The position numbers and the translations under genes were made by a program. From an uncultured Eubacteriales bacterium (GTDB lineage: Bacteria > Bacillota > Clostridia > Christensenellales > Pumilibacteraceae), in the NCBI GenBank assembly GCA_902783025.1, contig CACZPH010000048.1, forward strand, positions 1-55,146: 55,146 nt of DNA, given 5' to 3'. Of the stretch, positions 1-55,146 are shown piece after piece (within the stretch, counting starts at the first letter, position 1; the number at the start of each line of letters is the position of its first letter). Under the pieces are notes generated by a model, which was given only the letters and a program-made list of their open reading frames with translations, was not told the origin of the DNA and searched no databases.

Positions 1-1
1 A

Positions 2-289
2 CTATACGCGCTTACTTCTCACGCCATCTTCGTCGCTTCGTTCTCGTTCCTTTTGTGCGGACTCGGAATATTCGCTTCCGGATTCTTTACGGCGCTCGGC
101 GACGGTCTTACTTCGGCGATCGTGTCGTTTTTGCGGACGTTCGTTTTTCAGGTGGCGTCCGTTCTCGTTCTGCCTGTTTTTTGGGGCGCGGAAGGCGTGT
201 GGCTCGCGCTCGTTTGTTCCGAGATCTTTTCCGCCTGTGCGTCGGTCGTCGCGCTGCTCCTCAAGCGTAAAAAATATCAATACGTATAG
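2..289 (+). CDS. MATE-family efflux transporter, C-terminal fragment (5' end upstream of window)
   Basis: The frame is open from the window edge to TAG 287-289. The product is hydrophobic and TM-helix rich (GLGIFASGFFTALGDG...VLPVFWGAEGVWLALVCSEIF) with a short basic tail. A hairpin terminator follows. Confidence 0.55.
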   Translation, partial: LYALTSHAIFVASFSFLLCGLGIFASGFFTALGDGLTSAIVSFLRTFVFQVASVLVLPVFWGAEGVWLALVCSEIFSACASVVALLLKRKKYQYV

Positions 290-320
290 CGTAAAACGCG
301 ATTTAAAAAGGTTTTAAATC

Positions 321-349
321 AAAACCCGACCGGCTTTAGATCGGGTTTT
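321..349. terminator. Bidirectional hairpin terminator between the convergent MATE gene and smpB
   Basis: AAAACCCGA (321-329) pairs with TCGGGTTTT (341-349). An A-run and a T-run flank the stem. Confidence 0.6.
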
Positions 350-794
350 ATTTGTAGTTCGCTATTTCTCTGTCGGCGGATCTCGCGATGTCTTTTTGTT
401 TGATCGTTTCTTTCTTGTCGTAGGCGTGTTTGCCCTTGGCGAGAGCAAGTTCTATCTTGACTAAATTTTTGCTGAAATAAACTTTCGTAGGCACTAAAGT
501 ATAGCCCTTTTGCTTAACTTTGCCGTGCAGACGTTCGATCTCTTTTTTGTGCAGGAGCAACGCGCGGTCGCGAAGCGGGCTTTCGTTAAAAGCCGAGCCT
601 TTCTCGTACGGCGAAATAAGGCAGTTTTTGAGAACTAAGCCGCCGTTTTCGAAAAAGCAAAAACTGTCCTTGATGTTGATATGCCCCATTTTGACGGATT
701 TGACTTCGCTGCCCTTAAGGGCGACGCCCGCCTCTATCCGCTCTTCGATAAAGTAATCGAAATAGGCTTTTTTGTTTTCGGTAATTAACTTCAT
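348..794 (-). CDS. smpB: SsrA-binding protein SmpB
   Basis: 148 aa. N-terminus ENKKAYFDYFIEERIEAGVALKGSEVKS and LLLHKKEI...KGYTLVP are typical SmpB motifs. Confidence 0.93.
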   Translation of the reverse strand: MKLITENKKAYFDYFIEERIEAGVALKGSEVKSVKMGHINIKDSFCFFENGGLVLKNCLISPYEKGSAFNESPLRDRALLLHKKEIERLHGKVKQKGYTLVPTKVYFSKNLVKIELALAKGKHAYDKKETIKQKDIARSADREIANYK

Positions 795-2081
795 TTACTT
801 TCCTACGCAGAATTTCGAAAATATTTCTCCCACTATCTCGTCCGAGCTTACCGCGCCCGTAATTTTACCGAGCGCTCTGAACGCGCCGAAAAGATCCGAC
901 GAAACGCAATCGAGCGAAACGTTGCCTAATGACGAAAGCGCGGTCTCCGCGCCTTTTATCGCCTCGTTTACAAGCCCCAAATGCCTGAGATTGTTGATGC
1001 CGCTCTCTCCCACGCTTATTCCTTTGGTCGCCGCGGCGTATATCGCCTCTTTCAGTTCTTCCACGCCCTCGCCGGTAAGCGCGCTCGTCCTGACGGAACG
1101 ATCCGATCGCGGCGTACGTATATCGATTTTGTTTTCGACCAGTATGTCGCAACCGGTCTCGTCCGAAACTTCTCCGGCTTCAATCACCTTGACTACCACG
1201 TCGCTCGTTTCGGCTTCTTTTTCGGCTCTTATTACGCCGATTTTTTCCACTTCGTCGCTCGTTTCTCTGATGCCCGCCGTGTCGGTAAGGACGAATTTTA
1301 TTCCTTTGTACTCGTACGTTTCGTTTACCGTGTCGCGCGTCGTGCCGGCAACCGACGTCACTATGGCTCTGTCGTATCCTACGAGCGCGTTAAAAAGTCT
1401 GCTTTTGCCTACGTTGGGTTTTCCTATAACCGCGACTTTTACTCCGTCGCGCATTATTTTGCCGCTTCTGTACGTGTTTTTGAGCGCGTAAAGGGAGTCG
1501 AGAATTCCTTTTATTTCGGTTTCCGTTTCTTTTTCGGCGGCTTCTTCGATTTCCTCTTCCGGATAGTCGAGCGAAACTTCTATTTTGGCTATAAGCGTCT
1601 TGATCTTTCGTTGAATGTCGTCCACTTTGTTTTGCAGCGCGCCGTTCATCTGGGAATAAGCCGTTCTTACTTGTTCTTCGGTCTGAGCGTTGATAAGGTC
1701 TATTACGCCTTCGCACGCGGTAAGGTCGAGTTTACCGTTTGTAAAAGCCCTTCGCGTAAATTCGCCGCGCTCCGCCATAACCGCGCCTTTCGAAATAAAG
1801 TATTCGATTATTTCGCGCGTAAGTTTTGTCGAGCCGTGGCAGTTTATTTCCACCACGTCTTCGCCCGTGTAAGAGTGCGGCGCGCGAAAATATACGCACA
1901 TACAGTCGTCTTTTACGCTTCCCGTATCGAGCGTTCCGTAATACATATAACGCGGTTTTGCGTTTCTCAAAAGCGGGAAAACTTCGCTTACCAGTTTCAA
2001 AGCGTCGTCGCCGCTCAATCTTATTATCGCTATCGCCGAAAGAGTCGGCGGCGTTGAAAGCGCTATTATCGTCTTATTCAT
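795..2081 (-). CDS. mnmE: tRNA modification GTPase MnmE (TrmE)
   Basis: Has an IIALSTPP N-terminus, G-domain motifs GKPNVGKS and DTAGIR, and the C-terminal FCVGK. I trimmed the track ORF to the ATG at 2079-2081 (MNKTIIAL). Its stop codon abuts the smpB start (TAAATG). Confidence 0.93.
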   Translation of the reverse strand: MNKTIIALSTPPTLSAIAIIRLSGDDALKLVSEVFPLLRNAKPRYMYYGTLDTGSVKDDCMCVYFRAPHSYTGEDVVEINCHGSTKLTREIIEYFISKGAVMAERGEFTRRAFTNGKLDLTACEGVIDLINAQTEEQVRTAYSQMNGALQNKVDDIQRKIKTLIAKIEVSLDYPEEEIEEAAEKETETEIKGILDSLYALKNTYRSGKIMRDGVKVAVIGKPNVGKSRLFNALVGYDRAIVTSVAGTTRDTVNETYEYKGIKFVLTDTAGIRETSDEVEKIGVIRAEKEAETSDVVVKVIEAGEVSDETGCDILVENKIDIRTPRSDRSVRTSALTGEGVEELKEAIYAAATKGISVGESGINNLRHLGLVNEAIKGAETALSSLGNVSLDCVSSDLFGAFRALGKITGAVSSDEIVGEIFSKFCVGK

Positions 2082-3069
2082 CTTTGTTTCCGTCGTACTT
2101 TTCCGGCGGCGGGTTTTCGGTCGTTTCTTTATTGTTCGTTTCTTTTTCCGCTTCTTCGAAAATATCCGTTTTCCGTTCGTTTTCCGCTCTTCTCGCGCTG
2201 GCTTGAGCCTCATAGTACGCGGCGTAATCGAAAGGCTTTCTTTCCGTTCTCAAAACGCCGTTTATTCCCTTTTCTTTCAGTTCGGGATTATCTTCGATAA
2301 TTTTTTCGTCTTTAAGCGTTTCTTCGTAAAAAACTCTGAGTATTCCGGCGTACACGGCTTCGCAATAGAACGTGAACAACGCTCTCAATATTTCCGCAAA
2401 AACTCCCCCGATAAGAGGAACGATTCCGATTATCGCCGACGCGATCCCCAAACCAAAAGAAAACAATAAAACCCATAAATAGAAGACTATCGACTGTAAA
2501 AACAATCTTTCTTTTCTTCCTTTCATGAGCCTTTGGCTTTCTCTTATGCATTCGATACATTTTTTATTCGGATCGTCGTTCTTGATCGAAAAACACAACG
2601 AGTACGAATACGCTTTAACGATACCCGGTATCAGCAAAAGCAGCGACCACAAAAATACTTTTACCGCATAAAGAAGATACAGCTTAAAATACGAAAAAAC
2701 TTTGCCGTACTCTTCTTTTATGACGATTTCTTTGTTTCCTATCACGTTTTTTGCCGCTCCGTACGCGGGCATTACCAAAACGATCCCCGCAACGTAACAC
2801 ACAACGCCGACCGCCGCGTTTATCATGATTTCCGGAAAATATTTTTCTATTATTTTATAATACTCGCTCATAAAGTCGTTTGCGGCGAAACTCTCTATGA
2901 CTTTACCGAGAAGATCGTTTACTTCTCCGTTAAATCCGCGTAATAAAAATATCGATATTATCGCCGACACGAAAAACGGCACGACAAATATAAAAGCAAA
3001 CGCAGGAACGCGTTTGTTTTTTACGGTTTTCAAAAAGGATTTTTTGTAAGTTTCTCCGTATCTTAACAT
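2074..3069 (-). CDS. DUF975-like multi-pass membrane protein with acidic/lysine-rich C-terminal tail
   Basis: Several hydrophobic helices. The start was moved to ATG 3067-3069, which has AGGAG 7 nt upstream. The gene overlaps the mnmE start by 8 nt. Confidence 0.6.
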   Translation of the reverse strand: MLRYGETYKKSFLKTVKNKRVPAFAFIFVVPFFVSAIISIFLLRGFNGEVNDLLGKVIESFAANDFMSEYYKIIEKYFPEIMINAAVGVVCYVAGIVLVMPAYGAAKNVIGNKEIVIKEEYGKVFSYFKLYLLYAVKVFLWSLLLLIPGIVKAYSYSLCFSIKNDDPNKKCIECIRESQRLMKGRKERLFLQSIVFYLWVLLFSFGLGIASAIIGIVPLIGGVFAEILRALFTFYCEAVYAGILRVFYEETLKDEKIIEDNPELKEKGINGVLRTERKPFDYAAYYEAQASARRAENERKTDIFEEAEKETNNKETTENPPPEKYDGNKDE

Positions 3070-3136
3070 AAATAACTCCTTATTTAATAATAATATCATA
3101 AGGGAAAATTAAAGTCAAACGCTTTTTTGTGAGAAT

Positions 3137-3174
3137 AAGTTATCCACGGTGTGAATTAAAAACGTGGATAACTT
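3137..3174. promoter_or_regulatory. Inverted pair of DnaA-box-like sites
   Basis: Perfect 12-bp inverted repeat AAGTTATCCACG (3137-3148) / CGTGGATAACTT (3163-3174). Each arm contains TTATCCACg, an 8/9 match to TTATCCACA. Weaker TTATTCACT boxes lie at 3232-3240 and 3359-3367. Confidence 0.55.
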
Positions 3175-3434
3175 TCCGCTTTTATTTCGACTTTTTTTTA
3201 TTTGATCCGGCTTTTCTTTTTTTATTCACTCTTTCGCTTTCCTAAGTCACGCTTCAATCATCTTCGATCAATGTTTTTGCTTTAATAACTTTTGTGGTTT
3301 TTCTTTCGGTCTTTTTGTTTTTTACACAACATATTGTAGTTTTTTAAAAAAATTTCAGTTATTCACTTTTTCACTTCCCTAATAATAACCGTAATAATAA
3401 AAATTTAAAATAACTAACTCAATCTACGGGAAAG

Positions 3435-3464
3435 TTGACAAGAGCGAGGCGTTTGATTTATAAT
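3435..3464 (+). promoter_or_regulatory. Sigma-A type promoter for rsmG
   Basis: TTGACA (3435-3440), 18-nt spacer, TATAAT (3459-3464). The ATG at 3471 lies 6 nt after the -10 box. Confidence 0.6.
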
Positions 3465-3470
3465 GTGGAT

Positions 3471-4139
3471 ATGTCAGAATATATAACACAATTTTATCCC
3501 GAATACGAAGAGTTTTTCGAAAAGTATAAAAATCTTCTTAAGGAATGGAACGAAAAAATCAACCTTACGGCTATTACCGACGATAACGAAATTTACGAAA
3601 AACACTTTAAGGATTCGCTTCTTGGAGAAAAATTCATAAGCAAGGGCGCGTCGGTTCTGGATATAGGAACGGGCGCGGGTTTTCCTTCTCTTCCCATTAA
3701 GATAGTGAGAGAAGATATAACTCTTACTCTCAACGACAGTCTTAACAAAAGACTTATTTTTCTTAACGAGGTAATAAAAGAACTGAAATTAACGAAAGTA
3801 CGCACTATTCATTCCAGAGCCGAAGATCTCGATAAAAAAGAAAAATACGATTACGTGCTCTCTCGTGCGGTCGCTAAACTTAACACACTCGCGGAATATT
3901 GTCTTCCTTTCGTAAAAGAGGGCGGATATTTTATCGCTTACAAATCCAAAGATACCGACGAAGAAATAAAAGAAGCCGAAAAAGCAATAAAGATATTGGG
4001 CGGAAAAATAGAAAAAACAGAGGAAATACCGTTAAACAACGAAACGGTCAGAAGACTTATTTTTATTAAAAAAATAAAGGAATGCGAAAAAAAATATCCG
4101 CGCGGAAAAAATTTACCGAAAACGAAACCTATTATGTAA
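3471..4139 (+). CDS. rsmG: 16S rRNA (guanine527-N7)-methyltransferase RsmG (GidB)
   Basis: LLKEWNEKINLTAIT, the SAM motif VLDIGTGAGFPSLPIKI and the C-terminal RRLIFIKK are typical. The start is ambiguous: ATG 3471 with no SD (possibly leaderless) or TTG 3435. Confidence 0.88.
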   Translation: MSEYITQFYPEYEEFFEKYKNLLKEWNEKINLTAITDDNEIYEKHFKDSLLGEKFISKGASVLDIGTGAGFPSLPIKIVREDITLTLNDSLNKRLIFLNEVIKELKLTKVRTIHSRAEDLDKKEKYDYVLSRAVAKLNTLAEYCLPFVKEGGYFIAYKSKDTDEEIKEAEKAIKILGGKIEKTEEIPLNNETVRRLIFIKKIKECEKKYPRGKNLPKTKPIM

Positions 4140-4165
4140 AAAGACGGCGAGAGCCGTCTTTTTTT
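4138..4165. terminator. Bidirectional terminator between rsmG and the ABC ATPase gene
   Basis: AAAAAGACGGC / GAGA loop / GCCGTCTTTTT. Confidence 0.75.
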
Positions 4166-4172
4166 GCCGAAT

Positions 4173-5015
4173 TTAAGAAAGTAACATTTTATCGGATAAT
4201 TCTATCGAGGAATTTTCGAACTTTTCGAGAAGATCCTTTACGGTGAGATTTTTCTTTTCTTCGCCCTTAACGTCGTAAACTATCCTGCCTTCGTTCATCA
4301 TAATAAGTCTGTTGCCGTGTTTGATGGCGTCCGACATATTGTGAGTTATCATAAGAGTAGTAAGGTTGTTTTCTTCGACTATCTTATCGGTAAGAGACAG
4401 GACTTTTTTAGCCGTTTTCGGATCGAGAGCCGCGGTATGTTCGTCGAGAAGAAGCAATTTCGGCTTATTGAGAGTCGCCATTATAAGAGTTATGGCTTGT
4501 CTTTGACCGCCCGAAAGAAGTCCGACCTTTGCCGAGAGTCTGTTTTCGAGTCCGAGATCGAAGTAAGCGAGCTGCTCGCGGAAAAGTTCTCTGTCTTTCT
4601 TGGTAAGTCCCCACTTAAGTCCGCGAGGCTTTCCCCTACGGTACGCTATGGCGAGATTTTCCTCTATCATCATATTGGAAGCGGTACCGAGCAAAGGATC
4701 CTGAAAAACGCGCCCCAAATACTTCGCTCTCTTATATTCGCTTCGTTTGGTTACGTCCACGCCGCCGATGATTATTTTTCCGCCGTCGGGCTTAAATACT
4801 CCCGCGATAGCGTTGAGCATAGTGGATTTGCCCGCTCCGTTGCCGCCTATTACCGTGACGAATTCTCCGTCCCTGATAGTAAGGGAAAGATCGGAAAGAG
4901 CGATCTTTTCGTTGATGGTGCCGGGATTAAAAACCTTGGTAACGCCGTCGAGAACGAGCGCGGCCGCGTCCCGCGAAACTTCCGCGGAGGAAACGATATC
5001 GTTTATATCACTCAT
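4173..5015 (-). CDS. ABC transporter ATP-binding protein (COG1101 type, TrpZ-like)
   Basis: Walker A GGNGAGKST, signature LSGGQRQ, Walker B LLLLDEHTAALD. Overlaps the permease stop by 8 nt. Confidence 0.88.
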   Translation of the reverse strand: MSDINDIVSSAEVSRDAAALVLDGVTKVFNPGTINEKIALSDLSLTIRDGEFVTVIGGNGAGKSTMLNAIAGVFKPDGGKIIIGGVDVTKRSEYKRAKYLGRVFQDPLLGTASNMMIEENLAIAYRRGKPRGLKWGLTKKDRELFREQLAYFDLGLENRLSAKVGLLSGGQRQAITLIMATLNKPKLLLLDEHTAALDPKTAKKVLSLTDKIVEENNLTTLMITHNMSDAIKHGNRLIMMNEGRIVYDVKGEEKKNLTVKDLLEKFENSSIELSDKMLLS

Positions 5016-5967
5016 TTTCCTTTACCTCCTCCGCGATAGTTTCGTCGTTTTCCTTTAACTCGACGTCATCGTTTTCCGCGTTTTTGTTGAGTTTTACTTT
5101 CGAAAAATAAGTTTTCTTAAAGTAAGGAATCGACAAGAATACGGCTACTACGACCGCCGACAGCATTTTGAGAAGATCGGTATCGAAGCCGAGCGCTATT
5201 ACGAGTTGATATACCACGTAGTAGACTATTCCTCCGATCGAGCAAGACAGCAACTGAACGAGAAAGTTCCGCGAAAGTTTGCTTACTATCGCGCCGCCGA
5301 TAATGACCGCCGCAAGACCTATTACGATAGCGCCTCTTCCCATATTGATATCGGTAAAGCCCTGATATTGACACAGTAACGCGCCGGAAAGCGCGACGAT
5401 ACCGTTAGACAGCATAAGACCGAGAACTTTGATAAAAGAAGTGTTTATGCCCTGCGCGCGGCTCATATTCTGGTTGTTGCCGGTAGCGCGGATCGAACAG
5501 CCGAGTTCGGTGCCGAAAAACCAATACAAAACGAGCGCTATCACCGCGGTAAAACCGGCTAAAACGAGCAGCGAAACCGGAATATTGAGTTGAGTGATTA
5601 TTACCGAAAACGTACGGCTGGGAATGGCTACGTTAGCCTTGCCGAGCACCTTGAGATTTACCGACCACAAAATCAGCTGAGTAAGTATTCCCGAAAGTAT
5701 TGCGGGTATACCGAGAAGCGTGTGAAAAATTCCCGTAACGAATCCTGCGGCGACGCCCGCCAAAAAAGCGAAGATCATCGCTACCGGAGCGGGAACTCCG
5801 GCGATAAGCGCGACGGAAAAAACTACGGCTCCCGTGCAGATGGATCCGTCCACGGTAAGATCCGCTATATCGAGGACCTTGTAGGTAATATATACGCCGA
5901 TAGCCATCAGACCCCAGATAAGGCCTTGCGCGACGGCTCCCGGCAAGGAGTTGATAAAAGCCAGCAT
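5008..5967 (-). CDS. ABC transporter permease (COG4120 type)
   Basis: About 9 hydrophobic helices. GGAG RBS present. Lies between the binding-protein and ATPase genes in the same operon. Confidence 0.8.
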   Translation of the reverse strand: MLAFINSLPGAVAQGLIWGLMAIGVYITYKVLDIADLTVDGSICTGAVVFSVALIAGVPAPVAMIFAFLAGVAAGFVTGIFHTLLGIPAILSGILTQLILWSVNLKVLGKANVAIPSRTFSVIITQLNIPVSLLVLAGFTAVIALVLYWFFGTELGCSIRATGNNQNMSRAQGINTSFIKVLGLMLSNGIVALSGALLCQYQGFTDINMGRGAIVIGLAAVIIGGAIVSKLSRNFLVQLLSCSIGGIVYYVVYQLVIALGFDTDLLKMLSAVVVAVFLSIPYFKKTYFSKVKLNKNAENDDVELKENDETIAEEVKENE

Positions 5968-5979
5968 ATTATCTCCGGA

Positions 5980-6984
5980 TTATTGTATGGGTTGATAAGA
6001 AGAAGGAACGGTTATACCCGCTTTTTCGCAAAGTTCGGGATTGTAGACGTAAACGGGGTTTTCGTCGGCGGCTACCGCCATTGTGGAAATGTCGGCTTTG
6101 CCGAGAAGGACCTGAGCCGCCATTTTGCCGGTCTTGACGCCGATATTGTAGTAGCTTATCGACAGCGCCGCTATTCCGCAGCCTCTGCAAATACCTTCCT
6201 CGCCCGCGATTATCGGAACGACTTTGCCCGAAGAGGGATAGCAGATGTTGCGTATGATCTCGGTATTGCTCGCCGCCGCGTTGTCGGTAGGAACGTAAAG
6301 CGCGTCGCAAGCGTTGTACGCGCTCGTAACCACCGTCGCTATGTCGTTGGAATCCGAGAACGAGTACAGCGAAACGTTCTTGCCTTTTTGTTCCAAAAAT
6401 TTCTTGACTTGCTTTATCTGATAGTCGGAGTTAGGCTCCGCCGAGCAGTAAATAAGACCTATTTTGTCAGCCGACGGAACGAGCGAAGTTATCATTTCGG
6501 CTTGTTTGTCAAGAGGAGCGAGGTCGCTCGTGCCCGAAACGTTGCCGCCCACCACGCCGTTGTAGTTTTTCAGCGAAAGAGCCACGCCGTATTCGGTGAT
6601 CGAGGTACCCAAAACCGGAATGGTCTCGGTCGCGTTGTACGCTGCCTGAAGCGCCGCGGTCGCGTTAGCCATAATAAGGTCAACGTCCGAAGACACGAAA
6701 CTGTTGACGATAGTCGAGCAGATAGCCGAGTCGCCCTGTGCGTTTTGCTCCCTGAATTCCACGGTCCTGCCCGCCGCCGAAAGTTCCTCGGCAAGCGAAT
6801 CCCTGAATCCCTGCGTAGCCGCGTCGAGCGCGGGATGCTGAACGAGCTGGCAAATGCCGACCACGTATTTTTCCTTGTCGGGGTTTACCTTGATCTTCTT
6901 CGTCGCGGGAGCGCAACCGACCGCGAAAGCGCCTATCACGAGAGCGCACGCGGCGGCAAACACCGATCTTAACGTCTTTTTCAT
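5980..6984 (-). CDS. ABC transporter substrate-binding lipoprotein (COG2984 type)
   Basis: Signal peptide with lipobox (LVIGAFAVGC). The periplasmic-binding-fold sequence is typical of the uncharacterised Trp/Tyr-linked ABC family. AAGGAG RBS present. Confidence 0.8.
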   Translation of the reverse strand: MKKTLRSVFAAACALVIGAFAVGCAPATKKIKVNPDKEKYVVGICQLVQHPALDAATQGFRDSLAEELSAAGRTVEFREQNAQGDSAICSTIVNSFVSSDVDLIMANATAALQAAYNATETIPVLGTSITEYGVALSLKNYNGVVGGNVSGTSDLAPLDKQAEMITSLVPSADKIGLIYCSAEPNSDYQIKQVKKFLEQKGKNVSLYSFSDSNDIATVVTSAYNACDALYVPTDNAAASNTEIIRNICYPSSGKVVPIIAGEEGICRGCGIAALSISYYNIGVKTGKMAAQVLLGKADISTMAVAADENPVYVYNPELCEKAGITVPSSYQPIQ

Positions 6985-7009
6985 AATTTTTCTCCTTGTC
7001 TTAAAATAA

Positions 7010-7036
7010 AAGACTTACCGTTCTACGATAAGTCTT
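7010..7036 (-). terminator. Leader terminator (attenuator) upstream of the ABC operon
   Basis: The minus-strand RNA AAGACUUAUCG-UAGAA-CGGUAAGUCUU forms an 11-bp stem with one G-U pair. It is followed by UUUAUUUU and sits 12 nt before the AAGGAG RBS of the binding-protein gene. Confidence 0.6.
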
Positions 7037-7070
7037 CGTTTACTTTTTTAACGCGAAATTACCGTAGTTT

Positions 7071-7121
7071 TTACACTAAAGCCGTGGAAAAGTAATAGAA
7101 ATAAAAGTAAAACTTTTTCAT
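7071..7121 (-). CDS. Candidate 16-aa leader peptide MKKFYFYFYYFSTALV
   Basis: This ORF is not in the supplied track. It reads ATG AAA AAG TTT TAC TTT TAT TTC TAT TAC TTT TCC ACG GCT TTA GTG TAA. GGAAAG lies 4 nt upstream of the ATG. The ORF sits between the promoter (7152-7180) and the attenuator hairpin. Confidence 0.5.
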   Translation of the reverse strand: MKKFYFYFYYFSTALV

Positions 7122-7151
7122 TTTCTTTCCTTTCGCGATTTTTATGCGTAA

Positions 7152-7180
7152 ATAATACACCCAAAATCCGGTTTTGTCAA
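7152..7180 (-). promoter_or_regulatory. Sigma-A type promoter of the ABC importer operon
   Basis: On the minus strand: TTGACA (7175-7180), 17-nt spacer, TATTAT (7152-7157). Confidence 0.65.
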
Positions 7181-7209
7181 TACCGTTTTTAAAATTAGAA
7201 CGGAATTTT

Positions 7210-8202
7210 TTACAAAAGCACGACCTTTTTTTCTCTGCACTCCTTTTCGGTTTCTTCGTCCCATACGCTCGACTGAACTTCGCCGATGTGCGCGCATTGA
7301 AGAAGCAACATACAAAGCCTCGACTGTCCTATGCCGCCGCCGATAGTGAGCGGAAGTTCTCCGCAAAGAAGCGCCTTGTGAAAAGGAAGAGCGCGGCGGT
7401 AATCGCATCCGGAGATCGTAAGCTGACGGTCGAGAGATTTTTCGTCCACCCTTATTCCCATCGACGAGATCTCGAAGGCGCGGGAAAGAACGTCGTTGTA
7501 GAATATTATGTCGCCGTTAAGGTCCCAGTCGTCGTAGTCGGGCGCGCGGGTGCCGTGAGGCTTACCCGACTTTAAGGCGCCGCCTATCTTCGAAACGAAC
7601 ACCGTTTTGTGCTTTTTCGCTATTTCGTTTTCGCGCTCGTCGGGCGACAAAGACGGATACGCGTCCTCTAATTCCTGCGAAGAAATAAAGAAAACGTCGC
7701 GCGTAAGAGAAAGAGTACAACCGAAGAGAAGATTGACTTTTTCGCTGACTCTGCAAATGCTTCCCACGATCGCGCGCACGGTTTCTTCGAGATATTTTTC
7801 GTTGCGCTCGTCGGGCGTGATTATTTTTTCCCAGTCCCATTGGTCGACGTAGACCGAATGCAGGTTGTCGAGCGTTTCGTCGCGCCGGATGGCGTTCATG
7901 TCGGTATACAGACCTTCGCCGGGAGCAAAGCCGTAACGCTTGAGCGCGAGCCTTTTCCACTTGGCAAGCGAATGCACGACCTGCGCTTCCTTTTTGATAT
8001 AAGGAATGTCGAAAGATACCGGTCGCTCCACGCCGGAAAGGTCGTCGTTAAGACCGCTCTGGGCGGTAACGAAAAGGGGAGCGGAAACGCGCCTTAAGTT
8101 GAGCGCTTCGGCAAGTTCGGACTGAAAAGTCTGCTTGATGTACGAAATAGCCTTTTGCATTTCGTAGCCGTTGAGTCTTGTTTTGTAAGAATCGGGTATC
8201 AT
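7210..8202 (-). CDS. asnA: Aspartate--ammonia ligase (asparagine synthetase A)
   Basis: 330 aa. The N-terminus (YEMQKAISYIKQTFQSELAEALNLRRVSAPLF) and the class-II-synthetase-like core (LPLTIGGGIGQSRLCMLLL) are characteristic of AsnA. Confidence 0.9.
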   Translation of the reverse strand: MIPDSYKTRLNGYEMQKAISYIKQTFQSELAEALNLRRVSAPLFVTAQSGLNDDLSGVERPVSFDIPYIKKEAQVVHSLAKWKRLALKRYGFAPGEGLYTDMNAIRRDETLDNLHSVYVDQWDWEKIITPDERNEKYLEETVRAIVGSICRVSEKVNLLFGCTLSLTRDVFFISSQELEDAYPSLSPDERENEIAKKHKTVFVSKIGGALKSGKPHGTRAPDYDDWDLNGDIIFYNDVLSRAFEISSMGIRVDEKSLDRQLTISGCDYRRALPFHKALLCGELPLTIGGGIGQSRLCMLLLQCAHIGEVQSSVWDEETEKECREKKVVLL

Positions 8203-8232
8203 AAAGAAAACTCCGTGTTTTAATATTTTTCG

Positions 8233-8261
8233 ATTATATAACTTTTTGCGCCCAAAGTCAA
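8233..8261 (-). promoter_or_regulatory. Sigma-A type promoter of asnA
   Basis: On the minus strand: TTGACT (8256-8261), 17-nt spacer, TATAAT (8233-8238). Confidence 0.65.
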
Positions 8262-8346
8262 TACCAAAAGAAAAATATCGCCTTTGTAAATATAAATATC
8301 TATTATTCGTTTTGATAATAGTTGGCGTTTTCGCGCCCGCAATTCA

Positions 8347-8375
8347 TTGACTTTTGCTTCGGTATGTGCTAAAAT
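8347..8375 (+). promoter_or_regulatory. Sigma-A type promoter of asnS-aspS (extended -10)
   Basis: TTGACT (8347-8352), 17-nt spacer, TGcTAAAAT (8367-8375). Confidence 0.6.
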
Positions 8376-8420
8376 TAAATGAAAATTCAAGCCGAAACTA
8401 AATTTCAGGCGGAGGACAAC

Positions 8421-9797
8421 ATGAAACACACGGACGTAAAGCAGATTTTTGCGCAGCCGGACGAGTTTTGCGGCAAACAGATTACCGTTTGCGGCTGGGT
8501 TCGCACGGCGCGAGACTCCAAGAGCGTAGCTTTTATCGAACTCAACGACGGCACTTCTTTTAAGAACCTTCAGCTCGTGTTCGACAAAGAAAAAGTAAAC
8601 GAAAACGATATCAGGACCGTTTCCGTCGTAGGCGCGGCGATCAAAGCCAAAGGCGAAGTCGTAAAGTCGGAAAAGAACGGCTGCGAACTCAACGTAAACG
8701 AAATCACCCTTCTCGGCGAATGCCCCGGCGACTATCCGCTCCAAAAAAAGCGCCACACGCTCGAATTTTTGCGGACTATCCCGCATTTGCGCGTACGTAC
8801 CCGCTATTTCGAGGCGCTGTTTGCCGTGCGCGATCAGCTTTCGCACGCTATTCACGGGTATTTCCACCGCAACGGATACAAGTACGTTCACGCTCCCATC
8901 ATCACGGGAAGCGACTGCGAGGGCGCGGGCGAAATGTTCAGAGTTACCACCCAGCCGTGGGACGCCAAGGCGAAGACGGAAGACGAATACTACGCTTCGG
9001 ACTTCTTCGGCAAAAAAGCCGGACTTACCGTTTCGGCGCAGCTCGAGGGCGAAATGGCGGCTATGGGACTGGGAAGAATATATACCTTCGGACCGACCTT
9101 CAGGGCCGAACACAGCAACACAACCCGCCACGCGGCGGAATTCTGGCAGATAGAGCCGGAAGTTTGCTTTGCCGATATCGACGACATTATCGAGATAGCC
9201 GAGGACTTTATCAAGTCGATAATATCCGACGTTCTCAAAAACTGTCCGGACGAAATAGACTTTTTCAACACCTGGGTGGCTCCGGGAGTCAAGGACAGGC
9301 TCACGGATGTTCTTAAGCACAATTTCGGCAGAATCGACTACACCGAAGCGATCGAAATACTCAAAAAGAGCGGCAAGGAATTCAAGTATCCGGTGGAATG
9401 GGGTTGCGATCTTCAGACCGAACACGAAAGATACCTTACCGACGAATATTTCAAAAAGCCGGTTTTCGTAGTCAACTATCCCGCCGACATCAAGGCTTTC
9501 TATATGAAACAAAACCCCGACGGAAAGACCGTCGCCGCGACCGACCTGCTCGTTCCGGGAGTCGGCGAAATAATAGGCTGCAGCGAGAGAGAAGCGGATC
9601 TTGAAAAGCTCAAAGCCGCTATGCTCAAGCGCAATATGCCGCTCGAGGCGTACACGCAGTATCTCGACACCCGTAAATTCGGCTCCGTTCCGCACAGCGG
9701 TTTCGGACTCGGATTCGAGCGCGCGATCATGTATATCACGGGAATAGCGAACATAAGAGACACGCTTCTTTTCCCGCGCACAGTCGAAAACCTGTAA
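8421..9797 (+). CDS. asnS: Asparagine--tRNA ligase
   Basis: Has an OB-fold N-terminus and class IIb motifs (FRAEHSNTTRHAAEFWQIEPE, GFGLGFER). I trimmed the start to ATG 8421, preceded by GGAGGA. Confidence 0.92.
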   Translation: MKHTDVKQIFAQPDEFCGKQITVCGWVRTARDSKSVAFIELNDGTSFKNLQLVFDKEKVNENDIRTVSVVGAAIKAKGEVVKSEKNGCELNVNEITLLGECPGDYPLQKKRHTLEFLRTIPHLRVRTRYFEALFAVRDQLSHAIHGYFHRNGYKYVHAPIITGSDCEGAGEMFRVTTQPWDAKAKTEDEYYASDFFGKKAGLTVSAQLEGEMAAMGLGRIYTFGPTFRAEHSNTTRHAAEFWQIEPEVCFADIDDIIEIAEDFIKSIISDVLKNCPDEIDFFNTWVAPGVKDRLTDVLKHNFGRIDYTEAIEILKKSGKEFKYPVEWGCDLQTEHERYLTDEYFKKPVFVVNYPADIKAFYMKQNPDGKTVAATDLLVPGVGEIIGCSEREADLEKLKAAMLKRNMPLEAYTQYLDTRKFGSVPHSGFGLGFERAIMYITGIANIRDTLLFPRTVENL

Positions 9798-9809
9798 GAG
9801 GAAACCAAA

Positions 9810-11144
9810 ATGGAAAGAACGCTTATAAGAGACGTAAAAGAAAACTTCGGCAAGGAGATACTTCTCCGCGGTTTCGTGGAGAATTTCCGTAACGGCAAGA
9901 GCATGGCGTTTATCGTCATGAAGGACATCACCGGCAAGATACAGGTGACCGTCGAGAAAGAAAAACTGCCTTCTCTCGTGCCCGTACTCGACTCGATTAC
10001 GCCCGACTCGGTAATATCGGTAGTCGGCGTCGCTCAGCCGAGCGAATACGTAAAACTCAACGGCATGGAAGTTTATCCCACTGCAATTACCGTCGATTCG
10101 GTAGCGGAGGCTTTGCCGATCGTCAGGGAAGAGATCCCCGCGACCAAAAAATACCCGGCTGTCGAAAAATCCGCGCTCGATTCGCGCCTCGACTACCGCT
10201 GGATAGACCTTCGCACGGACAAAAACCAGCTTATGTTCAAGGTCCAGACCGCGCTCGTCGCCGCAATGCGCGAGTACCTTCTGGAGCGCGACTTTATCGA
10301 GATACACACGCCCAAACTTATCGGCGCGGCGAGCGAAAGCGGCTCGGAAGTCTTCGAGGTCGAATACTTCGATCGCAAGGCGTACTTGGCGCAAAGCCCG
10401 CAGTTCTACAAGCAAATGGCTATGGCGGCGGGATTCGACAGGATATTCGAAGTGGGTCCCGTTTTCCGCGCGGAGAAATCTTACACGAGCAAACACACCA
10501 CCGAATTTACCTGCTTCGACCTTGAGTTCAGCTACGTAAACTCGGTCTACGACGTAATGAAAATGGAAGAAAACCTGCTTACGTATGCGCTTAAAAAGGT
10601 AAACGACAAGTACGGCGAGCAGATAAAAGAAGCCTACGGAAAGGAACTCGTCGTTCCCTCTCAGCCCTTCCCGATCGTCAAGCTTGCCGACCTTTACGAC
10701 GCGCTCGAAAAGGAATACGGCTACACCGTTCCCGCGGAAGAGAAAGGCGACCTTACAACCGACGCGGAGCGGCTGAGCTACGATTACGCGATGAAACATT
10801 TCGGCAGCGAATTCCTCTTCGTTACCGATTACGACGCCAAGAAGCGCGCGTTCTATCATATGCGCGACGAAAAGGGCGTTCCGCAAGGCTACGATCTTAT
10901 CTGGCGCGGCGTTGAGATAACCACCGGCGCACAGCGCGAACACCGCTACGACAGACTCAAGGCGCAAGCCGACGAAAAAGGTCTTACCAACGACGTAAAG
11001 TTCTATCTCGAATTTTTCAAGTACGGCTGCCCGCCCCACGGCGGTTTCGGTCTTGGAATAGACAGGCTTACGATGCTTATTACCGGAATGCATATCAACG
11101 AGGCAATGTTTATTTTCCGCTCGCCCAAGCGCCTCAACCCATAA
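9810..11144 (+). CDS. aspS: Aspartate--tRNA ligase, short archaeal/type-2 form (discriminating status unknown)
   Basis: 444 aa. Class IIb motifs FRAEKSYTSKHTTEFTCFDLE and GGFGLGIDRL. It lacks the large insertion of bacterial-type AspRS. Confidence 0.85.
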   Translation: MERTLIRDVKENFGKEILLRGFVENFRNGKSMAFIVMKDITGKIQVTVEKEKLPSLVPVLDSITPDSVISVVGVAQPSEYVKLNGMEVYPTAITVDSVAEALPIVREEIPATKKYPAVEKSALDSRLDYRWIDLRTDKNQLMFKVQTALVAAMREYLLERDFIEIHTPKLIGAASESGSEVFEVEYFDRKAYLAQSPQFYKQMAMAAGFDRIFEVGPVFRAEKSYTSKHTTEFTCFDLEFSYVNSVYDVMKMEENLLTYALKKVNDKYGEQIKEAYGKELVVPSQPFPIVKLADLYDALEKEYGYTVPAEEKGDLTTDAERLSYDYAMKHFGSEFLFVTDYDAKKRAFYHMRDEKGVPQGYDLIWRGVEITTGAQREHRYDRLKAQADEKGLTNDVKFYLEFFKYGCPPHGGFGLGIDRLTMLITGMHINEAMFIFRSPKRLNP

Positions 11145-11176
11145 ACAAAGGCGAACAAAACTTTAAAAACGGTACG

Positions 11177-11204
11177 AAAAACCGGCGCAAAAGCGTCGGT
11201 TTTT
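11177..11204 (+). terminator. Rho-independent terminator after aspS
   Basis: AAAAACCGGCGC / AAAA loop / GCGTCGGTTTTT (one G-U pair). Confidence 0.7.
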
Positions 11205-11294
11205 GTCAAATTACGGCATACGTATTGAGTTTTTTGCTTTGTAAGAGCGCAAGCGGTTTTACAAAAACTCCGTGAGGCTCCTTGATGTGCGGTT

Positions 11295-11720
11295 TTAATC
11301 TTGTTTCAAAAAAGCGAGTTCCTGCTTGTACCTTTCCGCTCTTTCGTAGTCTTCTTCGGTTGGGTTTGGTATGCGGCTGAGATCGCTATTGTGCTTTAAG
11401 TCTTCTGTTTTTACGCGCCGCGCTATACGGTTGCGTTTTACTCTTTGTATATAACCCCAACGCGCCGTCTTCTCTTCTTTGCGCATTGTTATCGCGTCCA
11501 CCGCCTCGACGATACGCTCGGGAAAATATTTTCGCAAATCGTCGAGCGTGATCGCCGTATCTTCGACTACGTCGTGCAAAAGCGCGACCGTTTTTTCTTC
11601 GTTTGTCTTACAATGCAGCGCAACGGTAATCGGGTGCAAAACATAATCGTTACCGCCTCGGTCTTTTGCTCCTTTGTGCGCCGCCGTCGCAATTTCCAAC
11701 GCCTTACCGATAAGATCCAT
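11295..11720 (-). CDS. HD-domain protein, RelA/SpoT-hydrolase-like (small alarmone hydrolase-like)
   Basis: AHKGAKDRGGNDYVLHPITVA followed by LLHDVVEDT matches the HD (p)ppGpp-hydrolase motif pattern. The start was set at ATG 11718-11720, which has AGAGGTG upstream. Confidence 0.7.
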   Translation of the reverse strand: MDLIGKALEIATAAHKGAKDRGGNDYVLHPITVALHCKTNEEKTVALLHDVVEDTAITLDDLRKYFPERIVEAVDAITMRKEEKTARWGYIQRVKRNRIARRVKTEDLKHNSDLSRIPNPTEEDYERAERYKQELAFLKQD

Positions 11721-11742
11721 TGTTGACACCTCTTTGTCGTTT

Positions 11743-11904
11743 TCAGTCGTCATCGTCGTCAAACATTCTGTCGACGGCTTCCGCTTGCTCTTCTTTCGTC
11801 ATCTCCTCAAAGGGTACGTAGTTCGGATCTATCGCGGCTAACTCATAATCAATATCTTTCCACACGTACTTTTCTTTTCCCCCTTGCTTTTCTTTTTGTT
11901 CCAT
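11743..11904 (-). CDS. Small acidic hypothetical protein (53 aa) ending in DDDDD
   Basis: ATG 11902-11904 is preceded by AGAGGTG. The gene lies 22 nt upstream of the HD gene on the same strand. Confidence 0.5.
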   Translation of the reverse strand: MEQKEKQGGKEKYVWKDIDYELAAIDPNYVPFEEMTKEEQAEAVDRMFDDDDD

Positions 11905-11994
11905 ATTTACACCTCTCTTATATGTTTGTTGACTTGCCAAATCAAGCCACGGTTATATTATAACGCGAAAAAAGAGAAAAAGGTCTGCCGCCGA

Positions 11995-12023
11995 TTGACT
12001 TTTTGAATAATGTGAAATATAAT
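11995..12023 (+). promoter_or_regulatory. Sigma-A type promoter of the HTH gene
   Basis: TTGACT (11995-12000), 17-nt spacer, TATAAT (12018-12023). GGAG at 12031, GTG start at 12041. Confidence 0.65.
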
Positions 12024-12040
12024 AAAAAAAGGAGAAAACC

Positions 12041-12427
12041 GTGGAAACGCTCGAGCAATTTATCGCAAAACACCGTAAAAGTGACGAAAAGCGATCGGAT
12101 TTTGCCGAATACCTATATTCGCTCATGTCCGCGCGCGGGATCGACAAGCCGTCGCAAGTCTATCTCAAGGCAAATATTACCAAGCAGGCGTGGTCCGCCA
12201 TCATTGCCGGTAAAGTTTCGCCGTCTCTAAACACCTGCGTAAAGCTCGCCTTTGCTCTGAAGACGACTAATCACGAGTGTAAATATTTGTTCAAAAAAGC
12301 CGGCTATACTTTGGCGTCGTCGTCCGAGTACGCGCTTATAATAAGATACTGTATCGAAAACGGCATTTACGATATATACGCTCTAAACGACTATCTCGAA
12401 AAATACGGTTACGCTCCGATCGTATAA
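12041..12427 (+). CDS. XRE-like helix-turn-helix protein
   Basis: 128 aa. HTH-like segment SQVYLKANITKQAWSAIIAGKVSPSLNTCVKLAFAL. GTG start with a GGAG RBS. Confidence 0.6.
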   Translation: METLEQFIAKHRKSDEKRSDFAEYLYSLMSARGIDKPSQVYLKANITKQAWSAIIAGKVSPSLNTCVKLAFALKTTNHECKYLFKKAGYTLASSSEYALIIRYCIENGIYDIYALNDYLEKYGYAPIV

Positions 12428-12532
12428 CGAGGCAAAACCGGGCGAAAAACCAAATAATCAAGCGCGTCCGGCGCCGATAGCAAAAGGAAATTATCGCAAA
12501 AATAAAGCGAGCGAAAAAGTCTTATATTACAA

Positions 12533-12565
12533 AATCCCTCTTTCCGGATTAAAGAAAGAGGGATT
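12533..12565. terminator. Bidirectional terminator between convergent genes
   Basis: Perfect 12-bp stem AATCCCTCTTTC / GAAAGAGGGATT. Confidence 0.7.
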
Positions 12566-12635
12566 ATTGCGTTTTTGTTTCGTTTTTCGGAAACTTTAAC
12601 GGAAAAACACCGCAAAAATTTACGAAAATCCAACC

Positions 12636-14762
12636 TTATTTGTTTTTGCAAATTCCGCTGTCGGCAAGCAGAGCGATAAACAATCCGCCCTGAACGGTAC
12701 GGTTCTTAAAGCCGGAAAGTCTGCCCCACTTGTTGAGCTGACCTTTGATCTTGCCGGTGTCGGTGTAGTACCAGTCGGTGAAGGGGTAGCGCGACGGGCT
12801 TTCGCGGAGGAATTTCGCGACGGGAGCGATGAGGGCCTTACGCTTTTCGATATCCGAGGTAAGCACGGTCGACCACAGGATCCAGTCGGACTTGGTGTAA
12901 GTCGAGCGCGAATCGAGCGGCACGCCGTATTCGTTCTGGATAGCGATATAACGGTCGACTTCCTTCTCTCTTACGTCTTCGTCAAACAGTCCGGAGCCGA
13001 AAATAACGTCGAACGCCATATTGTATTTGAGCGAGAACGAATCGTTTTCGTCGTCGAACACGAGCGGCGTTTTCTTGCCGTCGAAGCACATTTGCTTCCA
13101 TTTCTTCGCGTACTCTCTTGCCTTGGCGTGCATTTCGGCGGCTTCCTTGTCGAATCCGAGTTTGTCCGCGACGATAGCGTACGACTCGATGCCGACGATA
13201 GCCTTTACCGAAAGGTTGATATTTTTGTCAAGGTGGCCGGCAAAGTCGTCGGTGCAAAGCTGATCGCCCGGCATAAGACCGTACTTAATGAGGTATTTTA
13301 CCCACTGAGTCAGCAGATCCCAGTTGTCCTTAGCCATCTTCTTGTTGCCGTCGGCAAGCAGCGCCGCCGCAACCATAACGAGCATATTGCCGCACTCTTC
13401 GACGGGCATTTGCTTTTCGAACAAATACAGATCCTTGTCGGGGAAGGTGTAGTACATCGGATATGTGGTCGCCCAGTCGGTTTCGCCCTCGTGTCTGGGG
13501 AAAAGTCCGCCGTCCGTGCAAGCCTCCGTCGATTCGTTGCCGCGGTATTTTACGCCGTAAACCTGTCCGAGGCAGTACGGATACGTTCCCACGTCGTGGG
13601 GCGCGAAGTCGTAATTCCATACGGGCATACGCGCGAACTTGAAGATAGGCTCGCACATTGCGCGTACGAGCGCGGGGTTGAAGAGCAGGAACAGCGGGAT
13701 GGACGGATAACTTACGTCGACCGTACCGATACAGCCGTTGGAGTGGTCTTCTTTAGAAAGGAACAGCAAATTGCCTTTGCGGTCGCGGACGAGTTTGTGA
13801 GCGCCGACCGCTTGGCGAAGTCCGGCGTAAAGCACGGTCAGATAATCTTCGCCGTAAGGTTTAGCGAGTTTTTTGAGTTTACGATCGAAGCTTTCGCACT
13901 TGGCGAAGATCTTGTCGCTGTTTGCGATCGACTCTTCGATAGCCTGAACTATATTCTTTTCGGTCTTGTCGAAGTAGTAGCCCTTGAGCCAGTCGCCGAA
14001 GTAGAAAATCGAACACGTATCGTCGAAACTTACCGTCATAAGCCCGCTTACCGCGTTCTTAAGGTCGTCGTATTCGTCAAAGGCGACGATGAGTTTGTTT
14101 TGTTTTACGTCATACCCAAAGCCCAGATCCGCGCCCGCCACGAAGCGATCGAACACGTGCTGGGATACGGAAAGAGCCTTTTTGCCGGTAACGTACCAGT
14201 AGCCCCACTCCGCCGCGCTGTCGTCGTACGACTGCGACATAACGAGTTGTTTTTTAAGACCGAACCACGCCGCTTCGGTGCCGTCGCCGAGAACGTGCTT
14301 GCCGCCGCGGGTCTCGAATCTGTACTTGTCGTAGCAAAGATTTTCGTGCAAAAAGAGCGCGACGGTCGTTTTGCCGAGAGGCTTTTTGGGTTTTAGAGTA
14401 TATCTGAAAAAGCAAACGGGACATGAGAGCAATTCCAGGTCGTCGGGATTAAGCGGCGACGTAAAGGTAACGTCGAGATCGAAGTCGTCGCAGCTAAAGC
14501 CGTATTTGGTGTCGAACGCCGTTACGTCTACGTAAGTCTGCTCCAGTTTTGCGGCTTTCGGAACGCTGCCCATAAAGACGTAAGTTTTTTCGCCCGTCTT
14601 TACGAGGCCGTAAACTTTCTTGGGTGCGCCCGTCCAGAACATCGTATCGTCTTCGTTAAGTTTGTCGCTGCCCGACCATATCGAGAAGAACGGGTCTTTT
14701 ACGAAAAGCGGATACGCGGGCAAGATTCTGCCCGTTTTGTTTTTCGAATTGAATTTTAGCAT
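12636..14762 (-). CDS. Glutaminase-A-like (DUF4965/DUF1793-type) glycoside-hydrolase-like protein
   Basis: 708 aa. The N-terminal PAYPLFVKDPFFSIWS motif and the overall length fit this family as I recall it. The start was set at ATG 14760-14762, with GGAGGA 6 nt upstream. Confidence 0.55.
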   Translation of the reverse strand: MLKFNSKNKTGRILPAYPLFVKDPFFSIWSGSDKLNEDDTMFWTGAPKKVYGLVKTGEKTYVFMGSVPKAAKLEQTYVDVTAFDTKYGFSCDDFDLDVTFTSPLNPDDLELLSCPVCFFRYTLKPKKPLGKTTVALFLHENLCYDKYRFETRGGKHVLGDGTEAAWFGLKKQLVMSQSYDDSAAEWGYWYVTGKKALSVSQHVFDRFVAGADLGFGYDVKQNKLIVAFDEYDDLKNAVSGLMTVSFDDTCSIFYFGDWLKGYYFDKTEKNIVQAIEESIANSDKIFAKCESFDRKLKKLAKPYGEDYLTVLYAGLRQAVGAHKLVRDRKGNLLFLSKEDHSNGCIGTVDVSYPSIPLFLLFNPALVRAMCEPIFKFARMPVWNYDFAPHDVGTYPYCLGQVYGVKYRGNESTEACTDGGLFPRHEGETDWATTYPMYYTFPDKDLYLFEKQMPVEECGNMLVMVAAALLADGNKKMAKDNWDLLTQWVKYLIKYGLMPGDQLCTDDFAGHLDKNINLSVKAIVGIESYAIVADKLGFDKEAAEMHAKAREYAKKWKQMCFDGKKTPLVFDDENDSFSLKYNMAFDVIFGSGLFDEDVREKEVDRYIAIQNEYGVPLDSRSTYTKSDWILWSTVLTSDIEKRKALIAPVAKFLRESPSRYPFTDWYYTDTGKIKGQLNKWGRLSGFKNRTVQGGLFIALLADSGICKNK

Positions 14763-14968
14763 TTTTTCCTCCATAATTTTTGGTATTTTTATTATACTAT
14801 ATATGCGGAGCGCTTTGCAATGAATTTTACTCAATTACTGAAAATTCGGTTGATTTTTTATTAAGGCGTCGACAAAACAAAAAGTTTATTTTTTTAAGCA
14901 AAAACGCGCTTTAACCGACAACATTTCGGCTTTTTTTGATAATTTCGAAAAAAATCCGAAAAAAATAA

Positions 14969-14997
14969 TTGACATATCCTATTTTATATTTTATAAT
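14969..14997 (+). promoter_or_regulatory. Sigma-A type promoter of the AraC-family gene
   Basis: TTGACA (14969-14974), 17-nt spacer, TATAAT (14992-14997). Confidence 0.65.
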
Positions 14998-15024
14998 GAG
15001 AAAAAAGCAATCGGGGAGGTAATT

Positions 15025-15843
15025 ATGCTTACGGTCACCAAAGTCCGCCATTCGTGGCCAGAAAAGAAAGGCTTTATGCTCAGCCGCAGGAACAACAACG
15101 GCGATTATATCTTTTTGCATTTTCACCAGCAGGTCCGGTTTACGCTCAACGGCAAAACCGTCGACACAAAACCCAACGCCGTCGTAATTATCAACAAGAA
15201 CACGTCCAACGTTATCGATTGCGCCAAGTGCGATCTGACTCACGATTTTATCCATATCCAGGGGAACGTCGAAGGAGTATTGTCTCTTTACGGACTAAAG
15301 ACAGATATTATTTATTACCCGTGTAATTGCGGTTTTATCACGGATATAGTAAGAAACATCGAAGGGGAAAACTTCGAGAACGAAAAGTTTAACGATACGC
15401 TTATCGATAATTATCTCAATATTTTATTTGCTCTTTTGGCGCGTAACATCGGCAAAAAACCCGAAGGCTTCGTCGTCGACTATAAGACGGAAACCGCCTT
15501 TAAGAATTTGCGCATAATGGTGTTTTCGCATCTCGAGCGCGATTGGCCGATATCGAGCATGGCGGAGATCGTAAACTTAAGCGAGTCGAGATTTTACGTG
15601 ATTTACAAAGCGGTGTTCAAGACTACGCCCAATCAAGATCTTATCGTCGCGCGAATGGATTACGCGAAACAGCTTTTGTCCCAGAACAAAAACATCGCTA
15701 TTTTCGACGTTGCGCAAGAATGCGGTTATGCCAACGAATTTCACTTTATCAGGATATTTAAGAAGAACGTCGGCGTTACGCCCAAAAAGTACGCTATGAT
15801 GCAATGGGCGAATCCGGAGAAGGACAAGCCGAACAGGAAGTAA
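15025..15843 (+). CDS. AraC-family transcriptional regulator
   Basis: N-terminal cupin-like domain and a C-terminal double HTH (ISSMAEIVNLSESRFYVIYKAVF...IFDVAQECGYANEFHFIRIFKKNVGVTPKKY). Confidence 0.85.
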   Translation: MLTVTKVRHSWPEKKGFMLSRRNNNGDYIFLHFHQQVRFTLNGKTVDTKPNAVVIINKNTSNVIDCAKCDLTHDFIHIQGNVEGVLSLYGLKTDIIYYPCNCGFITDIVRNIEGENFENEKFNDTLIDNYLNILFALLARNIGKKPEGFVVDYKTETAFKNLRIMVFSHLERDWPISSMAEIVNLSESRFYVIYKAVFKTTPNQDLIVARMDYAKQLLSQNKNIAIFDVAQECGYANEFHFIRIFKKNVGVTPKKYAMMQWANPEKDKPNRK

Positions 15844-15867
15844 GAACTTTTGTCAACAGATATTTTT

Positions 15868-15893
15868 TCCGCCGCCGAGCGCGGCGGATTTTC
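15868..15893 (+). terminator. Rho-independent terminator after the AraC gene
   Basis: TCCGCCGC / loop / GCGGCGGA followed by TTTTC. Confidence 0.65.
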
Positions 15894-16243
15894 TTATAAA
15901 TATAGTTATATAAACATACCTAATACAACAAAAAACCCCAAAAACTCTCGTAGTTATATTTTCATAACCAATAAAAAGGCTGTTTTTCGGGTATAACTCA
16001 CTATTCATATAAAAAATAAATAGTTATGAAAACAAAACTATCGTAATTTTTAATAAAATTTGCTTTGAGCGCAAACGGCATTTTATAAATGTCGTAAATA
16101 TATTGCAAAAGCGCATAAACCTTGCCTCCGGATCGCCGCTTGTTTTTTAATTATTCCCTGATTGTGTTTTGCCTGACCGTCGATCGCGATGATCATGGAA
16201 TTCGACGGTTCCGTTTTTCGGTTGTTGACGAAACAGGCAAAAA

Positions 16244-16259
16244 AGTTTCACGTGAAACA
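16244..16259. promoter_or_regulatory. parS centromere-like site 1
   Basis: AGTTTCACGTGAAACA matches the Firmicute parS consensus TGTTNCACGTGAAACA at 15 of 16 positions. Confidence 0.8.
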
Positions 16260-16288
16260 CGATTTTTAACGGGTAAATCGGGTCGGAT

Positions 16289-16304
16289 TGTTTCACGTGA
16301 AACG
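16289..16304. promoter_or_regulatory. parS centromere-like site 2
   Basis: TGTTTCACGTGAAACG matches the consensus at 15 of 16 positions. It lies 45 bp from site 1. Confidence 0.8.
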
Positions 16305-16339
16305 GCGTTTAACGGCTTGTTTTTCCGCTTAAAAAGTAC

Positions 16340-16396
16340 CGTGGATAAATCGGCGAAAAGTGGATAAAACCGTGGATAACCCGTTATTTATCCGAA
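16340..16396. promoter_or_regulatory. Cluster of DnaA-box-like sites
   Basis: cGTGGATAA (16340-16348), aGTGGATAA (16359-16367) and cGTGGATAA (16371-16379) share one orientation and each match TGTGGATAA at 8/9. An opposing weaker TTATCCgAA lies at 16388-16396. Confidence 0.6.
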
Positions 16397-16402
16397 AAAA
16401 AG

Positions 16403-16455
16403 CCCTAAAACAGGGCTAAAACGGGGCTAAAACGCGGGTTTTGGACGGGTTTTAG
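16403..16455. repeat. Phased A-tract / T-tract repeats with an 11-bp period
   Basis: CTAAAAC occurs at 16405, 16416 and 16427, then GGGTTTT at 16436 and 16447. GTTTTAG (16449-16455) is the reverse complement of CTAAAAC. Confidence 0.6.
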
Positions 16456-16469
16456 TAATAATAAAAGAA

Positions 16470-16497
16470 AAAACCTCGGAAAAAAATCCGAGGTTTT
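16470..16497. terminator. Bidirectional terminator downstream of parB
   Basis: Perfect 11-bp stem AAAACCTCGGA / TCCGAGGTTTT with an A6 loop. Confidence 0.75.
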
Positions 16498-16577
16498 TTG
16501 AAATTTGATTGATTTATTTCGAAAAATACGATTTTAGACGGACGCTTTAAGCAAAAAGCGAATAATGCACGGGCGCG

Positions 16578-17459
16578 TCAGTCATCGTATGTTTTTTCTA
16601 TTCTTTCGAGTATATCGACGATTCGATCGAGATCGTCGCGCGTATAATAGTCGATATAGATCCTGCCCTTATGGTCGTTGCCTATCGCGGAAACCTTGGT
16701 GGCGAAAGCTCTTTGGAGACGATGAACCATATCCACAAGCTCCAAACTCTGAGCTTTTTTGTCTTTCTTTTCTTTAGGCGGGTTAAGATAGTTTTTGACG
16801 AGTTTTTCGAAATCGCGTACGCTGAGTTGATCTTTTACGCATTTATCGGCAAGATTTCCTTGCGCTACTTCGTCGCTTACGACTACCAAACAGCGCGCAT
16901 GACCGGAAGAAAGCTTTCCCGCGGAAACAAGAGACATTACGTATGGCGAAAGAGTCAACAAACGAAGCGTGTTTGCAACGGCGGGACGGCTCTTGCCTAT
17001 GCGGTCGGCGACTTCTTCCTGAGTATACTTATACTCGTCCATGAGTTGTTTTATCGCGTTGGCAGTTTCGATCGGGTTAAGATCTTCGCGCTGTAGGTTT
17101 TCGATAAGAGAAATCTCTTTGACTTGCTTGGGCGTATAGTTGCGGATTATCGCGGGCATGGTAAGAAGACCGGCTTTCTTTGCGGCGCGGTAACGTCTTT
17201 CGCCCGCTATTATCATATATCCGCCGTCTTGTTCCACCACGATAATGGGAGCGATAACGCCGTGTATACGAATACTGTTAGCCAGTTCGTTAAGAGCAAC
17301 TTCGTCGAAATTCTTTCGCGGCTGATTTACGTTAGGGAAAATTTTCGTAATGGGGAGTTCTTTGGTCGCCGCGGCGGAGTTTTCTTCCTCGAGTCTATTT
17401 TCGTATTCTTCGGACGAGTCGGAAAATAAAGCGCTCAAACCTTTGCCTAAACCTTTCAT
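16578..17459 (-). CDS. parB: Chromosome partitioning protein ParB/Spo0J
   Basis: MKGLGKGLSALF N-terminus, the ParB-box/CTP motif IIAGERRYRAAKKAG, and the HTH EVADRIGKSRPAVANTLRLL. Confidence 0.9.
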   Translation of the reverse strand: MKGLGKGLSALFSDSSEEYENRLEEENSAAATKELPITKIFPNVNQPRKNFDEVALNELANSIRIHGVIAPIIVVEQDGGYMIIAGERRYRAAKKAGLLTMPAIIRNYTPKQVKEISLIENLQREDLNPIETANAIKQLMDEYKYTQEEVADRIGKSRPAVANTLRLLTLSPYVMSLVSAGKLSSGHARCLVVVSDEVAQGNLADKCVKDQLSVRDFEKLVKNYLNPPKEKKDKKAQSLELVDMVHRLQRAFATKVSAIGNDHKGRIYIDYYTRDDLDRIVDILERIEKTYDD

Positions 17460-17631
17460 GCTCTTTCTCCTTTAGTTATGAAAACATAACAAAAAATAAA
17501 TATTTTTCTTTACGCTCATATTATAGCATTTTTCAGCGTAAAAGCGCAACAAAAACCGCGCCGAAAAAAAGAAAAAGTATCGGAGTATTCAGCTAAACGT
17601 CCGCAAAATAACACAAAACAAACAAAATTGC

Positions 17632-17661
17632 TTGATATAATTCCCAATAATGTGATATAAT
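17632..17661 (+). promoter_or_regulatory. Sigma-A type promoter of ftsH (extended -10)
   Basis: TTGATA (17632-17637), 18-nt spacer, TGaTATAAT (17653-17661). Confidence 0.6.
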
Positions 17662-17698
17662 AAACTACGGCGCGTAATGCGCGCACACGGAGGGCAGC

Positions 17699-19609
17699 TT
17701 GAAAAGAAGAAGTTTTATAATTATGATTTTAGCCATTTTGGCGGCGGTGGCGCTCGCGTTTATCATTTACAACGTTACCACTCAGCCGACCGCGGTAAAA
17801 CCCGATAAATTTTTGGAAGAATTGGGAACGGGCGAAAACCAAACAAAAATTACTTCAATAACACTCGAAAAGGACGATAGACTAACTTACACAATCGGCA
17901 ATACGAAATATATCGTAGAATGGAGACCGGAATCCGATCTTGCTACTTATAAAGACGGCGAGGATTACCTGATTGCCAAATGGGTCAAGAAGTATAATGC
18001 GGACTATCCCGACAAAAAGATCTCGTATTTGTCTAAAAACCGTTACGAATCGAGTTTTTGGTCGTATATACCCATGATCGGCACAGGGATACTTATGATA
18101 ATTTTCCTTATCGTGCTGTTCCGCGGGATGTCGAGCCAAAACCGCCAAGCCACGATGTTTTCGCAGTCCAAGGCGGAGAAAGAAGACAAGATCAAGATAC
18201 GCTTTACCGACGTAGCGGGCGCGGATGAAGAAAAAGAAGAAGTCAAAGAAATAGTCGAGTTCCTCAAAAATCCGCAGAAGTTTACGGCGGTAGGCGCCAA
18301 GATCCCGCGCGGCGTGCTCATGGTGGGTCCGCCCGGCACGGGTAAAACGCTGCTTGCCAAGGCGATAGCCGGCGAAGCGAACGTGCCGTTCTTTTCCGTT
18401 TCGGGTTCGGACTTTGTGGAAATGTACGTCGGCGTAGGCGCGAGCCGCGTCCGCGATCTCTTCGAAAAGGCTAAACAAAATCAGCCGTGCATAATATTTA
18501 TAGACGAAATAGACGCGGTAGGCCGTCAGCGCGGCGCGGGACTGGGCGGCGGAAACGACGAAAGAGAACAGACTCTCAACCAGCTTCTCGTGCTTATGGA
18601 CGGATTTAAGACCAACGACGGCATTATCGTCATGGCGGCGACCAACCGCGCGGACGTACTCGATCCGGCGTTGCTTCGTCCGGGAAGATTCGACAGGCAG
18701 GTTTACGTACAACTCCCCGACGTAAGAGGCAGAGAGGCGATATTCAAGGTTCACGCGCGCAATAAGCCGATAGGCAAAGACGTCGACTTCAAGAAACTCG
18801 CGCGTATCACAAGCGGTTTTTCGGGCGCGGAGATAGCCAACTCGCTCAACGAAGCGGCTATACAGGCGGCGAAAGACAACCGCACCGTTATTACGATGGA
18901 AGACGTTTGCGAAGCCATCAACAAGGAAATGATGGGGCCCAAAAAGAAATCCAGACTCGTTACCGAAGTAGACAAGCGCATTACCGCTTATCACGAGGCG
19001 GGGCACGCGATCGTTTCGTGGTGCTTGCCCAACAATATGGAAGTACAGGAAGTCACGATCATTCCGCGCGGCAGAGCGGCGGGCTACACGCTTTCGCGAC
19101 CCGAAACCGACGACAATCATATCACGTTGTCAAACCTTAAGTATAATCTCGCCGTAGATCTCGGCGGAAGAGTAGCCGAAGAACTTGTTATTCAGGACAT
19201 TTCGGGCGGCGCGGTAGGCGATATCCAGAACGCGACGAACCTTGCGCGCAAAATGGTAACCGAGTGGGGTATGTCGAGCGAAATAGGCACCGTTTATTAC
19301 GGCGGCGATCAGGAAGTGTTCGTAGGTCGCGACTACGGTCAGGTTCAGCCGTATTCGGAAGGCACGAGCCAGAAGATCGACGCGGAAGTAAAAAAACTTA
19401 TCGACGAAGCGCACGCGACGGCGACGGAGATCCTCAGCGGAAAACTTGCCGAGCTCGACGTAATGGCGCGGGTCCTCATCTCGTGCGAAACGATTTACGC
19501 GCCCGAGGTCGAACTTATTATGCAAGGCAAATCCGCCGAGGAAGTCGAAAAAGCGCTCGAAGAAAGGCTTGCGATCGGCCCGGCAAACCCTAACGCAAAC
19601 GGAAATTAA
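17699..19609 (+). CDS. ftsH: ATP-dependent zinc metalloprotease FtsH
   Basis: N-terminal TM helices, AAA+ Walker A GPPGTGKT, Walker [12 protein letters not shown], and the zinc motif HEAGHA. TTG start with a GGAGGG RBS. Confidence 0.95.
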
Positions 19610-19649
19610 AACGTAATCAAACGAAAACTCTAATTTGGGAGCAAAAATC

Positions 19650-20279
19650 ATGAAAAAAAGAATTATTATCATCGTATCGATCGTTGTGGCGCTCGTGCTT
19701 GTACTCGGAGGCGTTGCGCTTACCCTTTCGCTCATCAAGACCAAGCCCGTGGAAGCCCTTTCGGACTACAAAACCGCGACCGTATATTTCGGCTCGTCCG
19801 ATACGGTAGGCTACGATATGTCGTCTTCGGTCAATAGCGCGAACGATAAGAAATTCCGCGGTCAGCTTAAAAATTGCTCGTTCAGCGCGATGCAGGCGTT
19901 CCTTTCGGGCAGAACGGCTAACGACAACGCCAAGTATTACGCGGACGGCGATCCGCTTACGCTTACGCTCGATCAGCTCGATTATTCGGCGGGCGGACTT
20001 TACGAACTTTCGTCATCGATCGTCGATCCGACTGTAGCGAGAGTCGTGCTTGCCTTTGCCGAAGAAAAAACGGCTAAGATAGGCAGCAAAACGTATACGT
20101 TCGATCACGTTCAGTTTCTCGTGCCTTACACCCAAGGGCAGATCAGAGAAGTGACCGTAGTGGCGTATTCGTCGAGCGAGACTTTTGACGAAGAAAGCGA
20201 CGCGCCCGAATTCGAAGTGTTCAAGATCCAAGCCAACACGTCGCCTCTTTACGATTTTGTAAACGGACTTAAGGCATAA
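19650..20279 (+). CDS. Membrane-anchored hypothetical protein
   Basis: The N-terminal signal-anchor KKRIIIIVSIVVALVLVLGGVAL is followed by about 170 soluble residues. ATG 19650 has GGGAG upstream. Confidence 0.6.
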   Translation: MKKRIIIIVSIVVALVLVLGGVALTLSLIKTKPVEALSDYKTATVYFGSSDTVGYDMSSSVNSANDKKFRGQLKNCSFSAMQAFLSGRTANDNAKYYADGDPLTLTLDQLDYSAGGLYELSSSIVDPTVARVVLAFAEEKTAKIGSKTYTFDHVQFLVPYTQGQIREVTVVAYSSSETFDEESDAPEFEVFKIQANTSPLYDFVNGLKA

Positions 20280-20284
20280 CGAGT

Positions 20285-20313
20285 TTCCCCGGCATATAAC
20301 CGGGGAATTTTTT
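20285..20313 (+). terminator. Rho-independent terminator
   Basis: TTCCCCGG / CATATAA loop / CCGGGGAA followed by T6. Confidence 0.75.
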
Positions 20314-20346
20314 AAAAAACGCAATACGTATCGCGTAAAAAACAAA

Positions 20347-22497
20347 ATGTTACCACCAATCAAGAAAACTTTTTTGCCGCCGCTTAATTTCCCCGCGCCG
20401 CATCAAGCGGTTATTTTCCGTTGCTACGGATACGTGCCGACGGACAGGCTTGCGCGGGTTTTGGGCTGCGACGAAGACGCGGTAAATCGCGAAGCGGAAA
20501 AATTAGGCCTTTCTCCCGCAAACGAGCGGACCGCGCGGCTGTGGAGCGAAAAAGGCTATCAGACCACTATCCGCAACGTTTGGTTTTTGCTCCCCTACGA
20601 GCAGATAGAAACGCTGACGGGATTTAGCGAAACGGAACTTGATTACATTCTCAAGGAAGAAGACTTTTTTTCGGTAAAACTCGGTTGGTTCAAGCCCGAG
20701 TGCGAAGAGATAAAATACGCGCCGCTTAGCGCAGAAGCGGAAAAAGCGACCGCAAAAATCAAAGAAGCGGTTATGGCGGCAAAAAACGGCAGAGAAGAAA
20801 AGCCTTTCGTGTTCTTTGACGGGACTCCCGATTGGGGCGTGGCTAGGCAAAAAGGCGGCGAGCGCATAGTTCACGGATTTTTGACGCCGTGCGGCGACCC
20901 TTTGGCGGAAAACTCGGAAGAATACCTGCCCGATACGCTGCTTAAGGCGTACGCGGACGGCGGAATAACGGGGCTTTGGATGCACGGCGTGCTCTCGACG
21001 CTCTCGCCATACCCCTTTAAGCCGTCGCTTTGCCGCGGCTACGAAGACAGACGGCGGGAACTTAACGGACTGATCGAGCGGTGCAAAAAGTACGGAATAA
21101 AGGTGTATTTGTATTTTAACGAGCCGCGCTGTCTCGCCGAGAGCGATCTCGGAAAATTTTCGTATCTTGCGGGCGAAAAACGCGACGGGTTCGCGGCTTT
21201 GTGTTTCGAAAAGCGAGAAGTGCGCGAATATTTGTTTGAGGCGGTCAAGGACCTTGTTTCGGCGTGTCCGGATCTGGGCGGCATAATAACCATCACAATG
21301 TCGGAGTATCTCACGCATTGCAGATGCCGCAAGGAAACGTCTTGCCCGATATGCAAAAACGAGCCGCGCTACAAGTCGCCCGCGTGGGTAAACAACGTGT
21401 TTTACCGCGCGATACAAGCGAGCGGAAGCAAATGCGAGCTTATTGCCAATCTTTGGGCGTGGGCGCATTATATGCGTTTTACGGACGACGACGTGGTCAA
21501 GGGGATCGAAACGCTCGATAAGGGGATTTCGGTCATGTGCGTGAGCGAGTGCGAACTCGACATAGGCAAAAACGGCGTAAAAAACAAACTCAAGGACTAT
21601 TCGATTTCCAACCCGGGACCGAGCGAGTTGAGCAAACTTATTTTGTCTACCGCCCGAAAATCTGGGCATAAGACTTACGCCAAGATCCAGGTCAACAACA
21701 GCTGGGAAATGTCAACCGTGCCGTATCTGCCCGTGTTCGATCTCGTAGCGGAGCATCTTACAAACCTTGCCAAAGAAAACGTCTACGATTATATGCTGTC
21801 CTGGACCTTGGGCGGATACCCGTCGCCGACGCTGAGGCTGTGCGCGGATTTTGCGCAAAAACGCGATACGTTTTGTCTTAGCGACTGGTACAAGGACGTT
21901 TTCGGTAAGAACGGCGAGCGCGTGCACGAGGCGGTAAAGCGCTTTTGCGCGGGCTTTGAGGAGTTTCCTTTTTCGATGTCGTGTCTGTATTATTCGCCCA
22001 AAAATCTCGGCTCTGCAAACCTGTGGAGCGTTGAGAAAAACACTAACGCTTCGGCTATGGTGGGATTCAGTTTCGACGATTACGAAACGTGGACGGCGGA
22101 TTATCCGGTAGACAAATATATCGAGCAGTTTACTAAACTTCTTACGCTTTGGAAAAGCGGACTCGATATTTTGGGACCGCTTGAAAATAACGCGCGGGTA
22201 AGAGAAGTTTATAACTTCGCAAAAGGCGCTTTCTTTGCCTTCGAGTACGACCTTATACATACGCGATACGCCCTATACAAGCGCAATTTGAGCGACAACG
22301 CGGAGCGTCTTATCGACTTAGCCGCCGAGGCAAAGCGCAACGCAAAAGCGGCGCTCGATCTCATTTACGAGGACGGGCGGTACGGCTACGAGGCGTCCAA
22401 CCATTATTTTTTCAACGAGCGCAATATGCTCGAAAAGCTGTTAAATCTCGATAATTTTATCGACGAAATAAAAAAACAAAAAAGGAGCCAATTATGA
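20347..22497 (+). CDS. Hypothetical 716-aa protein (possible glycoside-hydrolase-like enzyme; function unknown)
   Basis: Long ORF with normal composition. It overlaps the next gene by ATGA. It contains the Cys cluster HCRCRKETSCPICK. No family was recognised with confidence. Confidence 0.6.
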   Translation: MLPPIKKTFLPPLNFPAPHQAVIFRCYGYVPTDRLARVLGCDEDAVNREAEKLGLSPANERTARLWSEKGYQTTIRNVWFLLPYEQIETLTGFSETELDYILKEEDFFSVKLGWFKPECEEIKYAPLSAEAEKATAKIKEAVMAAKNGREEKPFVFFDGTPDWGVARQKGGERIVHGFLTPCGDPLAENSEEYLPDTLLKAYADGGITGLWMHGVLSTLSPYPFKPSLCRGYEDRRRELNGLIERCKKYGIKVYLYFNEPRCLAESDLGKFSYLAGEKRDGFAALCFEKREVREYLFEAVKDLVSACPDLGGIITITMSEYLTHCRCRKETSCPICKNEPRYKSPAWVNNVFYRAIQASGSKCELIANLWAWAHYMRFTDDDVVKGIETLDKGISVMCVSECELDIGKNGVKNKLKDYSISNPGPSELSKLILSTARKSGHKTYAKIQVNNSWEMSTVPYLPVFDLVAEHLTNLAKENVYDYMLSWTLGGYPSPTLRLCADFAQKRDTFCLSDWYKDVFGKNGERVHEAVKRFCAGFEEFPFSMSCLYYSPKNLGSANLWSVEKNTNASAMVGFSFDDYETWTADYPVDKYIEQFTKLLTLWKSGLDILGPLENNARVREVYNFAKGAFFAFEYDLIHTRYALYKRNLSDNAERLIDLAAEAKRNAKAALDLIYEDGRYGYEASNHYFFNERNMLEKLLNLDNFIDEIKKQKRSQL

Positions 22498-23417
22498 AAA
22501 AGATCAGTATTTCGATCGGAGAGTACCAACGCAAGTACGGCGAAGAAGGCGCGCTTAAAATAGCGAAGGAAATAGGCGCGGACGCGGTGGACTTCTCGCT
22601 TCTCGACTTTTACGACTACCGCACGCCGGGCAATATTTACACCAAGAGCGACGAAGAGATTTTCGACCACTTCGCACGCCTTAAGAAATACGCCGGGTCC
22701 ATAGGGCTGGAGATAGGTCAGACGCACGGTCAGATCCGCGGCTTTACGCTCGACGAAGAGCAAAACGCCGCGCTGGTACGCAACGCCGAAAAAGAATGTA
22801 TCGCGACTCTCGCGCTCGGCGCGCCCGTTTGCGTAATGCACACCGTTACGACGATCTATATGGGACCGGACGCGGACCCCGAACTTATGCGCAAGATGAA
22901 TTTCGACCAGTTCTGCGCCGTGCTGCCCTTTGCCGCGAAAAACGGCATAAAGATAGCGACCGAGACTTTCGGCGACGCGACGGGAAGAGGCTGTATCGAC
23001 TTTTTCGGCGACCTTACCGAGTTTATCAACGGATACAAGAAGATCAAGACGGAGTCGGGATACGGCGAATATTTTACCACCTGCATAGATACCGGACACT
23101 CCAACAAGTCCACGCGCTTCCCCGGCAACCCCAAGCCCGGCGACGTTATCCGCGCCGTTGGCGGCGAAAATATCAGCGTATTGCACCTTAACGACAACGA
23201 CACGCTTACCGATCAGCACAAAGTTCCGCTTTCGGGCGTTATCGACTGGGACGACGTGCTGAACGCTCTCGACGAAGTGGGATACAACGGCAACTATAAT
23301 ATGGAACTCAATCTCCGCTACTTCGGCGAAGAAATAAGCAAGGAATACGGCGCCTTCTCGATAGCCGTCCTTCGCAATATGCTCGAGCGCCATTACAGCG
23401 GTAAACATTGTAAATAA
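22494..23417 (+). CDS. Sugar phosphate isomerase/epimerase (xylose-isomerase-like TIM barrel)
   Basis: IDTGHSN and VLHLNDND...DQHKVPLSGVIDW...GYNGNYNMEL match the AP_endonuc_2/TIM family pattern. Confidence 0.75.
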   Translation: MKKISISIGEYQRKYGEEGALKIAKEIGADAVDFSLLDFYDYRTPGNIYTKSDEEIFDHFARLKKYAGSIGLEIGQTHGQIRGFTLDEEQNAALVRNAEKECIATLALGAPVCVMHTVTTIYMGPDADPELMRKMNFDQFCAVLPFAAKNGIKIATETFGDATGRGCIDFFGDLTEFINGYKKIKTESGYGEYFTTCIDTGHSNKSTRFPGNPKPGDVIRAVGGENISVLHLNDNDTLTDQHKVPLSGVIDWDDVLNALDEVGYNGNYNMELNLRYFGEEISKEYGAFSIAVLRNMLERHYSGKHCK

Positions 23418-23600
23418 ACGCGTTTTTCGCTTTAAGCGACAATGCAAAACCGAATCGTTACAGCGAGAAACCCAACGTCGGCGCACAATCAAAACCGCAC
23501 CGCAACACAGCGAAGCCGCGCGTCAGACAATGCGCTCAAAAAGTGTGAAAAACGAAACTTTAAGCAGTAAAATTAACCGAAAATCACCGAAAAACAACAC

Positions 23601-23633
23601 AAAAACGGAGCGACAAAACCGCCCCGTTTTTTT
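23601..23633 (+). terminator. Rho-independent terminator about 190 nt after the preceding stop codon
   Basis: ACGGAGCG / ACAAAAC loop / CGCCCCGT followed by T7. Confidence 0.6.
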
Positions 23634-23763
23634 GTGTAATGAGTATTATTTTTTTATCCAAGTAGATCGCGTGTATTCAAAAATTAAACAGCGTGCCGCT
23701 TTTGTCGGATCAGACAAAGTTTCACGGTTAAGAGGAAAGGAGTCGGCTTCCCAACCGTAAAAT

Positions 23764-24426
23764 CTATCTCTTTCTGCGACGCAAAAACAGTTTTTCGTTG
23801 AGAGAAAAGGGGATCTCTTCTTCGCCGCCGAGCATTTCCGTCACGTAAGCGAGCCGGGCGATTTTTTCTGCGGCAAGGGCGTTTTTCAGCGCTTCGTCGG
23901 TGGTTGTGCCGAAAGCCAGCAGCCCCAGCGACGCAACGAGGCAAGCCGGAGTGTAGGCAAGAGTCGTGTTTTTGAGAACGGCGACGACGTCGGCGCCGAC
24001 GTTTTGTTCGAAGTCTTTATCGTCGTCCGAAGTTTCGTTGGCGGAATCGAGATCTATGCACGGCACGGCTCCCAAGTAGCGCGAACCGTGGTATGCGCCG
24101 TATACCGGGATATTGCGCTTTGCCTGAGCAAAAGCGGCGGCGTACGTGGGAGAAGCCTCGACTATCGAAGATATTTCTTCAAGTTCGGAATAAATCTCGA
24201 TATGCGCGAAAGCGTCATGCGTAATATCTCCGTCCCCCTCGACGATCTCGCCCGTGCAGTCCACGACCAACATATCTTCGTACGACAGCTTTTCGATGTC
24301 TACGCCGCGGGGCGCGAGTACGATAAGACCCGTTTCGCGGTCGATGGCGGAACAAAACCCGTCCTCGAGCTTTTCGCCGACGGATCTGTTTGTTTCCCAC
24401 ACTTTTATTTTTAAGGCTTCGAGCAT
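23764..24426 (-). CDS. Class II aldolase/adducin-fold protein (L-ribulose-5-P 4-epimerase-like)
   Basis: 220 aa with the fold-typical layout (GLIVLAPRGVDIEKLSYEDMLVVD...THDAFAHIEIY). The start was set at ATG 24424-24426, with GGAG 8 nt upstream. Confidence 0.6.
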   Translation of the reverse strand: MLEALKIKVWETNRSVGEKLEDGFCSAIDRETGLIVLAPRGVDIEKLSYEDMLVVDCTGEIVEGDGDITHDAFAHIEIYSELEEISSIVEASPTYAAAFAQAKRNIPVYGAYHGSRYLGAVPCIDLDSANETSDDDKDFEQNVGADVVAVLKNTTLAYTPACLVASLGLLAFGTTTDEALKNALAAEKIARLAYVTEMLGGEEEIPFSLNEKLFLRRRKR

Positions 24427-24535
24427 AATAAAACTCCTTTTTGTCATTGTAAACGATAGGGAGCGGCTTTGTCAATAGTATATTTGAATTTTGTCGTATT
24501 TTTTTCGCGCGCGAGCCGCTCAGAGGCGTTTTGTC

Positions 24536-24564
24536 TTGACAAAGTCGACGAGTCAAGGTATAAT
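24536..24564 (+). promoter_or_regulatory. Sigma-A type promoter of the HAD-ATPase pair
   Basis: TTGACA (24536-24541), 17-nt spacer, TATAAT (24559-24564). Confidence 0.65.
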
Positions 24565-24584
24565 ACTTGGGACAAGGAGACATC

Positions 24585-25226
24585 ATGAAGAATACGGTAA
24601 TTTTCGATCTCGACGGCACGCTTCTCAACACTCTTTCCGACCTTACCGACAGCATGAATTTCGCGCTCGCCGCGCACGGCCTTCCCGCTATAAGCGAGCA
24701 AAGCGCCAAAATGATGCTGGGTAACGGCATCGAGTATTTCGCGCGCAAAGCCGTTGGCGATAAGCAGGACGAAACGGCGGCGGTCCTCGACACCTTTAAG
24801 GCGCGCTACAAAGCGCACTCGGCGGATCGTACCGCGCCGTACGACGGCGTTTTGCCGCTGCTGCGCACGCTGAAAGAGCGCGGAATAAAAACCGCGATAG
24901 TGTCCAATAAAATACATTTCGCCGTCGAGGATCTCAACGCGACGATGTTCGAGGGGCTTGTCGGCGTGGCGATGGGAGAGAGAGAAGGAATCAGGCGCAA
25001 ACCCGCGCCCGATATGGTTTACCTTGCGCTCGATCTGCTCGGAGCGAAAAAAGACGAAACCTTGTACGTAGGCGACAGCGACACGGATCTGCTTACCGCC
25101 GCTAACGCCGGACTCGAAGCCGTGGCGGTAACGTGGGGCTTCCGCTCCCGCGAATTCCTGATAGGTTGCGGCGCGTCGAAACTTATCGATAAGCCCGAAG
25201 AGCTGCTGAAGTGTCTGGAGACTTAA
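24585..25226 (+). CDS. HAD-family hydrolase (phosphoglycolate-phosphatase-like)
   Basis: HAD motif I (IFDLDGTLLNT), motif II (VSNK) and motif III/IV (YVGDSDTD). AAGGAGA RBS present. Confidence 0.85.
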   Translation: MKNTVIFDLDGTLLNTLSDLTDSMNFALAAHGLPAISEQSAKMMLGNGIEYFARKAVGDKQDETAAVLDTFKARYKAHSADRTAPYDGVLPLLRTLKERGIKTAIVSNKIHFAVEDLNATMFEGLVGVAMGEREGIRRKPAPDMVYLALDLLGAKKDETLYVGDSDTDLLTAANAGLEAVAVTWGFRSREFLIGCGASKLIDKPEELLKCLET

Positions 25227-25229
25227 GGG

Positions 25230-26003
25230 ATGCCTATACTTGTCAAAGCAAAAATCGAAAACCGCGACAGACTGAGCGTTTATCCTTTCTTTTCTAAACT
25301 GTTCCGCGACGGTTTTACGGTGGAATTCGATCCCATAACGATCATCGCCGGCGAAAACGGCGTGGGAAAATCGACTTTTCTCGAGTCTCTTGCCCATTCG
25401 ATAGGCTTTTCGTCGTTTGGCGGAGGCATAAATCACACGACGATCTTGGGCGGCGTGAATTATGCCATAGTACACGGCAACAACCCATGGGAAACGCTAA
25501 AGGAGTCGGCGGAAGAGGACGACGATCTGATTTCGCAGATCGACGATTGCACGCTCTCCGATTATATGAAACTATCCTGGCAATACAAAACGAAAAAAGG
25601 CTGGTTTGTCCGCGCCGAGACATTTGCCGCGCTCGTCAGCATAGGGCTTAAGGATTTTTACGCGGGAGATAGGAGCCACGGCGAAGGGATCGTCGACGTT
25701 TTAAACGGGATAGAGCAAGAGGGGATATATATTCTCGACGAACCCGAGTCGGGTTTGTCCCCGAGCAAAATGATGCATATGATGCTCATTATTTCCCAAA
25801 AACAGAAACAATACGGCGCGCAGTTTATTATTTCCACGCACAACCCTATGCTTATGAGTATTCCGGGCGCGAAATTACTGTATATGACGACGGACGAAAT
25901 AAAACGGGTTGCGCCGGAGGAAACGCCGCACTTTCAGTTGACTAAGTATTTTTTGAATAATCCGGAAGGCTTCATAAACAAACTTTTTTCGGACGACGAG
26001 TGA
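25230..26003 (+). CDS. AAA/ABC-like ATPase (COG3910-type predicted ATPase)
   Basis: Walker A GENGVGKST and Walker B IYILDEPESGLSP. The start lies 3 nt after the HAD stop. Confidence 0.7.
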   Translation: MPILVKAKIENRDRLSVYPFFSKLFRDGFTVEFDPITIIAGENGVGKSTFLESLAHSIGFSSFGGGINHTTILGGVNYAIVHGNNPWETLKESAEEDDDLISQIDDCTLSDYMKLSWQYKTKKGWFVRAETFAALVSIGLKDFYAGDRSHGEGIVDVLNGIEQEGIYILDEPESGLSPSKMMHMMLIISQKQKQYGAQFIISTHNPMLMSIPGAKLLYMTTDEIKRVAPEETPHFQLTKYFLNNPEGFINKLFSDDE

Positions 26004-26069
26004 TCCGACTAAAAGCAAAAGGGAAAAATTTTTCCAAAACATCCTTCGACGGAAAAACCGCAAAATTCC

Positions 26070-26098
26070 TTGACAAAATATTTTGCGTGTGGTACTAT
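26070..26098 (+). promoter_or_regulatory. Promoter of tRNA-Ser
   Basis: TTGACA (26070-26075), 17-nt spacer, TGgTACTAT (26090-26098). Confidence 0.6.
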
Positions 26099-26123
26099 AT
26101 TAGGGCATATTTGGGATAGGCAT

Positions 26124-26218
26124 GGAGAAATACCCAAGAGGCTATAAGGGGACCCCCTGCTAAGGGGTTAGTACGGGCTTTACCTGTAGCGCGAGTTCGA
26201 ATCTCGCTTTCTCCGCCA
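26124..26218 (+). tRNA. tRNA-Ser (anticodon GCU), class II with long variable arm, CCA encoded
   Basis: Hand-folded. Acceptor GGAGAAA/TTTCTCC. Anticodon stem ACCCC/GGGGT with loop CTGCTAA. Variable arm TACGGG-CTTTA-CCTGTA. T arm GCGAG-TTCGAAT-CTCGC, then GCCA. Confidence 0.9.
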
Positions 26219-26260
26219 CGAAAAGGGCAATCGCTTGATTGCCCTTTTTCCGTGGGGAGA
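26211..26260 (+). repeat. Left copy of the 50-bp perfect direct repeat (att-like)
   Basis: CTCCGCCACGAAAAGGGCAATCGCTTGATTGCCCTTTTTCCGTGGGGAGA is identical to 30902-30951. It includes the last 8 nt of tRNA-Ser. Confidence 0.9.
26221..26249 (+). terminator. tRNA-Ser terminator (inside the direct repeat)
   Basis: AAGGGCAATC / GCTT loop / GATTGCCCTT followed by TTT. Confidence 0.75.
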
Positions 26261-26303
26261 AAGCGAGAAGGAGAACTTTGACTTTATACAGATTTTGGCT
26301 TTC

Positions 26304-26359
26304 GGCGGGTGCTTGACCGCGGAGCAAAGCGACGCGCTTGTATTAGTCAAGCACCCGCC
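26304..26359. repeat. 14-bp perfect inverted repeat, GC-rich
   Basis: GGCGGGTGCTTGAC (26304-26317) / GTCAAGCACCCGCC (26346-26359) with a 28-nt spacer. It lies just inside the left island border. Confidence 0.7.
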
Positions 26360-26403
26360 ATAGTGCCATTTGTAAATTTTTTGTTAATATGATAAAGATT
26401 TGC

Positions 26404-26437
26404 TTGCTATTATTCGTGATTTAGAATATAATATTCT
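26404..26437 (+). promoter_or_regulatory. Island operon promoter with an overlapping 15-bp palindrome (candidate operator)
   Basis: TTGCTA (26404-26409), 17-nt spacer, TATAAT (26427-26432). The perfect palindrome AGAATATAATATTCT (26423-26437) covers the -10 box. Confidence 0.55.
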
Positions 26438-26459
26438 TATAAAAATTCGAGGTGATATT

Positions 26460-27527
26460 ATGTTGAGTTTTATGTCCGCGAAAGAAGCCGCTGAAAAATG
26501 GGATATCTCTCAAAGAAGAGTTGCAATACTGTGTTCCGAAAATCGTATTGACGGAGCGATGATGGTCGGAAATATGTGGATCATCCCGTCTACTGCCGAA
26601 AAACCGATTGATAAAAGAACTGTTCGTTATGAAAAGGCAAGAAAGGTTACACTTAAGCCATTTGTAAAATGGGTAGGTGGTAAAAGTCAACTTGTTGAAC
26701 AGATAGAAAAAATGTTACCGTCTGACGGGGAAAAAGTTTTGACTAAATATGCAGAACCCATGATAGGTGGCGGTGCGCTTTTCTTCACTATTCTCTCAAA
26801 ATATGATTTTGAAGAGCTTTATATAAGCGACATAAACCCCGAATTGATAAACGCATATCAAGCTATAAAAAGCGACGTAGATAGTTTAATTGAAAAACTT
26901 AATGAAATGCAAATGACTTTTTTGCCTATGGATGAAAACGGCAGAAAGTATTTCTATTATAGTGTGCGCGAAAAGTTTAATTCCACCGTTTTATCGGCGG
27001 AGACTGCTACCGAAAAAGCCGCACAATTTGTTTTCTTGAATAAAACTTGTTTCAATGGCTTATATCGTGTAAATAGAAAAGGTCAATTTAACGTTCCTAT
27101 GGGTGCATACAAAAACCCGACTATTTGTGATAATGAAAATTTACGCAACATTCACGAAGCGTTGCAAAACGTAACAATAGTTTGCGGTGATTATTCGCTT
27201 TCGAAATCGTTCATAGATAAAGATACTTTCGTATATCTTGATCCCCCTTATCGTCCTATTTCCGAAACATCTGCATTTACTTCATATAATTCGGAATCTT
27301 TTGATGATAACGAGCAGATACGACTTGCACAGTTTATTGATGAAATCAACAAGTTGGGAGCAAAGATTGTTTTAAGCAATTCCGATCCGAAAAATGTAAA
27401 CGAAGAAGATAACTTCTTTGATGATTTATATAAAAACTATAAAATAAATCGTGTTGAAGCAACTCGAGCAATAAACAGCAAAGGCGATAAACGCGGAAAA
27501 ATAAATGAATTGCTTATCTGCAACTAA
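26460..27527 (+). CDS. Dam-like (DpnM-type, GATC) N6-adenine DNA methyltransferase with N-terminal HTH extension
   Basis: KPFVKWVGGKSQL, AEPMIGGGALFF and the catalytic YLDPPY are Dam-type motifs. About 60 extra N-terminal residues (SAKEAAEKWDISQRRVAILCSENRIDGAMMVGNMWIIP) resemble an excisionase/MerR-type HTH. Confidence 0.85.
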   Translation: MLSFMSAKEAAEKWDISQRRVAILCSENRIDGAMMVGNMWIIPSTAEKPIDKRTVRYEKARKVTLKPFVKWVGGKSQLVEQIEKMLPSDGEKVLTKYAEPMIGGGALFFTILSKYDFEELYISDINPELINAYQAIKSDVDSLIEKLNEMQMTFLPMDENGRKYFYYSVREKFNSTVLSAETATEKAAQFVFLNKTCFNGLYRVNRKGQFNVPMGAYKNPTICDNENLRNIHEALQNVTIVCGDYSLSKSFIDKDTFVYLDPPYRPISETSAFTSYNSESFDDNEQIRLAQFIDEINKLGAKIVLSNSDPKNVNEEDNFFDDLYKNYKINRVEATRAINSKGDKRGKINELLICN

Positions 27528-27540
27528 AGGAGTATTTTTT

Positions 27541-28416
27541 ATGAGAGGAAAAACCATAAATTTTTTTCTAATTGACGGAGAGCCTACAAAGAGAATAAAA
27601 TGTACTCTTCAAAATTGGACGGGTATTGTTTATAAAATTCCACGAGCAATGTTAGATAACTGCAAGGACGGAACGAGTGATATTGTTCGCCATCTTAAAC
27701 AGACAGGTATTTATTTCCTGCTCGGAGAAGATTCTGAAAGCGGCGAGAAGATGATCTATATTGGACAAGCCGTTGTTAGAAAAAACGGAGAAGGTTTATT
27801 ATGTCGCATTCAAGAACATAAACGTAACAATAAGGAAAAATATTGGAGTGAATGGAATGAGGTTATAGTTCTCACCACGCAGAATAATTCATTTGGACCA
27901 ACTGAAATTAGTTATTTAGAGAATCAGTTCACGTCACTTGCAAAAGAATCTCATCGATATATAGTAAAAAACGGCAATGAACCTAATCAAGGAAACATTA
28001 CCGAAGAGAAAGAAAGCGAGTTATCTGAGTATATTGATTATGCAAAAATGATAATTGGCGTGCTTGGTCACGTGGTATTCGATCCCATTGTAAAAGATAA
28101 AGAAAAAAGGAACGCCGATGAAAATACTGTTGTTTTTACATATAAAGGAAAATTAAAAGCAAATGGCATTATAACAGATGAGGGTTTTGCCCTTTTAAAA
28201 GGTAGCGAACTCAATCCCACAATTAGTAAAAGTGCCCATTCGTTCACAATAAAAGCTCGTAAATCATATGGCAATTTGATTGATGAAAACTATCGGACAA
28301 CTGAAGACATTTTGTTCTCAAGTCCATCTGCCGCAGCCGGGTTTGTTGGCGGTTGCAGTTTAAGCGGTAATGTTATGTGGGTAACTGCAGACGGGAAAAC
28401 ACCAAAAGATTTTTGA
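27541..28416 (+). CDS. GIY-YIG nuclease-like protein with C-terminal DUF4357-like domain
   Basis: GIY (TGIYFLLG), YIG (MIYIGQA), then R/H (CRIQEHKR) and E (ISYLENQF). C-terminus FSSPSAAAGFVGGCSLSGNVMW. AAAGGAG RBS 8 nt upstream of the ATG. Confidence 0.65.
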   Translation: MRGKTINFFLIDGEPTKRIKCTLQNWTGIVYKIPRAMLDNCKDGTSDIVRHLKQTGIYFLLGEDSESGEKMIYIGQAVVRKNGEGLLCRIQEHKRNNKEKYWSEWNEVIVLTTQNNSFGPTEISYLENQFTSLAKESHRYIVKNGNEPNQGNITEEKESELSEYIDYAKMIIGVLGHVVFDPIVKDKEKRNADENTVVFTYKGKLKANGIITDEGFALLKGSELNPTISKSAHSFTIKARKSYGNLIDENYRTTEDILFSSPSAAAGFVGGCSLSGNVMWVTADGKTPKDF

Positions 28417-28427
28417 GGAGAAAACAG

Positions 28428-29288
28428 ATGAAAAGAGATTTTAACAAATGGCTTGATACATTCAAAAGTAGTATTTGCGACTATAAATTTTACGTTGACT
28501 TTGAAAAAGTTTACGGTAAAGTCGATAATATCAAAGTTGAGTTGAATATTCTTAACTCGCTTATCGGTTCAAAAAATATCGAAAGCGATTTCAAAAATCT
28601 TGTGGCGGAATATCCGAAAGTTTTGAAATGCATTCCTATTTTGCTTGCTGTCCGTAGTCGTGAAATATACGCGATCGACAGCGACGGCGAATATTGGTTT
28701 AATTTTGCAAAACATAATTATTCTACCGACGAATACATAATGTTTATGCGTAAAACGGGTTTATTCTCACTTATTTCGGAACACTTGATAAACAATCTCG
28801 TTGATTATGTTACAGGCGTAGAAGTCGGACTTGATAGCAACGGTCGTAAAAATCGCGGCGGTCATTTAATGGAAGATTTAGTAGAATCGTATCTTGTGCA
28901 AGCGGGGCTTCAAAGAAACATTGATTATTTCAAAGAAATGTATCTTTCCGACGTTGAAAAGCAATGGGGTTTGGACTTGTCGAGCATTTCAAATCAAGGT
29001 AAAGCGAAAAAACGTTTTGATTTTGTGGTTAAAAAAGATAAAACCGTTTACGCCGTCGAAGCAAATTTTTATTCGAGTCAAGGTTCAAAACTCAACGAAA
29101 CCGCAAGAAGTTATAAAACTATTGCGTTGGAAGCAAAAGAAATCGACGGCTTTGCATTCGTTTGGTTTACCGACGGTCAAGGATGGAAGTCCGCTCGCCA
29201 TAATCTTGAAGAAACGTTTGACGTTTTGGATAATATGTACTGCATTACCGATATGGAAAACGGTATAGTAAAGGAACTTTTCAAGTAA
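28428..29288 (+). CDS. DpnII/MboI-family type II restriction endonuclease (GATC)
   Basis: Close to my recollection of DpnII: LNSLIGSKNIE, NNLVDYVTGVEVGLDSNGRKNRGG, KRFDFVV, NFYSSQGSKLNETARSYK and WFTDGQGW. GAGGAG RBS present. Confidence 0.85.
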   Translation: MKRDFNKWLDTFKSSICDYKFYVDFEKVYGKVDNIKVELNILNSLIGSKNIESDFKNLVAEYPKVLKCIPILLAVRSREIYAIDSDGEYWFNFAKHNYSTDEYIMFMRKTGLFSLISEHLINNLVDYVTGVEVGLDSNGRKNRGGHLMEDLVESYLVQAGLQRNIDYFKEMYLSDVEKQWGLDLSSISNQGKAKKRFDFVVKKDKTVYAVEANFYSSQGSKLNETARSYKTIALEAKEIDGFAFVWFTDGQGWKSARHNLEETFDVLDNMYCITDMENGIVKELFK

Positions 29289-29289
29289 T

Positions 29290-30033
29290 ATGGCAAAGAA
29301 AAACATACCGTTACAGCCCGAAAATTTCGAACTCGAAACAAATACAGTTTGGGCGTTCCCCGATCGCGGTAAATGGGCTACACACGACGCTAAATATCGC
29401 GGAAATTGGTCGCCGTATATTCCTAGAAACCTAATTCTGCGTTACTCAAATGAGGGCGACACTGTTTTGGATCAGTTCGTCGGTGGCGGCACTACTGCCG
29501 TTGAGGCAAAACTGACAGGCAGAAATTTTATCGGTGTCGATATTAATCCGAATGCTCTTGAAATTACAAAAAGCAAATTGAATTTCGAGTGTGAATTTAA
29601 CCCGACAATAAAAATTGAGCAAGGCGATGCGCGTAATCTTTCGTCTATTGCGGATAATTCGATAGACCTTATTTGCACGCATCCGCCTTATGCCGATATT
29701 ATTCATTACAGCGAAGATATTGACGGCGATATGTCGCTTATGTCGATGAAAGATTTTTTATTCGAAATCGGCAAAGTCGCAGAAGAATGTTATCGGGTAT
29801 TAAAAAAAGATAAGTTTTGCGCTATACTTATGGGAGATACCCGCAAAAAGGGTATGGTTCAACCACTTGCTTTTGAAACGATGCGTATTTTTGAAATGGC
29901 AGGGTTCAAGACGAAAGAGATTATAATCAAAGAACAACACAATTGCAAAGCAACTGGCTATTGGAAAACAAACAGTATAAAGTTTAATTTTCTTTTACTC
30001 GCCCACGAGTATTTGTTTGTGTTTAAAAAATAA
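29290..30033 (+). CDS. Second DNA methyltransferase (N6/N4 MTase-like)
   Basis: SAM motif VLDQFVGGGTTAVEA lies upstream of the catalytic-type motif ICTHPPYADII. The start is 1 nt after the endonuclease stop. Confidence 0.7.
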   Translation: MAKKNIPLQPENFELETNTVWAFPDRGKWATHDAKYRGNWSPYIPRNLILRYSNEGDTVLDQFVGGGTTAVEAKLTGRNFIGVDINPNALEITKSKLNFECEFNPTIKIEQGDARNLSSIADNSIDLICTHPPYADIIHYSEDIDGDMSLMSMKDFLFEIGKVAEECYRVLKKDKFCAILMGDTRKKGMVQPLAFETMRIFEMAGFKTKEIIIKEQHNCKATGYWKTNSIKFNFLLLAHEYLFVFKK

Positions 30034-30045
30034 TTAATAAAGTAT

Positions 30046-30873
30046 ATGAACAATACAACTATTATTTTTTCAGATGAAGCAGGACAGTATTACAAAAAAC
30101 CAAATGACAAACAAATTATATCTGATCCATTTTATGTTCGTTCGGCGGTATATTTAACGACAGAAGAGTATATAGCCTTTCAAAAAGATATTATAACATT
30201 GAAGAAAAAATATAATCTGCCAATTAATGAGGAGATTAAATGGTCAGATATTTACGAGTTGCAAAAGAAACGCTATAGAGCCGATTTCTTAAAAGACTAT
30301 AATATAGATAAATTAAAACAATATATTACTGATTATATATCTATTGCCCACTTGAAACAATCTATAAAATATGTTTTTACAATTTCAGGTAATCGTTATC
30401 AAAACACGGCAGATAAAGAATATATTGTTTTTGCTCATTTGCAAAATATTTATCAGCGAGCACAATTTGACGCAACCGATGAGTCGAACGATTTTTATAT
30501 GGTTATTATTGATGATATGAATGAAACGGCATTAAATAATTTACGCCAAAGATGTTGTGACTTATTACATAATGGAGATAGATTTGTTGATTATTCTAAT
30601 TTAAACCAAAGCCTTTTAGTGGAAAAAAGTGAGCAAAGTGCTGGTATTCAAATAGCCGATTATGCAGCAGGGATTTTTAACTCTGTCGCAAAAAAATATA
30701 TACTTGAAAAAAATTCGTACGATTATGCCAATAGATTGTATTCAATGTATATAGCACCTAAAATAAGAAGAAAAAATAAAAAAATTTTGGGATATGGAAT
30801 AATGAAAATAACAAAAAATATGATAATACCTAACCTGAATGCACTAATCGAAGCAACGGAATCCTATTTATAG
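30046..30873 (+). CDS. DUF3800-like protein
   Basis: N-terminal IIFSDEAGQ (DE-x-G motif) and C-terminal GIQIADYAAG match the DUF3800 pattern as I recall it. This is the last gene of the island operon. Confidence 0.55.
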   Translation: MNNTTIIFSDEAGQYYKKPNDKQIISDPFYVRSAVYLTTEEYIAFQKDIITLKKKYNLPINEEIKWSDIYELQKKRYRADFLKDYNIDKLKQYITDYISIAHLKQSIKYVFTISGNRYQNTADKEYIVFAHLQNIYQRAQFDATDESNDFYMVIIDDMNETALNNLRQRCCDLLHNGDRFVDYSNLNQSLLVEKSEQSAGIQIADYAAGIFNSVAKKYILEKNSYDYANRLYSMYIAPKIRRKNKKILGYGIMKITKNMIIPNLNALIEATESYL

Positions 30874-30901
30874 AAAAATAATTCGATTTGCGTTACTATC
30901 G

Positions 30902-30951
30902 CTCCGCCACGAAAAGGGCAATCGCTTGATTGCCCTTTTTCCGTGGGGAGA
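30902..30951 (+). repeat. Right copy of the 50-bp perfect direct repeat (att-like)
   Basis: Base-for-base identical to 26211-26260. It includes a second copy of the terminator hairpin (30912-30940). Confidence 0.9.
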
Positions 30952-31025
30952 GAGGCTCGATTCTCACCGAACGCTTGCGCGTTCTGTTCCTCGCGCTTCG
31001 GGCATAGCCCTCGCGGGCTTTAGCT

Positions 31026-31051
31026 AAAAACAGTCCACCGGACTGTTTTTT
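31026..31051 (+). terminator. Hairpin terminator
   Basis: AAAAACAGTCC / short loop / GGACTGTTTTT. Confidence 0.6.
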
Positions 31052-31061
31052 ACGCATCGCC

Positions 31062-31077
31062 CTCGCTTTCCCCGCCA
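31062..31077 (+). repeat. Third, degenerate copy of the tRNA-Ser 3' end
   Basis: CTCGCTTTCCCCGCCA versus tRNA 26203-26218 CTCGCTTTCTCCGCCA (15/16). A hairpin terminator follows within 6 nt, as in the tRNA gene itself. Confidence 0.5.
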
Positions 31078-31082
31078 AGAGC

Positions 31083-31120
31083 AACCTAAATCGAACCCGT
31101 AAAGTTCGGTTTAGGTTTTT
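31083..31120 (+). terminator. Strong hairpin terminator
   Basis: 14-bp stem AACCTAAATCGAAC / GTTCGGTTTAGGTT (one G-U pair) followed by a T-run. Confidence 0.65.
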
Positions 31121-31297
31121 CTTTTGCAAAAATCCCGTGTTTTCCTACGTTTTTCGGCTGTCTTTCTTGTCCGGCGGCGTTCAAAAGGTGTTCGTACAGC
31201 AGTGTTCGTGGATCATTATAAAAGTCAGAGTGCGCTTTAAGTCAAGCGAAAAAACAAAAAAAATCCGCCGCCCGGCAACGGAGCGACGGGTTTTTGT

Positions 31298-31942
31298 TTA
31301 GTTTTCGGTGCCGAAGAGGTATTTTTCAAAGAGTTCTTTGGTTTTTTCTTTTCCTATCGCTTTGACGAACGCGTCGGTGGACGGACCGCCTTTTTCGAGC
31401 AGGCCGTTTACGTAGTAGCGCGCCTTTTCTCTTTTTCTTTGCTCGTCGGCTTGCGGAGCGGGCGAGGCAAGATACGTTTCGAAATGCTTAAGCGCGAGCG
31501 CGTCGACAGAGGCGGAGTTTTTCTTCTTGCCTTTTTTGCTTATCGACGACTTTAGTTTTATTTCGTCGTACCAATGTTTGCCCGGATCGCGTTCGGGAAG
31601 AGAAGCGAACTTTGCTTTTACTTCGTTTAGCTTACTCTCGTCAAAGGGCGTAAGGAGCGTGTCGTAAAGCTCGGCTATCAGCACGTCGTTGCCCATCGCC
31701 CTGATCCGGTCGTAAGAGTAAAGCGGCAGGTCTACGAGAAACGGGTCGACTATTACCGAATCCATTTTCATAAGTCCGAGCATGCCTTTTGCGCGTATTT
31801 CGGAAACTATTCCGAGTCCTTCGGCGCGGAAAGCGCGGATATGGAATTTCATGCCGTTCGCTTTGACTTCGGCAAACTCGCCCACGTCCGTTTCGGTCAG
31901 CGGATACTTGTCCGCTATGAGTTTCAGTAGTTGTTCCGTCAT
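31298..31942 (-). CDS. Hypothetical protein (214 aa), last gene of the operon
   Basis: Overlaps the upstream gene by ATGA. Soluble, with a lysine-rich central linker. No family was recognised. Confidence 0.6.
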   Translation of the reverse strand: MTEQLLKLIADKYPLTETDVGEFAEVKANGMKFHIRAFRAEGLGIVSEIRAKGMLGLMKMDSVIVDPFLVDLPLYSYDRIRAMGNDVLIAELYDTLLTPFDESKLNEVKAKFASLPERDPGKHWYDEIKLKSSISKKGKKKNSASVDALALKHFETYLASPAPQADEQRKREKARYYVNGLLEKGGPSTDAFVKAIGKEKTKELFEKYLFGTEN

Positions 31943-32598
31943 GCGTTATCTCCTTCGCTTACGGCGGTATCGTCGTTTTTATGCGTAAGCTTAAGGCCGG
32001 TAAGGCCGTATTTGTGAAGCAGCAACGTGCCCGCAAGGAAAGCGCCCAGCCCTACGACGTTTACGCCCTCGGCTATCCAGTTCATAGCCGCCTCGGCGAA
32101 GTCTTTGGACGCAAGGTATCCCATGCCCAGAAAGCATACGAACGACACGACGAAAAACGCGCTGAGCCAGGGCTTTTTGAGCTTTGCGCTGAGCAAGCAT
32201 AGCACCGCGGCGAGAAGCCCCAGGCCGCCGACCATGAGCGCCACGAATATGAACGTTCCGCTAAACAGCGGCGGAGCGGCGGCAAGCGCGGCTTTTTCGC
32301 TTTGCTTATGGATCACCATTGCCAAAACGCCTATTCCCGCGAGCAGGAATCCTATGGATTGGACGGGGAAAAACATTTTGGAAAGAGGCTCGAAATCGCA
32401 TACGTTAAGCGCGTAGAGCAGCTTGTACAGCGCCTTGAGCGCGCCCGCGCAAGTCACGTCGATAGTGCCGGCGGCGAACAGAGCGAAGGCGCCTTTGCTC
32501 ATTTTGTTGTACAGGTCGCGCATAAGGAAAACCGACGCGACCGCGAACAGCGCCACGGGAACAAAGTCCACGAGCGCCATAGGCAGAGAAAAATCCAT
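31939..32598 (-). CDS. Integral membrane protein (about 6 TM)
   Basis: Hydrophobic helices throughout. GGAG RBS present. Lies 3 nt downstream of the DUF1295 gene. Confidence 0.65.
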   Translation of the reverse strand: MDFSLPMALVDFVPVALFAVASVFLMRDLYNKMSKGAFALFAAGTIDVTCAGALKALYKLLYALNVCDFEPLSKMFFPVQSIGFLLAGIGVLAMVIHKQSEKAALAAAPPLFSGTFIFVALMVGGLGLLAAVLCLLSAKLKKPWLSAFFVVSFVCFLGMGYLASKDFAEAAMNWIAEGVNVVGLGAFLAGTLLLHKYGLTGLKLTHKNDDTAVSEGDNA

Positions 32599-32601
32599 AC
32601 G

Positions 32602-33483
32602 TTATTCTCCTTTTTTCTCTTGTTTTTCTTCCGTGCTTGCCGCTTCTTCCGTCTTTTCGGCGGGCTTTTCGGCAGGCTTTTTAGCAAGGTGGTAGAGGGG
32701 AACGAGCGGGATTATGATGGGCGTTTTGGAAGTGTAAGCGTTGTATTCCTCGTTGTCGCCGTAGCGCGTCATCTGACGTTTTTCGAGGCGTTGAGCGCCG
32801 TTGAACATGATATACACGATAGCGATATACGCCAGTGAGGCCACTATCCATTGACCGACGTTCGCGTAAGCGGTAACGCCCGAAACGAACACGCCCGTCC
32901 AGAAAATTATCTCGCCGAGATAGTTGGGGCATCTTACCATTTTATAAAGGCCTTTCGTAGCGACCATATCCGGACGTTCTTTCTTCTGTTTGGACTTCTG
33001 ATGATCGGCAATCGACTCGAGAACAAGTCCGAGTACGGAAATGCCGACGCCCACGAGCGGAACTATAAAGTCCTCGGCGTTGTCGGTATAGCGGAACAGC
33101 ATCGGGCTGACCTGCGCCACGTAAAGCACGGAAACGAAGATCCAGATAAACGCGAGTACGAAAACAGGCATTTTCTTTTCTTTGTTTTTGGCGAGAGTCG
33201 CTTTTGCGACGTCGGTTTTCTTAAAGGCTGCGTTTTTGAGTTCGCGCACCAGCAAAAATCCCGAAAGGCGCGCGCCGTACAGCACGAAAAGCGCCGCTTG
33301 GATTATCACCAGCCACAGCGGAGTGGCCGAGGGGGAGATAAGGTACATTACGAGTATCGCGATACCGCCGCCCGCCACGGCAAACCCGTAACCGAGCGAA
33401 AGGAAATACACGAATTTGTAAAATCCCACCGCGCACAAAACGGCGCATACGGCGAGAAGTATACCGAGAAGAGCCCAGGGCAT
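32602..33483 (-). CDS. DUF1295 / steroid-5-alpha-reductase-like membrane protein
   Basis: ESIADHQKSKQKK...GLYKMVRCPNYLGEIIFWTG is the family-typical C-terminal motif. Multi-TM protein. Confidence 0.7.
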   Translation of the reverse strand: MPWALLGILLAVCAVLCAVGFYKFVYFLSLGYGFAVAGGGIAILVMYLISPSATPLWLVIIQAALFVLYGARLSGFLLVRELKNAAFKKTDVAKATLAKNKEKKMPVFVLAFIWIFVSVLYVAQVSPMLFRYTDNAEDFIVPLVGVGISVLGLVLESIADHQKSKQKKERPDMVATKGLYKMVRCPNYLGEIIFWTGVFVSGVTAYANVGQWIVASLAYIAIVYIMFNGAQRLEKRQMTRYGDNEEYNAYTSKTPIIIPLVPLYHLAKKPAEKPAEKTEEAASTEEKQEKKGE

Positions 33484-33485
33484 GA

Positions 33486-34349
33486 TTATTTTTCCTCCTT
33501 GAAGTATTCTTTGAGATACGCGGCGAAACTCTTTTCGCCGACCATGGTGTCGCCGACGAGGTCATGACTGAGAGTCCACTTGGAGAAGAGGATAATGTCG
33601 TGTTTGCCGGCTTTTTTTATTTTGGGAAGGTTGGCGAGTATTCCGAAGAGCCACTTGGGCGCCCACTTTATTTTGAGCGGCTTATTCGCCGCGTCGAAGC
33701 ACATTTTCGCCATTTCCTCGTATGTGTAAACTTCCTTGCCGCCGATGTTGTAGGTGACGTTTTTGTCGTTCATGTGTTCGACGATAAAGTCCGCGAAATC
33801 CGCGCAGTCGACGACGTTCGCCTTGACCTTGCCGTAGCCGCGGAGAAGCTGCATTTCGCCCTTGTCGACGTACGGCTTAAACACCTTGGCTATGTCGTAG
33901 AAGTAGCCGGTCGGACGGTAAATAACGTAGTCCGTATCGCCCTTTTTGATCTCTTGCTCGAGAAGGTATTTCGCGTGGAGCATCGGAACTTTCTCCGCGC
34001 CCTTTTCGTCGCACGAGATGACCGAAATATAGTTGAATTTCTTTACGCCCGCTTTCTTTGCCTCTTCGTAGAGGTTGAGGTTGCCCCGGTAGTCGATGTC
34101 GTAGGACGTAAAACGCGTCGAAGCGCCCGTAAGTCCCATCGTCGTAATGACGACGTCCGCTCCGTCGCAAAGACCTTTGAGCGTTTCGGGGACGGTGGCG
34201 TCGATGGAAACGAAAGAGTATTTTCCTTCCGTGCCTTCGACTTGTCTTTCCTTAAGGTCCGCCGCTACGACCTGAGCGCCGGCGCGGCAAAGGCTTTTGA
34301 GTATTTCGGCGCCGAGGTTTCCGAAGGCGCCCGCAAGTACGACTTTCAT
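33486..34349 (-). CDS. NAD(P)-binding NmrA-like / atypical SDR protein
   Basis: N-terminal Rossmann motif MKVVLAGAFGNLGAEI. Confidence 0.7.
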   Translation of the reverse strand: MKVVLAGAFGNLGAEILKSLCRAGAQVVAADLKERQVEGTEGKYSFVSIDATVPETLKGLCDGADVVITTMGLTGASTRFTSYDIDYRGNLNLYEEAKKAGVKKFNYISVISCDEKGAEKVPMLHAKYLLEQEIKKGDTDYVIYRPTGYFYDIAKVFKPYVDKGEMQLLRGYGKVKANVVDCADFADFIVEHMNDKNVTYNIGGKEVYTYEEMAKMCFDAANKPLKIKWAPKWLFGILANLPKIKKAGKHDIILFSKWTLSHDLVGDTMVGEKSFAAYLKEYFKEEK

Positions 34350-34368
34350 AAAAATATCTCCTTTTTAT

Positions 34369-35295
34369 TTATTTTTTATTTTTCTCTTTCGAGCGTTTGT
34401 CGTTTATTATCTTCATATGTTCTTCGGTAACGAGTTCGACGCCGTTTTCTTTAGCCCACTTTACGCAGCCCTTGAGCACGAGCGGCAGGAACACGCGCGG
34501 AACGCCCAGAATCGTCTTGAGCGCTTCGTCGGTAAACTTGACTTTGTCGTCCGCTCTGTCCGCGGCGTAGCGTACCGAATCGAGCGAAGCCTGACGGACT
34601 TGCAAAAGTTCCGCTCTCATTCTCGTCTTGCGATGGAACCAGAAATTCTTGGAGTCGCGGTAGCCGTAGTCGACTGGAAGAGGCGGGAAATCCTTTGCTC
34701 TTACGCCGTTGATTATGGCGTCGCTGTACTTTTTCTTCATAAGTATCTTGTCTACTTTGAGAATAAAATGCGCGCCGAACTTGCTCGTGATGCCGTTGAA
34801 GTCGTGATACGGTCCTTCGTATCCGGTAAGCACGCCGGGTTGATCTTTGTCCGCGCCGTCGAGTTCGCGCACCCACGTGCATTCGATGACCTGGATAGCG
34901 TCGGTAAGAACTTTCGGTCTTGCCTCGCCGGTCTCTTCCTCGATCATGCTCTTTTCGAGTCTGAACTTGCACTTGGGCATTTTTTCGCTCGGTTTGTCGC
35001 CGGGCCACGAAAGTTTTACGGCCTCGGCGAAGGTCTTGGGATTGTCGTCGATGAAGTTGATGGCGCACTTTCCGCTGCGCAGAATGTTTTGCGCGGTGTT
35101 GGAAGAGTTGCGGCAGCACAGCAGCATCGCGTAATAATCCTTGCCGGCTACGTAATAGGGCTGTACCAAAGAGTACGGGCCCAGGTTGGTCATACCGTCT
35201 TCGCACAGCGTGCTGATTACGACGGTAGGCATCGGGAAGTAAAGCGAGGTCTGATAGAAATTGTCCACGATGCGCAGGTTTTCAAAACTACTCAT
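34369..35295 (-). CDS. Flavin-reductase-like (FMN-binding split-barrel) domain protein
   Basis: FPMPTVVISTLCEDGMTNLGPYSL...AINFI resembles the Flavin_Reduct pattern. It carries an additional C-terminal extension of about 120 aa. Confidence 0.5.
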   Translation of the reverse strand: MSSFENLRIVDNFYQTSLYFPMPTVVISTLCEDGMTNLGPYSLVQPYYVAGKDYYAMLLCCRNSSNTAQNILRSGKCAINFIDDNPKTFAEAVKLSWPGDKPSEKMPKCKFRLEKSMIEEETGEARPKVLTDAIQVIECTWVRELDGADKDQPGVLTGYEGPYHDFNGITSKFGAHFILKVDKILMKKKYSDAIINGVRAKDFPPLPVDYGYRDSKNFWFHRKTRMRAELLQVRQASLDSVRYAADRADDKVKFTDEALKTILGVPRVFLPLVLKGCVKWAKENGVELVTEEHMKIINDKRSKEKNKK

Positions 35296-35321
35296 AATAT
35301 TTTCTCTCCTTTTTGAGTATT

Positions 35322-35837
35322 TTACTTGGTTAAAATCGGCTCTAAGAGCGGGAAAACTTCCTCAAAGCCTTTCCCTTCTCCCGACCAGGCAAGCACCGCC
35401 TCGGCAATAAACGTCGCCTTAAACGCCGCGTTTTCGCCCGAGCAAACCGGCAATATTACCCGCGCTATCTGCTCGCGCAGTTGAGCGTGCCTTTTTGATA
35501 CTACCGAAAAAAAGACTTTTTCCGCTTCGGGGTCCGAAAAGAGCGCGGAGTGCGAACGCGAAAACCCGATAATGCCCGAGTATATTCCGCCAAGCAGCGC
35601 TTTGGCGTCCGACGTAGGCAGCGCGCGGATGCCGTTTATGCATTCCGCCCAGTCCTGCGCCATAAACGAAGCGATAAGCACGTCCTTGGACGGGAAATAA
35701 TTATATACCGTGCCGACGGCTATACCGCATTTTGCCGCCACCGAGCGTATCGTGGTGCCGGCGTAGCCGTTTTCGGCGATCTGCCGCCGCGCCTCGGCGA
35801 GCAGTCGCGTCTTTACGTTTTCTATTATTTTGGGCAT
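35322..35837 (-). CDS. TetR-family transcriptional regulator
   Basis: N-terminal HTH: GYAGTTIRSVAAKCGIAVGTVYNYFPSKDVL. Confidence 0.85.
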   Translation of the reverse strand: MPKIIENVKTRLLAEARRQIAENGYAGTTIRSVAAKCGIAVGTVYNYFPSKDVLIASFMAQDWAECINGIRALPTSDAKALLGGIYSGIIGFSRSHSALFSDPEAEKVFFSVVSKRHAQLREQIARVILPVCSGENAAFKATFIAEAVLAWSGEGKGFEEVFPLLEPILTK

Positions 35838-35855
35838 ATTTTCTTCCTTTATTAT

Positions 35856-36599
35856 TTACTCGTTCGCGGTCAAAAAGTCGTAGATGATATCCGCGGTCGC
35901 GACTATCTGCTCCGCGCTCGATATTTCGGGCGTACCGTCGCCGTTTTGCCTGCCGTACATGGCAAAACCCGCGTGGCACCCGCCGTCGATCGCCGTTTCG
36001 ATAAAACCGGCGGGTAAGTTGGATTTGTTTGAAGTGTAGTTATTCCTGTTCATAACGCCGTCTTTCGAGCCGTAAACGGATAGGACTTTTTTGCCGGACG
36101 ACGAGAGGTTTGACGTCGAGTACGAGGCGAGAAGAATAAGTCCGTCGTATTCCGATAAGTGCGCTTTAAGATACGACGCGGCGAAAACTCCGCCGAGAGA
36201 GTGCCCCGCCATATACCAGCGCGAAACGCCCGGAAAGGCGCTTTGTTTTCCGTCGGCGGCGTTAGGAGCGAAGAAAGCGAGATCGAACGGCATTTCGACG
36301 AGTACGCAAGGCACGCCTTTTTTCGCGAGCGCGCGCATCAGAGGCGAATAAGCGTAGTGGTCGACTTTGCCGCCGGGATAGAAAATTACGCCGTACTCCG
36401 AGTCCGCGTTCCCGTAAGCGATCGCGCCGTCGAGTTTCGTCTCGGTCACGTTGTAGTCTTTCGAAAAGTCGTCTATGGATTTTTTGTCCGCGCGGTAACC
36501 CGTATTGAGATATACGAGCGACAACACGAGCAAGGCCAGCAGTACCGAAAGTACGACCAGCCATATTACGCGTTTTTTCTTAGACGAATGTTTAGCCAT
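35856..36599 (-). CDS. Membrane-anchored alpha/beta hydrolase
   Basis: N-terminal anchor VIWLVVLSVLLALLVLSLV and nucleophile elbow GHSLGG. Confidence 0.75.
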   Translation of the reverse strand: MAKHSSKKKRVIWLVVLSVLLALLVLSLVYLNTGYRADKKSIDDFSKDYNVTETKLDGAIAYGNADSEYGVIFYPGGKVDHYAYSPLMRALAKKGVPCVLVEMPFDLAFFAPNAADGKQSAFPGVSRWYMAGHSLGGVFAASYLKAHLSEYDGLILLASYSTSNLSSSGKKVLSVYGSKDGVMNRNNYTSNKSNLPAGFIETAIDGGCHAGFAMYGRQNGDGTPEISSAEQIVATADIIYDFLTANE

Positions 36600-36616
36600 A
36601 AGCCCCCGCAGTATAT

Positions 36617-36632
36617 AATGAACCCGTTCATT
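36617..36632. promoter_or_regulatory. Palindrome, candidate TetR operator
   Basis: AATGAAC-CC-GTTCATT lies between the -10 box (36637-36642) and the hydrolase start codon. Confidence 0.45.
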
Positions 36633-36636
36633 TAAT

Positions 36637-36666
36637 ATTATACCCGCTTTGGTCGCGCGTTGTCAA
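36637..36666 (-). promoter_or_regulatory. Sigma-A type promoter of the hydrolase-TetR operon
   Basis: On the minus strand: TTGACA (36661-36666), 18-nt spacer, TATAAT (36637-36642). Confidence 0.65.
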
Positions 36667-36932
36667 GGGAAAAACGCGATTAGCGTAAAAGTGCCGCATC
36701 TGAAAGCGCAATATTCAATAATCCATATTTTGGGGAAAGTTTTTTATATTGTTTGCGGGCTCCGTAAGTGATATGATATATTATATAAAGGCATAAACGC
36801 GGAAAGTTTTTAAAATAAATTACGAGAGTCGATTTATTTATCGCTTTACTTGATTTATTTTATACAATATTATTTATTTACAAGGTATTAAAACGCGCGT
36901 TCGGCTTAAAACGAACGCGGATGGAGAAAAAG

Positions 36933-39785
36933 ATGAAGAAAATTATACATATGTTTTTTTGTGTTCTGGTTTGTCTTACCGCGGCTTTTGTCGCGGGCTG
37001 TACAGGGTCGTCGCCGAAAAACGAGAACGAGGAGCGGGATTTTTCGCTTTCCGTTACGGCGAACAAGACCGAGTACGAGTGGAACGAGGATTTTGTCGCT
37101 CTCGTCAGCGTAAACATCGTGTACGAAGACGGCGCGACGGAGGCGGCGAGCGATTATTCGATAGACTCTTCCGCGTACGACAAAACCACACCGGGCGAGT
37201 ATGTTATCGTCGTGTCGCTCGGCGAAAAAAGCGCGACTTATACCGTTACGGTCAAGCGGAGCGAAACGGTCGGCGCGATAGAGACCGAGCCCGGCAAAAC
37301 AGAATTTAGGTGGGGCGAAGACTTTTCGCAAAGCGGACTTAAGGTAACCGCCGTATTCGAGGACGGCAGGCGCATGGCGGTCGAAGACGGGTTTACGGTA
37401 GACGCGTCGGCTTACGACTCGGCTAAAGCCGGCGAGTACGAAATAGTCGTAAGCTACGCCGGCAAGACGGATTCGTACACCGTCGCGGTCAAGCGGAGCG
37501 AGGTCGTGACAAAATACGAGTTTACGTTGCTTACCGCGGAGTTCGCTTACGGCGAAGACATCGACGAAGACTGCGTAAAAGCGGAAAGGATTTACGAAGA
37601 CGGCAGGCGCGAGAACGAAACGGAGTTTACCGTCGACTTCGGCGGCTACGACAAGACGACGGCGGGAGTTTACGAAATAATCGCGACCGCGCCGAACGGA
37701 TATGCGGAAACTTTTGAAGTCACGGTAAAGCAAAGCGAGATAGCGCGCAAGCTGACGTTGAGCGGGCAGAAGACCGAATTTAAGTGGGGCGAAGATTTTT
37801 CGCTCGGTTCTTTGGTCGTAGTCGCGGAGTTTACCGACGGAAGAGAAGAGGAAGTCGCCGGATATTCGGTAACCGGCGACTATGACAAACACACGGCGGG
37901 CGAATACGAAATGAAAGTATCGTACGCCGGCGCGAGCGAAACGTATACGGTCAGCGTAGCGCCCAAGCCCGTTCCCACGCATTTCGACCTGTCAGAGGCA
38001 AAAACCGAGTACGAATACGGCGACAGATTCGAAGAGCTTGAGTTCGACGCGACGTACTCGGACGGCGAAACGAAAAGAATTACCGACGGGTACGAGTGCG
38101 ATTACGACGCGTTCAGAGTGGGAGAGCAAACGGTAAAAATATCTTACGACGGATACGAGCAAACAATTACCGTAAACGTAAAGAAAGCGACTAAACTGTC
38201 GCTCCTTATGATAGGCAACAGTTTTGCCGACGACTCGATCGTTTACGCGTACTCGGTGGCGCAGTCGCTCGGTATCCCTTACGAAAATATCAACGTCGCC
38301 AATCTCTACCGCGGCGGCTGTTCGCTCGCGACGCACTTAAGCAACGCGCGCTCCGACGCGGCGGCGTATTCGTACCGCGTATACAACCCCGCCACTCAGT
38401 CGTGGTATATGCCCAACGGCGAATACGACACGAAAATGAGCGACGCGATAACGCGTTATCCGTGGGATTATATTTCGTTCCAGCAGGCGAGCGCGGACAG
38501 CGGAAAAAGCGATACGTATTCGAGTTTGAGCGCTCTCAAGACTTATGTAAGCGAACGAGCGACCAACGCGAAAGTGAGATATATATGGCTTATGACGTGG
38601 GCGTACGCGCAGTCGTACAACGGTTTGTCGGCATACAACAACAGTCAGCGGTTTATGTACGATTCGATCGTTTCCGCGGTCAGAAGCAAAATTTCTACCC
38701 GCAAGGATATCGACGTCATACTTCCTACCGGAACCGCGATCCAAAACGCGCGCACGTCGTATTTCGGCGACACGCTCAACCGTGACGGAACGCATTTGTC
38801 GACGGGTGAGGGAAGATATATAGCCGCGCTTTCGCTGGTATGCTCGCTTACCGGATATACCCCCGATGAAGTGACTTTCGCGCCGAGCGGCCTGGACGAA
38901 TTCGCCGTCAAGGTCTGCAAAGAGAGCGCGACAAACGCGCTGAACAAGCCGTTTGGGACTACCGATTCGGCGTACCCGGACGCGGAAGCTTTTTACGACG
39001 AGATCAAAGCGGAGCGGTCGAAGCTTGAATATACGCCCTCTCAAGGTTTCTGGAATTCGACGGACGCCAATTACCCGACGACGGTCATCACGACCAACGC
39101 GTCGCTCTCGCCCAAGTTCGCCGCCACGCCGAGGTTTTCGCGCCTCGCTTTACCCGCGGGGACTCTTATCGAGATAGCCGACGGATACTACTACCGACCC
39201 GAAGGCTGGACGGGCGATTCCAAAATGTCGACCAGGCCCGGAAACGTTTCGACGAAATACGTTTTTGCCGACGAAAAGTGGTGGGCGGATTTTTCGACGC
39301 GCGCGTTCAATATCGCCAAGAATAACGGCGATCCGATAACGCCCGACGAGGCGAAAGCCGCGCTCACGCTGTGGGTGAGAGCGGATAACGGATACGCCGA
39401 GCTTGCCGATTACGGCTTGAGAAAGGGCTTTTACAACGCGAAGGAAAAGTACGAGTTATTGTCCGCCGAAGAGAATCCGTCCAGCACGTTCGCGACCAAA
39501 ACTTTCGTCGCGACCAGGCATCTTACAAGGGAAGATTTGCCCGTGGGTTCGCTGATCTATCTTAAGAGCGGATACAAATACCGCCCCGACGGCTGGGAAG
39601 AAGAAGGCGTGGCGCTCTCGTCAACGCGCCCCGGCGAAGAGACCGCCGCGTGGATCTACGTGAACGAAGAGTGGTGGGGAAACTTTAAGGTAAGGGGATT
39701 CAACATCAAACGCGCCGACCAGAGCGAACTGTCGATAGAAGACGCGGCTTCGGCTCTGAAGATATATATTCCCGTAAGCGAATAA
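36933..39785 (+). CDS. Large surface lipoprotein: five Ig-like (Big_3-type) repeats, an SGNH/DUF4886-like domain and a duplicated C-terminal domain
   Basis: Lipobox LTAAFVAGC. Five modules of about 78 aa each end in T-V-x-V-K. LLMIGNSFADDS is an SGNH block I-like motif. Two C-terminal paralogous modules are present (GYYYRPEGW / GYKYRPDGW). The start was set at ATG 36933, with GGAG 6 nt upstream. Confidence 0.75.
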   Translation: MKKIIHMFFCVLVCLTAAFVAGCTGSSPKNENEERDFSLSVTANKTEYEWNEDFVALVSVNIVYEDGATEAASDYSIDSSAYDKTTPGEYVIVVSLGEKSATYTVTVKRSETVGAIETEPGKTEFRWGEDFSQSGLKVTAVFEDGRRMAVEDGFTVDASAYDSAKAGEYEIVVSYAGKTDSYTVAVKRSEVVTKYEFTLLTAEFAYGEDIDEDCVKAERIYEDGRRENETEFTVDFGGYDKTTAGVYEIIATAPNGYAETFEVTVKQSEIARKLTLSGQKTEFKWGEDFSLGSLVVVAEFTDGREEEVAGYSVTGDYDKHTAGEYEMKVSYAGASETYTVSVAPKPVPTHFDLSEAKTEYEYGDRFEELEFDATYSDGETKRITDGYECDYDAFRVGEQTVKISYDGYEQTITVNVKKATKLSLLMIGNSFADDSIVYAYSVAQSLGIPYENINVANLYRGGCSLATHLSNARSDAAAYSYRVYNPATQSWYMPNGEYDTKMSDAITRYPWDYISFQQASADSGKSDTYSSLSALKTYVSERATNAKVRYIWLMTWAYAQSYNGLSAYNNSQRFMYDSIVSAVRSKISTRKDIDVILPTGTAIQNARTSYFGDTLNRDGTHLSTGEGRYIAALSLVCSLTGYTPDEVTFAPSGLDEFAVKVCKESATNALNKPFGTTDSAYPDAEAFYDEIKAERSKLEYTPSQGFWNSTDANYPTTVITTNASLSPKFAATPRFSRLALPAGTLIEIADGYYYRPEGWTGDSKMSTRPGNVSTKYVFADEKWWADFSTRAFNIAKNNGDPITPDEAKAALTLWVRADNGYAELADYGLRKGFYNAKEKYELLSAEENPSSTFATKTFVATRHLTREDLPVGSLIYLKSGYKYRPDGWEEEGVALSSTRPGEETAAWIYVNEEWWGNFKVRGFNIKRADQSELSIEDAASALKIYIPVSE
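37041..38186 (+). repeat. Five tandem in-frame coding repeats (about 230-240 nt each) inside the lipoprotein gene
   Basis: Protein repeats end at VTVKRSE, VAVKRSE, VTVKQSE, VSVAPKP and VNVKK. DNA similarity is visible, e.g. GTCAAGCGGAGCGA near 37250 and 37490. Confidence 0.7.
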
Positions 39786-39796
39786 AAAGCGCGAAG

Positions 39797-39827
39797 AAAA
39801 ACGGACCGATATTCGGTCCGTTTTTTT
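39797..39827. terminator. Bidirectional terminator between convergent genes
   Basis: ACGGACCG / ATATT loop / CGGTCCGT, flanked by an A-run and T7. Confidence 0.8.
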
Positions 39828-39833
39828 ATTCGC

Positions 39834-40352
39834 TCAATTGGTTTTTACGGTTTCCCGCTCTTCTTCCTCGTCGTCAGGCACGAGCGCGGCGGCGTTCCGC
39901 TTATTGAGTTTGTCGATAAGTCTTACAAGGCGCGGGCGGTTGTAGCGCTGTATAATAACGAAAGGCATGTTGGCTGCCGCCCAAAACGCCGTCATTATCA
40001 CGCCGCCCAATCCGCGCCACAAAACGAGACAAACGAGCCCGAGCAGGATCTCGGATTTGTGTACGAATTCCGCGCGGCAGGTTTCGCGGACCAGCAAAGG
40101 CAGCTTATCCGCTTCGCTCTCGGCGAGTTTTTTGGAAAGGAGTTTTTTGGGGAGCAGGCGGCTCATGTCGGGCACGCGGTCTTTCCACTTGTTTATACCT
40201 ATCTTTTCGTAAATTTTGCCGTTTTTTTCCCACTTGTACGGCACGTAAATGAAGAATTTTGCGTTCAGCAAAAAGTCGGGCAGGTGCAAGCCCGCTCCGA
40301 ACATAACCGCCGCTACGGCTATCAGATATAACGAACACCTGACGAAGCCCAT
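39834..40352 (-). CDS. Small membrane protein, glycosyl-4,4'-diaponeurosporenoate acyltransferase (CrtO)-like family
   Basis: WEKNGKIYEKIGINKWKDRVPD...ETCRAEFVH...IIQRYNRPRL matches my recollection of this family. GGAGTG RBS present. Confidence 0.55.
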   Translation of the reverse strand: MGFVRCSLYLIAVAAVMFGAGLHLPDFLLNAKFFIYVPYKWEKNGKIYEKIGINKWKDRVPDMSRLLPKKLLSKKLAESEADKLPLLVRETCRAEFVHKSEILLGLVCLVLWRGLGGVIMTAFWAAANMPFVIIQRYNRPRLVRLIDKLNKRNAAALVPDDEEEERETVKTN

Positions 40353-40503
40353 TTATCACTCCATGTGCCGGGATGTCGATATTTTCCGATTTTACGCTTA
40401 TAGTTTAACTTAAGTATATAGAAAAGATATGGTATAATAGTGAAAAAGCCGTGAAAAAGACGAAAACCCGGAAATAATTCGCGTCGCCGTATCGGTCAAC
40501 TTG

Positions 40504-40532
40504 TTTACAATCGGTTTATTTTGTGGTATAAT
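40504..40532 (+). promoter_or_regulatory. Promoter of the aminopeptidase gene (extended -10)
   Basis: TTTACA (40504-40509), 17-nt spacer, TGgTATAAT (40524-40532). Confidence 0.55.
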
Positions 40533-40579
40533 AAAGAAAAATTTTTCGTTCGGCTTGGTCGGCGACCAAAGGTATTTAC

Positions 40580-41800
40580 ATGAATTACGATCAAATTTAC
40601 GCGCGTCTTGCCGTAGTCAAAGGCGTGGCGCTCAGGAAAGGACAACCGCTCTATGTTTCGGCTTCGGTCGAAGTTTACGAGTTCGTGCGCGAAGTAGTCG
40701 CCGCCGCTTACGAGGCGGGCGCGGGTAAAGTTACCGTAGCGTACGACGACGCTTGCGTAACGAAAGCGAGATTTGAGAGCGAAACGAAAGAGAGCGTCGA
40801 AAATATCGACGAGTGGGAGATCGCTCAGAAAAATTATATCGCCCGTTCCGGCGCCGCGTATCTGCGGATACTCAGCGACGACCCCGACGTCTTTGCCGAA
40901 TGCGACGGCGACAAGATCACCGCGCTTTCGCGTGCGCGCCACAGAGCGTTTACCGAGTTTTACGATATGAGCAAAGGCAACGCCTTCAAGTGGTGTCTTA
41001 TCGGCTATCCGTCAAAGGCGTGGGCGGCAAAGGTTTTTCCGGGAGCGAAAAACGCCTACGACAAACTCAAGGACTGTATTTTCCGCACTATGCGCGTTTA
41101 CGAGCCCGATCCCTTCGCGGCGTGGGACGAGCATTGCGCGGCTCTTTTGAAGCGCTGCGAATATCTCAACGCAATGCAGTTCGACGAGTTTGAATACACT
41201 AACGCTTCCGGTACCGACTTAAGGGTCGGAATGCCGGAAAATTACGTTTTTTCGGGCGGCGGCGAATACGACGTCAACGGCGATTACTTTATCGCCAATA
41301 TGCCTACCGAGGAAGTTTTTTCCGCGCCGCACAGGCTCAAGGTAAACGGCACGGTCCGCGCTTCTATGCCGCTCGTGCACGACGGTAAAACGGTCAGGGA
41401 CTTCTGGTTTGCTTTTAAGGACGGCAAAGTCGCCTCTTATTGGGCGAAAGAAGGCAAAGAGGTGCTCGACGGAATACTGGGGACCGACGAGGGAGCGAAC
41501 TATCTCGGCGAAATAGCCATGGTAGGCTACGATACGCCGATACGTATGCTCGATACGCTGTTTTACAATACGCTTTACGACGAGAACGCAAGCTGTCATT
41601 TCGCGCTCGGCGCGGCTTATCCGACGTCGGTCGCGGGCGGCGAAAAAATGAGCAAAGAGGAGCAGGATAAAGCCGGTCTCAATTATTCGCTCGAGCACGT
41701 CGACTTTATGGTCGGCACCGCGGATCTTAAGATAGTCGGGATAAAGGACGGCAAGCGCTATCCGATATTCATTGGCGGCAATTTCGTAAAATTCGATTAA
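40580..41800 (+). CDS. M29-family aminopeptidase (AmpS/PepS type)
   Basis: Full-length similarity to my recollection of PepS: NMPTEEVFSAP, FYNTLYDENASCHFALGAAYPTSV and EHVDFMVG. Confidence 0.88.
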   Translation: MNYDQIYARLAVVKGVALRKGQPLYVSASVEVYEFVREVVAAAYEAGAGKVTVAYDDACVTKARFESETKESVENIDEWEIAQKNYIARSGAAYLRILSDDPDVFAECDGDKITALSRARHRAFTEFYDMSKGNAFKWCLIGYPSKAWAAKVFPGAKNAYDKLKDCIFRTMRVYEPDPFAAWDEHCAALLKRCEYLNAMQFDEFEYTNASGTDLRVGMPENYVFSGGGEYDVNGDYFIANMPTEEVFSAPHRLKVNGTVRASMPLVHDGKTVRDFWFAFKDGKVASYWAKEGKEVLDGILGTDEGANYLGEIAMVGYDTPIRMLDTLFYNTLYDENASCHFALGAAYPTSVAGGEKMSKEEQDKAGLNYSLEHVDFMVGTADLKIVGIKDGKRYPIFIGGNFVKFD

Positions 41801-41810
41801 AAGGAGCAAA

Positions 41811-43433
41811 ATGAAAAGTACGTCGGTTTCTTCTCTCTGGCAGGGCTACGACCGCAAGGCGATACCGCTCGATACGCGCGTAGTCAAGACGTTCGACGAG
41901 AAGAAATGCACAACCGAATACGTATTCTTTAACGGCGAGGCGACCGTACAGGGCTGCACCCGCGTTTTCGGTATGTACTTTCGCAACAAAACCCCCAACG
42001 GCGCGAGCATAATCGTCATGAACGACGTAACCGCGCCTTTCGAGCGCAAGCACGTCGACCTTTTCCTTCTTCGCGGTTATCACGTGCTCTTGCTCGATTA
42101 CGCGGGCAAGCGCGAAGACAAAGGCTATTATACCGTGTACCCGGATTCCCTGTCGCTCGCCAACTACTACATGGATCCTGACTGCGTAGTCAAAACGTCG
42201 TCGCGGCTCAAGTCCACCTGCTGGTACGTGTGGACGACGGTAATGCTCCGAGGCATAACTTTTTTGGAGAGCCTTCCCGAAACCAATCCCGGGAAAATAA
42301 ACCTTTTCGGAGAGAAGATGGGCGCGTTTCAGGTATGGAAAACGGTTTACGTCGAGCCTAACGTCTGCTGCGGCGTGGCGCTCAACAATTCGGGCTATAT
42401 CGCCAAGCCTTTCGACGAAGACTCGTCGTTCTTCTTCCAGACGTGTCTCGACAATATCAACTACGCTCAACAGATCTCCGTTCCCGTGCTCATTCAGGTT
42501 TCCACCAACGCCACCGACAACTCGATGGACTACATGAACAACCTTTACACCGTCATCAAGAGCAGCAAGTGTAAATTCTCCATATCCGAGCGCTCGAACG
42601 ACGAAATAGGATTTTACCAAAAAGACAATATCGAAATTTTCATGTCGTATTTCAATTTCGGCAAGACGGTTTTGCCTTTCTACCCGGAGATAAAGCCGCG
42701 CCAGACCGGGCACGATCTTTACTACGACGTAAAGGTCGACGAGAGCATGGAGGTCGAGGAGATCGAACTGCTCGTGTCGCAGGGTATCGAAAACGACGCG
42801 TACAAGAACTGGCACTCGTACAAAATGTCCGCTACCGACGTCGGATATACCGCCAAGGTAAGCGTGGCGGACAACCGCGAAGAAATTTCCGCGTTCGTCA
42901 ACGTCAAGTACAAGAATTCGCTTAGCGTTTCGAGCGAAATCATCAAGAATATCCCGCTTCTTATCGGCGTCAAGAATTCGCCCATTACGCGCACGAGGCT
43001 TCTTTATACTCCGGAGTACGGTCTGGACGAGTGGACGTCGCTCAAGGGCATGAACGTCGACGAACCGATACTCAAGATGCGCAAAGGCTATCTGGGCATT
43101 CCGGGGGTTTCGTCGCTGTCGAATTCTCTTACGACGTTCAAACTCGGCGATCCGTCCTTTTCGGGCGTAAACAAATCCACGCTTCAGATACTGTTTTATT
43201 CCAAGAAAAATCAGACGATAATTTTTACCGTGACAAAACAGGACGGCAACTCGTTTACGGAGTATTATTACAGTACGGCGCTGTTCGCCAACTCCGAATG
43301 GGTAAAACTCGATCTGTCGGCGGATATGTTCAAGTCGATGGGCGGCACGCTCGAAAACTGGGATAATATAGTGGCTTTTACCGTAGAAAGCGAAGCGCAG
43401 ATAATAGTCAATTCGCTGATTTGGATAGGGTGA
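41811..43433 (+). CDS. Hypothetical protein; N-terminal part resembles an acetyl-esterase-type alpha/beta hydrolase
   Basis: AAAGGAG RBS present. The segment IIVMNDV...LLLDYAGK...INLFGEKMGAFQ resembles an esterase fold, but Lys occupies the position where the nucleophilic Ser is expected. Confidence 0.5.
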   Translation: MKSTSVSSLWQGYDRKAIPLDTRVVKTFDEKKCTTEYVFFNGEATVQGCTRVFGMYFRNKTPNGASIIVMNDVTAPFERKHVDLFLLRGYHVLLLDYAGKREDKGYYTVYPDSLSLANYYMDPDCVVKTSSRLKSTCWYVWTTVMLRGITFLESLPETNPGKINLFGEKMGAFQVWKTVYVEPNVCCGVALNNSGYIAKPFDEDSSFFFQTCLDNINYAQQISVPVLIQVSTNATDNSMDYMNNLYTVIKSSKCKFSISERSNDEIGFYQKDNIEIFMSYFNFGKTVLPFYPEIKPRQTGHDLYYDVKVDESMEVEEIELLVSQGIENDAYKNWHSYKMSATDVGYTAKVSVADNREEISAFVNVKYKNSLSVSSEIIKNIPLLIGVKNSPITRTRLLYTPEYGLDEWTSLKGMNVDEPILKMRKGYLGIPGVSSLSNSLTTFKLGDPSFSGVNKSTLQILFYSKKNQTIIFTVTKQDGNSFTEYYYSTALFANSEWVKLDLSADMFKSMGGTLENWDNIVAFTVESEAQIIVNSLIWIG

Positions 43434-43488
43434 TCCGCAGGCCGCAAAGCGCGGCGAACTCAAAAATCGGGAGACTGTTTGGATTTTA

Positions 43489-44160
43489 GTGGAAAATTTA
43501 TTAGACAAACCGCGCAAAACTTGGTATAATACTCTAATCAACGTCCTGCTCAACGTGCTTATCGTAATAATGCTGGCGCTTATTTTACTTTTTGCGTTCG
43601 TGACTCCCGTGACGGTAATGGGCAAAAGCATGAACGACACGCTCTCGGACGGTCAGTCGATCGCGGTGTCGCGGCTCAAGCCTTCGTCGGTAAAGGTAGG
43701 AGATATCGTCATTATCGGCGACGTCGTGATAGGCGGAAAGAAAGAAGACATCGTAAAGCGCGTGGCGGCTACGGCGGGCGACGAGATCGCCTTTGCGTAC
43801 ACGGGCGAATCCGACGGCAACGGCAGGCCGGTAATCGCGCTGTACAGGAAGAAGAGCGAAAAGTGGCAAAGAGCCGACGAGAAGTACGTCAAGGAATCTA
43901 TGACCGACGCGCGGTTCAACGCTTCGGACGTCAACTTGAGCGCCGACGCGATAACAAGGACGATAAAGCTCGGCGCAAACGAAGTGTTCGTAATGGGCGA
44001 CAACCGCAACAACTCGACCGACTCGCGCCTGCTCGGCGCGTTCAATATCTCGCAGGTCAAGGCGAAAATGCTCTTCGACATATCCGCCGACCCCGTAATG
44101 GACTTTATTTTCAACAAACTATGTGCATTTCTAAAAGGAGACAGTATAAAAAATGATTAA
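43489..44160 (+). CDS. lepB: Signal peptidase I
   Basis: N-terminal TM helix, catalytic GKSMNDTL, KRVAATAGDEI and GDNRNNSTDSR boxes. The GTG start is uncertain. Confidence 0.88.
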   Translation: MENLLDKPRKTWYNTLINVLLNVLIVIMLALILLFAFVTPVTVMGKSMNDTLSDGQSIAVSRLKPSSVKVGDIVIIGDVVIGGKKEDIVKRVAATAGDEIAFAYTGESDGNGRPVIALYRKKSEKWQRADEKYVKESMTDARFNASDVNLSADAITRTIKLGANEVFVMGDNRNNSTDSRLLGAFNISQVKAKMLFDISADPVMDFIFNKLCAFLKGDSIKND

Positions 44161-44995
44161 GATTTCCACCGACTCGATGAGCGATCTCGACTATTTGTTT
44201 GAGCAAAACGACATTGCCGTAATGCCTATTTTCGTAGTGCTCGGCGACGAAACCAAACCCGACAACGAAGTCAAACCCGAGGACGTTTACGCGCACGTAG
44301 CCAAGACCAAACAGCTTCCGCACACTTCCGCGCGCAACGAATACGACTACGAGGAATTCTTCAAGTCGCTTACCGCGGACGGATCCGAAGTCGTACATAT
44401 CGCGTTTTCGTCCGAGCTTTCGACCTGCTGCAACAGCGCGATCGCCGCGGCGAAAAACGTCAAGGGCGTACACGTAGTCGATTCGCTTTCGCTCTCGACC
44501 GGAAGCGGGCTTTTGTGTATGCGCGCGGTGGACCTCGTAAAGCAAGGCAAAACCGCCGAAGAAATCGTCGAAAATCTTACCAAAGCGGTACCCGCCGTTC
44601 AGGCGTCGTTTATCGTCACGACGATGGAGTATTTAGTCAAGGGCGGCAGATGCAGTCAGCTCGCGTCGTTCTTCGCTTCGGTCCTCAAAATCAACCCGAT
44701 GCTTCAACTCGTCGGCGGCAAAATAGTGGTCGGCGCGAAATACCGCGGCAATATGCAGGTCATAGGCGAGAGGTACGTCAAGGATATCCTCAAGCAGTAC
44801 GACCACCCCGACAAAACGCGGATATTCATTACGTACACCAAGAATACGCCCGAGGCGCTCGTCGACAAGATAGAGCAAACGGTGCGCGAGAATTCGGACT
44901 TTAAGGAAATAATCCGCACGTACGCGGGCACGACCGTAACCTGTCATTGCGGAGCGGGCACGATCGGAATACTGTATATCAATGACGGAGAATAA
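44153..44995 (+). CDS. DegV-family fatty-acid-binding protein (paralog 1)
   Basis: MIKISTDSMSDL, TSARNEYDYEEFF and TTMEYLVKGGRCS are DegV-type motifs. Overlaps lepB by 8 nt. Confidence 0.85.
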   Translation: MIKISTDSMSDLDYLFEQNDIAVMPIFVVLGDETKPDNEVKPEDVYAHVAKTKQLPHTSARNEYDYEEFFKSLTADGSEVVHIAFSSELSTCCNSAIAAAKNVKGVHVVDSLSLSTGSGLLCMRAVDLVKQGKTAEEIVENLTKAVPAVQASFIVTTMEYLVKGGRCSQLASFFASVLKINPMLQLVGGKIVVGAKYRGNMQVIGERYVKDILKQYDHPDKTRIFITYTKNTPEALVDKIEQTVRENSDFKEIIRTYAGTTVTCHCGAGTIGILYINDGE

Positions 44996-45001
44996 AAACA
45001 T

Positions 45002-45036
45002 AAGCGACGCTTTGAGAGATCAAAGCGTCGCTTTTG
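45002..45036 (+). terminator. Rho-independent terminator between the degV paralogs
   Basis: 13-bp perfect stem AAGCGACGCTTTG / CAAAGCGTCGCTT followed by TT. Confidence 0.7.
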
Positions 45037-45121
45037 GTAAAAGAAACTTAACACGTGTATATTTATCGTCCGCTTTAGAAGTTAACGCGGCGGGCGCAGA
45101 TACAATAAAGGAAAAGATTTT

Positions 45122-45961
45122 ATGATAAAGATTACTACGGATTCGACCAGCGATATGGACTATCTTGCCGCCGAGCGCGGAGTGGAAGTCATGCCGCTCA
45201 ACATAATTCTCGGCGACAAAACGGGCTACGACGGAGTGGACGTTTTTCCGAGCGACGTTTACGAATATACCGAGCGCACCGGACAGGTCCCGCATACCGC
45301 CGCGCGCAACGCTCAGGACTACGAAGAATTTTTCGCGCGGCTTACTAAGAGCGGCGACGAAGTGATACATATCGCGTTTTCGTCCGAGCTTTCGACGAGC
45401 TGCGCCTGCGCCCGCGCCGCCGCGGAAAAGGTAAAAGGCGTGAGAGTTATCGACTCCAAGAACCTCTCGTGCGGCAGCGCCCTGCTCGTTATGCGCGCGC
45501 TCGATATGGTCGAAGAAGGGCTTAGTGCCGACGAGATCGAAAAACGCGTCGGCGCGCTCGTCGACAAAGTGCAATGCTCCTTTATCGTCACGACGATGGA
45601 GTACCTGCACAAAGGCGGCAGATGCTCGCTTATTTCGTCGCTCGTCGCCACCGCGCTAAAACTCACTCCGTGTCTTCAGCTCGTCGGCGGCAAAATTTTG
45701 GTCGGCGCCAAGTATATGGGCAATATCATCAAGACAGGGGAGCGGTACGTCAAGGATATTCTCAACCAATTCGACCGCCCCGACAAGCGCCGCGTGTTCG
45801 TCGCCTGCACCGAAGGCACCGATCCGCGCCTTTACGCCGCCGTCAAGAACACATTGCTCGCCAACTCTTCCTTCGACAGCGTGATCGAGGTCCGCGCCGG
45901 CACCACGATAACCTGCCATTGCGGCAAAGGCACCGCCGCCATTTACTACATAAACGAATAA
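45122..45961 (+). CDS. DegV-family fatty-acid-binding protein (paralog 2)
   Basis: Collinear with paralog 1: MIKITTDSTSDM, HIAFSSELST and TTMEYLHKGGRCS. Confidence 0.85.
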   Translation: MIKITTDSTSDMDYLAAERGVEVMPLNIILGDKTGYDGVDVFPSDVYEYTERTGQVPHTAARNAQDYEEFFARLTKSGDEVIHIAFSSELSTSCACARAAAEKVKGVRVIDSKNLSCGSALLVMRALDMVEEGLSADEIEKRVGALVDKVQCSFIVTTMEYLHKGGRCSLISSLVATALKLTPCLQLVGGKILVGAKYMGNIIKTGERYVKDILNQFDRPDKRRVFVACTEGTDPRLYAAVKNTLLANSSFDSVIEVRAGTTITCHCGKGTAAIYYINE

Positions 45962-46005
45962 ATAAACAACCCCCGTCTCGGAATAACCGCGGCGGGGTTT
46001 TGCCA

Positions 46006-46035
46006 TTGACAAAGACAAGACTAAAGTGGTACAAT
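46006..46035 (+). promoter_or_regulatory. Promoter at the left edge of the AT-rich islet (extended -10)
   Basis: TTGACA (46006-46011), 18-nt spacer, TGgTACAAT (46027-46035). Confidence 0.6.
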
Positions 46036-46101
46036 ATACCTACAACGCTGGGGGCAGAGTAACTACTACCGTACTGTCATCTTGAATTATAAGAGGAATA
46101 A

Positions 46102-46218
46102 ATGGATAAAAAACAGAAAAAGAAGATAGCAACCGAACTCTTTTTAAGTATGCTGGCTACTGCAATCGTGACTACGCTTTCCGTGGTTATTTTGCTTCTA
46201 AGCGTTTTGGGGAGATAG
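46102..46218 (+). CDS. 38-aa single-TM peptide (MDKKQKKKIATELFLSMLATAIVTTLSVVILLLSVLGR)
   Basis: This ORF is not in the supplied track. AAGAGGA RBS lies 4 nt upstream. Its stop codon sits 1 nt before the next ATG. Confidence 0.45.
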   Translation: MDKKQKKKIATELFLSMLATAIVTTLSVVILLLSVLGR

Positions 46219-46219
46219 T

Positions 46220-46453
46220 ATGGAAACGTATAGCAAAAAGGGTCTGTTGATTTTTCTTATAACTTTTTTTACGATGGCGGTAAATCTGGCTTTTGCAATA
46301 AAATGTTATACCAAAGTTTCTTCCGCTTTTTATCTCGCCGTTCTAATCGTTAACATCTTAGCTCTTGTTTTAAATGTGGCTTTATTTGCTGTTTATTTTG
46401 TCAAATTGCGTACGCTCTCCCCCAAAGAAAGAGACGGCAATAATAAAGAATAA
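46220..46453 (+). CDS. 77-aa two-TM membrane protein
   Basis: A GGGGAG RBS lies within the end of the upstream ORF. Two hydrophobic helices and a charged tail. Confidence 0.55.
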   Translation: METYSKKGLLIFLITFFTMAVNLAFAIKCYTKVSSAFYLAVLIVNILALVLNVALFAVYFVKLRTLSPKERDGNNKE

Positions 46454-46505
46454 AACGGAAAGCACCGAGACGCCTTTGGAAAGAAATTTGGAGGGAACTT
46501 TTTAA

Positions 46506-47084
46506 ATGATTTTAAGTAAATATATCTTGGCGGCAGAAAAAAAGGCTTTCTCGGAACCGGAAGTAATCTCTTTTCAAGTAGATGATTGGAAAATATTAGA
46601 GAAGTTTTCTTATCGTATTAAAGAAAAAAAACATTTTACCGATGTTTGGGAGGATATTTTAGACCAGCTAAATGATTTTACGGTTAATCAAAAAACTGAC
46701 GTTAATTTATTCTTAACGCCAAAAACTTTAGATAATCTTATACAGGAAAACGTGTTATTAAGTACGCTGTCCCACATGGATTTACCTACAAAATATCTTA
46801 TCAAAATTTATGAAAAAAACAATAAGAATTTCGAAGGTTTAATTACTGTTTATTTGCGATATATAGAAAATCATGATACGGAGAATTTGCTTGCATTATC
46901 AAAGACGCATCACAACAATTTCGTTATGGCATATGTTTGCTTAAAAATCGGAAATGAATGTAAAGAAGTTAAAATCCTATATGATAGTATAACTGACGAA
47001 AAGTATAAAAAACTCATAAAGAAGGCAAAAACGCAGTCAAACGATACGGAACGATACTTTATTGAATTATTTTCGCTAAAATAA
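46506..47084 (+). CDS. Hypothetical 192-aa soluble protein (orphan)
   Basis: GGAGGGA RBS upstream. Lys/Asn/Ile-rich composition typical of AT-rich accessory DNA. Confidence 0.6.
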   Translation: MILSKYILAAEKKAFSEPEVISFQVDDWKILEKFSYRIKEKKHFTDVWEDILDQLNDFTVNQKTDVNLFLTPKTLDNLIQENVLLSTLSHMDLPTKYLIKIYEKNNKNFEGLITVYLRYIENHDTENLLALSKTHHNNFVMAYVCLKIGNECKEVKILYDSITDEKYKKLIKKAKTQSNDTERYFIELFSLK

Positions 47085-47089
47085 AAATG

Positions 47090-47133
47090 TGTCAACCCCC
47101 GCTCCTATTTTCGGAGTGGGGTGGCTGTTGACA
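47090..47133. repeat. Composite hairpin, copy 1 of a repeated hairpin motif
   Basis: Outer stem TGTCAAC/GTTGACA and inner stem CCCCGCTCC/GGAGTGGGG. The 19-mer CCCGCTCCTATTTTCGGAG (47098-47116) recurs at 48235-48253. Confidence 0.65.
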
Positions 47134-47243
47134 AAGGCAATCAGGAGTAGACTTTGAAGAAATGCGCAACAAAGCTTGGTATGTTCTTAAAAAAATAATT
47201 TGGTGGATAACAAGGAACAACTAAACAGGACGTCGATATACGA

Positions 47244-47507
47244 ATGGAATTATTGAAACTATTATTAGAGAGCTGGATGATGTTTTTTCTTTCAGATAGC
47301 CGTCGTAATAGTGCCGGCGGTGGAAGTTGGATAAATTTTTTAGTTGTAGCTCTAACGGCTTTTGCGACTCTTGGATTATGGTTTTTGGCATACGAGATAT
47401 TCGAGTTCAAACTTAATTGCCATTATTGGAGAAGCAAAGTTTTCGCGACCATCTTCGTAATAGTAGCGTGGATAGTGTTTATCGCAATCTGCATATTCGT
47501 CGGATAG
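47244..47507 (+). CDS. 87-aa two-TM membrane protein (tentative)
   Basis: Two clear hydrophobic helices, but only a weak RBS. It competes with an antisense ORF (47141-47410) that looks less protein-like. Confidence 0.4.
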   Translation: MELLKLLLESWMMFFLSDSRRNSAGGGSWINFLVVALTAFATLGLWFLAYEIFEFKLNCHYWRSKVFATIFVIVAWIVFIAICIFVG

Positions 47508-47683
47508 CAGTAAAAAAGCTCTGCAGCCAACATTATGAAAACAAACAGTTTAATGACGCATTAAAACAGTGCCATGTTACAGATAAAAATATAGCAAAAA
47601 AAATACACCGCAAAATCACAAAAAGGACTATTCATATTGGGAAATTGTTGAAATAATAAAAAAGTATTTAGGGTTGTTTTAAA

Positions 47684-48193
47684 ATGAAAGAAAAATATAA
47701 AAAAACAATATCTCCTACACACATCGTTCCGACTATTATTGATAATTTTTACGGAGCCGAATTTAGTCTGATACACCGCGCGTGCAATATGGTAATGCTT
47801 ACTTTTACAGCCAAAAACGGTGAAGAATATCAGTTGCACGTTCAGTGTCATTTCAGGATTACTCTTGGCGATAAAGTTTTGCTTGATACCGACGCGCTGT
47901 ATACCAAAAGCACTAAAATACAAAACGAAGAAAACGTGGAATATGACATAATAGGCAATACTCTTTTTGACGAAATAGTGGACAAAAAGTCGGATTTGTT
48001 TTTGGCCGGTAAAGTCGAAGAAATCAGATACGATGAAGGCGATTTACGCCTTGTTTTAAATAGCGGCATCAAGATAGACGTTTTCAAAAACGTTACCGAG
48101 TACGAAAACGAAGTGTACCCTGCGTATCCGCGAGAGAATTATCGGATATTCCGCGTACGCGAAGATTTGGAAGACTCTGATCTTGTAGTTTGA
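47684..48193 (+). CDS. Hypothetical 169-aa soluble protein (orphan)
   Basis: ATG with a weak RBS. Acidic C-terminus. Followed by hairpin copy 2. Confidence 0.55.
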   Translation: MKEKYKKTISPTHIVPTIIDNFYGAEFSLIHRACNMVMLTFTAKNGEEYQLHVQCHFRITLGDKVLLDTDALYTKSTKIQNEENVEYDIIGNTLFDEIVDKKSDLFLAGKVEEIRYDEGDLRLVLNSGIKIDVFKNVTEYENEVYPAYPRENYRIFRVREDLEDSDLVV

Positions 48194-48234
48194 CAGGCTT
48201 TTTTAACAACGAAAACCCGAAAACTTGGCTACCA

Positions 48235-48257
48235 CCCGCTCCTATTTTCGGAGCGGG
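48235..48257. repeat. Hairpin copy 2 (probably also the terminator for the convergent genes)
   Basis: CCCGCTCC / TATTTTC loop / GGAGCGGG. It shares 23 of 24 nt with copy 1. Confidence 0.65.
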
Positions 48258-48271
48258 GGTTTGCTAAAGTA

Positions 48272-49246
48272 TCAGATTTTGTGGTTTACGTGGAGAAGTA
48301 TTTTGCCGATATTCTTATTGTTCCGCATTTCGGCTTGCGCTTCTTCGACCTGCTCGATATCGAAAACCTTGTAGATCTCGGGCGAAATTTCCCCGCTCGC
48401 AAAGAGCGGAAAGAATTCGGCTGACAGGCGCGAGAGAATGTCGTGCTTGACTTCGTTGGTGCGGGCGCGCAGCGTACTGCCGATAAGGCGCAGAGCCTTC
48501 TTGTACGCGATACGCATATCGAATTCGCTCGTATCTCCGCCCATAGTGGCGATACATATCCACCTGCCGCCGCGGCCCAGCATAGCGAAAAGTTTGCCCG
48601 CGTCGTTGCCGCCCACGCTGTCGATAACGAGGTCGACGGGGTTTTGCTCAAAGGCGGCGAAGAGGCTTTCGGTCTTGAGATTGACGATAACGTCCGCGCC
48701 GAATTTCTTGATCGCTTGTTTTTTCTCTTCGCTTCTTACCGAAGCAATTACTTTTGCGCCGTACGCCTTGGCAAGCTGAGTTACGGCTATTCCCACGCCG
48801 CTCGCGCCCGCCGTCACGTAGACGGTTTCGCCTTTTTGGAGTTTGCCTTCCACGAAGAGATTAAGGTACGCGGTGCAATAGACTTCGGGGATCGCCGCGC
48901 CCACGCGCGTATCGATACCTTTTGGAAGCGGCAAAACGAGCCCGTAAGGCACGGCTACGAATTCGGAATAACCGCCGCCGCCGAGCAGCGCGCAAACCTT
49001 GTCGCCGAAGCGCAGAGACGAGTTGTTTTTCGCCTCTTCGCTCATATCGTACACCTCGCCCGCGACTTCGAGCCCCATTACGTCCGGCCAGCCGGGCGGC
49101 GGGGGATAAATTCCGTCGCGCTGCATAAGGTCGGCTCTGTTCATGCCCGCGTAGTCGACCTTGATTATTATTTCGCCGCTCTTGAGAGCGGGGTACGGAA
49201 CGTCGGTCAGAAGCGGCGTTTTGTCTTTTACGATAACGGTTTTCAA
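48272..49246 (-). CDS. NAD(P)H:quinone oxidoreductase (MDR superfamily, PIG3/Qor type)
   Basis: GMNRADLMQRDGIYPPPPGWPDVMGLEVAGEV and GASGVGIAVTQLAK. TTG start with GGAG 6 nt upstream. Confidence 0.8.
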   Translation of the reverse strand: MKTVIVKDKTPLLTDVPYPALKSGEIIIKVDYAGMNRADLMQRDGIYPPPPGWPDVMGLEVAGEVYDMSEEAKNNSSLRFGDKVCALLGGGGYSEFVAVPYGLVLPLPKGIDTRVGAAIPEVYCTAYLNLFVEGKLQKGETVYVTAGASGVGIAVTQLAKAYGAKVIASVRSEEKKQAIKKFGADVIVNLKTESLFAAFEQNPVDLVIDSVGGNDAGKLFAMLGRGGRWICIATMGGDTSEFDMRIAYKKALRLIGSTLRARTNEVKHDILSRLSAEFFPLFASGEISPEIYKVFDIEQVEEAQAEMRNNKNIGKILLHVNHKI

Positions 49247-49257
49247 TGTTTTCTCCT

Positions 49258-50262
49258 TTATTTAAGAAGCCCGCAAGCCTTGAGCACGACGTCGTGGAGT
49301 TTTTGCTCGTAGTCCGGTGTAAAGGGGTTTTGCTTGCCCTGCGTGCATTCGTAGAAGTCGCGCATCATTTTGTCGTAGCGGGTGGTGGGGCCGTAAGTTT
49401 TGATCGGCGCGCGGTGATCCCACTCGGCTCCGCGATCGCTTAATAGATTTACGCGCATATCCGAGTACATATTGCCCTTGACGTAGTATTCGGTGGGGCA
49501 GATCTCTATCGTGCCTTCGGTGCCGGTAATTACCACCTGACGGCGCATAAGCCCGCCGCATTCGCGCGCCGAAGCCTTGGCGTAGCCGAAAGCGTTGTCG
49601 TATTTAAGCACTACCGCGCCAACGTCTTCGGGCTTGTTTTCTCCCTCGTAGGTCGAGAAATTGAGCGGAATAACTTCCTTCGGGAAGCCCAAAAACCTTA
49701 CTATTATATCTATAAGGTGGCAGCCCAAAAAGTTCATCATGCCGCCCTCGAACTTACCCAGCCACTTGCGCTTGTCGTCCTGATGATAGCAGCCCATTTC
49801 GGTCTCTACGGAGTAAACTCTGCCCAACTTCCCGCTCTTTACTATCTCGAAGGCTTCGTCGAGCGCCATGTTGTAGCGGTACATATACCCGGTGTGGAAT
49901 TGTTTGTCCGACTTCTTGGCGAGCGCTATCATTTCGTCGAACTCTTGCTTGTTTTGACCGCCCGGCTTGTCCATATGCACGTGCAAGCCTTTCTTGATAA
50001 ACTTTATCGCGTGGGTGGACAGGTAATTGTCTTCGCACTCCACGGCGACCGCGTCGAGATCGTCCATGGCGAGTATTTCGTCGTATGAATACTGCTTTAC
50101 CTTGGAGTAAATTTTGCCGTGCTTAGGGCGTTCGGGATCGTCTTCGGGCGTAAGGCACCAGCCAACGAGATCGTAAATGTCGCTGAGGCGATACAAGGCG
50201 TCGAGCGTAGCGCCCGCGTGATCGTGTCCCACGCCAACCATGGCTATACGTAATTTTTTCAT
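49258..50262 (-). CDS. Gfo/Idh/MocA-family oxidoreductase
   Basis: N-terminal Rossmann motif KLRIAMVGVGHDHA. Overlaps the upstream gene by ATGA. Confidence 0.8.
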   Translation of the reverse strand: MKKLRIAMVGVGHDHAGATLDALYRLSDIYDLVGWCLTPEDDPERPKHGKIYSKVKQYSYDEILAMDDLDAVAVECEDNYLSTHAIKFIKKGLHVHMDKPGGQNKQEFDEMIALAKKSDKQFHTGYMYRYNMALDEAFEIVKSGKLGRVYSVETEMGCYHQDDKRKWLGKFEGGMMNFLGCHLIDIIVRFLGFPKEVIPLNFSTYEGENKPEDVGAVVLKYDNAFGYAKASARECGGLMRRQVVITGTEGTIEICPTEYYVKGNMYSDMRVNLLSDRGAEWDHRAPIKTYGPTTRYDKMMRDFYECTQGKQNPFTPDYEQKLHDVVLKACGLLK

Positions 50263-51275
50263 AGTTTCCTCCAGTCAAACCGCACCATAAGCGGGAAATT
50301 TTTGTCGTTTACGAGTCTGTCGTACACTTCTTTGCACTCGTTGGGCGCAAAGACCGGACCGAGCATCGAGGCAATATCGAACCTGCCGGTAGAGACGAGC
50401 GCAATGAGAGTCTTAAGGTCGTCGCGATGAGTAAAGTAATGCTCGTGCGATTCACTGCTCGGCCGCGCGTTGGTGTGCGCGCCGATAAGAGTAATGCCCG
50501 GACAATGCACTTTGCGGTAGTAGTCTATCGTAAAGTTCTTGTCGCGGGTGCAGCCGAGAAGCGCGACTCTGCCGAACTTCGCCATGCAGTCGAGCGTTTC
50601 GTCGAGTCCCGCGCCCACGCCGGTCACTTCGACAGCCGCCTTTACGCCGCCGCCCGAAACTTCCTTTACCTTTGCGGCGAAGTCGGGATCGAAGGGATCG
50701 AAAGCGTAATCCGCGCCGCCGCGCAGCGCGTCTTCGCGGCGCTCCTTTACCGGATCGCACGCTATTACGGGTATCGCGCCCATAAGACGAGCGAGGCGCA
50801 CGGCGTACTGACCGAGAAGCCCCAAGCCCATTACCATGCACGGCTCGCCTATCTCGAGACGGGTTTTTCTCAGCGCCGCGAGCGGGAACGTACCGATAAA
50901 GAGCGGAGCGGCTTGCTCGAGCGGCATATCGTCCGGGATCTTAACCGCCTGTGAAGCGCTGATGTAATTGTATTCGCTATGAACGGTCCAGAAGCACGCG
51001 ACTTTGTCGCCTTCCTTAAGGTCTTTTACGCCCTCGCCGACTTTTACGACCACGCCCGCCGTCGAATAGCCCAGACACCTCGGGAATTTTACGCAGGGCG
51101 CGTTGGTGCCCGCGACCGTGTCGTTGCCGGTAATGTTGGCTTTTTCCGTGCCGGGGCTTACGACCGAAAACTCGGTCTTGACTATTATTTTGCCCGCCTC
51201 GGGAACGTCGGGGATCTCGCTGTCGAGAAGCTCGGCGGTATTGACCGCCGTAAATATTATTTGTTTGCGTTTCAT
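50259..51275 (-). CDS. Zinc-type alcohol/polyol dehydrogenase-like (MDR) protein
   Basis: SVVSPGTEKA, GYSTAGVV, and the Rossmann motif VMGLGLLGQYAVRLARLMGA. Confidence 0.75.
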   Translation of the reverse strand: MKRKQIIFTAVNTAELLDSEIPDVPEAGKIIVKTEFSVVSPGTEKANITGNDTVAGTNAPCVKFPRCLGYSTAGVVVKVGEGVKDLKEGDKVACFWTVHSEYNYISASQAVKIPDDMPLEQAAPLFIGTFPLAALRKTRLEIGEPCMVMGLGLLGQYAVRLARLMGAIPVIACDPVKERREDALRGGADYAFDPFDPDFAAKVKEVSGGGVKAAVEVTGVGAGLDETLDCMAKFGRVALLGCTRDKNFTIDYYRKVHCPGITLIGAHTNARPSSESHEHYFTHRDDLKTLIALVSTGRFDIASMLGPVFAPNECKEVYDRLVNDKNFPLMVRFDWRKL

Positions 51276-51376
51276 AATTTCCTCCGTATGGAATCGATAC
51301 TTATATTATACATTGCGCGCCGCCGAAAAAACAAGGCGCAATACTGCAAAAACAATAACTATTCTGTATTTTTGCG

Positions 51377-51970
51377 CTATTTCGCCTCGGCGTGAACGTA
51401 GAGACCGGAAGAGAGCATATCTTCGAGAATAGAGAAAATAACGTCCTTCGTCTCGTTGAATTTTTCGTCGGACTTGAGGCTTTCGGCTATTATTCCCCAC
51501 AGACCGTTGCAAAACAGCGCCGTAAGCTGCGGTATAGGGTACTTGGGCTTCATGGTCGCGTGGTGGTGGTCCATGTACGTAGATACGTTTTCGGACACGT
51601 AGCGGTAAAAGGTCGAGAAAAGATACGGGTTGCGGTCGGCTACGGCGTTGGAGAAAAAGTCGTAGTGATTGCGGCACAGATCGAGTATGGCGATCACCAT
51701 ATTCTTGTAGCCGCTCATATCGTCGAGAGAGGGGTTGGTGGACGACTGGAGCGAGTGGTATTCGTTTATCGCTTCGGTAAAGAAATCCTTAAACATTTCG
51801 TCCACGAGCGCGTATTTGTCCGCGTAATAGTTGTAGAAAGTTATGCGGCTCGTTTCGCCCTCGGTGCAAATATCCGTCACCGTTATTTTCTCAAACTTCT
51901 TGGTCTTAAGCAACCGCGTGAGCGTGGCTTTGAGGTTGCGTTTGGTCTTGACGACGCGTTTGTCTGTCAT
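51377..51970 (-). CDS. TetR-family transcriptional regulator
   Basis: HTH FEKITVTDICTEGETSRITFYNYYADKYAL. The start was set at ATG 51968-51970. Confidence 0.8.
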   Translation of the reverse strand: MTDKRVVKTKRNLKATLTRLLKTKKFEKITVTDICTEGETSRITFYNYYADKYALVDEMFKDFFTEAINEYHSLQSSTNPSLDDMSGYKNMVIAILDLCRNHYDFFSNAVADRNPYLFSTFYRYVSENVSTYMDHHHATMKPKYPIPQLTALFCNGLWGIIAESLKSDEKFNETKDVIFSILEDMLSSGLYVHAEAK

Positions 51971-52209
51971 AAAAAATCCCCCTATGGGTAAATAATTACG
52001 CAAAACCGTAAAATCCGTAAATAAGATCCCGATCCGCGTTTTACGTATAATATTTTACCACTTCCGGGAAGATAAGTAAAGCGTTGCACGGATATTTGCG
52101 AGCGCGTTTTTTCGCGCAAAAAAACGAAAACGCTTGCCAAACTCCCGCGCGTGCGTTATACTTAAATAGTCGCCCGTAGAGGCAAAAAGGAGAGGGGAAA
52201 TCGGAAGAA

Positions 52210-53310
52210 ATGCTTATCACGGATAAAAGCCTGTTTGGCAAATTCGGCGAAAAAATGCGTATATGGCAGGGCATTCCGTCGCTTACCGTCACGAAAAACG
52301 GAAAAATATTCGTGACCTGGTACAGCGGAAGCTGGTCGGAGCGCAACGGTAATTATTGTCTTTTGTACCGCTCGGACGGGCAAAAGTGGGACGATCTCGT
52401 CGCCGTCGCCTACGCGGGCGAAAACGCGCGCTGCTACGACGCGGCGCTGTGGACGGATCCCAAGGGACGGTTGTGGTTTGTGTGGAGCGTGATGCCGTCG
52501 CTCGATATCTTTGCGAGCGTGTGCGACGATCCCGACGCGGAAAAACTCGTTTTCGGCCCCGTCCGCAAGATAGGCGAGGGCGTAATGATCAACAACCCCA
52601 CGGTTTTGTCCTCCGGCGAGTGGCTTTTCCCGATAGCCATGTGGAAGCAAAGCGTAGTGCCTTTTAAGGGCATAAAGGTCCCGGACGGCGGGCTTGCGTA
52701 CTGCGTGGTAAGCCGCGACGAAGGCAAGACCTTTGAGACGGCGGGCGGCGTTGACTACCCGGACAGACAATTTGACGAACACCGTTTCGTCGAGCTCAGC
52801 GACGGCACGGTCAGAATGTATATACGCGGCTTTCACGGCATAGCGCAGGCGGATTCGACCGACAAGGGCAGGACGTGGCACGACGTAAGGCGTACGGGAT
52901 TGGTTTCGCCGTCGTCGAGGTGCTTTGCGACAAAGCTGAAATCGGGTAATATTCTGATGGTTTACAACTCTTCGCCGCGCAGAACCAATATGACCGCGAT
53001 ACTTTCGCGCGACGACGGCAAAACGTGGGAAGGCGGGCTTATTCTCGATACCCGCGCGGACGTTTCGTACCCCGACGGCGCGCAGGACGAAAACGGCTTA
53101 ATTCACGTAACATACGACTGCGAGCGCGGCGGCTACGTCGACAGTCTGGACAAGGCGCTCAAGTTTAAGCGCGAAGTGCTGTACGCGGCTTTCAGGGAAG
53201 AAGATATTATCGCCCGCGGCCCGGTAAGCGCCGATTGCCGGCTCGGCGTAGTAATAAGCAAGCTCGGCGAATACGAAGGACCTACTCAAGGCATATATAT
53301 CAAGGACTAA
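52210..53310 (+). CDS. BNR/Asp-box repeat protein, exo-alpha-sialidase-like (no signal peptide)
   Basis: Three Asp-boxes: SRDEGKTF, STDKGRTW and SRDDGKTW. Confidence 0.7.
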   Translation: MLITDKSLFGKFGEKMRIWQGIPSLTVTKNGKIFVTWYSGSWSERNGNYCLLYRSDGQKWDDLVAVAYAGENARCYDAALWTDPKGRLWFVWSVMPSLDIFASVCDDPDAEKLVFGPVRKIGEGVMINNPTVLSSGEWLFPIAMWKQSVVPFKGIKVPDGGLAYCVVSRDEGKTFETAGGVDYPDRQFDEHRFVELSDGTVRMYIRGFHGIAQADSTDKGRTWHDVRRTGLVSPSSRCFATKLKSGNILMVYNSSPRRTNMTAILSRDDGKTWEGGLILDTRADVSYPDGAQDENGLIHVTYDCERGGYVDSLDKALKFKREVLYAAFREEDIIARGPVSADCRLGVVISKLGEYEGPTQGIYIKD

Positions 53311-53321
53311 AGGAGAAAAAC

Positions 53322-54131
53322 ATGAACAGAAAACTCGGAATAGTGGCGGACTGTCTCAAGGAAGTAAAACCCGCCGACGCGCTCGATCTTATCGCCGATA
53401 CGGGCTTCGAGACCGTTTTTACCGGCGTAGTCGACGAGTGCGGTCTTGGCGAGATCAAAAACAAATGCGACAAGCTCGGACTTGAGCTCGAATTCGTGCA
53501 CGCGCCGTTTAAGGGCATCAACAATATGTGGCTCGAAGGCGACGAATACCTTACGGTTTACAACGGTATGAAAGAGAGTATTTACTCGTGCCACAGCTGC
53601 GACGTAAAGTCGACCGTATGCCATATTTCGAGCGGCTGGCTCGCGCCGCAGATAAACGACCTCGGACTCAGCCGCTTTGACGAGCTGGTGGACCTTGCCG
53701 TCAAGCAAAACGTCACTATCGCCTTCGAAAACTTACGCAAAGCCGGCAACGTAACGTATTTTACCGACCGATACGACGGCGTGGAGCAGGTGCGTTTTTG
53801 CTACGACTGCGGCCACGAGCATTGTTATACCGAGCACGTGCCTTTCGTGGATATTTTCGCGGACAGGCTTATCTGCACGCACCTTCACGACAATTTCGGC
53901 AGGAGCAAAACCGACCGTATGGCGGACGGCGACCTGCACTTGCTGCCCTTCGACGGCAACGTCGACTACCGCAAGATGATAGACAAGCTCGACGAGTACG
54001 ACTACCGCGGCTCGCTCATGCTCGAAGTCTTCGACGGAATGAGCCGAAAGTACCTCGATTGGGGGCGCGAAAAGTTTGTCAAAGAAGCCTTTGAGAGAGT
54101 AAGCAAAATAAACTCGTTTTCGCGCAAGTAA
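53322..54131 (+). CDS. Sugar phosphate isomerase/epimerase (xylose-isomerase-like TIM barrel)
   Basis: IAFENL, DCGHEH and THLHDNFG...DLHLLPFDGNVDY match the family pattern. AAGGAGA RBS before ATG 53322. Confidence 0.75.
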   Translation: MNRKLGIVADCLKEVKPADALDLIADTGFETVFTGVVDECGLGEIKNKCDKLGLELEFVHAPFKGINNMWLEGDEYLTVYNGMKESIYSCHSCDVKSTVCHISSGWLAPQINDLGLSRFDELVDLAVKQNVTIAFENLRKAGNVTYFTDRYDGVEQVRFCYDCGHEHCYTEHVPFVDIFADRLICTHLHDNFGRSKTDRMADGDLHLLPFDGNVDYRKMIDKLDEYDYRGSLMLEVFDGMSRKYLDWGREKFVKEAFERVSKINSFSRK

Positions 54132-54147
54132 AGAATAAGAAAAAAAG

Positions 54148-54175
54148 AAAACCGTTCGGGATCCGAACGGTTTTT
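54148..54175. terminator. Bidirectional terminator
   Basis: AAAACCGTTCGG / short loop / CCGAACGGTTTTT. Confidence 0.8.
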
Positions 54176-54181
54176 CGTATT

Positions 54182-54922
54182 TTACTTTTTGCCCTTTGCG
54201 AATGAAGACGGGGACTGACCGACGTCTTTCTTAAAAGCGGACGAGAAATATTTTTCGTCGTTAAAGCCGGATTTTGCGGCGACCTCGCTTATCGAAATGC
54301 AGCCGTAAGAGAGGAGTTTGCACGCGTAGTCGATGCGAAGGCGCTGGAGATACTCTTTGGGAGTCATCGCAAAGCGCTCTTTGAATACGCGGCGGATATA
54401 CACTTCGCTCACGTTGAATTTTTCCGCGACGTTTGTCACGGTAAAACTTCCGTCGTTAAAAGAATCCTCAATATACTTGCGGATCTTGTCGGCGAGAGCG
54501 GAATCCTTGAATGAGAAATCGTCCGCCTCCATAAAGCCGAGTATCGCGTAAAACAGCACCATCGTCTTGAAGTAATAGCCGACTTTTTTGCCCTGCCAGG
54601 TGGAGAGCATACGTTCGAAGTATTCGATATAGTTGTGGTTGTCGGTCGAAAAGACCTTGATGTCGAAGCGGTTGTATTCGACGAGATCGAACTGCACCTC
54701 GATCACGTGTTCCTTTTTCGCGGTGTGCGAGTACTCCAGGCCCGCCGGAATAAAAACCATATCGCCCATTTCCGCGCGCACGGTATTGCCGCCCACGGAG
54801 TACGAGCTGTCCGAGTCGGTGAGAATGGCGAGCGTGCAGAATTCGTTCGACTGAGCCTTTTTGACCGTTCCGGTCTGCGTGTAGTCCAGAACGTCCTGAA
54901 TTTTTACGGTTATGTTCTCCAT
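54182..54922 (-). CDS. AraC-family transcriptional regulator
   Basis: Cupin-like N-terminus and a C-terminal double HTH (VTNVAEKFNVSEVYIRRVFKERF...ISEVAAKSGFNDEKYFSSAFKKDVGQSP). The start was set at ATG 54920-54922. Confidence 0.85.
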   Translation of the reverse strand: MENITVKIQDVLDYTQTGTVKKAQSNEFCTLAILTDSDSSYSVGGNTVRAEMGDMVFIPAGLEYSHTAKKEHVIEVQFDLVEYNRFDIKVFSTDNHNYIEYFERMLSTWQGKKVGYYFKTMVLFYAILGFMEADDFSFKDSALADKIRKYIEDSFNDGSFTVTNVAEKFNVSEVYIRRVFKERFAMTPKEYLQRLRIDYACKLLSYGCISISEVAAKSGFNDEKYFSSAFKKDVGQSPSSFAKGKK

Positions 54923-54928
54923 ATTCTT

Positions 54929-54957
54929 ATTATACAACAAAAAATCGTCAAAATCAA
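54929..54957 (-). promoter_or_regulatory. Promoter of the AraC gene, positioned for a leaderless transcript
   Basis: On the minus strand: TTGATT (54952-54957), 17-nt spacer, TATAAT (54929-54934). The ATG begins 6 nt after the -10 box. Confidence 0.5.
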
Positions 54958-55014
54958 TTCTTTTTTCAAAATAGGTTCAATTTTCGAAACAACGCGGAAA
55001 AAACGCGTATAGCG

Positions 55015-55044
55015 TTGACAAGGCGGTAAAAAATATAGTATAAT
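55015..55044 (+). promoter_or_regulatory. Promoter of tRNA-Gly
   Basis: TTGACA (55015-55020), 18-nt spacer, TATAAT (55039-55044). Confidence 0.65.
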
Positions 55045-55057
55045 ACTATCGGGATAT

Positions 55058-55131
55058 GCGTGCATAGTTCAATGGTAAAACGAGTGCTTCCCAAGCATTA
55101 GTCGCGAGTTCGATCCTCGTTGCGCGCTCCA
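55058..55131 (+). tRNA. tRNA-Gly (anticodon CCC), CCA encoded
   Basis: Hand-folded. Acceptor GCGTGCA/TGCGCGC. Anticodon stem AGTGC/GCATT with loop TTCCCAA. T arm GCGAG-TTCGATC-CTCGT, then TCCA. Confidence 0.88.
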
Positions 55132-55146
55132 TACCCAAAGGGACGC

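Follow-up and report, generated by a model that had tools for sequence, protein, structure and literature searches.

Results and discussion

Anatomy of the leader

Very probably, the importer operon described here is controlled by a ribosome-mediated transcription attenuator, whose 16-codon leader reading frame contains eight consecutive phenylalanine and tyrosine codons; as read from the sequence and its relatives, the cargo would be tyrosine and probably also phenylalanine. Leader and operon lie on the minus strand of a stretch of 55,146 nucleotides from an uncultured Eubacteriales bacterium (GCA_902783025.1 CACZPH010000048.1:1-55146), called the window in the following, to which all positions refer unless a locus is named. 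The elements are, in the direction of transcription:

7152-7180, minus strand: sigma-70-type promoter of leader and operon, TTGACA-17-TATTAT, 11 of 12 consensus matches
7128-7132, minus strand: Shine-Dalgarno sequence AAGGA of the leader ORF, 6 nt 5' of the ATG
7071-7121, minus strand: leader ORF MKKFYFYFYYFSTALV plus stop, ATG at 7121, TAA at 7073-7071, 16 codons (ATG AAA AAG UUU UAC UUU UAU UUC UAU UAC UUU UCC ACG GCU UUA GUG UAA)
7089-7112, minus strand: regulatory codons 4-11 (UUU UAC UUU UAU UUC UAU UAC UUU), 4 Phe and 4 Tyr, consecutive
7075-7082, minus strand: region 1, anti-antiterminator strand GCUUUAGU, inside codons 14-16
7059-7068, minus strand: region 2, 5' strand of the antiterminator, (A)CUACGGUAA, pairing over 9 bp with 7031-7023
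7023-7031, minus strand: region 3, UUAUCGUAG, covering the 3' portion of the left terminator arm and some of its loop
7003-7037, minus strand: intrinsic terminator, stem 7037-7026 with 7020-7009, loop UAGAA, U-tract UUUAUUUU
6997-6992, minus strand: second Shine-Dalgarno sequence AAGGAG, ahead of the binding-protein ATG at 6984
5980-6984, minus strand: lipoprotein substrate-binding protein, PF04392 (Pfam E = 2e-53, 182 bits)
5008-5967, minus strand: ABC permease, PF02653
4173-5015, minus strand: ABC ATPase, PF00005

A first-pass annotation had proposed the promoter, the ORF with its uninterrupted series of 4 Phe and 4 Tyr codons, and a terminator hairpin with U-tract between this ORF and the binding-protein gene. 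All three are present, and all its coordinates were correct on recheck. The terminator stem comprises 11-13 bp at 7037-7009 and is followed by the U-tract. The 9-bp pairing that it had described between CUACGGUAA (7067-7059) and UUAUCGUAG (7031-7023), with a single G-U pair, was reproduced with a duplex energy of -10.4 kcal/mol. The partner strand lies, as claimed, in the 3' left arm and loop of the hairpin at 7037-7009; region 3 is thus common to antiterminator and terminator. The position of CUACGGUAA was borne out as well, only the distance of four nucleotides from the stop codon needs correction: the gap is 3 nt and the strand starts at the fourth nucleotide, about 20 nt past the last aromatic codon.

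A further helix was recognized in addition to those annotated before. Region 1 and region 2 are predicted to form a 7-bp hairpin in the window (7082-7075 with 7068-7061, -5.0 kcal/mol). The same hairpin is predicted in all seven leaders of the homologous group described below (type A; -3.6 to -6.1 kcal/mol), it is weak and absent from the RNAalifold consensus. By this prediction it completes the set 1:2, 2:3 and 3:4 of a classical four-region attenuator. The leader as a whole folds more stably than its shuffles (z = -2.9). With the footprint of a stalled ribosome masked, the minimum-energy fold was still the terminator in most leaders, with the exception of the first unit of locus L009 (L009a). 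Equilibrium folding thus cannot decide the switch, and since the terminator is favoured at equilibrium, the switch model requires co-transcriptional kinetics.

Upstream, the gene asnA ends at 7210, 5' of the leader promoter. At the 3' end of asnA only a weak hairpin (7203-7183, minus strand) without a U-tract precedes the promoter, so readthrough from asnA could also feed the attenuator. Downstream, a promoter-like site was not found between the leader terminator and the binding-protein gene; the importer operon therefore relies on readthrough. Directly 5' of asnA lies an ORF of 957 residues (8220-11093, minus strand, ATG at 11093) without a Pfam match at E <= 0.001. A strong promoter-like site (8261-8233) is situated inside this ORF as called, at its 3' end adjoining asnA.

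The aromatic run is not a product of base composition

A spacer with 29 % G+C favours TTT and TAT triplets, and the ORF might have been a chance frame beside an ordinary terminator. The 225-nt intergenic region was subjected to 20,000 dinucleotide-preserving shuffles: a run of eight or more Phe/Tyr codons appeared in 0 of 20,000, the longest run being seven codons, in 7 shuffles. Besides that of the leader, the 55-kb window has no 8-codon run on either strand. Over both strands of 1.23 Mb of related loci, all runs of at least seven codons but one were on the sense strand just 5' of a binding-protein gene. The signature recurs 5' of orthologous genes, where at least 15 leaders fall into three types unrelated in sequence; taken together with this, the shuffles effectively refute a chance origin, to which we give next to no credence. 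Neither of two other aromatic frames in the window was retained: NFYYYGYY, near position 3405, lacks a start codon and a Shine-Dalgarno sequence, and MFFFFNTIRKLL at 46634 is located antisense within an ORF of 192 residues.

Homologous leaders in relatives

Close relatives were obtained solely by exact-protein look-ups. A metagenome scan with a single protein query gave no relatives above 60 % identity, and the best match of the genome scan was 66 % identical, among the matches listed. Four contigs encode binding proteins of 83-99 % identity and have the order asnA, leader and operon in common; the gene order of the importer operon is alike in the relatives. Frame, length and stop of the leader ORF are kept in L125-127 and L001. 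Across the four close contigs the ORF differs in synonymous or stop-preserving exchanges (UAU/UAC, UUC/UUU, UAC/UAU, GUG/GUU, ACG/ACU and UAA/UGA) and in a few amino acids encoded by codons 12-13, which do not belong to the aromatic run. Against L001, with a binding protein 83 % identical, the window ORF shows UAU/UAC, UUC/UUU, GUG/GUU and UAA/UGA and two amino-acid changes, both outside the Phe/Tyr run. The leaders of this pair are about 88 % identical, the binding-protein genes 78 % and their third codon positions 57 %; thus the leader is more constrained than the genes 3' of it. Upstream of the -35 hexamer identity drops to 48 %: both promoter hexamers are kept in L001, the spacer and the DNA further upstream have diverged. 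Equivalent TTGACA promoters are found ahead of the leaders of L128, L131 and L135.

Homologous leaders, named type A, also precede more distant operons with binding proteins 62-67 % identical to that of the window (L128, L131-134, L135 and L009, the last an uncultured Christensenella MAG). Their ORFs, in L128, L131, L135 and L009, have 16-21 codons. The peptides are:

L128: MKKSYFYYYFIGVLVK
L131-134: MKKSYFYYYYFTVLVK
L135: MKKVNFVYYYYYVSVLVNN
L009, two tandem units: MKKTNLYFYYYFYFKS and MKRITANAFYYYYYYFRNRVI

A few nucleotides past each ORF stands (G/A)CUACGAU, then the terminator with the partner AUCGUAG, replaced by GUCGCAG in the second unit of L009 (L009b) and by AUCGU in L135. The codons of the aromatic run vary among the relatives at the second (U/A) and third (U/C) positions only. 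Over type A the stop codon keeps its position, 2-8 nt before the first base of the antiterminator strand. The mini-ORF is hence preserved 5' of orthologous operons with changes that are mostly synonymous or exchanges between Phe and Tyr. In L009, positions 2190-2480 hold two full units before one gene, each with ORF, antiterminator strand and terminator, which looks like a tandem attenuator in the manner of tandem T-boxes or riboswitches. In searches with R1, the covariance model of type A, neither additional members nor a second copy in the window turned up.

The hairpins are kept too. Conservation of the helices was scored on an alignment of eight type A sequences. Changes on both sides occurred at 7 of 12 terminator pairs, compensatory in kind, with 94 % of cells pairing, and RNAalifold returned the terminator and nothing else as consensus. 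For the antiterminator 93 % of cells pair, versus 25-51 % with the partner slid along. The CUACG core of region 2 is invariant in type A leaders, so covariation within the type does not arise. In L126 a U-to-A change at about 1462 (window 7025) gives CGAAG for CGUAG with the loss of one antiterminator pair; polymorphism and sequencing error are both possible causes. For the predicted 1:2 helix one compensatory change from G-C to A-U divides the clades: G7062 of the window is A in L128, L131, L135 and L009a, concurrently with a change of the partner in region 1 from C to U, by which an Ala codon, GCU, becomes a Val codon, GUC. The partner of position 7062 in region 3 is U, irrespective of G or A. 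Pairing of the last sense codons within the 1:2 helix would account for the (A/V)LV ends of the peptides.

These observations bear on the view that a functional hydrophobic micropeptide is encoded and that the hairpin merely terminates its transcript or that of asnA, with the importer expressed unregulated. A good Shine-Dalgarno sequence and a conserved ORF would suit such a peptide, and asnA, which ends at 7210, lacks an obvious terminator. But an importer expressed in this way finds no promoter-like site between terminator and binding-protein gene, the Phe/Tyr run is the only conserved part among the peptides, the conserved pairings, 2:3 and the predicted 1:2, are needless for a plain terminator, and two tandem units precede a single gene in L009. 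We consider a micropeptide quite improbable.

Unrelated leaders with the same layout

The survey comprised 124 orthologous loci, among the matches listed, from genomes and metagenomes. Two further groups of leaders have no sequence in common with the window leader and were missed by model R1. Type B (L044, L073, L075, L076 and L072) has ORFs of 29-42 codons that traverse a conserved GAUUUGUGAU, complementary to the terminator apex AUCACAAAUC; type C (L005 and L011) encodes the peptides MNQQAFAFAYFYYYYFTKK and MAKRMFAVAYYFYYYFTKM. L091 and L079 are weaker cases. Types B and C present the same layout of Shine-Dalgarno sequence, Phe/Tyr run, a strand complementary to left arm and loop of the terminator, and the terminator itself. 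In both the ORF extends through the antiterminator strand or slightly beyond; over the surveyed leaders this strand lies 2-15 nt past the stop or within the ORF. Its start is 14-27 nt past the last aromatic codon in nearly all leaders (0 nt in L079), an offset that is just beyond the footprint of a ribosome stalled on the aromatic run. As the type A model finds type A members only, the three types are either very diverged or independently evolved. In the tree of binding proteins the type B loci group together, and the type A loci adjoin clades with T-boxes. In about 80 other loci (L007-L115, mostly Lachnospiraceae), the majority of the orthologous operons, the intergenic gaps of 60-400 nt lack both T-box and aromatic leader ORF.

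All 15 leader ORFs have a Shine-Dalgarno sequence, 4-15 nt before the start codon. Their aromatic codons are UUU (45), UAC (38), UAU (33) and UUC (11); Trp codons are absent from the 15 ORFs. The peptides vary in sequence outside the Phe/Tyr run and range in length from 16 to 42 residues.

Protein-mediated attenuation is common in Firmicutes, TRAP and PyrR being examples. A TRAP-like RNA-binding protein on UAY/UUY triplets could set the choice between antiterminator and terminator, the ORF being incidental, and the periodic array of U-rich triplets directly 5' of the antiterminator strand is in keeping with such a site. Yet every instance has a Shine-Dalgarno sequence with an in-frame start and an in-frame stop, the type A stop is set 2-8 nt before the antiterminator strand, a candidate gene linked to the operon did not occur in the loci examined, and we know of no protein that recognizes contiguous UWY triplets. 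The involvement of such a protein has in our estimation only a slight probability, as low as that of the micropeptide.

T-boxes on orthologous operons and the predicted cargo of the importer

T-boxes in related loci were found with Rfam and an nhmmer profile. In the position of the leader, 17 orthologous loci carry a T-box, 15 of them distinct and L130 included. Seven distinct T-boxes have the specifier UAC for tyrosine (L003/L004, L017, L030, L043, L050, L087 and L130), eight have UUC for phenylalanine (L006/L085, L018, L019, L032, L064, L067, L084 and L093). The binding proteins of these orthologues are 55-68 % identical. The first-pass annotation had connected the transporter family to T-box control of Trp/Tyr uptake: for the present subfamily the link is real, with Tyr and Phe specifiers; a Trp specifier was not among these aligned specifier loops. 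In the window itself cmscan gave no T-box match (RF00230) between 6000 and 8500 at E <= 10. L021 (1647-1897) and L024 (1587-1835), both on the minus strand, have T-boxes 5' of the divergent neighbour of the transporter operon.

Among proteins of solved structure, CD0873 of Clostridioides difficile (6HNI, E = 2.9e-49) is the best match to the binding protein; in CD0873, Glu263 binds tyrosine and Tyr279 excludes tryptophan (PMC6816091). Their aligned counterparts in the window protein are E262 and Y278, and the Glu/Tyr residues of the tyrosine pocket are present in all 113 of 113 homologous loci examined. Because of the tyrosine-type pocket and the Tyr and Phe T-boxes on orthologues, the operon most likely serves to import tyrosine, and probably phenylalanine as well. 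CD0873 is reported to be highly specific for tyrosine (PMC6816091), which makes the Phe codons of the leader harder to account for. In their ligand-selecting residues the two proteins appear alike, in their regulation they differ.

Proposed mechanism

RNA synthesis would start a few bases 3' of the -10 hexamer (7157-7152), and a ribosome would load on the leader ORF. With ample charged tRNA-Tyr and tRNA-Phe the ribosome would reach the stop codon and cover CUACGGUAA; the terminator 3:4 could then form and the RNA would end before the binding-protein gene. If tRNA-Tyr or tRNA-Phe were poorly charged, the ribosome would stall in the final codon of the Phe/Tyr run, cover region 1 in codons 14-16 and leave region 2 free. 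Region 2 could then form helix 2:3 with the terminator's left arm and loop, and the polymerase would enter the operon. On a transcript free of ribosomes 1:2 would pair and the terminator would form. A mixed Tyr/Phe leader would sense both pools that the T-boxes of the orthologues sense singly. The logic of the pheA/trp type, as proposed in the first-pass annotation, is supported by a fitting anatomy and by the recurrence of the signature in independent sequences; the mechanism proper, that is translation of the ORF, position of the stall, kinetic competition of the helices and physiological response, we infer.

The ORF, antiterminator and terminator would serve any stall in the run, including that of a TnaC-like arrest peptide which halts the ribosome on free tyrosine, phenylalanine or another small molecule and induces the operon in excess. 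Conservation of the run as amino acids, and not as codons alone, is in line with this. Arrest peptides have fixed motifs, however, and the leader peptides vary outside the run in length (16-42 residues) and sequence. Moreover, orthologous operons are controlled by T-boxes that sense uncharged tRNA-Tyr or tRNA-Phe, a starvation signal, and induction on starvation also fits an importer. An arrest peptide is unlikely, though of the alternatives considered it is the one to which we would concede most.

According to what a review relates of Johnson et al. 2020 (PMC7858274), transcription and translation are largely uncoupled in Bacillus subtilis, with transcription ahead. If such an uncoupling is valid in this lineage of Clostridia, a pause to synchronize the two, or real coupling, would be needed, neither of which was found here.

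Comparison with known systems

The pheA (pheL) and trp attenuators of gammaproteobacteria likewise have a short ORF with a run of regulatory codons, and exclusive 1:2, 2:3 and 3:4 helices with an intrinsic terminator, the 1:2 helix being a prediction in the present leader. There a stalled ribosome favours the antiterminator, as proposed here. They differ in host, proteobacterial versus a Firmicute of the class Clostridia, and in target, biosynthetic operons versus an importer; their runs do not mix tyrosine and phenylalanine, as that of the window leader does. The full-length Rfam model Phe_leader (RF01859) aligned weakly to 7125-7004; at 24.3 bits (E = 0.41) it stayed below its gathering score of 55 bits, so homology in sequence is not demonstrated. 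Other Rfam leader families had no match at the window leader at E <= 10. MIR2630, LhrC, freshwater-2 and snoZ247 from a permissive Rfam scan were rejected as chance noise. To our knowledge, no classical tyrosine leader peptide is known, and none was found in the literature searched.

T-box leaders (RF00230) on orthologous or paralogous transporters of the COG2984 type agree in position and operon with the leader of the window, and their choice between antiterminator and terminator on amino-acid starvation is the output proposed here. The sensor differs: T-boxes bind the tRNA directly by RNA, while the translating ribosome would have this role in the window leader. Each T-box has one specifier, whereas a leader peptide can answer to two tRNAs. 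In streptococci, TrpX of Streptococcus suis (TrpXYZ) is under T-box control (PMC9382623).

Among Firmicutes, His leader peptides have been proposed for hisS paralogues and his operons (PMC2965389, PMC9413887), a Leu-rich attenuator peptide precedes ilv-leu of S. aureus (PMC5794164), and in Acholeplasma the uORFC-13-1 with Phe codons lies 5' of aroF (PMC8632094). Like the present leader these attenuators are Gram-positive, in some cases replace T-boxes and derive mostly from comparative genomics. They concern other amino acids and targets, their sequences are unrelated, and none is specific for tyrosine or belongs to this transporter. Rfam has no family for the present leader. A Tyr/Phe leader peptide for the PF04392 transporter family is undescribed in the literature searched, in which subscription papers were partly covered, so an earlier mention is possible.

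Further observations in the window

DnaA-box-like 9-mers (TTATCCACA, at most one mismatch) are enriched in the window, 18 versus 6.1 +/- 2.2 expected. Sites are located at 3140-3171, 3464-3472, 16340-16379 and 16729-16737. A perfect inverted repeat of 12 bp, AAGTTATCCACG..CGTGGATAACTT, has two of them as its arms and lies in an AT-rich gap by mnmE and rsmG-like genes; three further sites are clustered at 16340-16379. The clusters may mark the neighbourhood of oriC and dnaA.

Significance

Regulation in Firmicutes is dominated by T-boxes, riboswitches and RNA-binding proteins. The leader adds a putative Tyr/Phe-sensing leader peptide to the few ribosome-mediated attenuators known in this phylum. 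The mechanism is a textbook one, so the gain lies in breadth and evolution and not in principle: noteworthy are the occurrence in Clostridia, a codon run for two amino acids, the tandem arrangement of units and the interchange with T-boxes for Tyr and Phe. Orthologous importers under a Tyr T-box, a Phe T-box or a mixed leader peptide present a natural experiment, and a cargo is predicted for an uncharacterized transporter of gut bacteria. Tyrosine uptake is of relevance to gut ecology, for example to the p-cresol production by C. difficile (PMC6816091).

A wider reading is that gut Clostridia repeatedly swapped the T-boxes of one importer, each specific for Tyr or Phe alone, for leader peptides responding to two tRNA pools together, with at least three unrelated types and tandem doublets having arisen; this we put forward tentatively, at a little below even chances. 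If it is true, leaders with Tyr/Phe runs would be an unrecognized and widespread regulatory class in Firmicutes. The leader would also offer a compact test case for the coupling of transcription and translation in Clostridia, and, again if true, the coupling of ribosome and polymerase would suffice for classical attenuation in a phylum whose polymerases are thought to outrun translation.

Follow-up and report, generated by a model that had tools for sequence, protein, structure and literature searches.

The window, i.e., the whole stretch of 55,146 nucleotides that was analysed, carries an intact tRNA-Ser(GCU) gene at 26124-26218 (ARAGORN; Rfam tRNA, 52.4 bits), with an AT-rich island on its 3' side; all the features given here are on the + strand. 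A TG-extended promoter-like site found by consensus scan at 26070-26098 (TTGACA-17-TACTAT) probably serves the tRNA gene. The GC content of the island (26360-30901) is 0.349 vs. 0.494 in the rest of the window and 0.50-0.52 in the 10-kb flanks, and this is the lowest-GC 4.5-kb stretch of the contig; the AT-richness pointed out in an earlier note on this DNA is thus borne out. The GC-rich segment 26219-26359 is not cargo. A module found as an inverted repeat and by BLAST at 26301-26372 is composed of a GC-rich hairpin ending in CACCCGCCA, followed by TAGTGCCATTTG. The hairpin arms (26304-26317 and 26346-26359) form a perfect 14-bp inverted repeat, and the AT-rich DNA begins at this module. It represents a conserved backbone, being 88-92% identical in 48 other loci, including the recombinase-bearing loci L139, L229, L189, L200 and L238.

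Five intact ORFs follow, and a promoter-like site (TTGCTA-17-TATAAT, 26404-26432, consensus scan) is found upstream of the first methylase gene. This first gene (26460-27527) encodes M1, a Dam-family N6-adenine methyltransferase with an N-terminal HTH (MethyltransfD12, 2e-66; TIGR00571 dam, 3e-91; PADLOC MTase_II). The second ORF (27505-28416) encodes a DUF4357 protein (Pfam DUF4357), i.e., the PADLOC candidate defence gene PDC-S14 (2.6e-94). The third (28377-29288) encodes a type II endonuclease of the DpnII family (Pfam DpnII, 1.7e-108; PADLOC REase_II); its start is likely the ATG at 28428, giving 286 aa, because the homologues have 286-287 aa. M2, a second DNA methyltransferase, of the N6_N4 family (N6_N4_Mtase, 1.7e-27; PADLOC MTase_II, 4e-118), is encoded at 29290-30033. 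The final gene of the cassette (30046-30873) encodes a DUF3800 protein (Pfam DUF3800) with an RNase H-like fold in the predicted structure. The AlphaFold2 model has a pLDDT of 81.6 and its top Foldseek matches are RNase HIII/HII (E about 1e-3); the model suggests an RNase H-like nuclease (for background on DUF3800, see PMC10910872 and PMC13594972).

With 9 sites, the island has an observed/expected GATC ratio of 0.63, and the ratio outside it is 1.04. DpnII, MboI and LlaDCHI represent a family of GATC restriction-modification systems, with which the cargo has in common a Dam-type methylase, a DpnII-family endonuclease and a second N6_N4 methylase; it differs from them by the extra HTH on M1, the variable slot (PDC-S14 here) and the attached DUF3800 gene. 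The cargo is predicted to be a DpnII/MboI-type restriction-modification system with GATC specificity, accompanied by the PDC-S14 gene and DUF3800. As the earlier note had stated, none of the five ORFs belongs to an integrase, transposase or excisionase family of Pfam, NCBIfam, PADLOC or PHROGs. Moreover, the serine recombinase and Rep of the relatives gave no tblastn match within the 55-kb window, and no tyrosine integrase was found in the window regions examined.

The final 8 nt of the tRNA gene (26211-26218, CTCCGCCA) are the common core with the right end of the element, according to the comparison of cores across hosts. They are also the beginning of the 50-bp direct repeat already described (26211-26260 and 30902-30951), which is exact over 50 nt and matches at 52 of 53 nt when extended. 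The hairpin core is found at only two positions in the window (0 expected from shuffles). Copy 1 is part of a long hairpin (26202-26268; inverted repeats, DNA fold) in which a terminator stem-loop (26221-26248) is preceded by the tRNA 3' end and followed by an inverted copy of it (26252-26267); the repeat is one long hairpin, with a DNA fold of −33.9 kcal/mol (z = −8.8). Copy 2 (30902-30951; repeat comparison, shuffles) consists of the common core and a second copy of the tRNA-terminator hairpin. In other words, beyond the 8-nt core, 42 nt of the 50-mer are the tRNA's own terminator hairpin.

Copies of the cassette exist in at least 5 other host contexts, with DNA 83-95% identical and DUF3800 93-99% identical. 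The gene order is Dam-type methylase, variable slot, DpnII, second methylase and DUF3800, and the promoter region is kept along with the cassette. The slot, occupied by the DUF4357 gene in the window, is empty in L089, L098 and L093, and contains Mrr_cat in L101 and an 80-aa ORF in L111. In the copies whose left flank was captured, the cassette adjoins tRNA-Ser(GCU) in another organism (L089, L098), tRNA-Ser(UGA) (L101) and tmRNA (L092-L095); a further context (L107-L116) has AraC/DUF308 on the right flank. No recombinase family is listed within 10 kb of these copies. The cassette always terminates in a 29-nt motif, ATTCGATTTACGTTACTAACGCTCCRCCA: homology stops exactly at ...CGCTCCRCCA, and each host then has a different terminator. 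At the R of CTCCRCCA, copies adjoining tmRNA (3' end CTCCACCA) have A and those adjoining tRNA-Ser have G. In the window, the motif is ATTCGATTTGCGTTACTATCGCTCCGCCA at 30881-30909, including the core at 30902-30909, and the homology with every cassette copy ends there. The cassette copies of unrelated contexts are always joined exactly at ...CTCCRCCA beside tRNA-Ser or tmRNA; the island is horizontally acquired and tied to the tRNA 3' end, as had been proposed, and its right junction is site-specific. The left ends of copies with the same cargo vary from host to host, and the stretch between the junction and the backbone module varies in length (68 to more than 1000 nt) as well as in sequence.

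In the other hosts only CTCCGCCA, the first 8 nt of the 50-mer, recurs, and in most of these contexts the two junctions share merely 7-9 nt. The 50-mer is unlikely to be the attachment site: only 8 nt recur elsewhere, and the remaining 42 nt belong to the tRNA terminator. A duplicated terminator is found at both junctions in at least 5 other host contexts (L174, with 33 nt exact, L141, L237, L192 and L162), which hints at a systematic process rather than a coincidence. One explanation is that the insertion itself doubled a single-copy target of 50 bp, as proposed for Helicobacter mobile R-M units (PMC2853133). It would account for the perfect host-type direct repeat at both junctions, it has similar doubled terminators in the five contexts above and the concept is a published one. 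It is nevertheless very improbable, given the 7-9 nt shared in most host contexts; the long repeats of L101 and L163 are clearly the identical left ends of neighbouring units, and L007, an apparently island-free strain described below, seems to hold both copies without the cassette (across a 100-N gap). The R-M units of Furuta et al. 2010 (PMC2853133) resemble the island by the absence of mobility genes and the long host direct repeat, but here (i) the unit itself does not set the length of the repeat, 8 nt in most hosts, and (ii) the cassette has conserved specific ends and recombinase-bearing relatives.

The scan of metagenome contigs for the right end gave at least 120 loci, with at least 113 distinct cargo/flank combinations. 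Among the matches listed, conservation drops sharply at both edges of the 29-mer; its invariance is partly set by the search pattern, i.e., only the five degenerate positions and the sharp edges are independent evidence. Among the matches listed, 27 loci have a tRNA-Ser gene captured upstream on the same strand, 4 (one context) have tmRNA and 1 has tRNA-Val. Units often stand in tandem arrays (L163, L201, L188), many right flanks are the left ends of other units, and the sequence on the right of the junctions is unconstrained. No recombinase lies in between in about 30 of the ~33 loci where both the tRNA and the right motif are captured (among the matches listed, and with short contigs biased against seeing recombinase genes).

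L148 and L217 have identical flanks and different cargo. The tRNA, the left module and the right flank are the same in L148/L203 and in L217, and the sequences diverge precisely in the segment bounded by the −10 box and the right motif. Such loci would be expected if a resident remnant at tRNA-Ser had obtained the R-M genes by double crossover, on the left at the backbone/promoter module and on the right at the 29-nt motif or in host DNA, no site-specific recombination being involved in their arrival. The 88-92% identity of the backbone module over the 48 loci and the variable slot between M1 and R point in the same direction. Against it, the right motif, with its 29 nt, is at the lower length limit for RecA-dependent exchange. 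Moreover, such crossovers leave unexplained how the units first came to lie beside tmRNA and several tRNA-Ser isoacceptors, in hosts that are unrelated and with a junction exactly at CCA; this account of the island is improbable.

Among the matches listed, the gene family that recurs most often close to the junctions is a large serine recombinase (Resolvase + Recombinase + Zn_ribbon_recom), and next to it lies a REP_ORF2-G2P protein. The pair directly adjoins the tRNA in L139 and L122; L184 and L229, which have no captured tRNA, contain this pair as well. In L132, L179 and L221 the junctions are abutted by other serine recombinases, while in L127 a tyrosine integrase flanks the junction instead. 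The complete members have the following order: tRNA-Ser, left end, serine recombinase (about 500 aa, gene oriented towards the tRNA), HUH Rep, GC-hairpin module, promoter, cargo, 29-nt end and host terminator. The island, with its GC-hairpin module and 29-nt end, is a member of this family. The right motif (ATTCGATTTACGTTACTAACG + CTCCRCCA) and one type of left end (type-i) are inverted images about the CC of CTCCGCCA: when set at the predicted offset 0, type-i left ends agree with the mirrored right motif in 12-14 of 19 positions (null, 7.3 ± 1.4). Together they look like a serine-integrase attP of roughly 50 bp, in which 30881-30909 would correspond to the P half-site together with the common core of 8 nt.

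The left ends start with hairpins, and the complete relatives encode an HUH Rep (REP_ORF2-G2P). This Rep could have inserted the units as single strands, in the manner of IS91 or IS200/IS605, 3' of CCGCCA whatever follows, its own right end regenerating the target and giving tandem arrays. The lack of constraint on the right of the junctions and the CCGCCA-like sequences that occupy the right end and immediately precede the AAGTGCCATTT motif are compatible with such a process, as are the hairpins. It appears most improbable, for there is no sharp left boundary between CCGCCA and AAG, conservation running leftwards through the hairpin, and the right motif and the type-i left end show a mirror symmetry suited to a double-strand dimer site. 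In mobilizable elements, Rep genes found beside integrases typically function in replication or mobilisation (PMC5704250).

The elements with large serine recombinases (phage-type integrases such as Bxb1, phiC31 and TP901-1) are similar in having inverted half-sites of ~24 nt, a central dinucleotide and a short core (8 bp here), and in the position of the recombinase gene, which adjoins one att end in the complete relatives. The present family differs in that it targets the 3' end of tRNA-Ser/tmRNA and that tandem arrays are common, both being unusual for serine integrases. Since the Resolvase + Recombinase + Zn_ribbon_recom protein is absent from the window, the unit is at most a derivative of such an element and not a full one. 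Serine integrases normally do not target attL or attR; the common tandem arrays of the family run against this usual targeting.

At the right junction of the window, the conserved P half-site and the core are present. The flank of the left junction has a mirror score of 7/19, i.e., the null level, and is not an element-type left end. With this score, the 7-9 nt shared in other hosts and the 42 nt of terminator, the view that the 50-bp repeat is an attL/attR pair made by the insertion finds no support. The attP-type halves sit on separate junctions in the window, 30881-30909 and 31078-31100. Copy 2 of the repeat is followed by a non-coding segment, «unit B» (30952-31061; BLAST, strain comparison), which ends in a terminator-like hairpin (31026-31052); it has no BLAST match in about 150 related loci and is species-specific. 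Then come a third copy of the tRNA 3' end (31062-31077, CTCGCTTTCCCCGCCA, 15/16; repeat and core searches) and, by sequence comparison, a type-i left-end remnant of a serine-recombinase element (31078-31162), i.e., a terminator AACCTAAATCGAAC...GGTTTAGGTT followed by TTTTCTTTTGCAAAAAT. This remnant is 75-88% identical to the DNA directly 3' of tRNA-Ser in the recombinase-bearing L139 and L229, and likewise in L153, L164, L178 and others. The flank starting at 31078 has a mirror score of 14/19 at offset 0 and a terminator-like site at 31083-31117.

The island is polymorphic among strains, as expected by the earlier note: L005 and L006 carry it (99.7-99.96% match to the window), and L007 (same species, 97.5% identical) has no cassette at this place, where its scaffold has a 100-N gap. 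The order across this gap is tRNA + hairpin, then unit tail + tRNA end + hairpin + unit B. Unit B is 95.7% identical in L007 and tandem-duplicated, the unit tail abutting a further copy of tRNA end + hairpin. An apparently island-free strain thus seems, across the 100-N scaffold gap, to hold both hairpin copies, which is the very observation that the earlier note had set against its own reading of the repeat. Its suggestion that the island is gained and lost through the 50-bp repeats may hold in part: loss by this route is possible, gain is not.

We consider it fairly probable that the island represents a cargo unit, devoid of a recombinase, of a widespread gut-Clostridia family of site-specific integrative elements inserting at tRNA-Ser 3' ends and occasionally at tmRNA. 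The best reading is a decayed or trans-dependent cargo unit, of a kind already known as element remnant or cis-mobilizable element. The attR-type junction (30881-30909 + host terminator) is intact; what is missing is the attL side, along with the recombinase and Rep. Since the left junction, at 7/19, is not of element type, a simple integration is insufficient and an extra rearrangement must be assumed. The tyrosine integrase at L127, the host-to-host variation of the left ends among copies with the same cargo, the doubled terminators of the five other contexts and the tandem arrays also weigh against this reading, and the island-free order of L007 spans the 100-N gap. In the most economical history: (i) the species would first have had the set tRNA end + hairpin + unit B in tandem copies; (ii) an element would have integrated at one of these tandem attB copies, the tRNA 3' end being the left half of attB; (iii) a later deletion would have taken the left end, the recombinase and Rep. 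We infer this order of events, and that a serine recombinase made the junctions.

According to PMC12084326, tandems, remnants and cis-mobilizable elements are common in Oscillospiraceae; integration at the 3' end of tRNA-Ser is known as well. The island resembles the remnants and CIMEs that derive from integrative conjugative or mobilizable elements in Firmicutes, i.e., those of the ICESt1/CIME model and of the Faecalibacterium survey (PMC12084326) by its location in an integration hotspot, its adaptive/defence cargo, its tandem arrangement with other remnants, the lack of recombination or transfer genes and the backbone module shared with complete elements. A CIME has two usable att sites and is mobilised after accretion with an incoming element, whereas the island has an intact attR-type junction only, the left one looking host-type. 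Its relatives rely on a serine recombinase together with an HUH Rep, while the integrase of ICESt1 is of the tyrosine type. Islander tRNA/tmRNA islands, defined with tyrosine integrases according to PMC4383910, are comparable in the tRNA 3'-end site, the intact tRNA and the displaced tRNA fragment at the far end, which is here CTCCGCCA at 30902-30909 and is conserved at the right end in all hosts. The differences are the size of the fragment (just 8 nt) and the lack of an integrase in the island.

The recombinase-less state can also be understood as the functional one. A non-autonomous cassette (backbone hairpin + cargo + 29-nt end) would then have been moved in trans, with no recombinase ever at this site, the recombinase of a co-resident element capturing units at tRNA-Ser ends like integron cassettes or CIMEs. 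The proportion of tRNA + motif loci devoid of an intervening recombinase (about 30 of ~33, among the matches listed), the cassette without recombinase in at least 5 host contexts, the frequent tandem arrays and the pair L148/L217 (same flanks, different cargo) all agree with it. We regard it as possible but rather unlikely: the variable stretch between junction and module (68 to more than 1000 nt) fits independent decay and not one defined mobile form, the left junction of the window is without an element-type half-site, no circular form or empty/filled pair was observed, and the shortness of the contigs biases against seeing recombinase genes. Integron cassettes offer the parallel of many cargos sharing one recombination-site-like end, without their own recombinase and in arrays; they differ by a structured variable attC instead of a fixed 29-nt end and by an IntI/attI platform, absent here, and the present cargo units bring their own promoters (consensus scan). 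It is unlikely that the 29-nt end and the GC-hairpin module represent an undescribed cassette system, a serine-recombinase analogue of the integron; hundreds of defence/accessory units, mostly recombinase-less, would then be captured, stacked and exchanged at tRNA-Ser in trans, and a duplicative step copying the tRNA terminator might explain the recurrent long repeats.

With the island read as a recombinase-less cargo unit, what appeared to be an orphan is a decayed or dependent unit of a family of site-specific elements, and the 50-bp repeat is mostly the tRNA's own terminator, probably not a recombination footprint. The family is very large and looks little described: in gut metagenomes from humans and animals, one 29-nt sequence ends at least 113 different cargo units adjoining tRNA-Ser genes, and part of the cargo is defence-related (e.g., type II methylases, restriction enzymes). 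The motif is a cheap handle to catalogue the mobile accessory genes, a large pool, of uncultured Clostridia. It likewise leads to candidate serine integrases which target tRNA-Ser and whose att sites are defined; if active, these may become genome-engineering tools for gut Firmicutes.

The earlier note's observation of a tRNA gene with a perfect 50-bp direct repeat is confirmed: tRNA-Ser(GCU) was located at 26124-26218 by both ARAGORN and Rfam, and 50 of 50 nt are identical between 26211-26260 and 30902-30951. The window holds no further copy of the hairpin core of this 50-mer, and chance would give none. The island was also described as more AT-rich than its surroundings. Indeed, the GC content of 26360-30901 is 0.349 vs. 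0.494 elsewhere on the contig, and no other 4.5-kb stretch of the contig is lower. The five ORFs encode a Dam-family D12 methylase preceded by a helix-turn-helix (M1), a DUF4357 protein (i.e., the PADLOC candidate PDC-S14), a DpnII endonuclease, an N6_N4 methylase (M2) and a DUF3800 protein. As stated earlier for integrases, transposases and excisionases, none of the five matches a recombinase family. GATC occurs 9 times in 26360-30901 vs. 14.3 expected, i.e., a ratio of 0.63 (1.04 in the rest of the contig), these numbers being small.

The N-terminal helix-turn-helix of M1 (~60 aa, 26460-26640), with sub-threshold matches to HTH_17 and HTH_59, is conserved in every copy of the cassette and might serve autoregulation. 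DUF3800 was considered as a hidden recombinase and rejected: the predicted fold is RNase H-like (pLDDT 81.6), with weak matches to RNase HIII/HII and no match to a DDE transposase or an integrase. Published predictions agree with this fold (PMC10910872, PMC13594972), DUF3800 is reportedly associated with structured RNAs (PMC5737381), and the literature regards it as a nuclease linked to defence or ncRNA (PMC10910872, PMC13594972, PMC5737381).

No integrase was found in the other AT-rich regions of the window, which contain DUF975, gidB, an AraC-family regulator, parB and two ORFs without Pfam matches. The region 2500-4500 holds DUF975 and gidB and no mobile genes. A second AT-rich stretch (46000-48200, GC ~0.33), with two ORFs lacking a Pfam match (46506-47084 and 47684-48193), may be another small acquired islet. 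The presence of gidB (rsmG, 3435-4139) and parB (16578-17459) suggests a position of the contig close to the origin of chromosome replication. Directly upstream of tRNA-Ser, an AAA_21/AbiEii-like ATPase gene (25230-26003) is sparsely distributed (13 homologues at E <= 1e-40, the best one outside the species being ~52% identical). Its PADLOC matches to AriA, AbiLi and PtuA-type ATPases are all weak; it may be accessory or defence-related.

From left to right the locus consists of the tRNA, a hairpin, a backbone module (the GC-hairpin segment 26301-26372), the five genes, a 29-nt end (the 29-mer, 30881-30909) including 8 nt of the tRNA, the hairpin again, unit B (110 nt, 30952-31061), 16 nt of tRNA, another terminator and a convergent gene of 214 aa. 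The 50-mer region forms a single long hairpin (26202-26268, -33.9 kcal/mol, z = -8.8), in which the tRNA 3' end and its own inverted copy pair across the terminator stem-loop. A retroelement primer-binding site was rejected for this inverted copy: in other hosts, such copies correspond to the T-arm instead of the CCA end and build extended terminator stems. The segment 26219-26359 has a GC content of 0.525, unlike the AT-rich cargo, and ends with a perfect hairpin of 14-bp stem followed by CACCCGCCA-TAGTGCCATTTG. A third tRNA 3'-end copy (31062-31077, 15 of 16 nt) precedes a different terminator.

Small GC-rich non-coding units of ~150-300 bp, flanked by 16-21-nt copies of tRNA or tmRNA 3' ends, occur in several hosts: 30910-31077 in the window, 6765-7063 in L089, 6797-6943 in L093 and 5990-6266 in L101 (contigs with the same cassette). 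The non-coding units gave no significant Rfam match to a known RNA family. That of L089 is missing from its sister locus L098; unit B, matched in none of the other loci, occurs as a tandem repeat in L007, a scaffold of the same species.

The DUF3800 protein is one of the 75 members of a 90%-identity cluster, some of which lie on long contigs. The order M1, variable slot, DpnII, M2, DUF3800 is common to the loci of this cluster, the slot being empty or occupied by Mrr_cat or an 80-aa ORF; PDC-S14 was found in the window only. The cassette lies beside tRNA-Ser(GCU) of a different organism (L089, L098-L100), tRNA-Ser(UGA) (L101-L103), a tmRNA gene (L092-L097) or with an AraC/DUF308 right flank (L107-L116). 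In none of these contexts is a recombinase family listed within 10 kb of the cassette; mobilisation of recombinase-less units in trans is kept as a rival explanation.

The cassette DNA is 75-95% identical to the window. Homology invariably stops at ...TTCGATTTRYGTTAYTANCGCTCCRCCA, and the terminator that follows differs from context to context. The base R of RCCA is A beside tmRNA (3' end CTCCACCA) and G beside tRNA-Ser, and in L101 the tRNA end is CTTCCGCCA vs. GCTCCGCCA for the element end. From R and the L101 ends together, the exchange point probably lies within the CC immediately left of RCCA. The junctions of L098 and L093 have just 8 nt in common. Those of L101 have ~84 nt in common, because a truncated copy of the identical unit left end comes after the cassette. 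A long target duplication is kept as a rival as well.

The 29-mer closes a much wider family. At least 120 loci were obtained by a right-end scan of metagenome contigs, and 3 further loci from IMG/VR (L117, L118 and L119, classed viral, 40-55 kb, with serine-recombinase fragments in L118). The DpnII cassette is present in only ~10 of the loci listed; in the remaining ones, unrelated AT-rich genes have the 29-mer immediately behind their stop codons. Among the matches listed, there are 92 different upstream sequences and ~95 downstream flanks, in at least 113 distinct combinations. The search pattern itself prescribed most of the 29 positions; at the five degenerate ones, the preference is still 92-98% in these matches, and conservation is at background immediately outside. 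The consensus holds an 11-bp palindrome, CGTTACTAACG, a possible site for the binding of a dimer; the window copy (30890-30900) has one mismatch (CGTTACTATCG).

The same-strand upstream genes captured among the matches listed are tRNA-Ser GGA (11 loci), GCU (8), UGA (5) and CGA (3), tmRNA (4 loci, one context) and tRNA-Val (1), the distance from tRNA to motif being 0.9-8.9 kb. The backbone module was found in at least 48 loci (88-92% identity). Between L148/L203 and L217, the tRNA, left module and right flank are identical and the cargo is different, with divergence exactly from the -10 box to the 29-mer. Exchange of cargo by homologous recombination is also kept as a rival. Units form tandem arrays in L163, L201 and L188, and the left ends of further units form many right flanks. 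In L141 (6660-7080 of the oriented copy), an array of period ~120 bp, 3' of tRNA-Ser(GGA), carries inverted tRNA 3'-end copies and the start of the terminator.

Among the matches listed, the gene family that recurs most often between tRNA and motif encodes a large serine recombinase of ~500 aa, with the domains Resolvase, Recombinase and Zn_ribbon_recom. It adjoins a REP_ORF2-G2P (HUH Rep) protein of 304-332 aa; insertion mediated by Rep is a further rival that was kept. In L139 and L122 both genes directly follow tRNA-Ser, oriented towards it, and precede the backbone module, cargo and 29-mer. The same pair is present in L184 and L229, on contigs without a captured tRNA. In L132, L179 and L221, junctions are directly flanked on the right by other serine recombinases. 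In L127, a tyrosine integrase (Phage_integrase with a SAM-like N-terminal domain; 4073-4999 of the oriented copy) and a Rep gene come after the junction, thus more than one recombinase type makes use of this hotspot.

In L139, L122, L153, L170 and L164 the tRNA is followed by a left end, type-i, starting with NNNAAACCTAAATCGAAT... Compared with the mirrored 29-mer, these ends agree at 12-14 of 19 positions (null 7.3 +/- 1.4), at the exact offset predicted from symmetry about the CC of CTCCGCCA. The attP of serine integrases has an architecture of ~50 bp, and the right motif together with the type-i end would have this architecture. The proposed attP is ATTCGATTTACGTTACTAACGCTCCGCCA + ATCAAAACCTAAATCGAATACG..., attB would be the last 25 nt of tRNA-Ser plus its terminator, and the CC of CTCCGCCA is the predicted crossover point. 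The left motif AAGTGCCATTTGAAG was rejected as the P' half-site on inspection by eye, which showed no mirror symmetry to the right motif. The sequence 31078-31162 of the window is a type-i left end (mirror 14/19; 75-88% identity to nine loci), and the hairpin flank that follows both the tRNA and the 29-mer scores 7/19.

The earlier note's interpretation of the island is partly supported. On the right, 30881-30909 and the hairpin have the features of an intact attR-type junction (element half-site, core, host terminator). On the left, the element end, recombinase and Rep were probably lost, the host-terminator copy now abutting the cassette. The junction at 31077 would be attL-type, belonging to a second element almost wholly deleted.

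Two contigs of two other samples (L005, L006) span the right junction with 99.7-99.96% identity to the window; L001 and L003 end at 31046. The island is carried in the samples ERZ28615024 and ERZ27280253. The scaffold L007, 97.5% identical, contains the left-flank genes, tRNA-Ser, the hairpin and 100 N, then the unit B tail, a complete tRNA end of 16 nt, a second hairpin, another unit B and a third tRNA end; from there on it diverges into other AT-rich DNA coding for the C-terminus of a UvrD-type helicase. Its two hairpin copies differ from the window in the same strain-specific way. L002, which like L007 comes from sample ERZ28612966, departs from the window just past the 214-aa gene's stop codon; in that strain, this gene adjoins an AraC-family gene. 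The insertion site is a polymorphic, strain-variable hotspot, because this other strain has a different island 3' of the third tRNA-end copy (L007 2694-3357, L002 2072-2609).

L007, without the cassette at this place, appears to hold the 50-mer region twice already, across the 100-N scaffold gap; in a paired-end scaffold, this gap could hardly conceal 4.7 kb. This strain and the 8-nt junctions both argue against the 50-bp repeat as an insertion footprint. Both flanking genes gave no match by exact-protein look-up, and close variants were reached by homology search. Going by the source names of homologues of the flanking gene, the host is an uncultured Oscillospiraceae/Clostridia bacterium. The 214-aa protein led to 80 genome-contig loci of other species (at most 65% identity), none with tRNA-Ser(GCU) beside the gene. 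The terminator hairpin has no match in the metagenome and viral contigs scanned and is therefore species-specific.

The simplest account would be a history in three steps: the species would have carried tandem copies of tRNA end, hairpin and unit B, as in L007; an element would have integrated at one attB-like copy; and a deletion starting at the first unit would have taken out all DNA up to a point immediately 5' of the backbone hairpin. This account is weakened by the N gap of L007 and by duplicated terminators, which recur in L174, L141, L237, L192 and L162 and may reflect a systematic process. It is also weakened by the frequency of tandem arrays, since these are unexpected for serine integrases. 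One compact non-autonomous left-end form was considered and rejected, the junction-to-module distances being heterogeneous.

Recombinase-less remnants, cis-mobilizable elements, tandem accretion and the use of the tRNA-Ser 3' end as integration site have been described in Faecalibacterium and other Firmicutes (PMC12084326), as have restriction-modification units with long bounding repeats (PMC2853133); the island is therefore of a known kind. A description of this element family was not found in the literature searched, non-exhaustively. The family is marked by a fixed 29-nt end, a GC-hairpin module, a serine recombinase and HUH Rep pair and tRNA-Ser targeting, and it holds more than 100 cargo variants, most of them without a recombinase.

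Follow-up and report, generated by a model that had tools for sequence, protein, structure and literature searches.

A DpnII-type restriction-modification operon with two exchangeable slots for predicted nuclease genes

Results

A five-gene operon in the window (the whole stretch of 55,146 nucleotides analyzed here) was found to combine the three genes of a predicted DpnII/MboI-type system with two accessory genes, g2 and g5, which lie in slots whose content is exchanged independently of the other genes. The locus is probably a modular, layered defence cassette in which a GATC restriction-modification (R-M) backbone is associated with two exchangeable predicted nucleases. According to this model, a self-contained cassette with its own promoter and terminator would have been acquired horizontally into the 3' end of a tRNA-Ser gene. 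Its methylases M1 (HTH-Dam) and M2 (N6_N4) would methylate GATC, the DpnII-family enzyme g3 should cut this sequence when it is unmethylated, and the HTH domain of g1 probably autoregulates the promoter via a palindrome over the -10 box. The two accessory nuclease genes would occupy fixed slots of the backbone. The product of slot 2 (g2) would be modification-sensing and would cover DNA that escapes GATC restriction, and slot 5 would house a DUF3800 nuclease riding at the 3' end of many kinds of restriction operon.

Organization and insertion site of the cassette

The region 26460-30873 contains five co-oriented ORFs separated by gaps of 13, 11, 1 and 12 nt (Table 1), and the genes, order and gaps proposed in the first-pass annotation are borne out by the ORF coordinates. 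The GC content of the five-gene block is 31-40% against about 52%. This low-GC island had been missed by the first-pass annotation, as had the tRNA-Ser(GCT) gene directly upstream and the 53-nt direct repeats.

Table 1. Features of the cassette and of its insertion site (positions in the window).
Feature	Position	Strand	Description
tRNA-Ser(GCT)	26124-26218	+	ARAGORN; Rfam tRNA 52.4 bits; cassette inserted at tRNA 3' end
Left 53-nt direct repeat	26211-26263		Last 8 nt of the tRNA and its terminator hairpin
GC-rich nested hairpin	26303-26372	+	Outer arms 26304-26317 / 26346-26359; conserved tail AnAGTGCCA
Best sigma-70-like promoter	26404-26432	+	TTGCTA-17-TATAAT; 28 nt upstream of g1
g1 (M1), HTH-Dam methylase	26460-27527	+	N-terminal HTH (aa 1-56) and Dam-family D12 N6-adenine methylase
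g2 (slot 2), predicted GIY-YIG-fold nuclease	27541-28416	+	C-terminal DUF4357; Pfam, PADLOC, fold model
g3 (R), DpnII-family restriction endonuclease	28428-29288	+	Pfam DpnII, PADLOC
g4 (M2), N6_N4 methylase	29290-30033	+	Second methylase of DpnII/MboI-type systems (DpnA / M.MboC type)
g5 (slot 5), DUF3800 protein	30046-30873	+	RNase H-like fold; Pfam, motifs, fold model
Right 53-nt direct repeat	30902-30954		98% identical to the left copy (52/53)
Third, degenerate tRNA 3'-end copy	31062-31117	+	With terminator-like hairpin; tRNA-like part 31062-31080, 89%

The insert between the two 53-nt repeats measures about 4.64 kb (26264-30901), and no recombinase gene lies between them. Within the right repeat, a hairpin (30912-30939) is followed by a T-run, and both likely constitute the operon terminator. 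The third, degenerate copy was probably left behind by an earlier insertion event at this site. Three DUF3800-bearing cassettes, those of the window and of the loci L026 and L034, lie between 47-53-nt direct repeats of host terminator sequence, and two of them begin at the same tRNA-Ser position. As the repeats start within the tRNA 3' end, site-specific integration in trans might also account for the insertion.

The GC-rich hairpin located upstream of the operon promoter is one member of a repeated element which is found clade-wide and precedes low-GC accessory cassettes. Overlapping the -10 box is a perfect 15-bp palindrome, AGAATAT-A-ATATTCT (26423-26437), which may serve as operator for the g1 HTH. 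In the first-pass annotation, a single upstream promoter was postulated and co-transcription was regarded as very likely. The best promoter site indeed lies upstream of g1, but promoter-like matches also exist inside the operon. Since these are no commoner than in shuffled sequences, a single operon promoter is plausible, short of proven, and co-transcription of the five genes is to be read as plausible too. No depletion of GATC was seen in the host DNA, an observation that is neutral with regard to the activity of the system.

The R-M backbone

All the domain assignments of the first-pass annotation held in profile searches, DUF4357 and DUF3800 scoring above the Pfam cut-offs and GIY-YIG being recovered by fold and hhalign comparisons, not by Pfam. 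The g1 product matched MethyltransfD12 (PF02086, 2.1e-66) and the Dam family (TIGR00571, 3.2e-91, above cut-off), with a weak N-terminal HTH_17 match. The DpnII profile (PF04556, 1.4e-108) covered g3 over its full length (profile positions 1-277 of 278), in agreement with PADLOC REase_II (3.7e-101), and g4 was matched by N6_N4_Mtase (PF01555, 1.7e-27) and by PADLOC MTase_II (4e-118). On the basis of these families, g1, g3 and g4 are assigned to a DpnII/MboI-type GATC R-M system. As in DpnII (dpnMAB, Streptococcus pneumoniae) and MboI, a Dam-family methylase, an N6_N4 methylase and a DpnII endonuclease are encoded in one operon. The gene order of MboI is M-R-M, which is matched by the backbone described here. 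In contrast to both systems, an HTH is fused to M1 and two extra predicted nuclease genes are present, so that the operon is not a bare three-gene one; the characterized DpnII operon has three genes, dpnMAB (PMC3812788), as the first-pass annotation had stated.

The HTH module of g1 is 84% identical to that of the first gene in a DpnI cassette. In pneumococcus, the DpnII genes are replaceable by a DpnI cassette that has the same flanking sequences (PMC3812788). A similar DpnI/DpnII swap is seen here, but its breakpoints fall at codon ~56 of g1 and codon ~36 of g4 and not outside the cassette.

Slot 2: a predicted GIY-YIG/DUF4357 nuclease exchanged independently of the backbone

DUF4357 was detected in g2 with 49.0 bits (5.6e-13; Pfam gathering cut-off 38.4) and in 34/34 homologues, and residues 1-290 gave a full-length match to the PADLOC PDC-S14 model PDLC04925 (2.7e-93). 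The Pfam GIY-YIG profile PF01541 did not match g2, even at E≤10. The structure model (pLDDT 88) was compared by Foldseek with the viral structures of BFVD, and a GIY-YIG domain protein (prob 0.98), an intron-associated endonuclease (prob 0.99) and several Seg-like homing endonucleases were retrieved; the same search of the PDB returned no GIY-YIG fold match. The residues of the catalytic motifs, Y58 (GIY Tyr), Y73 (YIG Tyr), R80/R89 (Arg), E127 (Glu) and N144 (Asn), are invariant among the 34 homologues and are aligned in register with the N-terminus of E. coli UvrC by hhalign (E 0.003, at a probability of only 10%). These comparisons support the prediction of a GIY-YIG fold in the N-terminal half of g2.

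In the literature, DUF4357 is described as a fusion partner of GmrSD and of McrB-type Type IV enzymes. A possible relation to RAMA, a predicted m6A reader, was seen as weak matches in only 2/34 homologues (best E 0.0034), and neither MPND nor RAMA structures were among the PDB Foldseek matches of g2. As the RAMA likeness is so restricted, it is the fusion partners of DUF4357 that point to modification sensing, and g2 would most likely be a nuclease that acts on its own and senses modification in a Type IV-like manner.

The extra genes were also found with DpnII-type genes elsewhere: the g5 family follows DpnII-type and other R-M operons (see below), and the g2 family fills the corresponding slot in five or more other lineages. 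There the order D12 methylase, DUF4357 gene, DpnII, N6_N4 methylase is repeated, so that the embedding of g2 is conserved. This four-gene core surrounds g2 homologues of 88%, 73%, 68% and 58% identity in differing neighbourhoods, and the cores without DUF3800 are accompanied by serine recombinases. The gaps around slot 2 are 11-13 nt in the window and 0-16 nt in the relatives. This constant and very closely packed placement between M1 and R could reflect functional coupling and not mere co-carriage.

The content of the slot is nevertheless variable. In L026, a metagenome-assembled genome (MAG) of a close relative, nucleotide homology extends over window positions 26398-27535 and 28416-30828. 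The interruption coincides precisely with the g2 ORF, which is replaced ORF-for-ORF by an unrelated Mrr_cat (Mrr-type nuclease) gene. Between L009 and L017-L020, the slot-2 proteins are 54% identical while M1, R and M2 are 94-98% identical. Slot 2 is exchanged independently of the R-M backbone, and g2 is an exchangeable module, not a fixed subunit. A g2 homologue of 55% identity was found alone, beside a prophage terminase, and distant homologues are carried by plasmids, adjoining Type I systems or, as on an A. pittii plasmid, between hsdS and hsdR. The contexts were read in a small sample of six g2-relative and six g5-relative neighbourhoods, mostly from gut Clostridia metagenomes, against totals of 5,446 g2 homologues and 446 representative clusters of the g5 family.

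Slot 5: a DUF3800 clade linked to R-M operons

The g5 product matched DUF3800 with 46 bits (1.2e-11; gathering cut-off 21). Its invariant residues, D10, E11, D156, D178, E193, Q202 and D205, include the N-terminal DE and the C-terminal QxxD motifs, and its model was matched to RNase HII (1eke, prob 0.99) and to RNase HIII (prob 0.94-0.97). These results agree with the literature, where DUF3800 proteins are described as RNase H-like and as associated with retron type VII and Cas12a2/a3. None of the eleven DUF3800-associated RNA motifs (Weinberg 2017) was detected when 25500-31800 was scanned with Rfam 15 (E≤1).

In 8/8 contexts examined, the DUF3800 gene of the g5 clade comes last, directly 3' of co-oriented restriction or methylase genes, with a gap of 1-28 nt where read. 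The upstream genes form a DpnII-type operon (window and L026), DpnI with an M2 remnant (L022), NgoPII-m5C-HaeIII (L029), m5C-HaeIII (L034), an N6_N4 methylase with an unknown 221-aa gene (L031), m5C-Sau3AI-Vsr (L033) or a 529-aa Type II methylase (L159). Furthermore, three long members of the g5 family carry N6_Mtase, HsdS or HSDR_N sequence at their N-terminus. This link of the DUF3800 clade to R-M operons of several unrelated enzyme families is a new point. In other lineages, M2 is followed by CBASS, PDC-S69, a DRT-type RT with Hachiman, PDC-S28, Kiwa or nothing. Slot 5 is exchanged independently of the R-M backbone, and g5 is also an exchangeable module.

A DUF3800 protein 97% identical to g5 is encoded beside a DpnI (methyl-dependent) cassette, indicating that g5 is independent of the GATC methylation state, while the strict association of the clade with R-M genes argues that it is not fully independent of restriction. 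In view of these contexts, g5 is most likely an effector nuclease, restriction-linked or independent, which would be indifferent to methylation specificity.

In view of the exchange at both slots, the initial view of the five genes as one fixed new system is not supported. The full set was found only in the window and, with a different slot-2 gene, in the L026 MAG. Among the three roles which had been offered for the extra genes, an embedded independent system or second layer fits best.

Discussion

The layered cassette has to be compared with an organization like that of PrrC in EcoprrI (Type I), whose latent nuclease is encoded between R-M genes. The five genes would then form one integrated system in which the R-M proteins hold g2, and perhaps g5, inactive until a phage anti-restriction protein frees the nuclease and provokes abortive infection. 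The fixed and tightly packed position of slot 2 is compatible with such a guard, and the g2 homologue of the A. pittii plasmid occupies the hsdS-hsdR position, which is where prrC sits in EcoprrI. The attachment of the g5 clade to restriction operons in every context examined points in the same direction, and PrrC is nearly always embedded in Type I R-M (Payne et al.). On the other hand, g2 has no sequence or fold relation to PrrC, its relatives also occur alone, and 54%-identity alleles as well as the unrelated Mrr_cat gene are carried by near-identical R-M backbones, which argues against co-evolved contacts between g2 and the R-M proteins. As the partner enzymes of g5 (DpnII, DpnI, HaeIII, NgoPII, Sau3AI) are structurally unrelated, a specific protein-protein lock on g5 is unlikely too. 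We consider this explanation rather unlikely for the present operon; the slot between M1 and R may possibly house guard nucleases sensing attack on the R-M enzymes.

If g2 and g5 were further restriction enzymes self-protected by the same methylation, one methylase pair would cover several nucleases and escape through a single inhibitor would be harder. In favour of this view is L029, where NgoPII- and HaeIII-family (GGCC) endonucleases surround one m5C methylase and are followed by DUF3800, and GIY-YIG-fold Type II enzymes are known (Eco29kI, Hpy188I). URI/GIY-YIG nucleases and a fused reader domain have also been presented as restriction components of N6A systems (Iyer et al.). However, the g2 family occurs alone as well as inside Type I systems that differ in specificity, which makes a fixed GATC specificity of g2 unlikely, and g5 is kept beside DpnI, where GATC must be unmethylated; shared methylation therefore seems quite improbable. 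We regard as very improbable that g2 and g5 serve the cassette and not defence, either as an addiction module or for insertion at tRNA 3' ends with long target duplication. DUF3800 is RNase H-like, as are transposases and resolvases, the terminator-derived repeats around the three DUF3800 cassettes enclose no recombinase, and no enzyme is known for R-M insertion with long target duplication (PMC2853133). But other repeat-flanked, hairpin-led cassettes of the same clade lack DUF3800, the four-gene cores without it have serine recombinases at their side, the closest structures to g5 are RNase HII/HIII and not transposases, and its association with retron RTs and Cas12a2/a3 corresponds to effector contexts.

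The modular defence cassette is related to several known arrangements. Embedding in BREX, DISARM and Type I R-M was the defining criterion for PDC candidates, and PDC-S14 is a phage defence candidate only, even in that work (Payne et al. 2024, bioRxiv 10.1101/2024.01.29.577857). Defence genes inside restriction-type operons being known from it and g2 falling in PDC-S14, the earlier statement that no system with this architecture has been described needs qualifying. Like PDC-S14, g2 matches the family over its full length inside a restriction-type operon; unlike in the founding set, its host operon is of Type II (DpnII-type) and has a conserved slot dedicated to it. With the DUF3800 proteins of retron type VII and Cas12a2/Cas12a3 (TPR-DUF3800) loci, g5 shares the Pfam family, the RNase H-like fold, the DE...QxxD residues and the accessory position to another defence system, but its partner is a restriction operon, with no RT, cas gene or TPR domain.

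R-M is the commonest defence of bacteria, and a Type II operon is generally taken to be a closed unit of two or three genes. In the present case, such an operon is a scaffold with two defined slots for nuclease genes or whole systems (CBASS, Kiwa, DRT, PADLOC candidates), and 'guilt by embedding' is widened from Type I, BREX and DISARM to Type II systems. These data suggest that layered anti-virus defences of bacteria arise through the insertion of modules into fixed restriction-operon slots. Two clonable candidates emerge, namely a GIY-YIG/DUF4357 nuclease recurrent in GATC systems and an R-M-attached DUF3800 clade. Since DUF3800 has long been enigmatic, with ties to eleven orphan RNA motifs, retrons and Cas12a2/a3, its simple R-M-linked form offers an easy path to biochemistry. 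More tentatively, this clade might be a dedicated, hitherto unrecognized R-M accessory, an RNase H-like nuclease acting downstream of restriction irrespective of the enzyme and its specificity. If so, it might, for example, process or destroy the cleaved ends, blocking phage repair, and would join the C and Vsr genes as a new class of R-M helper.

Concerning its mobility, the cassette resembles the R-M units with long target duplication (Furuta, Abe & Kobayashi 2010, PMC2853133), defined by R and M genes in an insert of <20 kb between direct repeats of >30 bp. As judged on the filled site only, the insert of 4.64 kb with 53-nt repeats falls within this definition, and it likewise has low GC and no recognizable mobility gene. 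The repeats are 53 bp here versus 46-47 bp in the published cases, some of which are also located at tRNA genes.

Organization of the cassette

The five ORFs were found where the first-pass annotation had placed them, all on the + strand and separated by gaps of 13, 11, 1 and 12 nt. Profile searches bore out the families proposed for the HTH-Dam methylase (g1 or M1), the DpnII endonuclease (g3 or R) and the second methylase (g4 or M2), as well as the DUF4357 domain of g2 and the DUF3800 domain of g5. PADLOC recognized g1 and g4 as Type II methylases, g3 as a Type II REase and g2 as a full-length member (2.7e-93) of PDC-S14, a candidate of Payne et al. 2024, and gave no match for g5.

The cassette has a GC content of 31-40% against ~52% for the window, begins directly after tRNA-Ser(GCT) and is bounded by two 53-nt direct repeats (52/53 identical), each comprising the 3'-terminal 8 nt of the tRNA and its terminator hairpin. 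A degenerate third copy of the tRNA end lies beyond the right repeat. By profile search, none of the five genes matches a recombinase family, and the cassette is thus a repeat-bounded segment without recognisable mobility gene. Restriction-modification units with long flanking repeats and without mobility genes have been described by Furuta et al. 2010 (PMC2853133).

The best sigma-70-like site lies 28 nt 5' of g1, and its -10 box is overlapped by a perfect 15-bp palindrome which, from its sequence, is a candidate operator of the g1 HTH. The hairpin of the right repeat, 39 nt beyond the g5 stop, is likely the operon terminator. As promoter-like matches inside the operon are no more frequent than in shuffled sequences, the co-transcription previously regarded as very likely is plausible from this one good promoter, the single transcript itself being a prediction. 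A weak terminator-like hairpin with a T-run in the last codons of g4, just 5' of the DUF3800 slot, may be a relic of the end of the four-gene core or an attenuator.

Features of the cassette and of compared loci (L numbers, loci in other genomes)
Locus	Feature	Position	Strand	Assignment
Window	257-aa ORF	25230-26003		AAA_15/AAA_21 ATPase
Window	tRNA-Ser(GCT)	26124-26218		
Window	Left direct repeat	26211-26263		
Window	Nested hairpin	26303-26372		
Window	Promoter-like site	26404-26432		TTGCTA-17-TATAAT
Window	Palindrome	26423-26437		
Window	g1	26460-27527	+	D12/Dam methylase, PF02086 2.1e-66, TIGR00571 3.2e-91; weak N-terminal HTH
Window	g2	27541-28416	+	DUF4357 5.6e-13, above cut-off
Window	g3	28428-29288	+	DpnII endonuclease 1.4e-108, full length
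Window	g4	29290-30033	+	N6_N4 methylase 1.7e-27
Window	Hairpin and T-run in g4	29996-30021		
Window	g5	30046-30873	+	DUF3800 1.2e-11, above cut-off
Window	Right direct repeat	30902-30954		
Window	Third tRNA-end copy	31062-31080		
Window	Collinear with L026	26398-27535, 28416-30828		
Window	Homologous to L022-L025	26336-26624, 29393-30912		
L019	181-aa ORF	5669-6214		
L022	DpnI cassette	6159-8828		
L026	Direct repeats	4180-4229, 8882-8931		
L029	GGCC-family restriction genes, m5C methylase and DUF3800 genes	5186-8828		
L034	Direct repeats	4805-4851, 7892-7938		

The four-gene core and its second position

Homologues of g2 number 5,446 at E<=1e-3, and their contexts were sampled at five identity levels, in a small sample mainly from gut Clostridia assemblies. 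The annotated gene order is conserved for the four-gene core (D12 methylase, DUF4357 protein, DpnII, N6_N4 methylase), which recurs in differing chromosomal neighbourhoods at homologues of 88%, 73%, 68% and 58% identity; the homologue of 55% identity stands alone beside a prophage terminase. Distant relatives (25-31%) are carried by plasmids and annotated as 'GIY-YIG nuclease family protein'; one is flanked by the hsdS and hsdR genes of a Type I system, and another adjoins a Type I system. Taken with the DpnII-type cores, these plasmid contexts indicate that the g2 family is habitually embedded in restriction systems, the DpnII-type embedding being a conserved variant.

The locus L026, from an Acutalibacteraceae MAG, is collinear with the window at ~78-79% nucleotide identity except for the g2 ORF, where an unrelated 280-aa Mrr_cat protein takes its place. 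A common C-terminal domain of these two proteins was ruled out, no similarity being detected between them. Between L009 and L017-L020, identity is 94-98% for M1, R and M2 and only 54% for the slot-2 protein. Judged from these sequences, slot 2 behaves as a module that evolves independently on a constant scaffold, unlike a co-evolved subunit.

In L019, an extra 181-aa ORF without Pfam or PADLOC match is located between the DpnII gene and M2 of a four-gene core, which may represent a third embedding position. The serine-recombinase-linked cores of L009-L020 have a separate small HTH_26 gene overlapping the M1 start, whereas the HTH is fused in the window, and a conserved ~80-aa ORF without family match follows their variable cargo slot.

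The DUF3800 gene and the cargo position

Elsewhere, M2 is followed by nothing, by a CBASS pair (SAVED effector and cyclase), PDC-S69, PDC-S28 or Kiwa (KwaA/KwaB), or by a DRT-type reverse transcriptase and then Hachiman; slot 5 is a cargo position. Close relatives of g5 are few (23 by word-indexed search), and the family comprises 446 representative clusters by profile search. In all readable contexts, a small sample mainly of gut Clostridia assemblies, the DUF3800 gene is directly 3' of a restriction or methylase operon and co-oriented with it. Three of four unusually long members of the family carry N6_Mtase, HsdS or HSDR_N sequence ahead of the DUF3800 part, and could be either genuine fusions or neighbouring genes called as one. 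An Rfam scan of the operon and its surroundings detected no RNA motif of the DUF3800-associated kind. L029 has two distinct restriction genes of GGCC families (NgoPII and HaeIII) on either side of one m5C methylase gene, the DUF3800 gene coming next.

Genes upstream of g5 homologues
Locus	Identity to g5	Upstream genes
L022	97%	DpnD-like / DpnI / truncated M2
L026	71%	D12 / Mrr_cat / DpnII / N6_N4
L034	65%	m5C methylase / HaeIII
L029	64%	NgoPII-family REase / m5C methylase / HaeIII-family REase
L031	64%	N6_N4 methylase / unknown 221-aa gene
L033	55%	m5C methylase / Sau3AI-family REase / Vsr
L159	28%	529-aa Type II methylase

The loci L022-L025 are 84% identical to the g1 HTH over the 56 N-terminal residues of their first, DpnD-like gene, 93% to residues 36-247 of g4 and 97% to g5, and carry a DpnD-like domain and DpnI between these flanks. 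As in the pneumococcal DpnI/DpnII alternative (PMC3812788), one cassette is swapped for the other, but here the breakpoints fall inside genes. Since GATC methylation would be lethal beside DpnI, the M2 remnant of these loci, called in L022 as a gene of only 138 aa, should be inactive. The 97% identity of DUF3800 beside a DpnI cassette indicates that this gene is kept regardless of GATC methylation.

Cassette boundaries

Direct repeats of 41-125 nt flank small cassettes of this bacterial clade in the window, L026, L034, L038, L059, L090, L093 and L109. Several start at a tRNA 3' end (CTCCGCCA, CTCCACCA, TGCACCA, CTACCA) and extend through the host-specific terminator; those of L034 and L093 do not start there. 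The L026 insertion occupies the same tRNA-Ser position as in the window, with anticodon GGA instead of GCT and a different host terminator. DUF3800 cassettes are located after tRNA-Ser, tRNA-Glu, tRNA-Ala or tmRNA, and L038 and L109 harbor two repeat-flanked units in tandem, suggesting serial insertion at tRNA ends without resident integrase. A role of DUF3800 as the enzyme making the long repeats was not supported, as other repeat-flanked, hairpin-led cassettes lack it.

The GC-rich nested hairpin upstream of g1 belongs to a family of repeated elements composed of GGCGGGTGCTTGA, an inner stem of 7-10 bp and TCAAGCACCCGCC-AnAGTGCCA. The hairpin and the DUF3800 gene are the sole features that L031 and L034 have in common with the window. 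A DUF3800-specific motif was nevertheless ruled out: the 18-nt core (17 specified bases) is present exactly in at least 119 genome-contig stretches (L036-L154), for a chance expectation of ~69 in 596 Gb (596 Gb x 2 strands / 4^17), with no DUF3800 homologue among the matches listed. The context is AT-rich for 112 of 127 matches, and these loci come almost all from Christensenella, Coproplasma, Pumilibacter and other Clostridia MAGs, often with several copies per genome. The inner stem is variable but paired, with 36 distinct segments in 40 copies (counted per sequence, as MAFFT misaligns this stem). The element, absent from Rfam 15, has a median predicted fold energy of ~-39 kcal/mol, and a TTGAAA-17-TATAAT promoter typically lies ~25-35 nt downstream.

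The first ORFs 3' of the hairpins in L036-L154 are low-GC (~28-45%) accessory genes. Sixty-five non-redundant ORFs of at least 100 aa include 11 DNA methylases (5 m5C, 3 N6_N4, 2 Eco57I-type, 1 D12), 2 GmrSD, 1 EcoRV, 1 Mrr_N, 1 AAA_5 and 2 nSTAND3, with surface LRR proteins and acetyltransferases among the remainder. It seems that the hairpin marks the 5' boundary of acquired, restriction-gene-rich cassettes.

Protein models

The predicted structure of g2 (pLDDT 88) has a core of beta-beta-alpha-beta-alpha order, as in GIY-YIG enzymes. Its invariant residues in the homologue alignment (Y58, Y73, R80/R89, E127, N144) line up with the N-terminus of UvrC in hhalign (E 0.003, low probability), and the viral structures closest to it are those of GIY-YIG and intron-associated endonucleases (prob 0.98-0.99). 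The GIY-YIG domain gave no Pfam or NCBIfam match, nor did PDB searches by sequence and by fold support it, the support coming from the viral structure library and hhalign only. DUF4357 also occurs in fusion with GmrSD and is among the listed McrB-fused domains, both Type IV enzymes; on the sole basis of these fusions it is, by analogy, a probable modified-DNA reader. Its identity with the RAMA domain (Iyer et al.) is a candidate only.

The predicted structure of g5 (pLDDT 82) resembles RNase HII and HIII (prob 0.94-0.99), in agreement with the RNase H-like reading of DUF3800 in published work. Its invariant residues (D10, E11, D156, D178, E193, Q202, D205) make g5 likely to be an active enzyme.

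Functional interpretation

The best reading of the locus is, with good probability, a modular layered defence cassette. From the observed anatomy, families, recurrence and modularity, we infer that the backbone would restrict unmethylated GATC DNA and that the HTH of M1 would tune the operon promoter. The g2 protein would be a self-sufficient nuclease that recognizes foreign or modified DNA by some feature and covers escapers, and g5 a nuclease whose benefit is linked to restriction as such, not to one enzyme or methylation. A guard arrangement like that of PrrC, itself a defence gene embedded in a restriction-type operon, is unlikely, since exchange of slot 2 on a nearly identical backbone does not resemble a co-evolved subunit. 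That the extra genes are additional restriction enzymes sharing the methylation seems very improbable. Hardly any credit is given to a role in cassette mobility or addiction, the occurrence of repeat-flanked, hairpin-led cassettes without DUF3800 speaking against mobility.

The five-gene operon had been presented as a system without described counterpart. Embedding itself is already known (Payne et al. 2024). No description was found in the literature of a conserved slot embedded in a DpnII-type operon of Type II, nor of the system set exchanged after M2. DUF3800 is a known accessory of retrons and of Cas12a2/a3, and the titles and passages of a DUF3800 full-text search did not contain a consistent attachment of a DUF3800 clade to restriction operons. 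The embedded slot, the exchange set and this attachment would be the new elements here.

Surroundings of the cassette

The ORF directly 5' of tRNA-Ser codes for an ATPase of host-like GC content and lies outside the repeats. AAA_15/AAA_21 domains are common among abortive-infection and defence ATPases. Elsewhere in the window, GC is low at ~3-4 kb and 46-48 kb, where GidB and small ORFs without family match are located, none related to the cassette. As to the host, the relatives suggest Christensenellales or Acutalibacteraceae-like Clostridia. Among the words of the window, GGCC and CTAG are strongly under-represented (observed/expected 0.19 and 0.05) and GATC is not depleted (1.13). The avoidance of GGCC in host DNA is consistent with the HaeIII/NgoPII-type cassettes of related genomes (L029, L034).

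Follow-up and report, generated by a model that had tools for sequence, protein, structure and literature searches.

The classical DpnII cassette of Streptococcus pneumoniae has the gene order dpnM-dpnA-dpnB, and the MboI and LlaDCHI systems are comparable. Restriction endonucleases of the R.DpnII family cut unmethylated GATC. Modification-dependent enzymes are usually found without adjacent methylases, and a fusion of GIY-YIG and RAMA domains, still to be characterised, counts among the proposed Type IV candidates (PMC11037411). A second domain relevant here, DUF4357, is a fusion partner of two Type IV enzymes, GmrSD and McrB (PMC4619093, PMC5714182, PMC11090510), and a family named PDC-S14 has been put forward through guilt by embedding as a candidate for phage defence (PMC10855318). 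In the literature searched we found no experimental paper on PDC-S14 or DUF4357 and no paper linking DpnII with a GIY-YIG/DUF4357 gene.

We analysed a window of 55,146 nucleotides from an uncultured Eubacteriales bacterium in which a GIY-YIG/DUF4357 gene lies inside a DpnII-type operon (Table 1). The operon occupies a 4.7-kb islet of low GC content (~35% inside vs ~52% outside) between two copies of a 53-nt direct repeat that are 98% identical and 4691 nt apart; the integration point of the islet is the 3′ end of tRNA-Ser(GCT). Successive operon genes are separated by only 13, 11, 1, and 12 nt, the first two gaps being those from the dam stop codon to the GIY-YIG/DUF4357 start and from the end of that gene to the R.DpnII ATG. 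The start codon is positioned 8 nt past an AAGGAG sequence, a junction likewise found in two other cassettes (L104 and L115), and an upstream ATG at 27505 was rejected as the start, with homologues beginning at the same Met as the annotated frame. No terminator was predicted around the gene; weak terminator-like matches fall inside the dam and dpnA coding sequences. Among the neighbouring genes, the Dam-type methylase carries an HTH-like N-terminal extension of ~60 aa (weak HTH_17 match, E 0.003), and the DUF3800 gene has a 98% identical copy 3′ of dpnA in two further cassettes (L108 and L111). The original prediction, made from the letters and open reading frames of this DNA, had placed the gene between a methylase and an endonuclease, with a strong ribosome-binding site and a tight operon position; the Dam (PF02086) match before it, the DpnII (PF04556) match after it, and the spacing just described agree with this.

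Table 1. Features of the islet and its operon, in window coordinates.
Feature	Position	Strand	Basis
tRNA-Ser(GCT)	26124..26218	+	ARAGORN
53-nt direct repeat, left copy (islet boundary)	26211..26263		repeat search
Dam-type (D12 class) N6-adenine DNA methylase, DpnM-like	26460..27527	+	PF02086 E 2e-66; TIGR00571 dam E 3e-91
AAGGAG ribosome-binding site of the GIY-YIG/DUF4357 gene	27527..27532	+	sequence read; directly past dam stop codon
GIY-YIG/DUF4357 gene	27541..28416	+	291 aa, PADLOC PDC-S14 match
Predicted GIY-YIG catalytic core, aa 53-146	27697..27978	+	AlphaFold2 secondary structure, conservation, hhalign vs UvrC, BFVD matches
C-terminal domain, aa 198-291, RAMA-like	28132..28413	+	PF14267 match, domain model
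R.DpnII-family restriction endonuclease	28428..29288	+	PF04556 E 1.4e-108; PADLOC REase_II E 4e-101
Second methylase, DpnA-like (N6_N4_Mtase)	29290..30033	+	PF01555 E 1.7e-27; PADLOC MTase_II E 4e-118
DUF3800 protein, operon gene 5 (12-nt gap)	30046..30873	+	PF12686 E 1.2e-11
53-nt direct repeat, right copy	30902..30954		repeat search

We first consider the N-terminal half of the protein, where the motifs noticed in the original prediction (TGIYFLLG...MIYIGQA, CRIQEHKR, and ISYLENQF) do occur in the order proposed, with their key residues conserved. The GIY and YIG motifs (GIYFLLGEDSESGEKMIYIG) lie on adjacent beta-strands of the model, ~10-11 residues apart as the GIY-YIG superfamily requires, and the layout continues from the GIY strand (56-63) and YIG strand (70-77) to a helix bearing R89, E92, and H93, a strand at 105-112, a helix bearing E127, and finally N144; R89, E127, and N144 thus occupy the places of the helix-1 Arg, helix-2 Glu, and downstream Asn of the superfamily. 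Among 38 close relatives, G56, Y58, Y73, G75, R89, E92, H93, E127, and N144 are invariant, and in a broader set of 85 relatives (35-64% identity) G75 remains invariant while conservation reaches 90% or more at G56, Y58, Y73, R89, E127, and N144, the catalytic Arg and Glu among them. A profile of the family aligned by hhalign with residues 1-120 of E. coli UvrC (E 2e-4, 77 columns) with GIY, YIG, Arg, and Glu in register, the UvrC Asn being aligned three residues before N144. PF01541 matched 7 of the 85 relatives (best E 4.9e-5); for the 291-aa protein itself, neither PF01541 nor PF20815 gave a match even at E<=10, no GIY-YIG or RAMA match was found in NCBIfam, and sequence and profile searches of the PDB with the protein, the full-length alignment (A1), and the C-domain alignment (A5) returned nothing meaningful. 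Apart from DUF4357 (below), the only match was to Telethonin (17 bits), which was under its cut-off and was taken as chance. Structure prediction and fold search, also suggested as a check, gave a divided result: the strand and helix order of the AlphaFold2 model (pLDDT 85.6) agrees with the GIY-YIG fold and the top matches in BFVD, a viral fold search, were GIY-YIG proteins (top-four probabilities up to 0.98-0.99, with E values of only 2e-3 to 1e-2), whereas Foldseek against the PDB with the full model yielded low-TM noise and no GIY-YIG match. Conservation, the UvrC alignment, and the viral fold matches together support a core that is probably of GIY-YIG type, in a protein that lacks a Pfam GIY-YIG match of its own.

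The C-terminal domain had been recognised as DUF4357-like, and PF14267 does match aa 248-287 (nt 28282-28401; E 5.6e-13) at 49 bits, over the Pfam cut-off of 38.4 bits, as well as all 85 relatives. The folded domain exceeds this match, spanning ~aa 198-291 and reaching a pLDDT of 96.5 when modelled alone. A possible relation to RAMA is seen in relatives: PF18755 gave no match to the 291-aa protein even at E<=10, but fell on the same segment over its cut-off of 35.2 bits in two of them (P0127, 39.1 bits; P0163, 37.6 bits), with matches at E<=0.01 in 12/85 and 19/38 relatives. Other comparisons were fainter—hhalign of the domain against a CcrM-family RAMA alignment gave E 0.0015 at a probability of only 16%, and against a single CcrM C-terminus the NGW motif alone was aligned, at 3%. 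Foldseek of the domain model against the PDB produced low-TM noise, with no match to CcrM (6PBD) or MPND, and a homologue search with the domain profile yielded no new architectures, its 26 matches all being short DUF4357 fragments. The solved RAMA domains of CcrM and MPND show no specificity for base or 6mA when binding DNA (PMC9963953), so that a "reader" role for this domain is no more than putative.

Along its length (aa 1-290), the protein matches the PADLOC family PDC-S14 (PDLC04925, E 2.7e-93). It has 5446 relatives in a word-indexed search, and the family counts 3467 cluster representatives. The original prediction held that this architecture is frequent near restriction-modification (R-M) loci and has no assigned function. 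Both statements hold: Type I, Dam/DpnII, or McrBC genes are found within four genes at at least 43 of 81 loci, and PADLOC lists the family only as a candidate, consistent with the uncharacterised status of the GIY-YIG-RAMA fusion (PMC11037411). Where members adjoin restriction genes, they usually stand last in a Type I operon; upstream neighbours include HsdR (12-14 cases) and Dam (10), downstream neighbours DpnII (7) and GmrSD (5), and the linked systems—Type I, Dam, MmeI, and Eco57I—are all writers of m6A. Relatives at 57-59% identity lie behind hsdR rather than dam, and solo relatives at 57-73% identity are situated among housekeeping genes with no R-M neighbour.

Comparison with cassettes whose DpnII is 82-97% identical to this one (88-97% for slot states other than GIY-YIG) revealed that the dam/dpnII junction exists in four states: empty, or occupied by the GIY-YIG/DUF4357 gene, an Mrr_cat gene (PF04471 E 6e-21; PADLOC mREase_IV E 6e-9), or a PD-(D/E)XK+DUF5655 gene (PADLOC PDC-S18, E 2e-124). 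The three occupants are unrelated, each of ~290 aa, and hhalign found no relationship between the DUF4357 C-domain and the C-terminal domains of both alternative proteins. Empty junctions measure 14-15 nt (for example ...TTGCAACTAAGGGAGAAATAACAGATGAAAAGAG... in L107), and the GIY-YIG/DUF4357 insertion is nucleotide-exact, intergenic, and polymorphic in presence. The gene is exchangeable cargo in a polymorphic operon slot, which, together with the solo relatives, weakens the integral role in the DpnII system that the original prediction implied. It has also been transferred recently: nucleotide identity to three cassettes (L104, L115, and L116) is 99.3% in the gene vs 72-93% in its flanks, with raised identity in tracts of ~100 bp (left) and ~400 bp (right). 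Over longer times gene and cassette have diverged together, down to 60% identity; in comparison with L081 no other cassette gene is as well conserved, and its dN/dS is ~0.04-0.13. This ratio and the thousands of full-length relatives rule out a pseudogene or chance ORF.

We tentatively favour, at slightly under an even chance, the interpretation that the gene is exchangeable cargo encoding a Type IV-like defence nuclease that acts autonomously and cannot target Gm6ATC. The 291-aa protein would be a self-contained DNA endonuclease whose GIY-YIG domain may cut DNA by one-metal, tyrosine-activated chemistry while its DUF4357/RAMA-type domain senses or holds DNA. Rather than being core to the DpnII system, the gene might be one of several interchangeable modules of a nuclease with a C-terminal reader, inserted by homologous recombination just past the dam stop codon and ahead of the dpnII start, and probably then co-transcribed and moved along with the R-M cassette. 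Its likeliest role would be a Type IV-like second line of defence that cuts foreign DNA whose features, for instance modified or hypermodified bases, put it beyond the R-M system; GATC-methylated host DNA would have to be spared, and Gm6ATC is excluded as a target because the gene coexists with Dam in at least 10 cassettes. Domain composition, conservation, placement in the operon, the polymorphic slot, recent transfer, and the family's linkage to restriction genes are observed; nuclease activity, a role in defence, and any dependence on DNA modification are inferred. Type IV enzymes would be expected to combine, within one gene, a nuclease with a distinct domain that reads DNA, which the architecture fits, and to need no cognate methylase; solo relatives exist, but this copy and many others are in methylase operons. 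Against the Type IV-like interpretation speak the lack of Pfam GIY-YIG and RAMA matches to this protein, the empty Foldseek searches of the PDB, the non-specific DNA binding of solved RAMA domains, and the translational packing of the gene behind a methylase; a methylation-sensitive nuclease would likewise need a place in the operon after the methylase gene. A control (C-protein-like) role was ruled out by the conserved catalytic residues and the lack of an HTH.

The wedging of the gene between M and R could instead reflect an accessory nuclease that depends on the R-M system, either as a second, methylation-sensitive restriction activity that takes the neighbour methylase's adenine methylation as a self mark, or as an enzyme that the R-M proteins keep latent until a phage blocks them, as EcoprrI does with PrrC. 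Distant relatives (27% identity), which an Acinetobacter plasmid carries tightly between hsdS and hsdR, fit this idea, as do the m6A written by every linked system, on which the naming of RAMA was originally based (PMC4738411), and the precedent of PrrC, whose gene is embedded in and silenced by an R-M locus (PMC1484252). Nevertheless, close relatives have no R-M neighbours, members of a single subfamily (>55% identity) occur in Type I as well as DpnII contexts, there is no PrrC-like NTPase regulatory domain, and the same slot holds three unrelated proteins or none, making specific protein-protein coupling to DpnII or Dam unlikely; we regard this explanation as unlikely overall, if still worth weighing. 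A further reading, with only a slim chance of being right, is that N6-methyladenine in any sequence context signals a generic "self" to the DUF4357/RAMA tail, so that the protein would be a plug-in methylation-sensitive restriction subunit for any m6A writer (Dam, DpnA, or Type I); this would explain both the placement after a methylase and the linkage only to adenine-methylating systems.

GIY-YIG is also the classic homing-nuclease fold, and the exact, polymorphic insertion between two conserved genes, with a near-identical gene in diverged flanks and side tracts resembling co-conversion, is what a free-standing selfish endonuclease might leave if it cut the empty dam/dpnII junction and spread through recombinational repair without benefit to the host. 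This is improbable, however, for a family that is rare in phages (3/50,697 records), occurs at Type I operon ends and solo as well, and in this protein lacks NUMOD, IENR1, or HTH homing-type DNA-binding modules in a Pfam search; the strong long-term purifying selection (dN/dS <=0.13) and co-divergence with the cassette likewise count against it, and the slot also accepts Mrr-type and PD-(D/E)XK+DUF5655 genes, which are defence-island candidates. Very improbable, finally, is an enzyme that repairs or nicks DNA in connection with adenine methylation, in analogy to the pairs Vsr/Dcm and MutH/Dam; its substrates would be lesions or hemimethylated intermediates and not foreign DNA. GIY-YIG domains do act in repair, UvrC is the best profile match, and adenine methylases are constant partners of the family, yet the gene is dispensable, since empty-slot cassettes exist, Mrr-type nucleases can replace it, and the family is enriched beside GmrSD and McrBC. 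To our knowledge, no mutagenic lesion is specific to m6A.

These results bear on a large family that is listed only as a candidate in defence, and on the wider question of what RAMA and DUF4357 domains sense, the m6A-reader idea not having been confirmed for MPND. Near-identical DpnII operons with differing occupants, or none, at one slot amount to a natural experiment, which permits the contribution of each occupant to be compared in an isogenic background. They also indicate that extra single-gene nucleases can be carried in Type II R-M operons, much as prrC is in Type I loci.

Under the Type IV-like interpretation, the closest counterparts are the wH-GIY-YIG enzymes Ahi29725I and Apa233I, likewise single-gene defence nucleases composed of a GIY-YIG cutter and a small DNA-reading domain. 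Their reader, however, is an N-terminal winged helix demanding Gm6ATC, in contrast to the C-terminal DUF4357/RAMA-like domain here, and adjacent methylases are rare among them, unlike here (PMC11037411); their specificity is excluded in this case because the host methylates GATC. GmrSD and McrB bear the same C-terminal module, DUF4357, on nucleases or translocases that attack modified DNA (PMC4619093, PMC5714182, PMC11090510), but with ParB/HNH or GTPase rather than GIY-YIG as the catalytic partner. Similarity to the RAMA domains of CcrM (PDB 6PBD) and MPND lies in the Pfam RAMA match over cut-off to the DUF4357 segment of relatives and in the signature SxSxAAxFVxGxSxNGxxxW, which aligns with CcrM GSIHKxGAxVQxAPACNGWTYW, whereas this protein has neither a direct Pfam RAMA match nor a Foldseek match and the hhalign probability is low.

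At the level of the locus, PrrC of the EcoprrI (hsd) locus is likewise encoded by a nuclease gene wedged between R-M genes, where it backs up restriction; it is, however, an ABC-ATPase-regulated tRNase that is always R-M linked, whereas the present protein has a predicted DNA-nuclease fold, lacks an NTPase domain, and has relatives that live apart from R-M genes. In E. coli K-12, the immigration control region similarly clusters Type IV nucleases (mrr, mcrBC) with an m6A-type R-M system (hsdRMS), although as separate transcription units, in contrast to a nuclease inside the R-M operon. Like the classical DpnII cassettes, this operon combines methylases of the Dam and DpnA types with R.DpnII, so that all three enzyme families are shared, but its gene order is M1-X-R-M2, with the slot gene X that classical cassettes lack.

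The gene for the GIY-YIG/DUF4357 protein (the GIY gene) is the second of five closely packed genes, following a Dam-type methylase gene (dam) and preceding the restriction endonuclease gene dpnII, a second methylase gene (dpnA), and a gene for a DUF3800 protein, with intergenic gaps of 13, 11, 1, and 12 nt. Prediction near the GIY gene returned no prominent promoter or terminator, and two weak terminator-like matches fall within coding sequences (dam, 27401–27420; dpnA, 29996–30011). Given the short gaps and lack of prominent signals around the gene, we read the five as a probable single operon, in keeping with the original prediction, which argued for expression of the gene together with the R-M genes. 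A longer frame from 27505 was rejected as the start because homologues share the methionine of the 291-aa frame.

Features of the cassette and states of the slot between dam and dpnII
Feature	Position or loci	Strand	Details
Dam-type D12 methylase	26460–27527	+	PF02086, E = 2e-66; TIGR00571, E = 3e-91
AAGGAG ribosome-binding site	27527–27532	+	directly after TAA of dam; GIY-gene ATG 8 nt further
GIY gene	27541–28416	+	291-aa ORF
R.DpnII	28428–29288	+	PF04556, E = 1e-108
DpnA-like N6_N4 methylase	29290–30033	+	follows R.DpnII
DUF3800 protein gene	30046–30873	+	fifth in putative operon; 28–34% GC, very AT-rich
tRNA and islet ends	26124–26263 and 30902–30954		islet inserted at 3' end of tRNA-Ser(GCT)
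Slot empty	L098, L107, L113		14–15 nt; junction sequences
Slot with GIY-YIG/DUF4357 gene	window, L104, L115, L116		99% protein identity
Slot with Mrr_cat protein	8 loci		283–290 aa; PF04471, E = 6e-21; PADLOC Type IV mREase, E = 6e-9, PDC-S02
Slot with PD-(D/E)XK-like + DUF5655 protein	9 loci		296 aa; PADLOC PDC-S18, E = 2e-124

The five-gene unit forms a 4.7-kb islet set apart by its low GC content (~35% versus ~52%) and flanked by 53-nt direct repeats; no integrase was found within it. Related cassettes adjoin tRNA-Ser(GGA) in metagenome locus L107 and tRNA-Ser(TGA) in L104. The motif GTCAAGCACCCGCCA.AGTGCCATTTGA, which belongs to an inverted repeat of 14 bp (GGCGGGTGCTTGAC / GTCAAGCACCCGCC), lies just within the islet's left end (~26301–26382) and at both element ends in L111 (14–129, 5449–5506) and L108 (47–71, 5426–5450), and may be a recombination site. 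In the same two loci, the DUF3800 gene recurs 3' of dpnA at 98% identity; it has no PADLOC match. Dam carries an N-terminal HTH-like extension of ~60 aa (26460–26640; HTH_17, E = 0.003), whereas L092–L095 and L081 have a small separate HTH gene upstream of a shorter Dam; the controller would thus seem fused to Dam in one arrangement and separate in the other. Just 5' of the tRNA, at host-level GC, lies a 257-aa AAA_21/ABC-type ATPase (25230–26003) with weak matches to AriA, MADS3, and PtuA models.

We compared this cassette with metagenome loci (L096–L131) fetched with the window's DpnII as query. In cassettes whose DpnII is 82–97% identical to the query (88–97% where the GIY gene is lacking), the slot running from the stop codon of dam (…TTGCAACTAA) to the start codon of dpnII (ATGAAAAGAGATTTTAA…), equivalent to junction 27527/28428 in the window, takes one of four states: empty, or filled by the GIY gene, by a gene for an Mrr_cat protein with a C-terminal domain of ~130 aa (e.g., L100, 1833–2684), or by one for a PD-(D/E)XK-like protein (e.g., L096, 2733–3623). 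Every insert has its own ribosome-binding site just behind the dam stop and ends 9–11 nt from the dpnII ATG, and no relationship was found among the three insert types or among their C-terminal domains. The GIY gene is interchangeable with other single genes for predicted nucleases, one of them Mrr-type. At a further locus (L003, 8897–9436), dam, the GIY gene, and dpnA are kept while a 179-aa PDDEXK_11-type protein takes the place of DpnII.

The window's GIY gene matches its counterparts in L104, L115, and L116 at 99.3% nucleotide identity, far above the values for its flanks (dam 81%, dpnII 82–93%, dpnA 72–82%), with raised-identity tracts of ~100 bp to its left and ~400 bp to its right; the gene has therefore moved recently among diverged cassettes through recombination. 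Over the longer term, gene and cassette have diverged in step, to as little as 60% identity, and the gene is under strong purifying selection (dN/dS 0.04–0.13, a rough figure as synonymous sites are saturated); against L081, its dN is 0.071 versus 0.12–0.24 for the R-M genes.

AlphaFold2 models the protein confidently (pLDDT 85.6) as two domains joined by a flexible linker (~180–197), the N-terminal core running strand (GIY), strand (YIG), helix (R89, E92, H93), strand, helix (E127), and then N144. Pfam GIY-YIG models did not match it, even at E ≤ 10, and sequence and profile searches of the PDB returned nothing, so that its assignment as a GIY-YIG core is carried by four other results and is well supported by them: G56, Y58, Y73, G75, R89, E127, and N144 are near-invariant among 85 relatives (35–64% identity); hhalign aligned the family profile with E. 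coli UvrC residues 1–120 (E = 2e-4) with GIY, YIG, Arg, and Glu in register; PF01541 matches 7 of the 85 relatives; and the top matches in a viral fold library are GIY-YIG proteins (probabilities 0.98–0.99, with E-values of just 2e-3 to 1e-2). The original observation is confirmed, the putative catalytic residues (Arg and Glu included) standing in the order read from the raw sequence, and the interpretation given to it is supported.

The predicted DUF4357 domain was likewise recovered by Pfam above cut-off (aa 248–287), and the C-terminal domain alone (aa 198–291) is modelled at pLDDT 96.5. Foldseek with the C-terminal model gave no link to 6PBD or MPND. In relatives, Pfam RAMA (PF18755) and DUF4357 cover the same segment (RAMA positions ~50–97, DUF4357 positions 14–54), and RAMA exceeds its gathering score in P0127 and P0163. 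As reference we took the CcrM C-terminus, identical in sequence to PDB 6PBD and a clear RAMA match (E = 2e-19); hhalign of the CcrM-family alignment with the DUF4357 profile was weak (E = 0.0015, probability 16%) but in a sensible register, SxSxAAxFVxGxSxNGxxxW with GSIHKxGAxVQxAPACNGWTYW. From these results we take DUF4357 as the likely conserved core of a RAMA-like domain, which in this protein is a candidate member of RAMA. RAMA owes its name to fusions with adenine methylases and with restriction nucleases, and discrimination of m6A was predicted for it (PMC4738411); the solved CcrM and MPND domains bind double-stranded DNA with no base or 6mA preference (PMC9963953). GmrSD and McrB also carry DUF4357 fusions (PMC4619093, PMC5714182, PMC11090510). 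In some relatives (P0127, P0163, P0165, P0185, P0234), which reach 1207 aa, the GIY-YIG core is followed by DUF4357/RAMA in two to five tandem copies.

The family is large—5446 relatives in a word-indexed search, 3467 cluster representatives in an exhaustive one—and PGAP names its members 'GIY-YIG nuclease family protein'. The window's protein matches PADLOC PDC-S14, a guilt-by-embedding defence candidate (PMC10855318), over its full length (E = 2.7e-93). Across 81 mapped loci (80 species genomes and one metagenome contig), Dam lies immediately upstream in 11, ten with a Dam-X-(DpnII)-DpnA cassette (X being the GIY gene); Type I hsd genes lie within four genes in 29, usually as hsdM-hsdS-hsdR-(YgjP)-X on one strand; and McrBC occurs in three more. 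In total, at least 43 of the 81 loci are R-M-linked, a lower bound owing to the small reference set and many short contigs, in line with the original statement that this architecture is frequent near R-M loci. Pfam counts for the adjoining genes concur: immediate upstream neighbours include HsdR (12–14), Dam (10), YgjP (4), MmeI, Eco57I, and McrBC, and downstream ones DpnII (7) and GmrSD (5). Four relatives 57–73% identical (L002, L007, L013, L061) sit amid housekeeping genes with no restriction genes nearby, and others 57–59% identical follow hsdR, which indicates by genomic context that the protein is not bound to any single partner. Phage (3 of 50,697 records) and plasmid (44 of 72,556) occurrences are rare and uncommon, respectively. 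On an Acinetobacter pittii plasmid (L087, 4810–9801), a 27%-identical relative separates hsdS from hsdR in a Type I system adjoining the anti-phage gene ppl. In L092–L095, a cassette with P0009 (73% identical) is followed by CBASS-like SAVED and AGS_C genes and, in L092–L094, has a gene for a large serine recombinase ahead of it (L095 ends short upstream), marking a composite mobile defence island.

The protein combines a conserved, predicted GIY-YIG-type active site with a DNA-binding-type tail, its gene is read as co-transcribed with a GATC R-M system, and its family clusters near genes for Type I, GmrSD, and McrBC systems. Our tentative preference is that it may be an autonomous Type IV-like defence endonuclease of modular design, in which the GIY-YIG domain would cut and the tail would read, and which the R-M cassette would carry as cargo, covering DNA that DpnII cannot cut. 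Since at least ten operons pair the GIY gene with Dam-type methylation, we infer firmly that Gm6ATC DNA cannot be its target. An accessory nuclease dependent on the R-M system, methylation-sensitive or PrrC-like, would account for the gene's operon position after a methylase gene and for the family's exclusive linkage to m6A systems, but is unlikely given the solo relatives and a slot whose occupants are unrelated, or which is empty.

Precise insertion, slot polymorphism, and a gene 99% identical amid diverged flanks would also suit a homing-type selfish gene; its cellular habitat, lack of homing-type DNA-binding modules, long-term purifying selection, and a slot that also takes defence-candidate genes make this quite improbable, and a repair or nicking role is very improbable indeed. 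The locus offers a ready-made comparative system for testing the gene's function.

Both the architecture and the linkage to R-M genes have been recorded before, in the literature and in PADLOC, and a GIY-YIG-RAMA fusion has been flagged as a Type IV candidate (PMC11037411). The putative target range would differ from that of wH-GIY-YIG enzymes, which attack Gm6ATC DNA. In the literature searched, we came across no account of a DpnII-type operon with a polymorphic accessory slot that is exact to the nucleotide; the closest precedent is prrC in Type I loci (PMC1484252).
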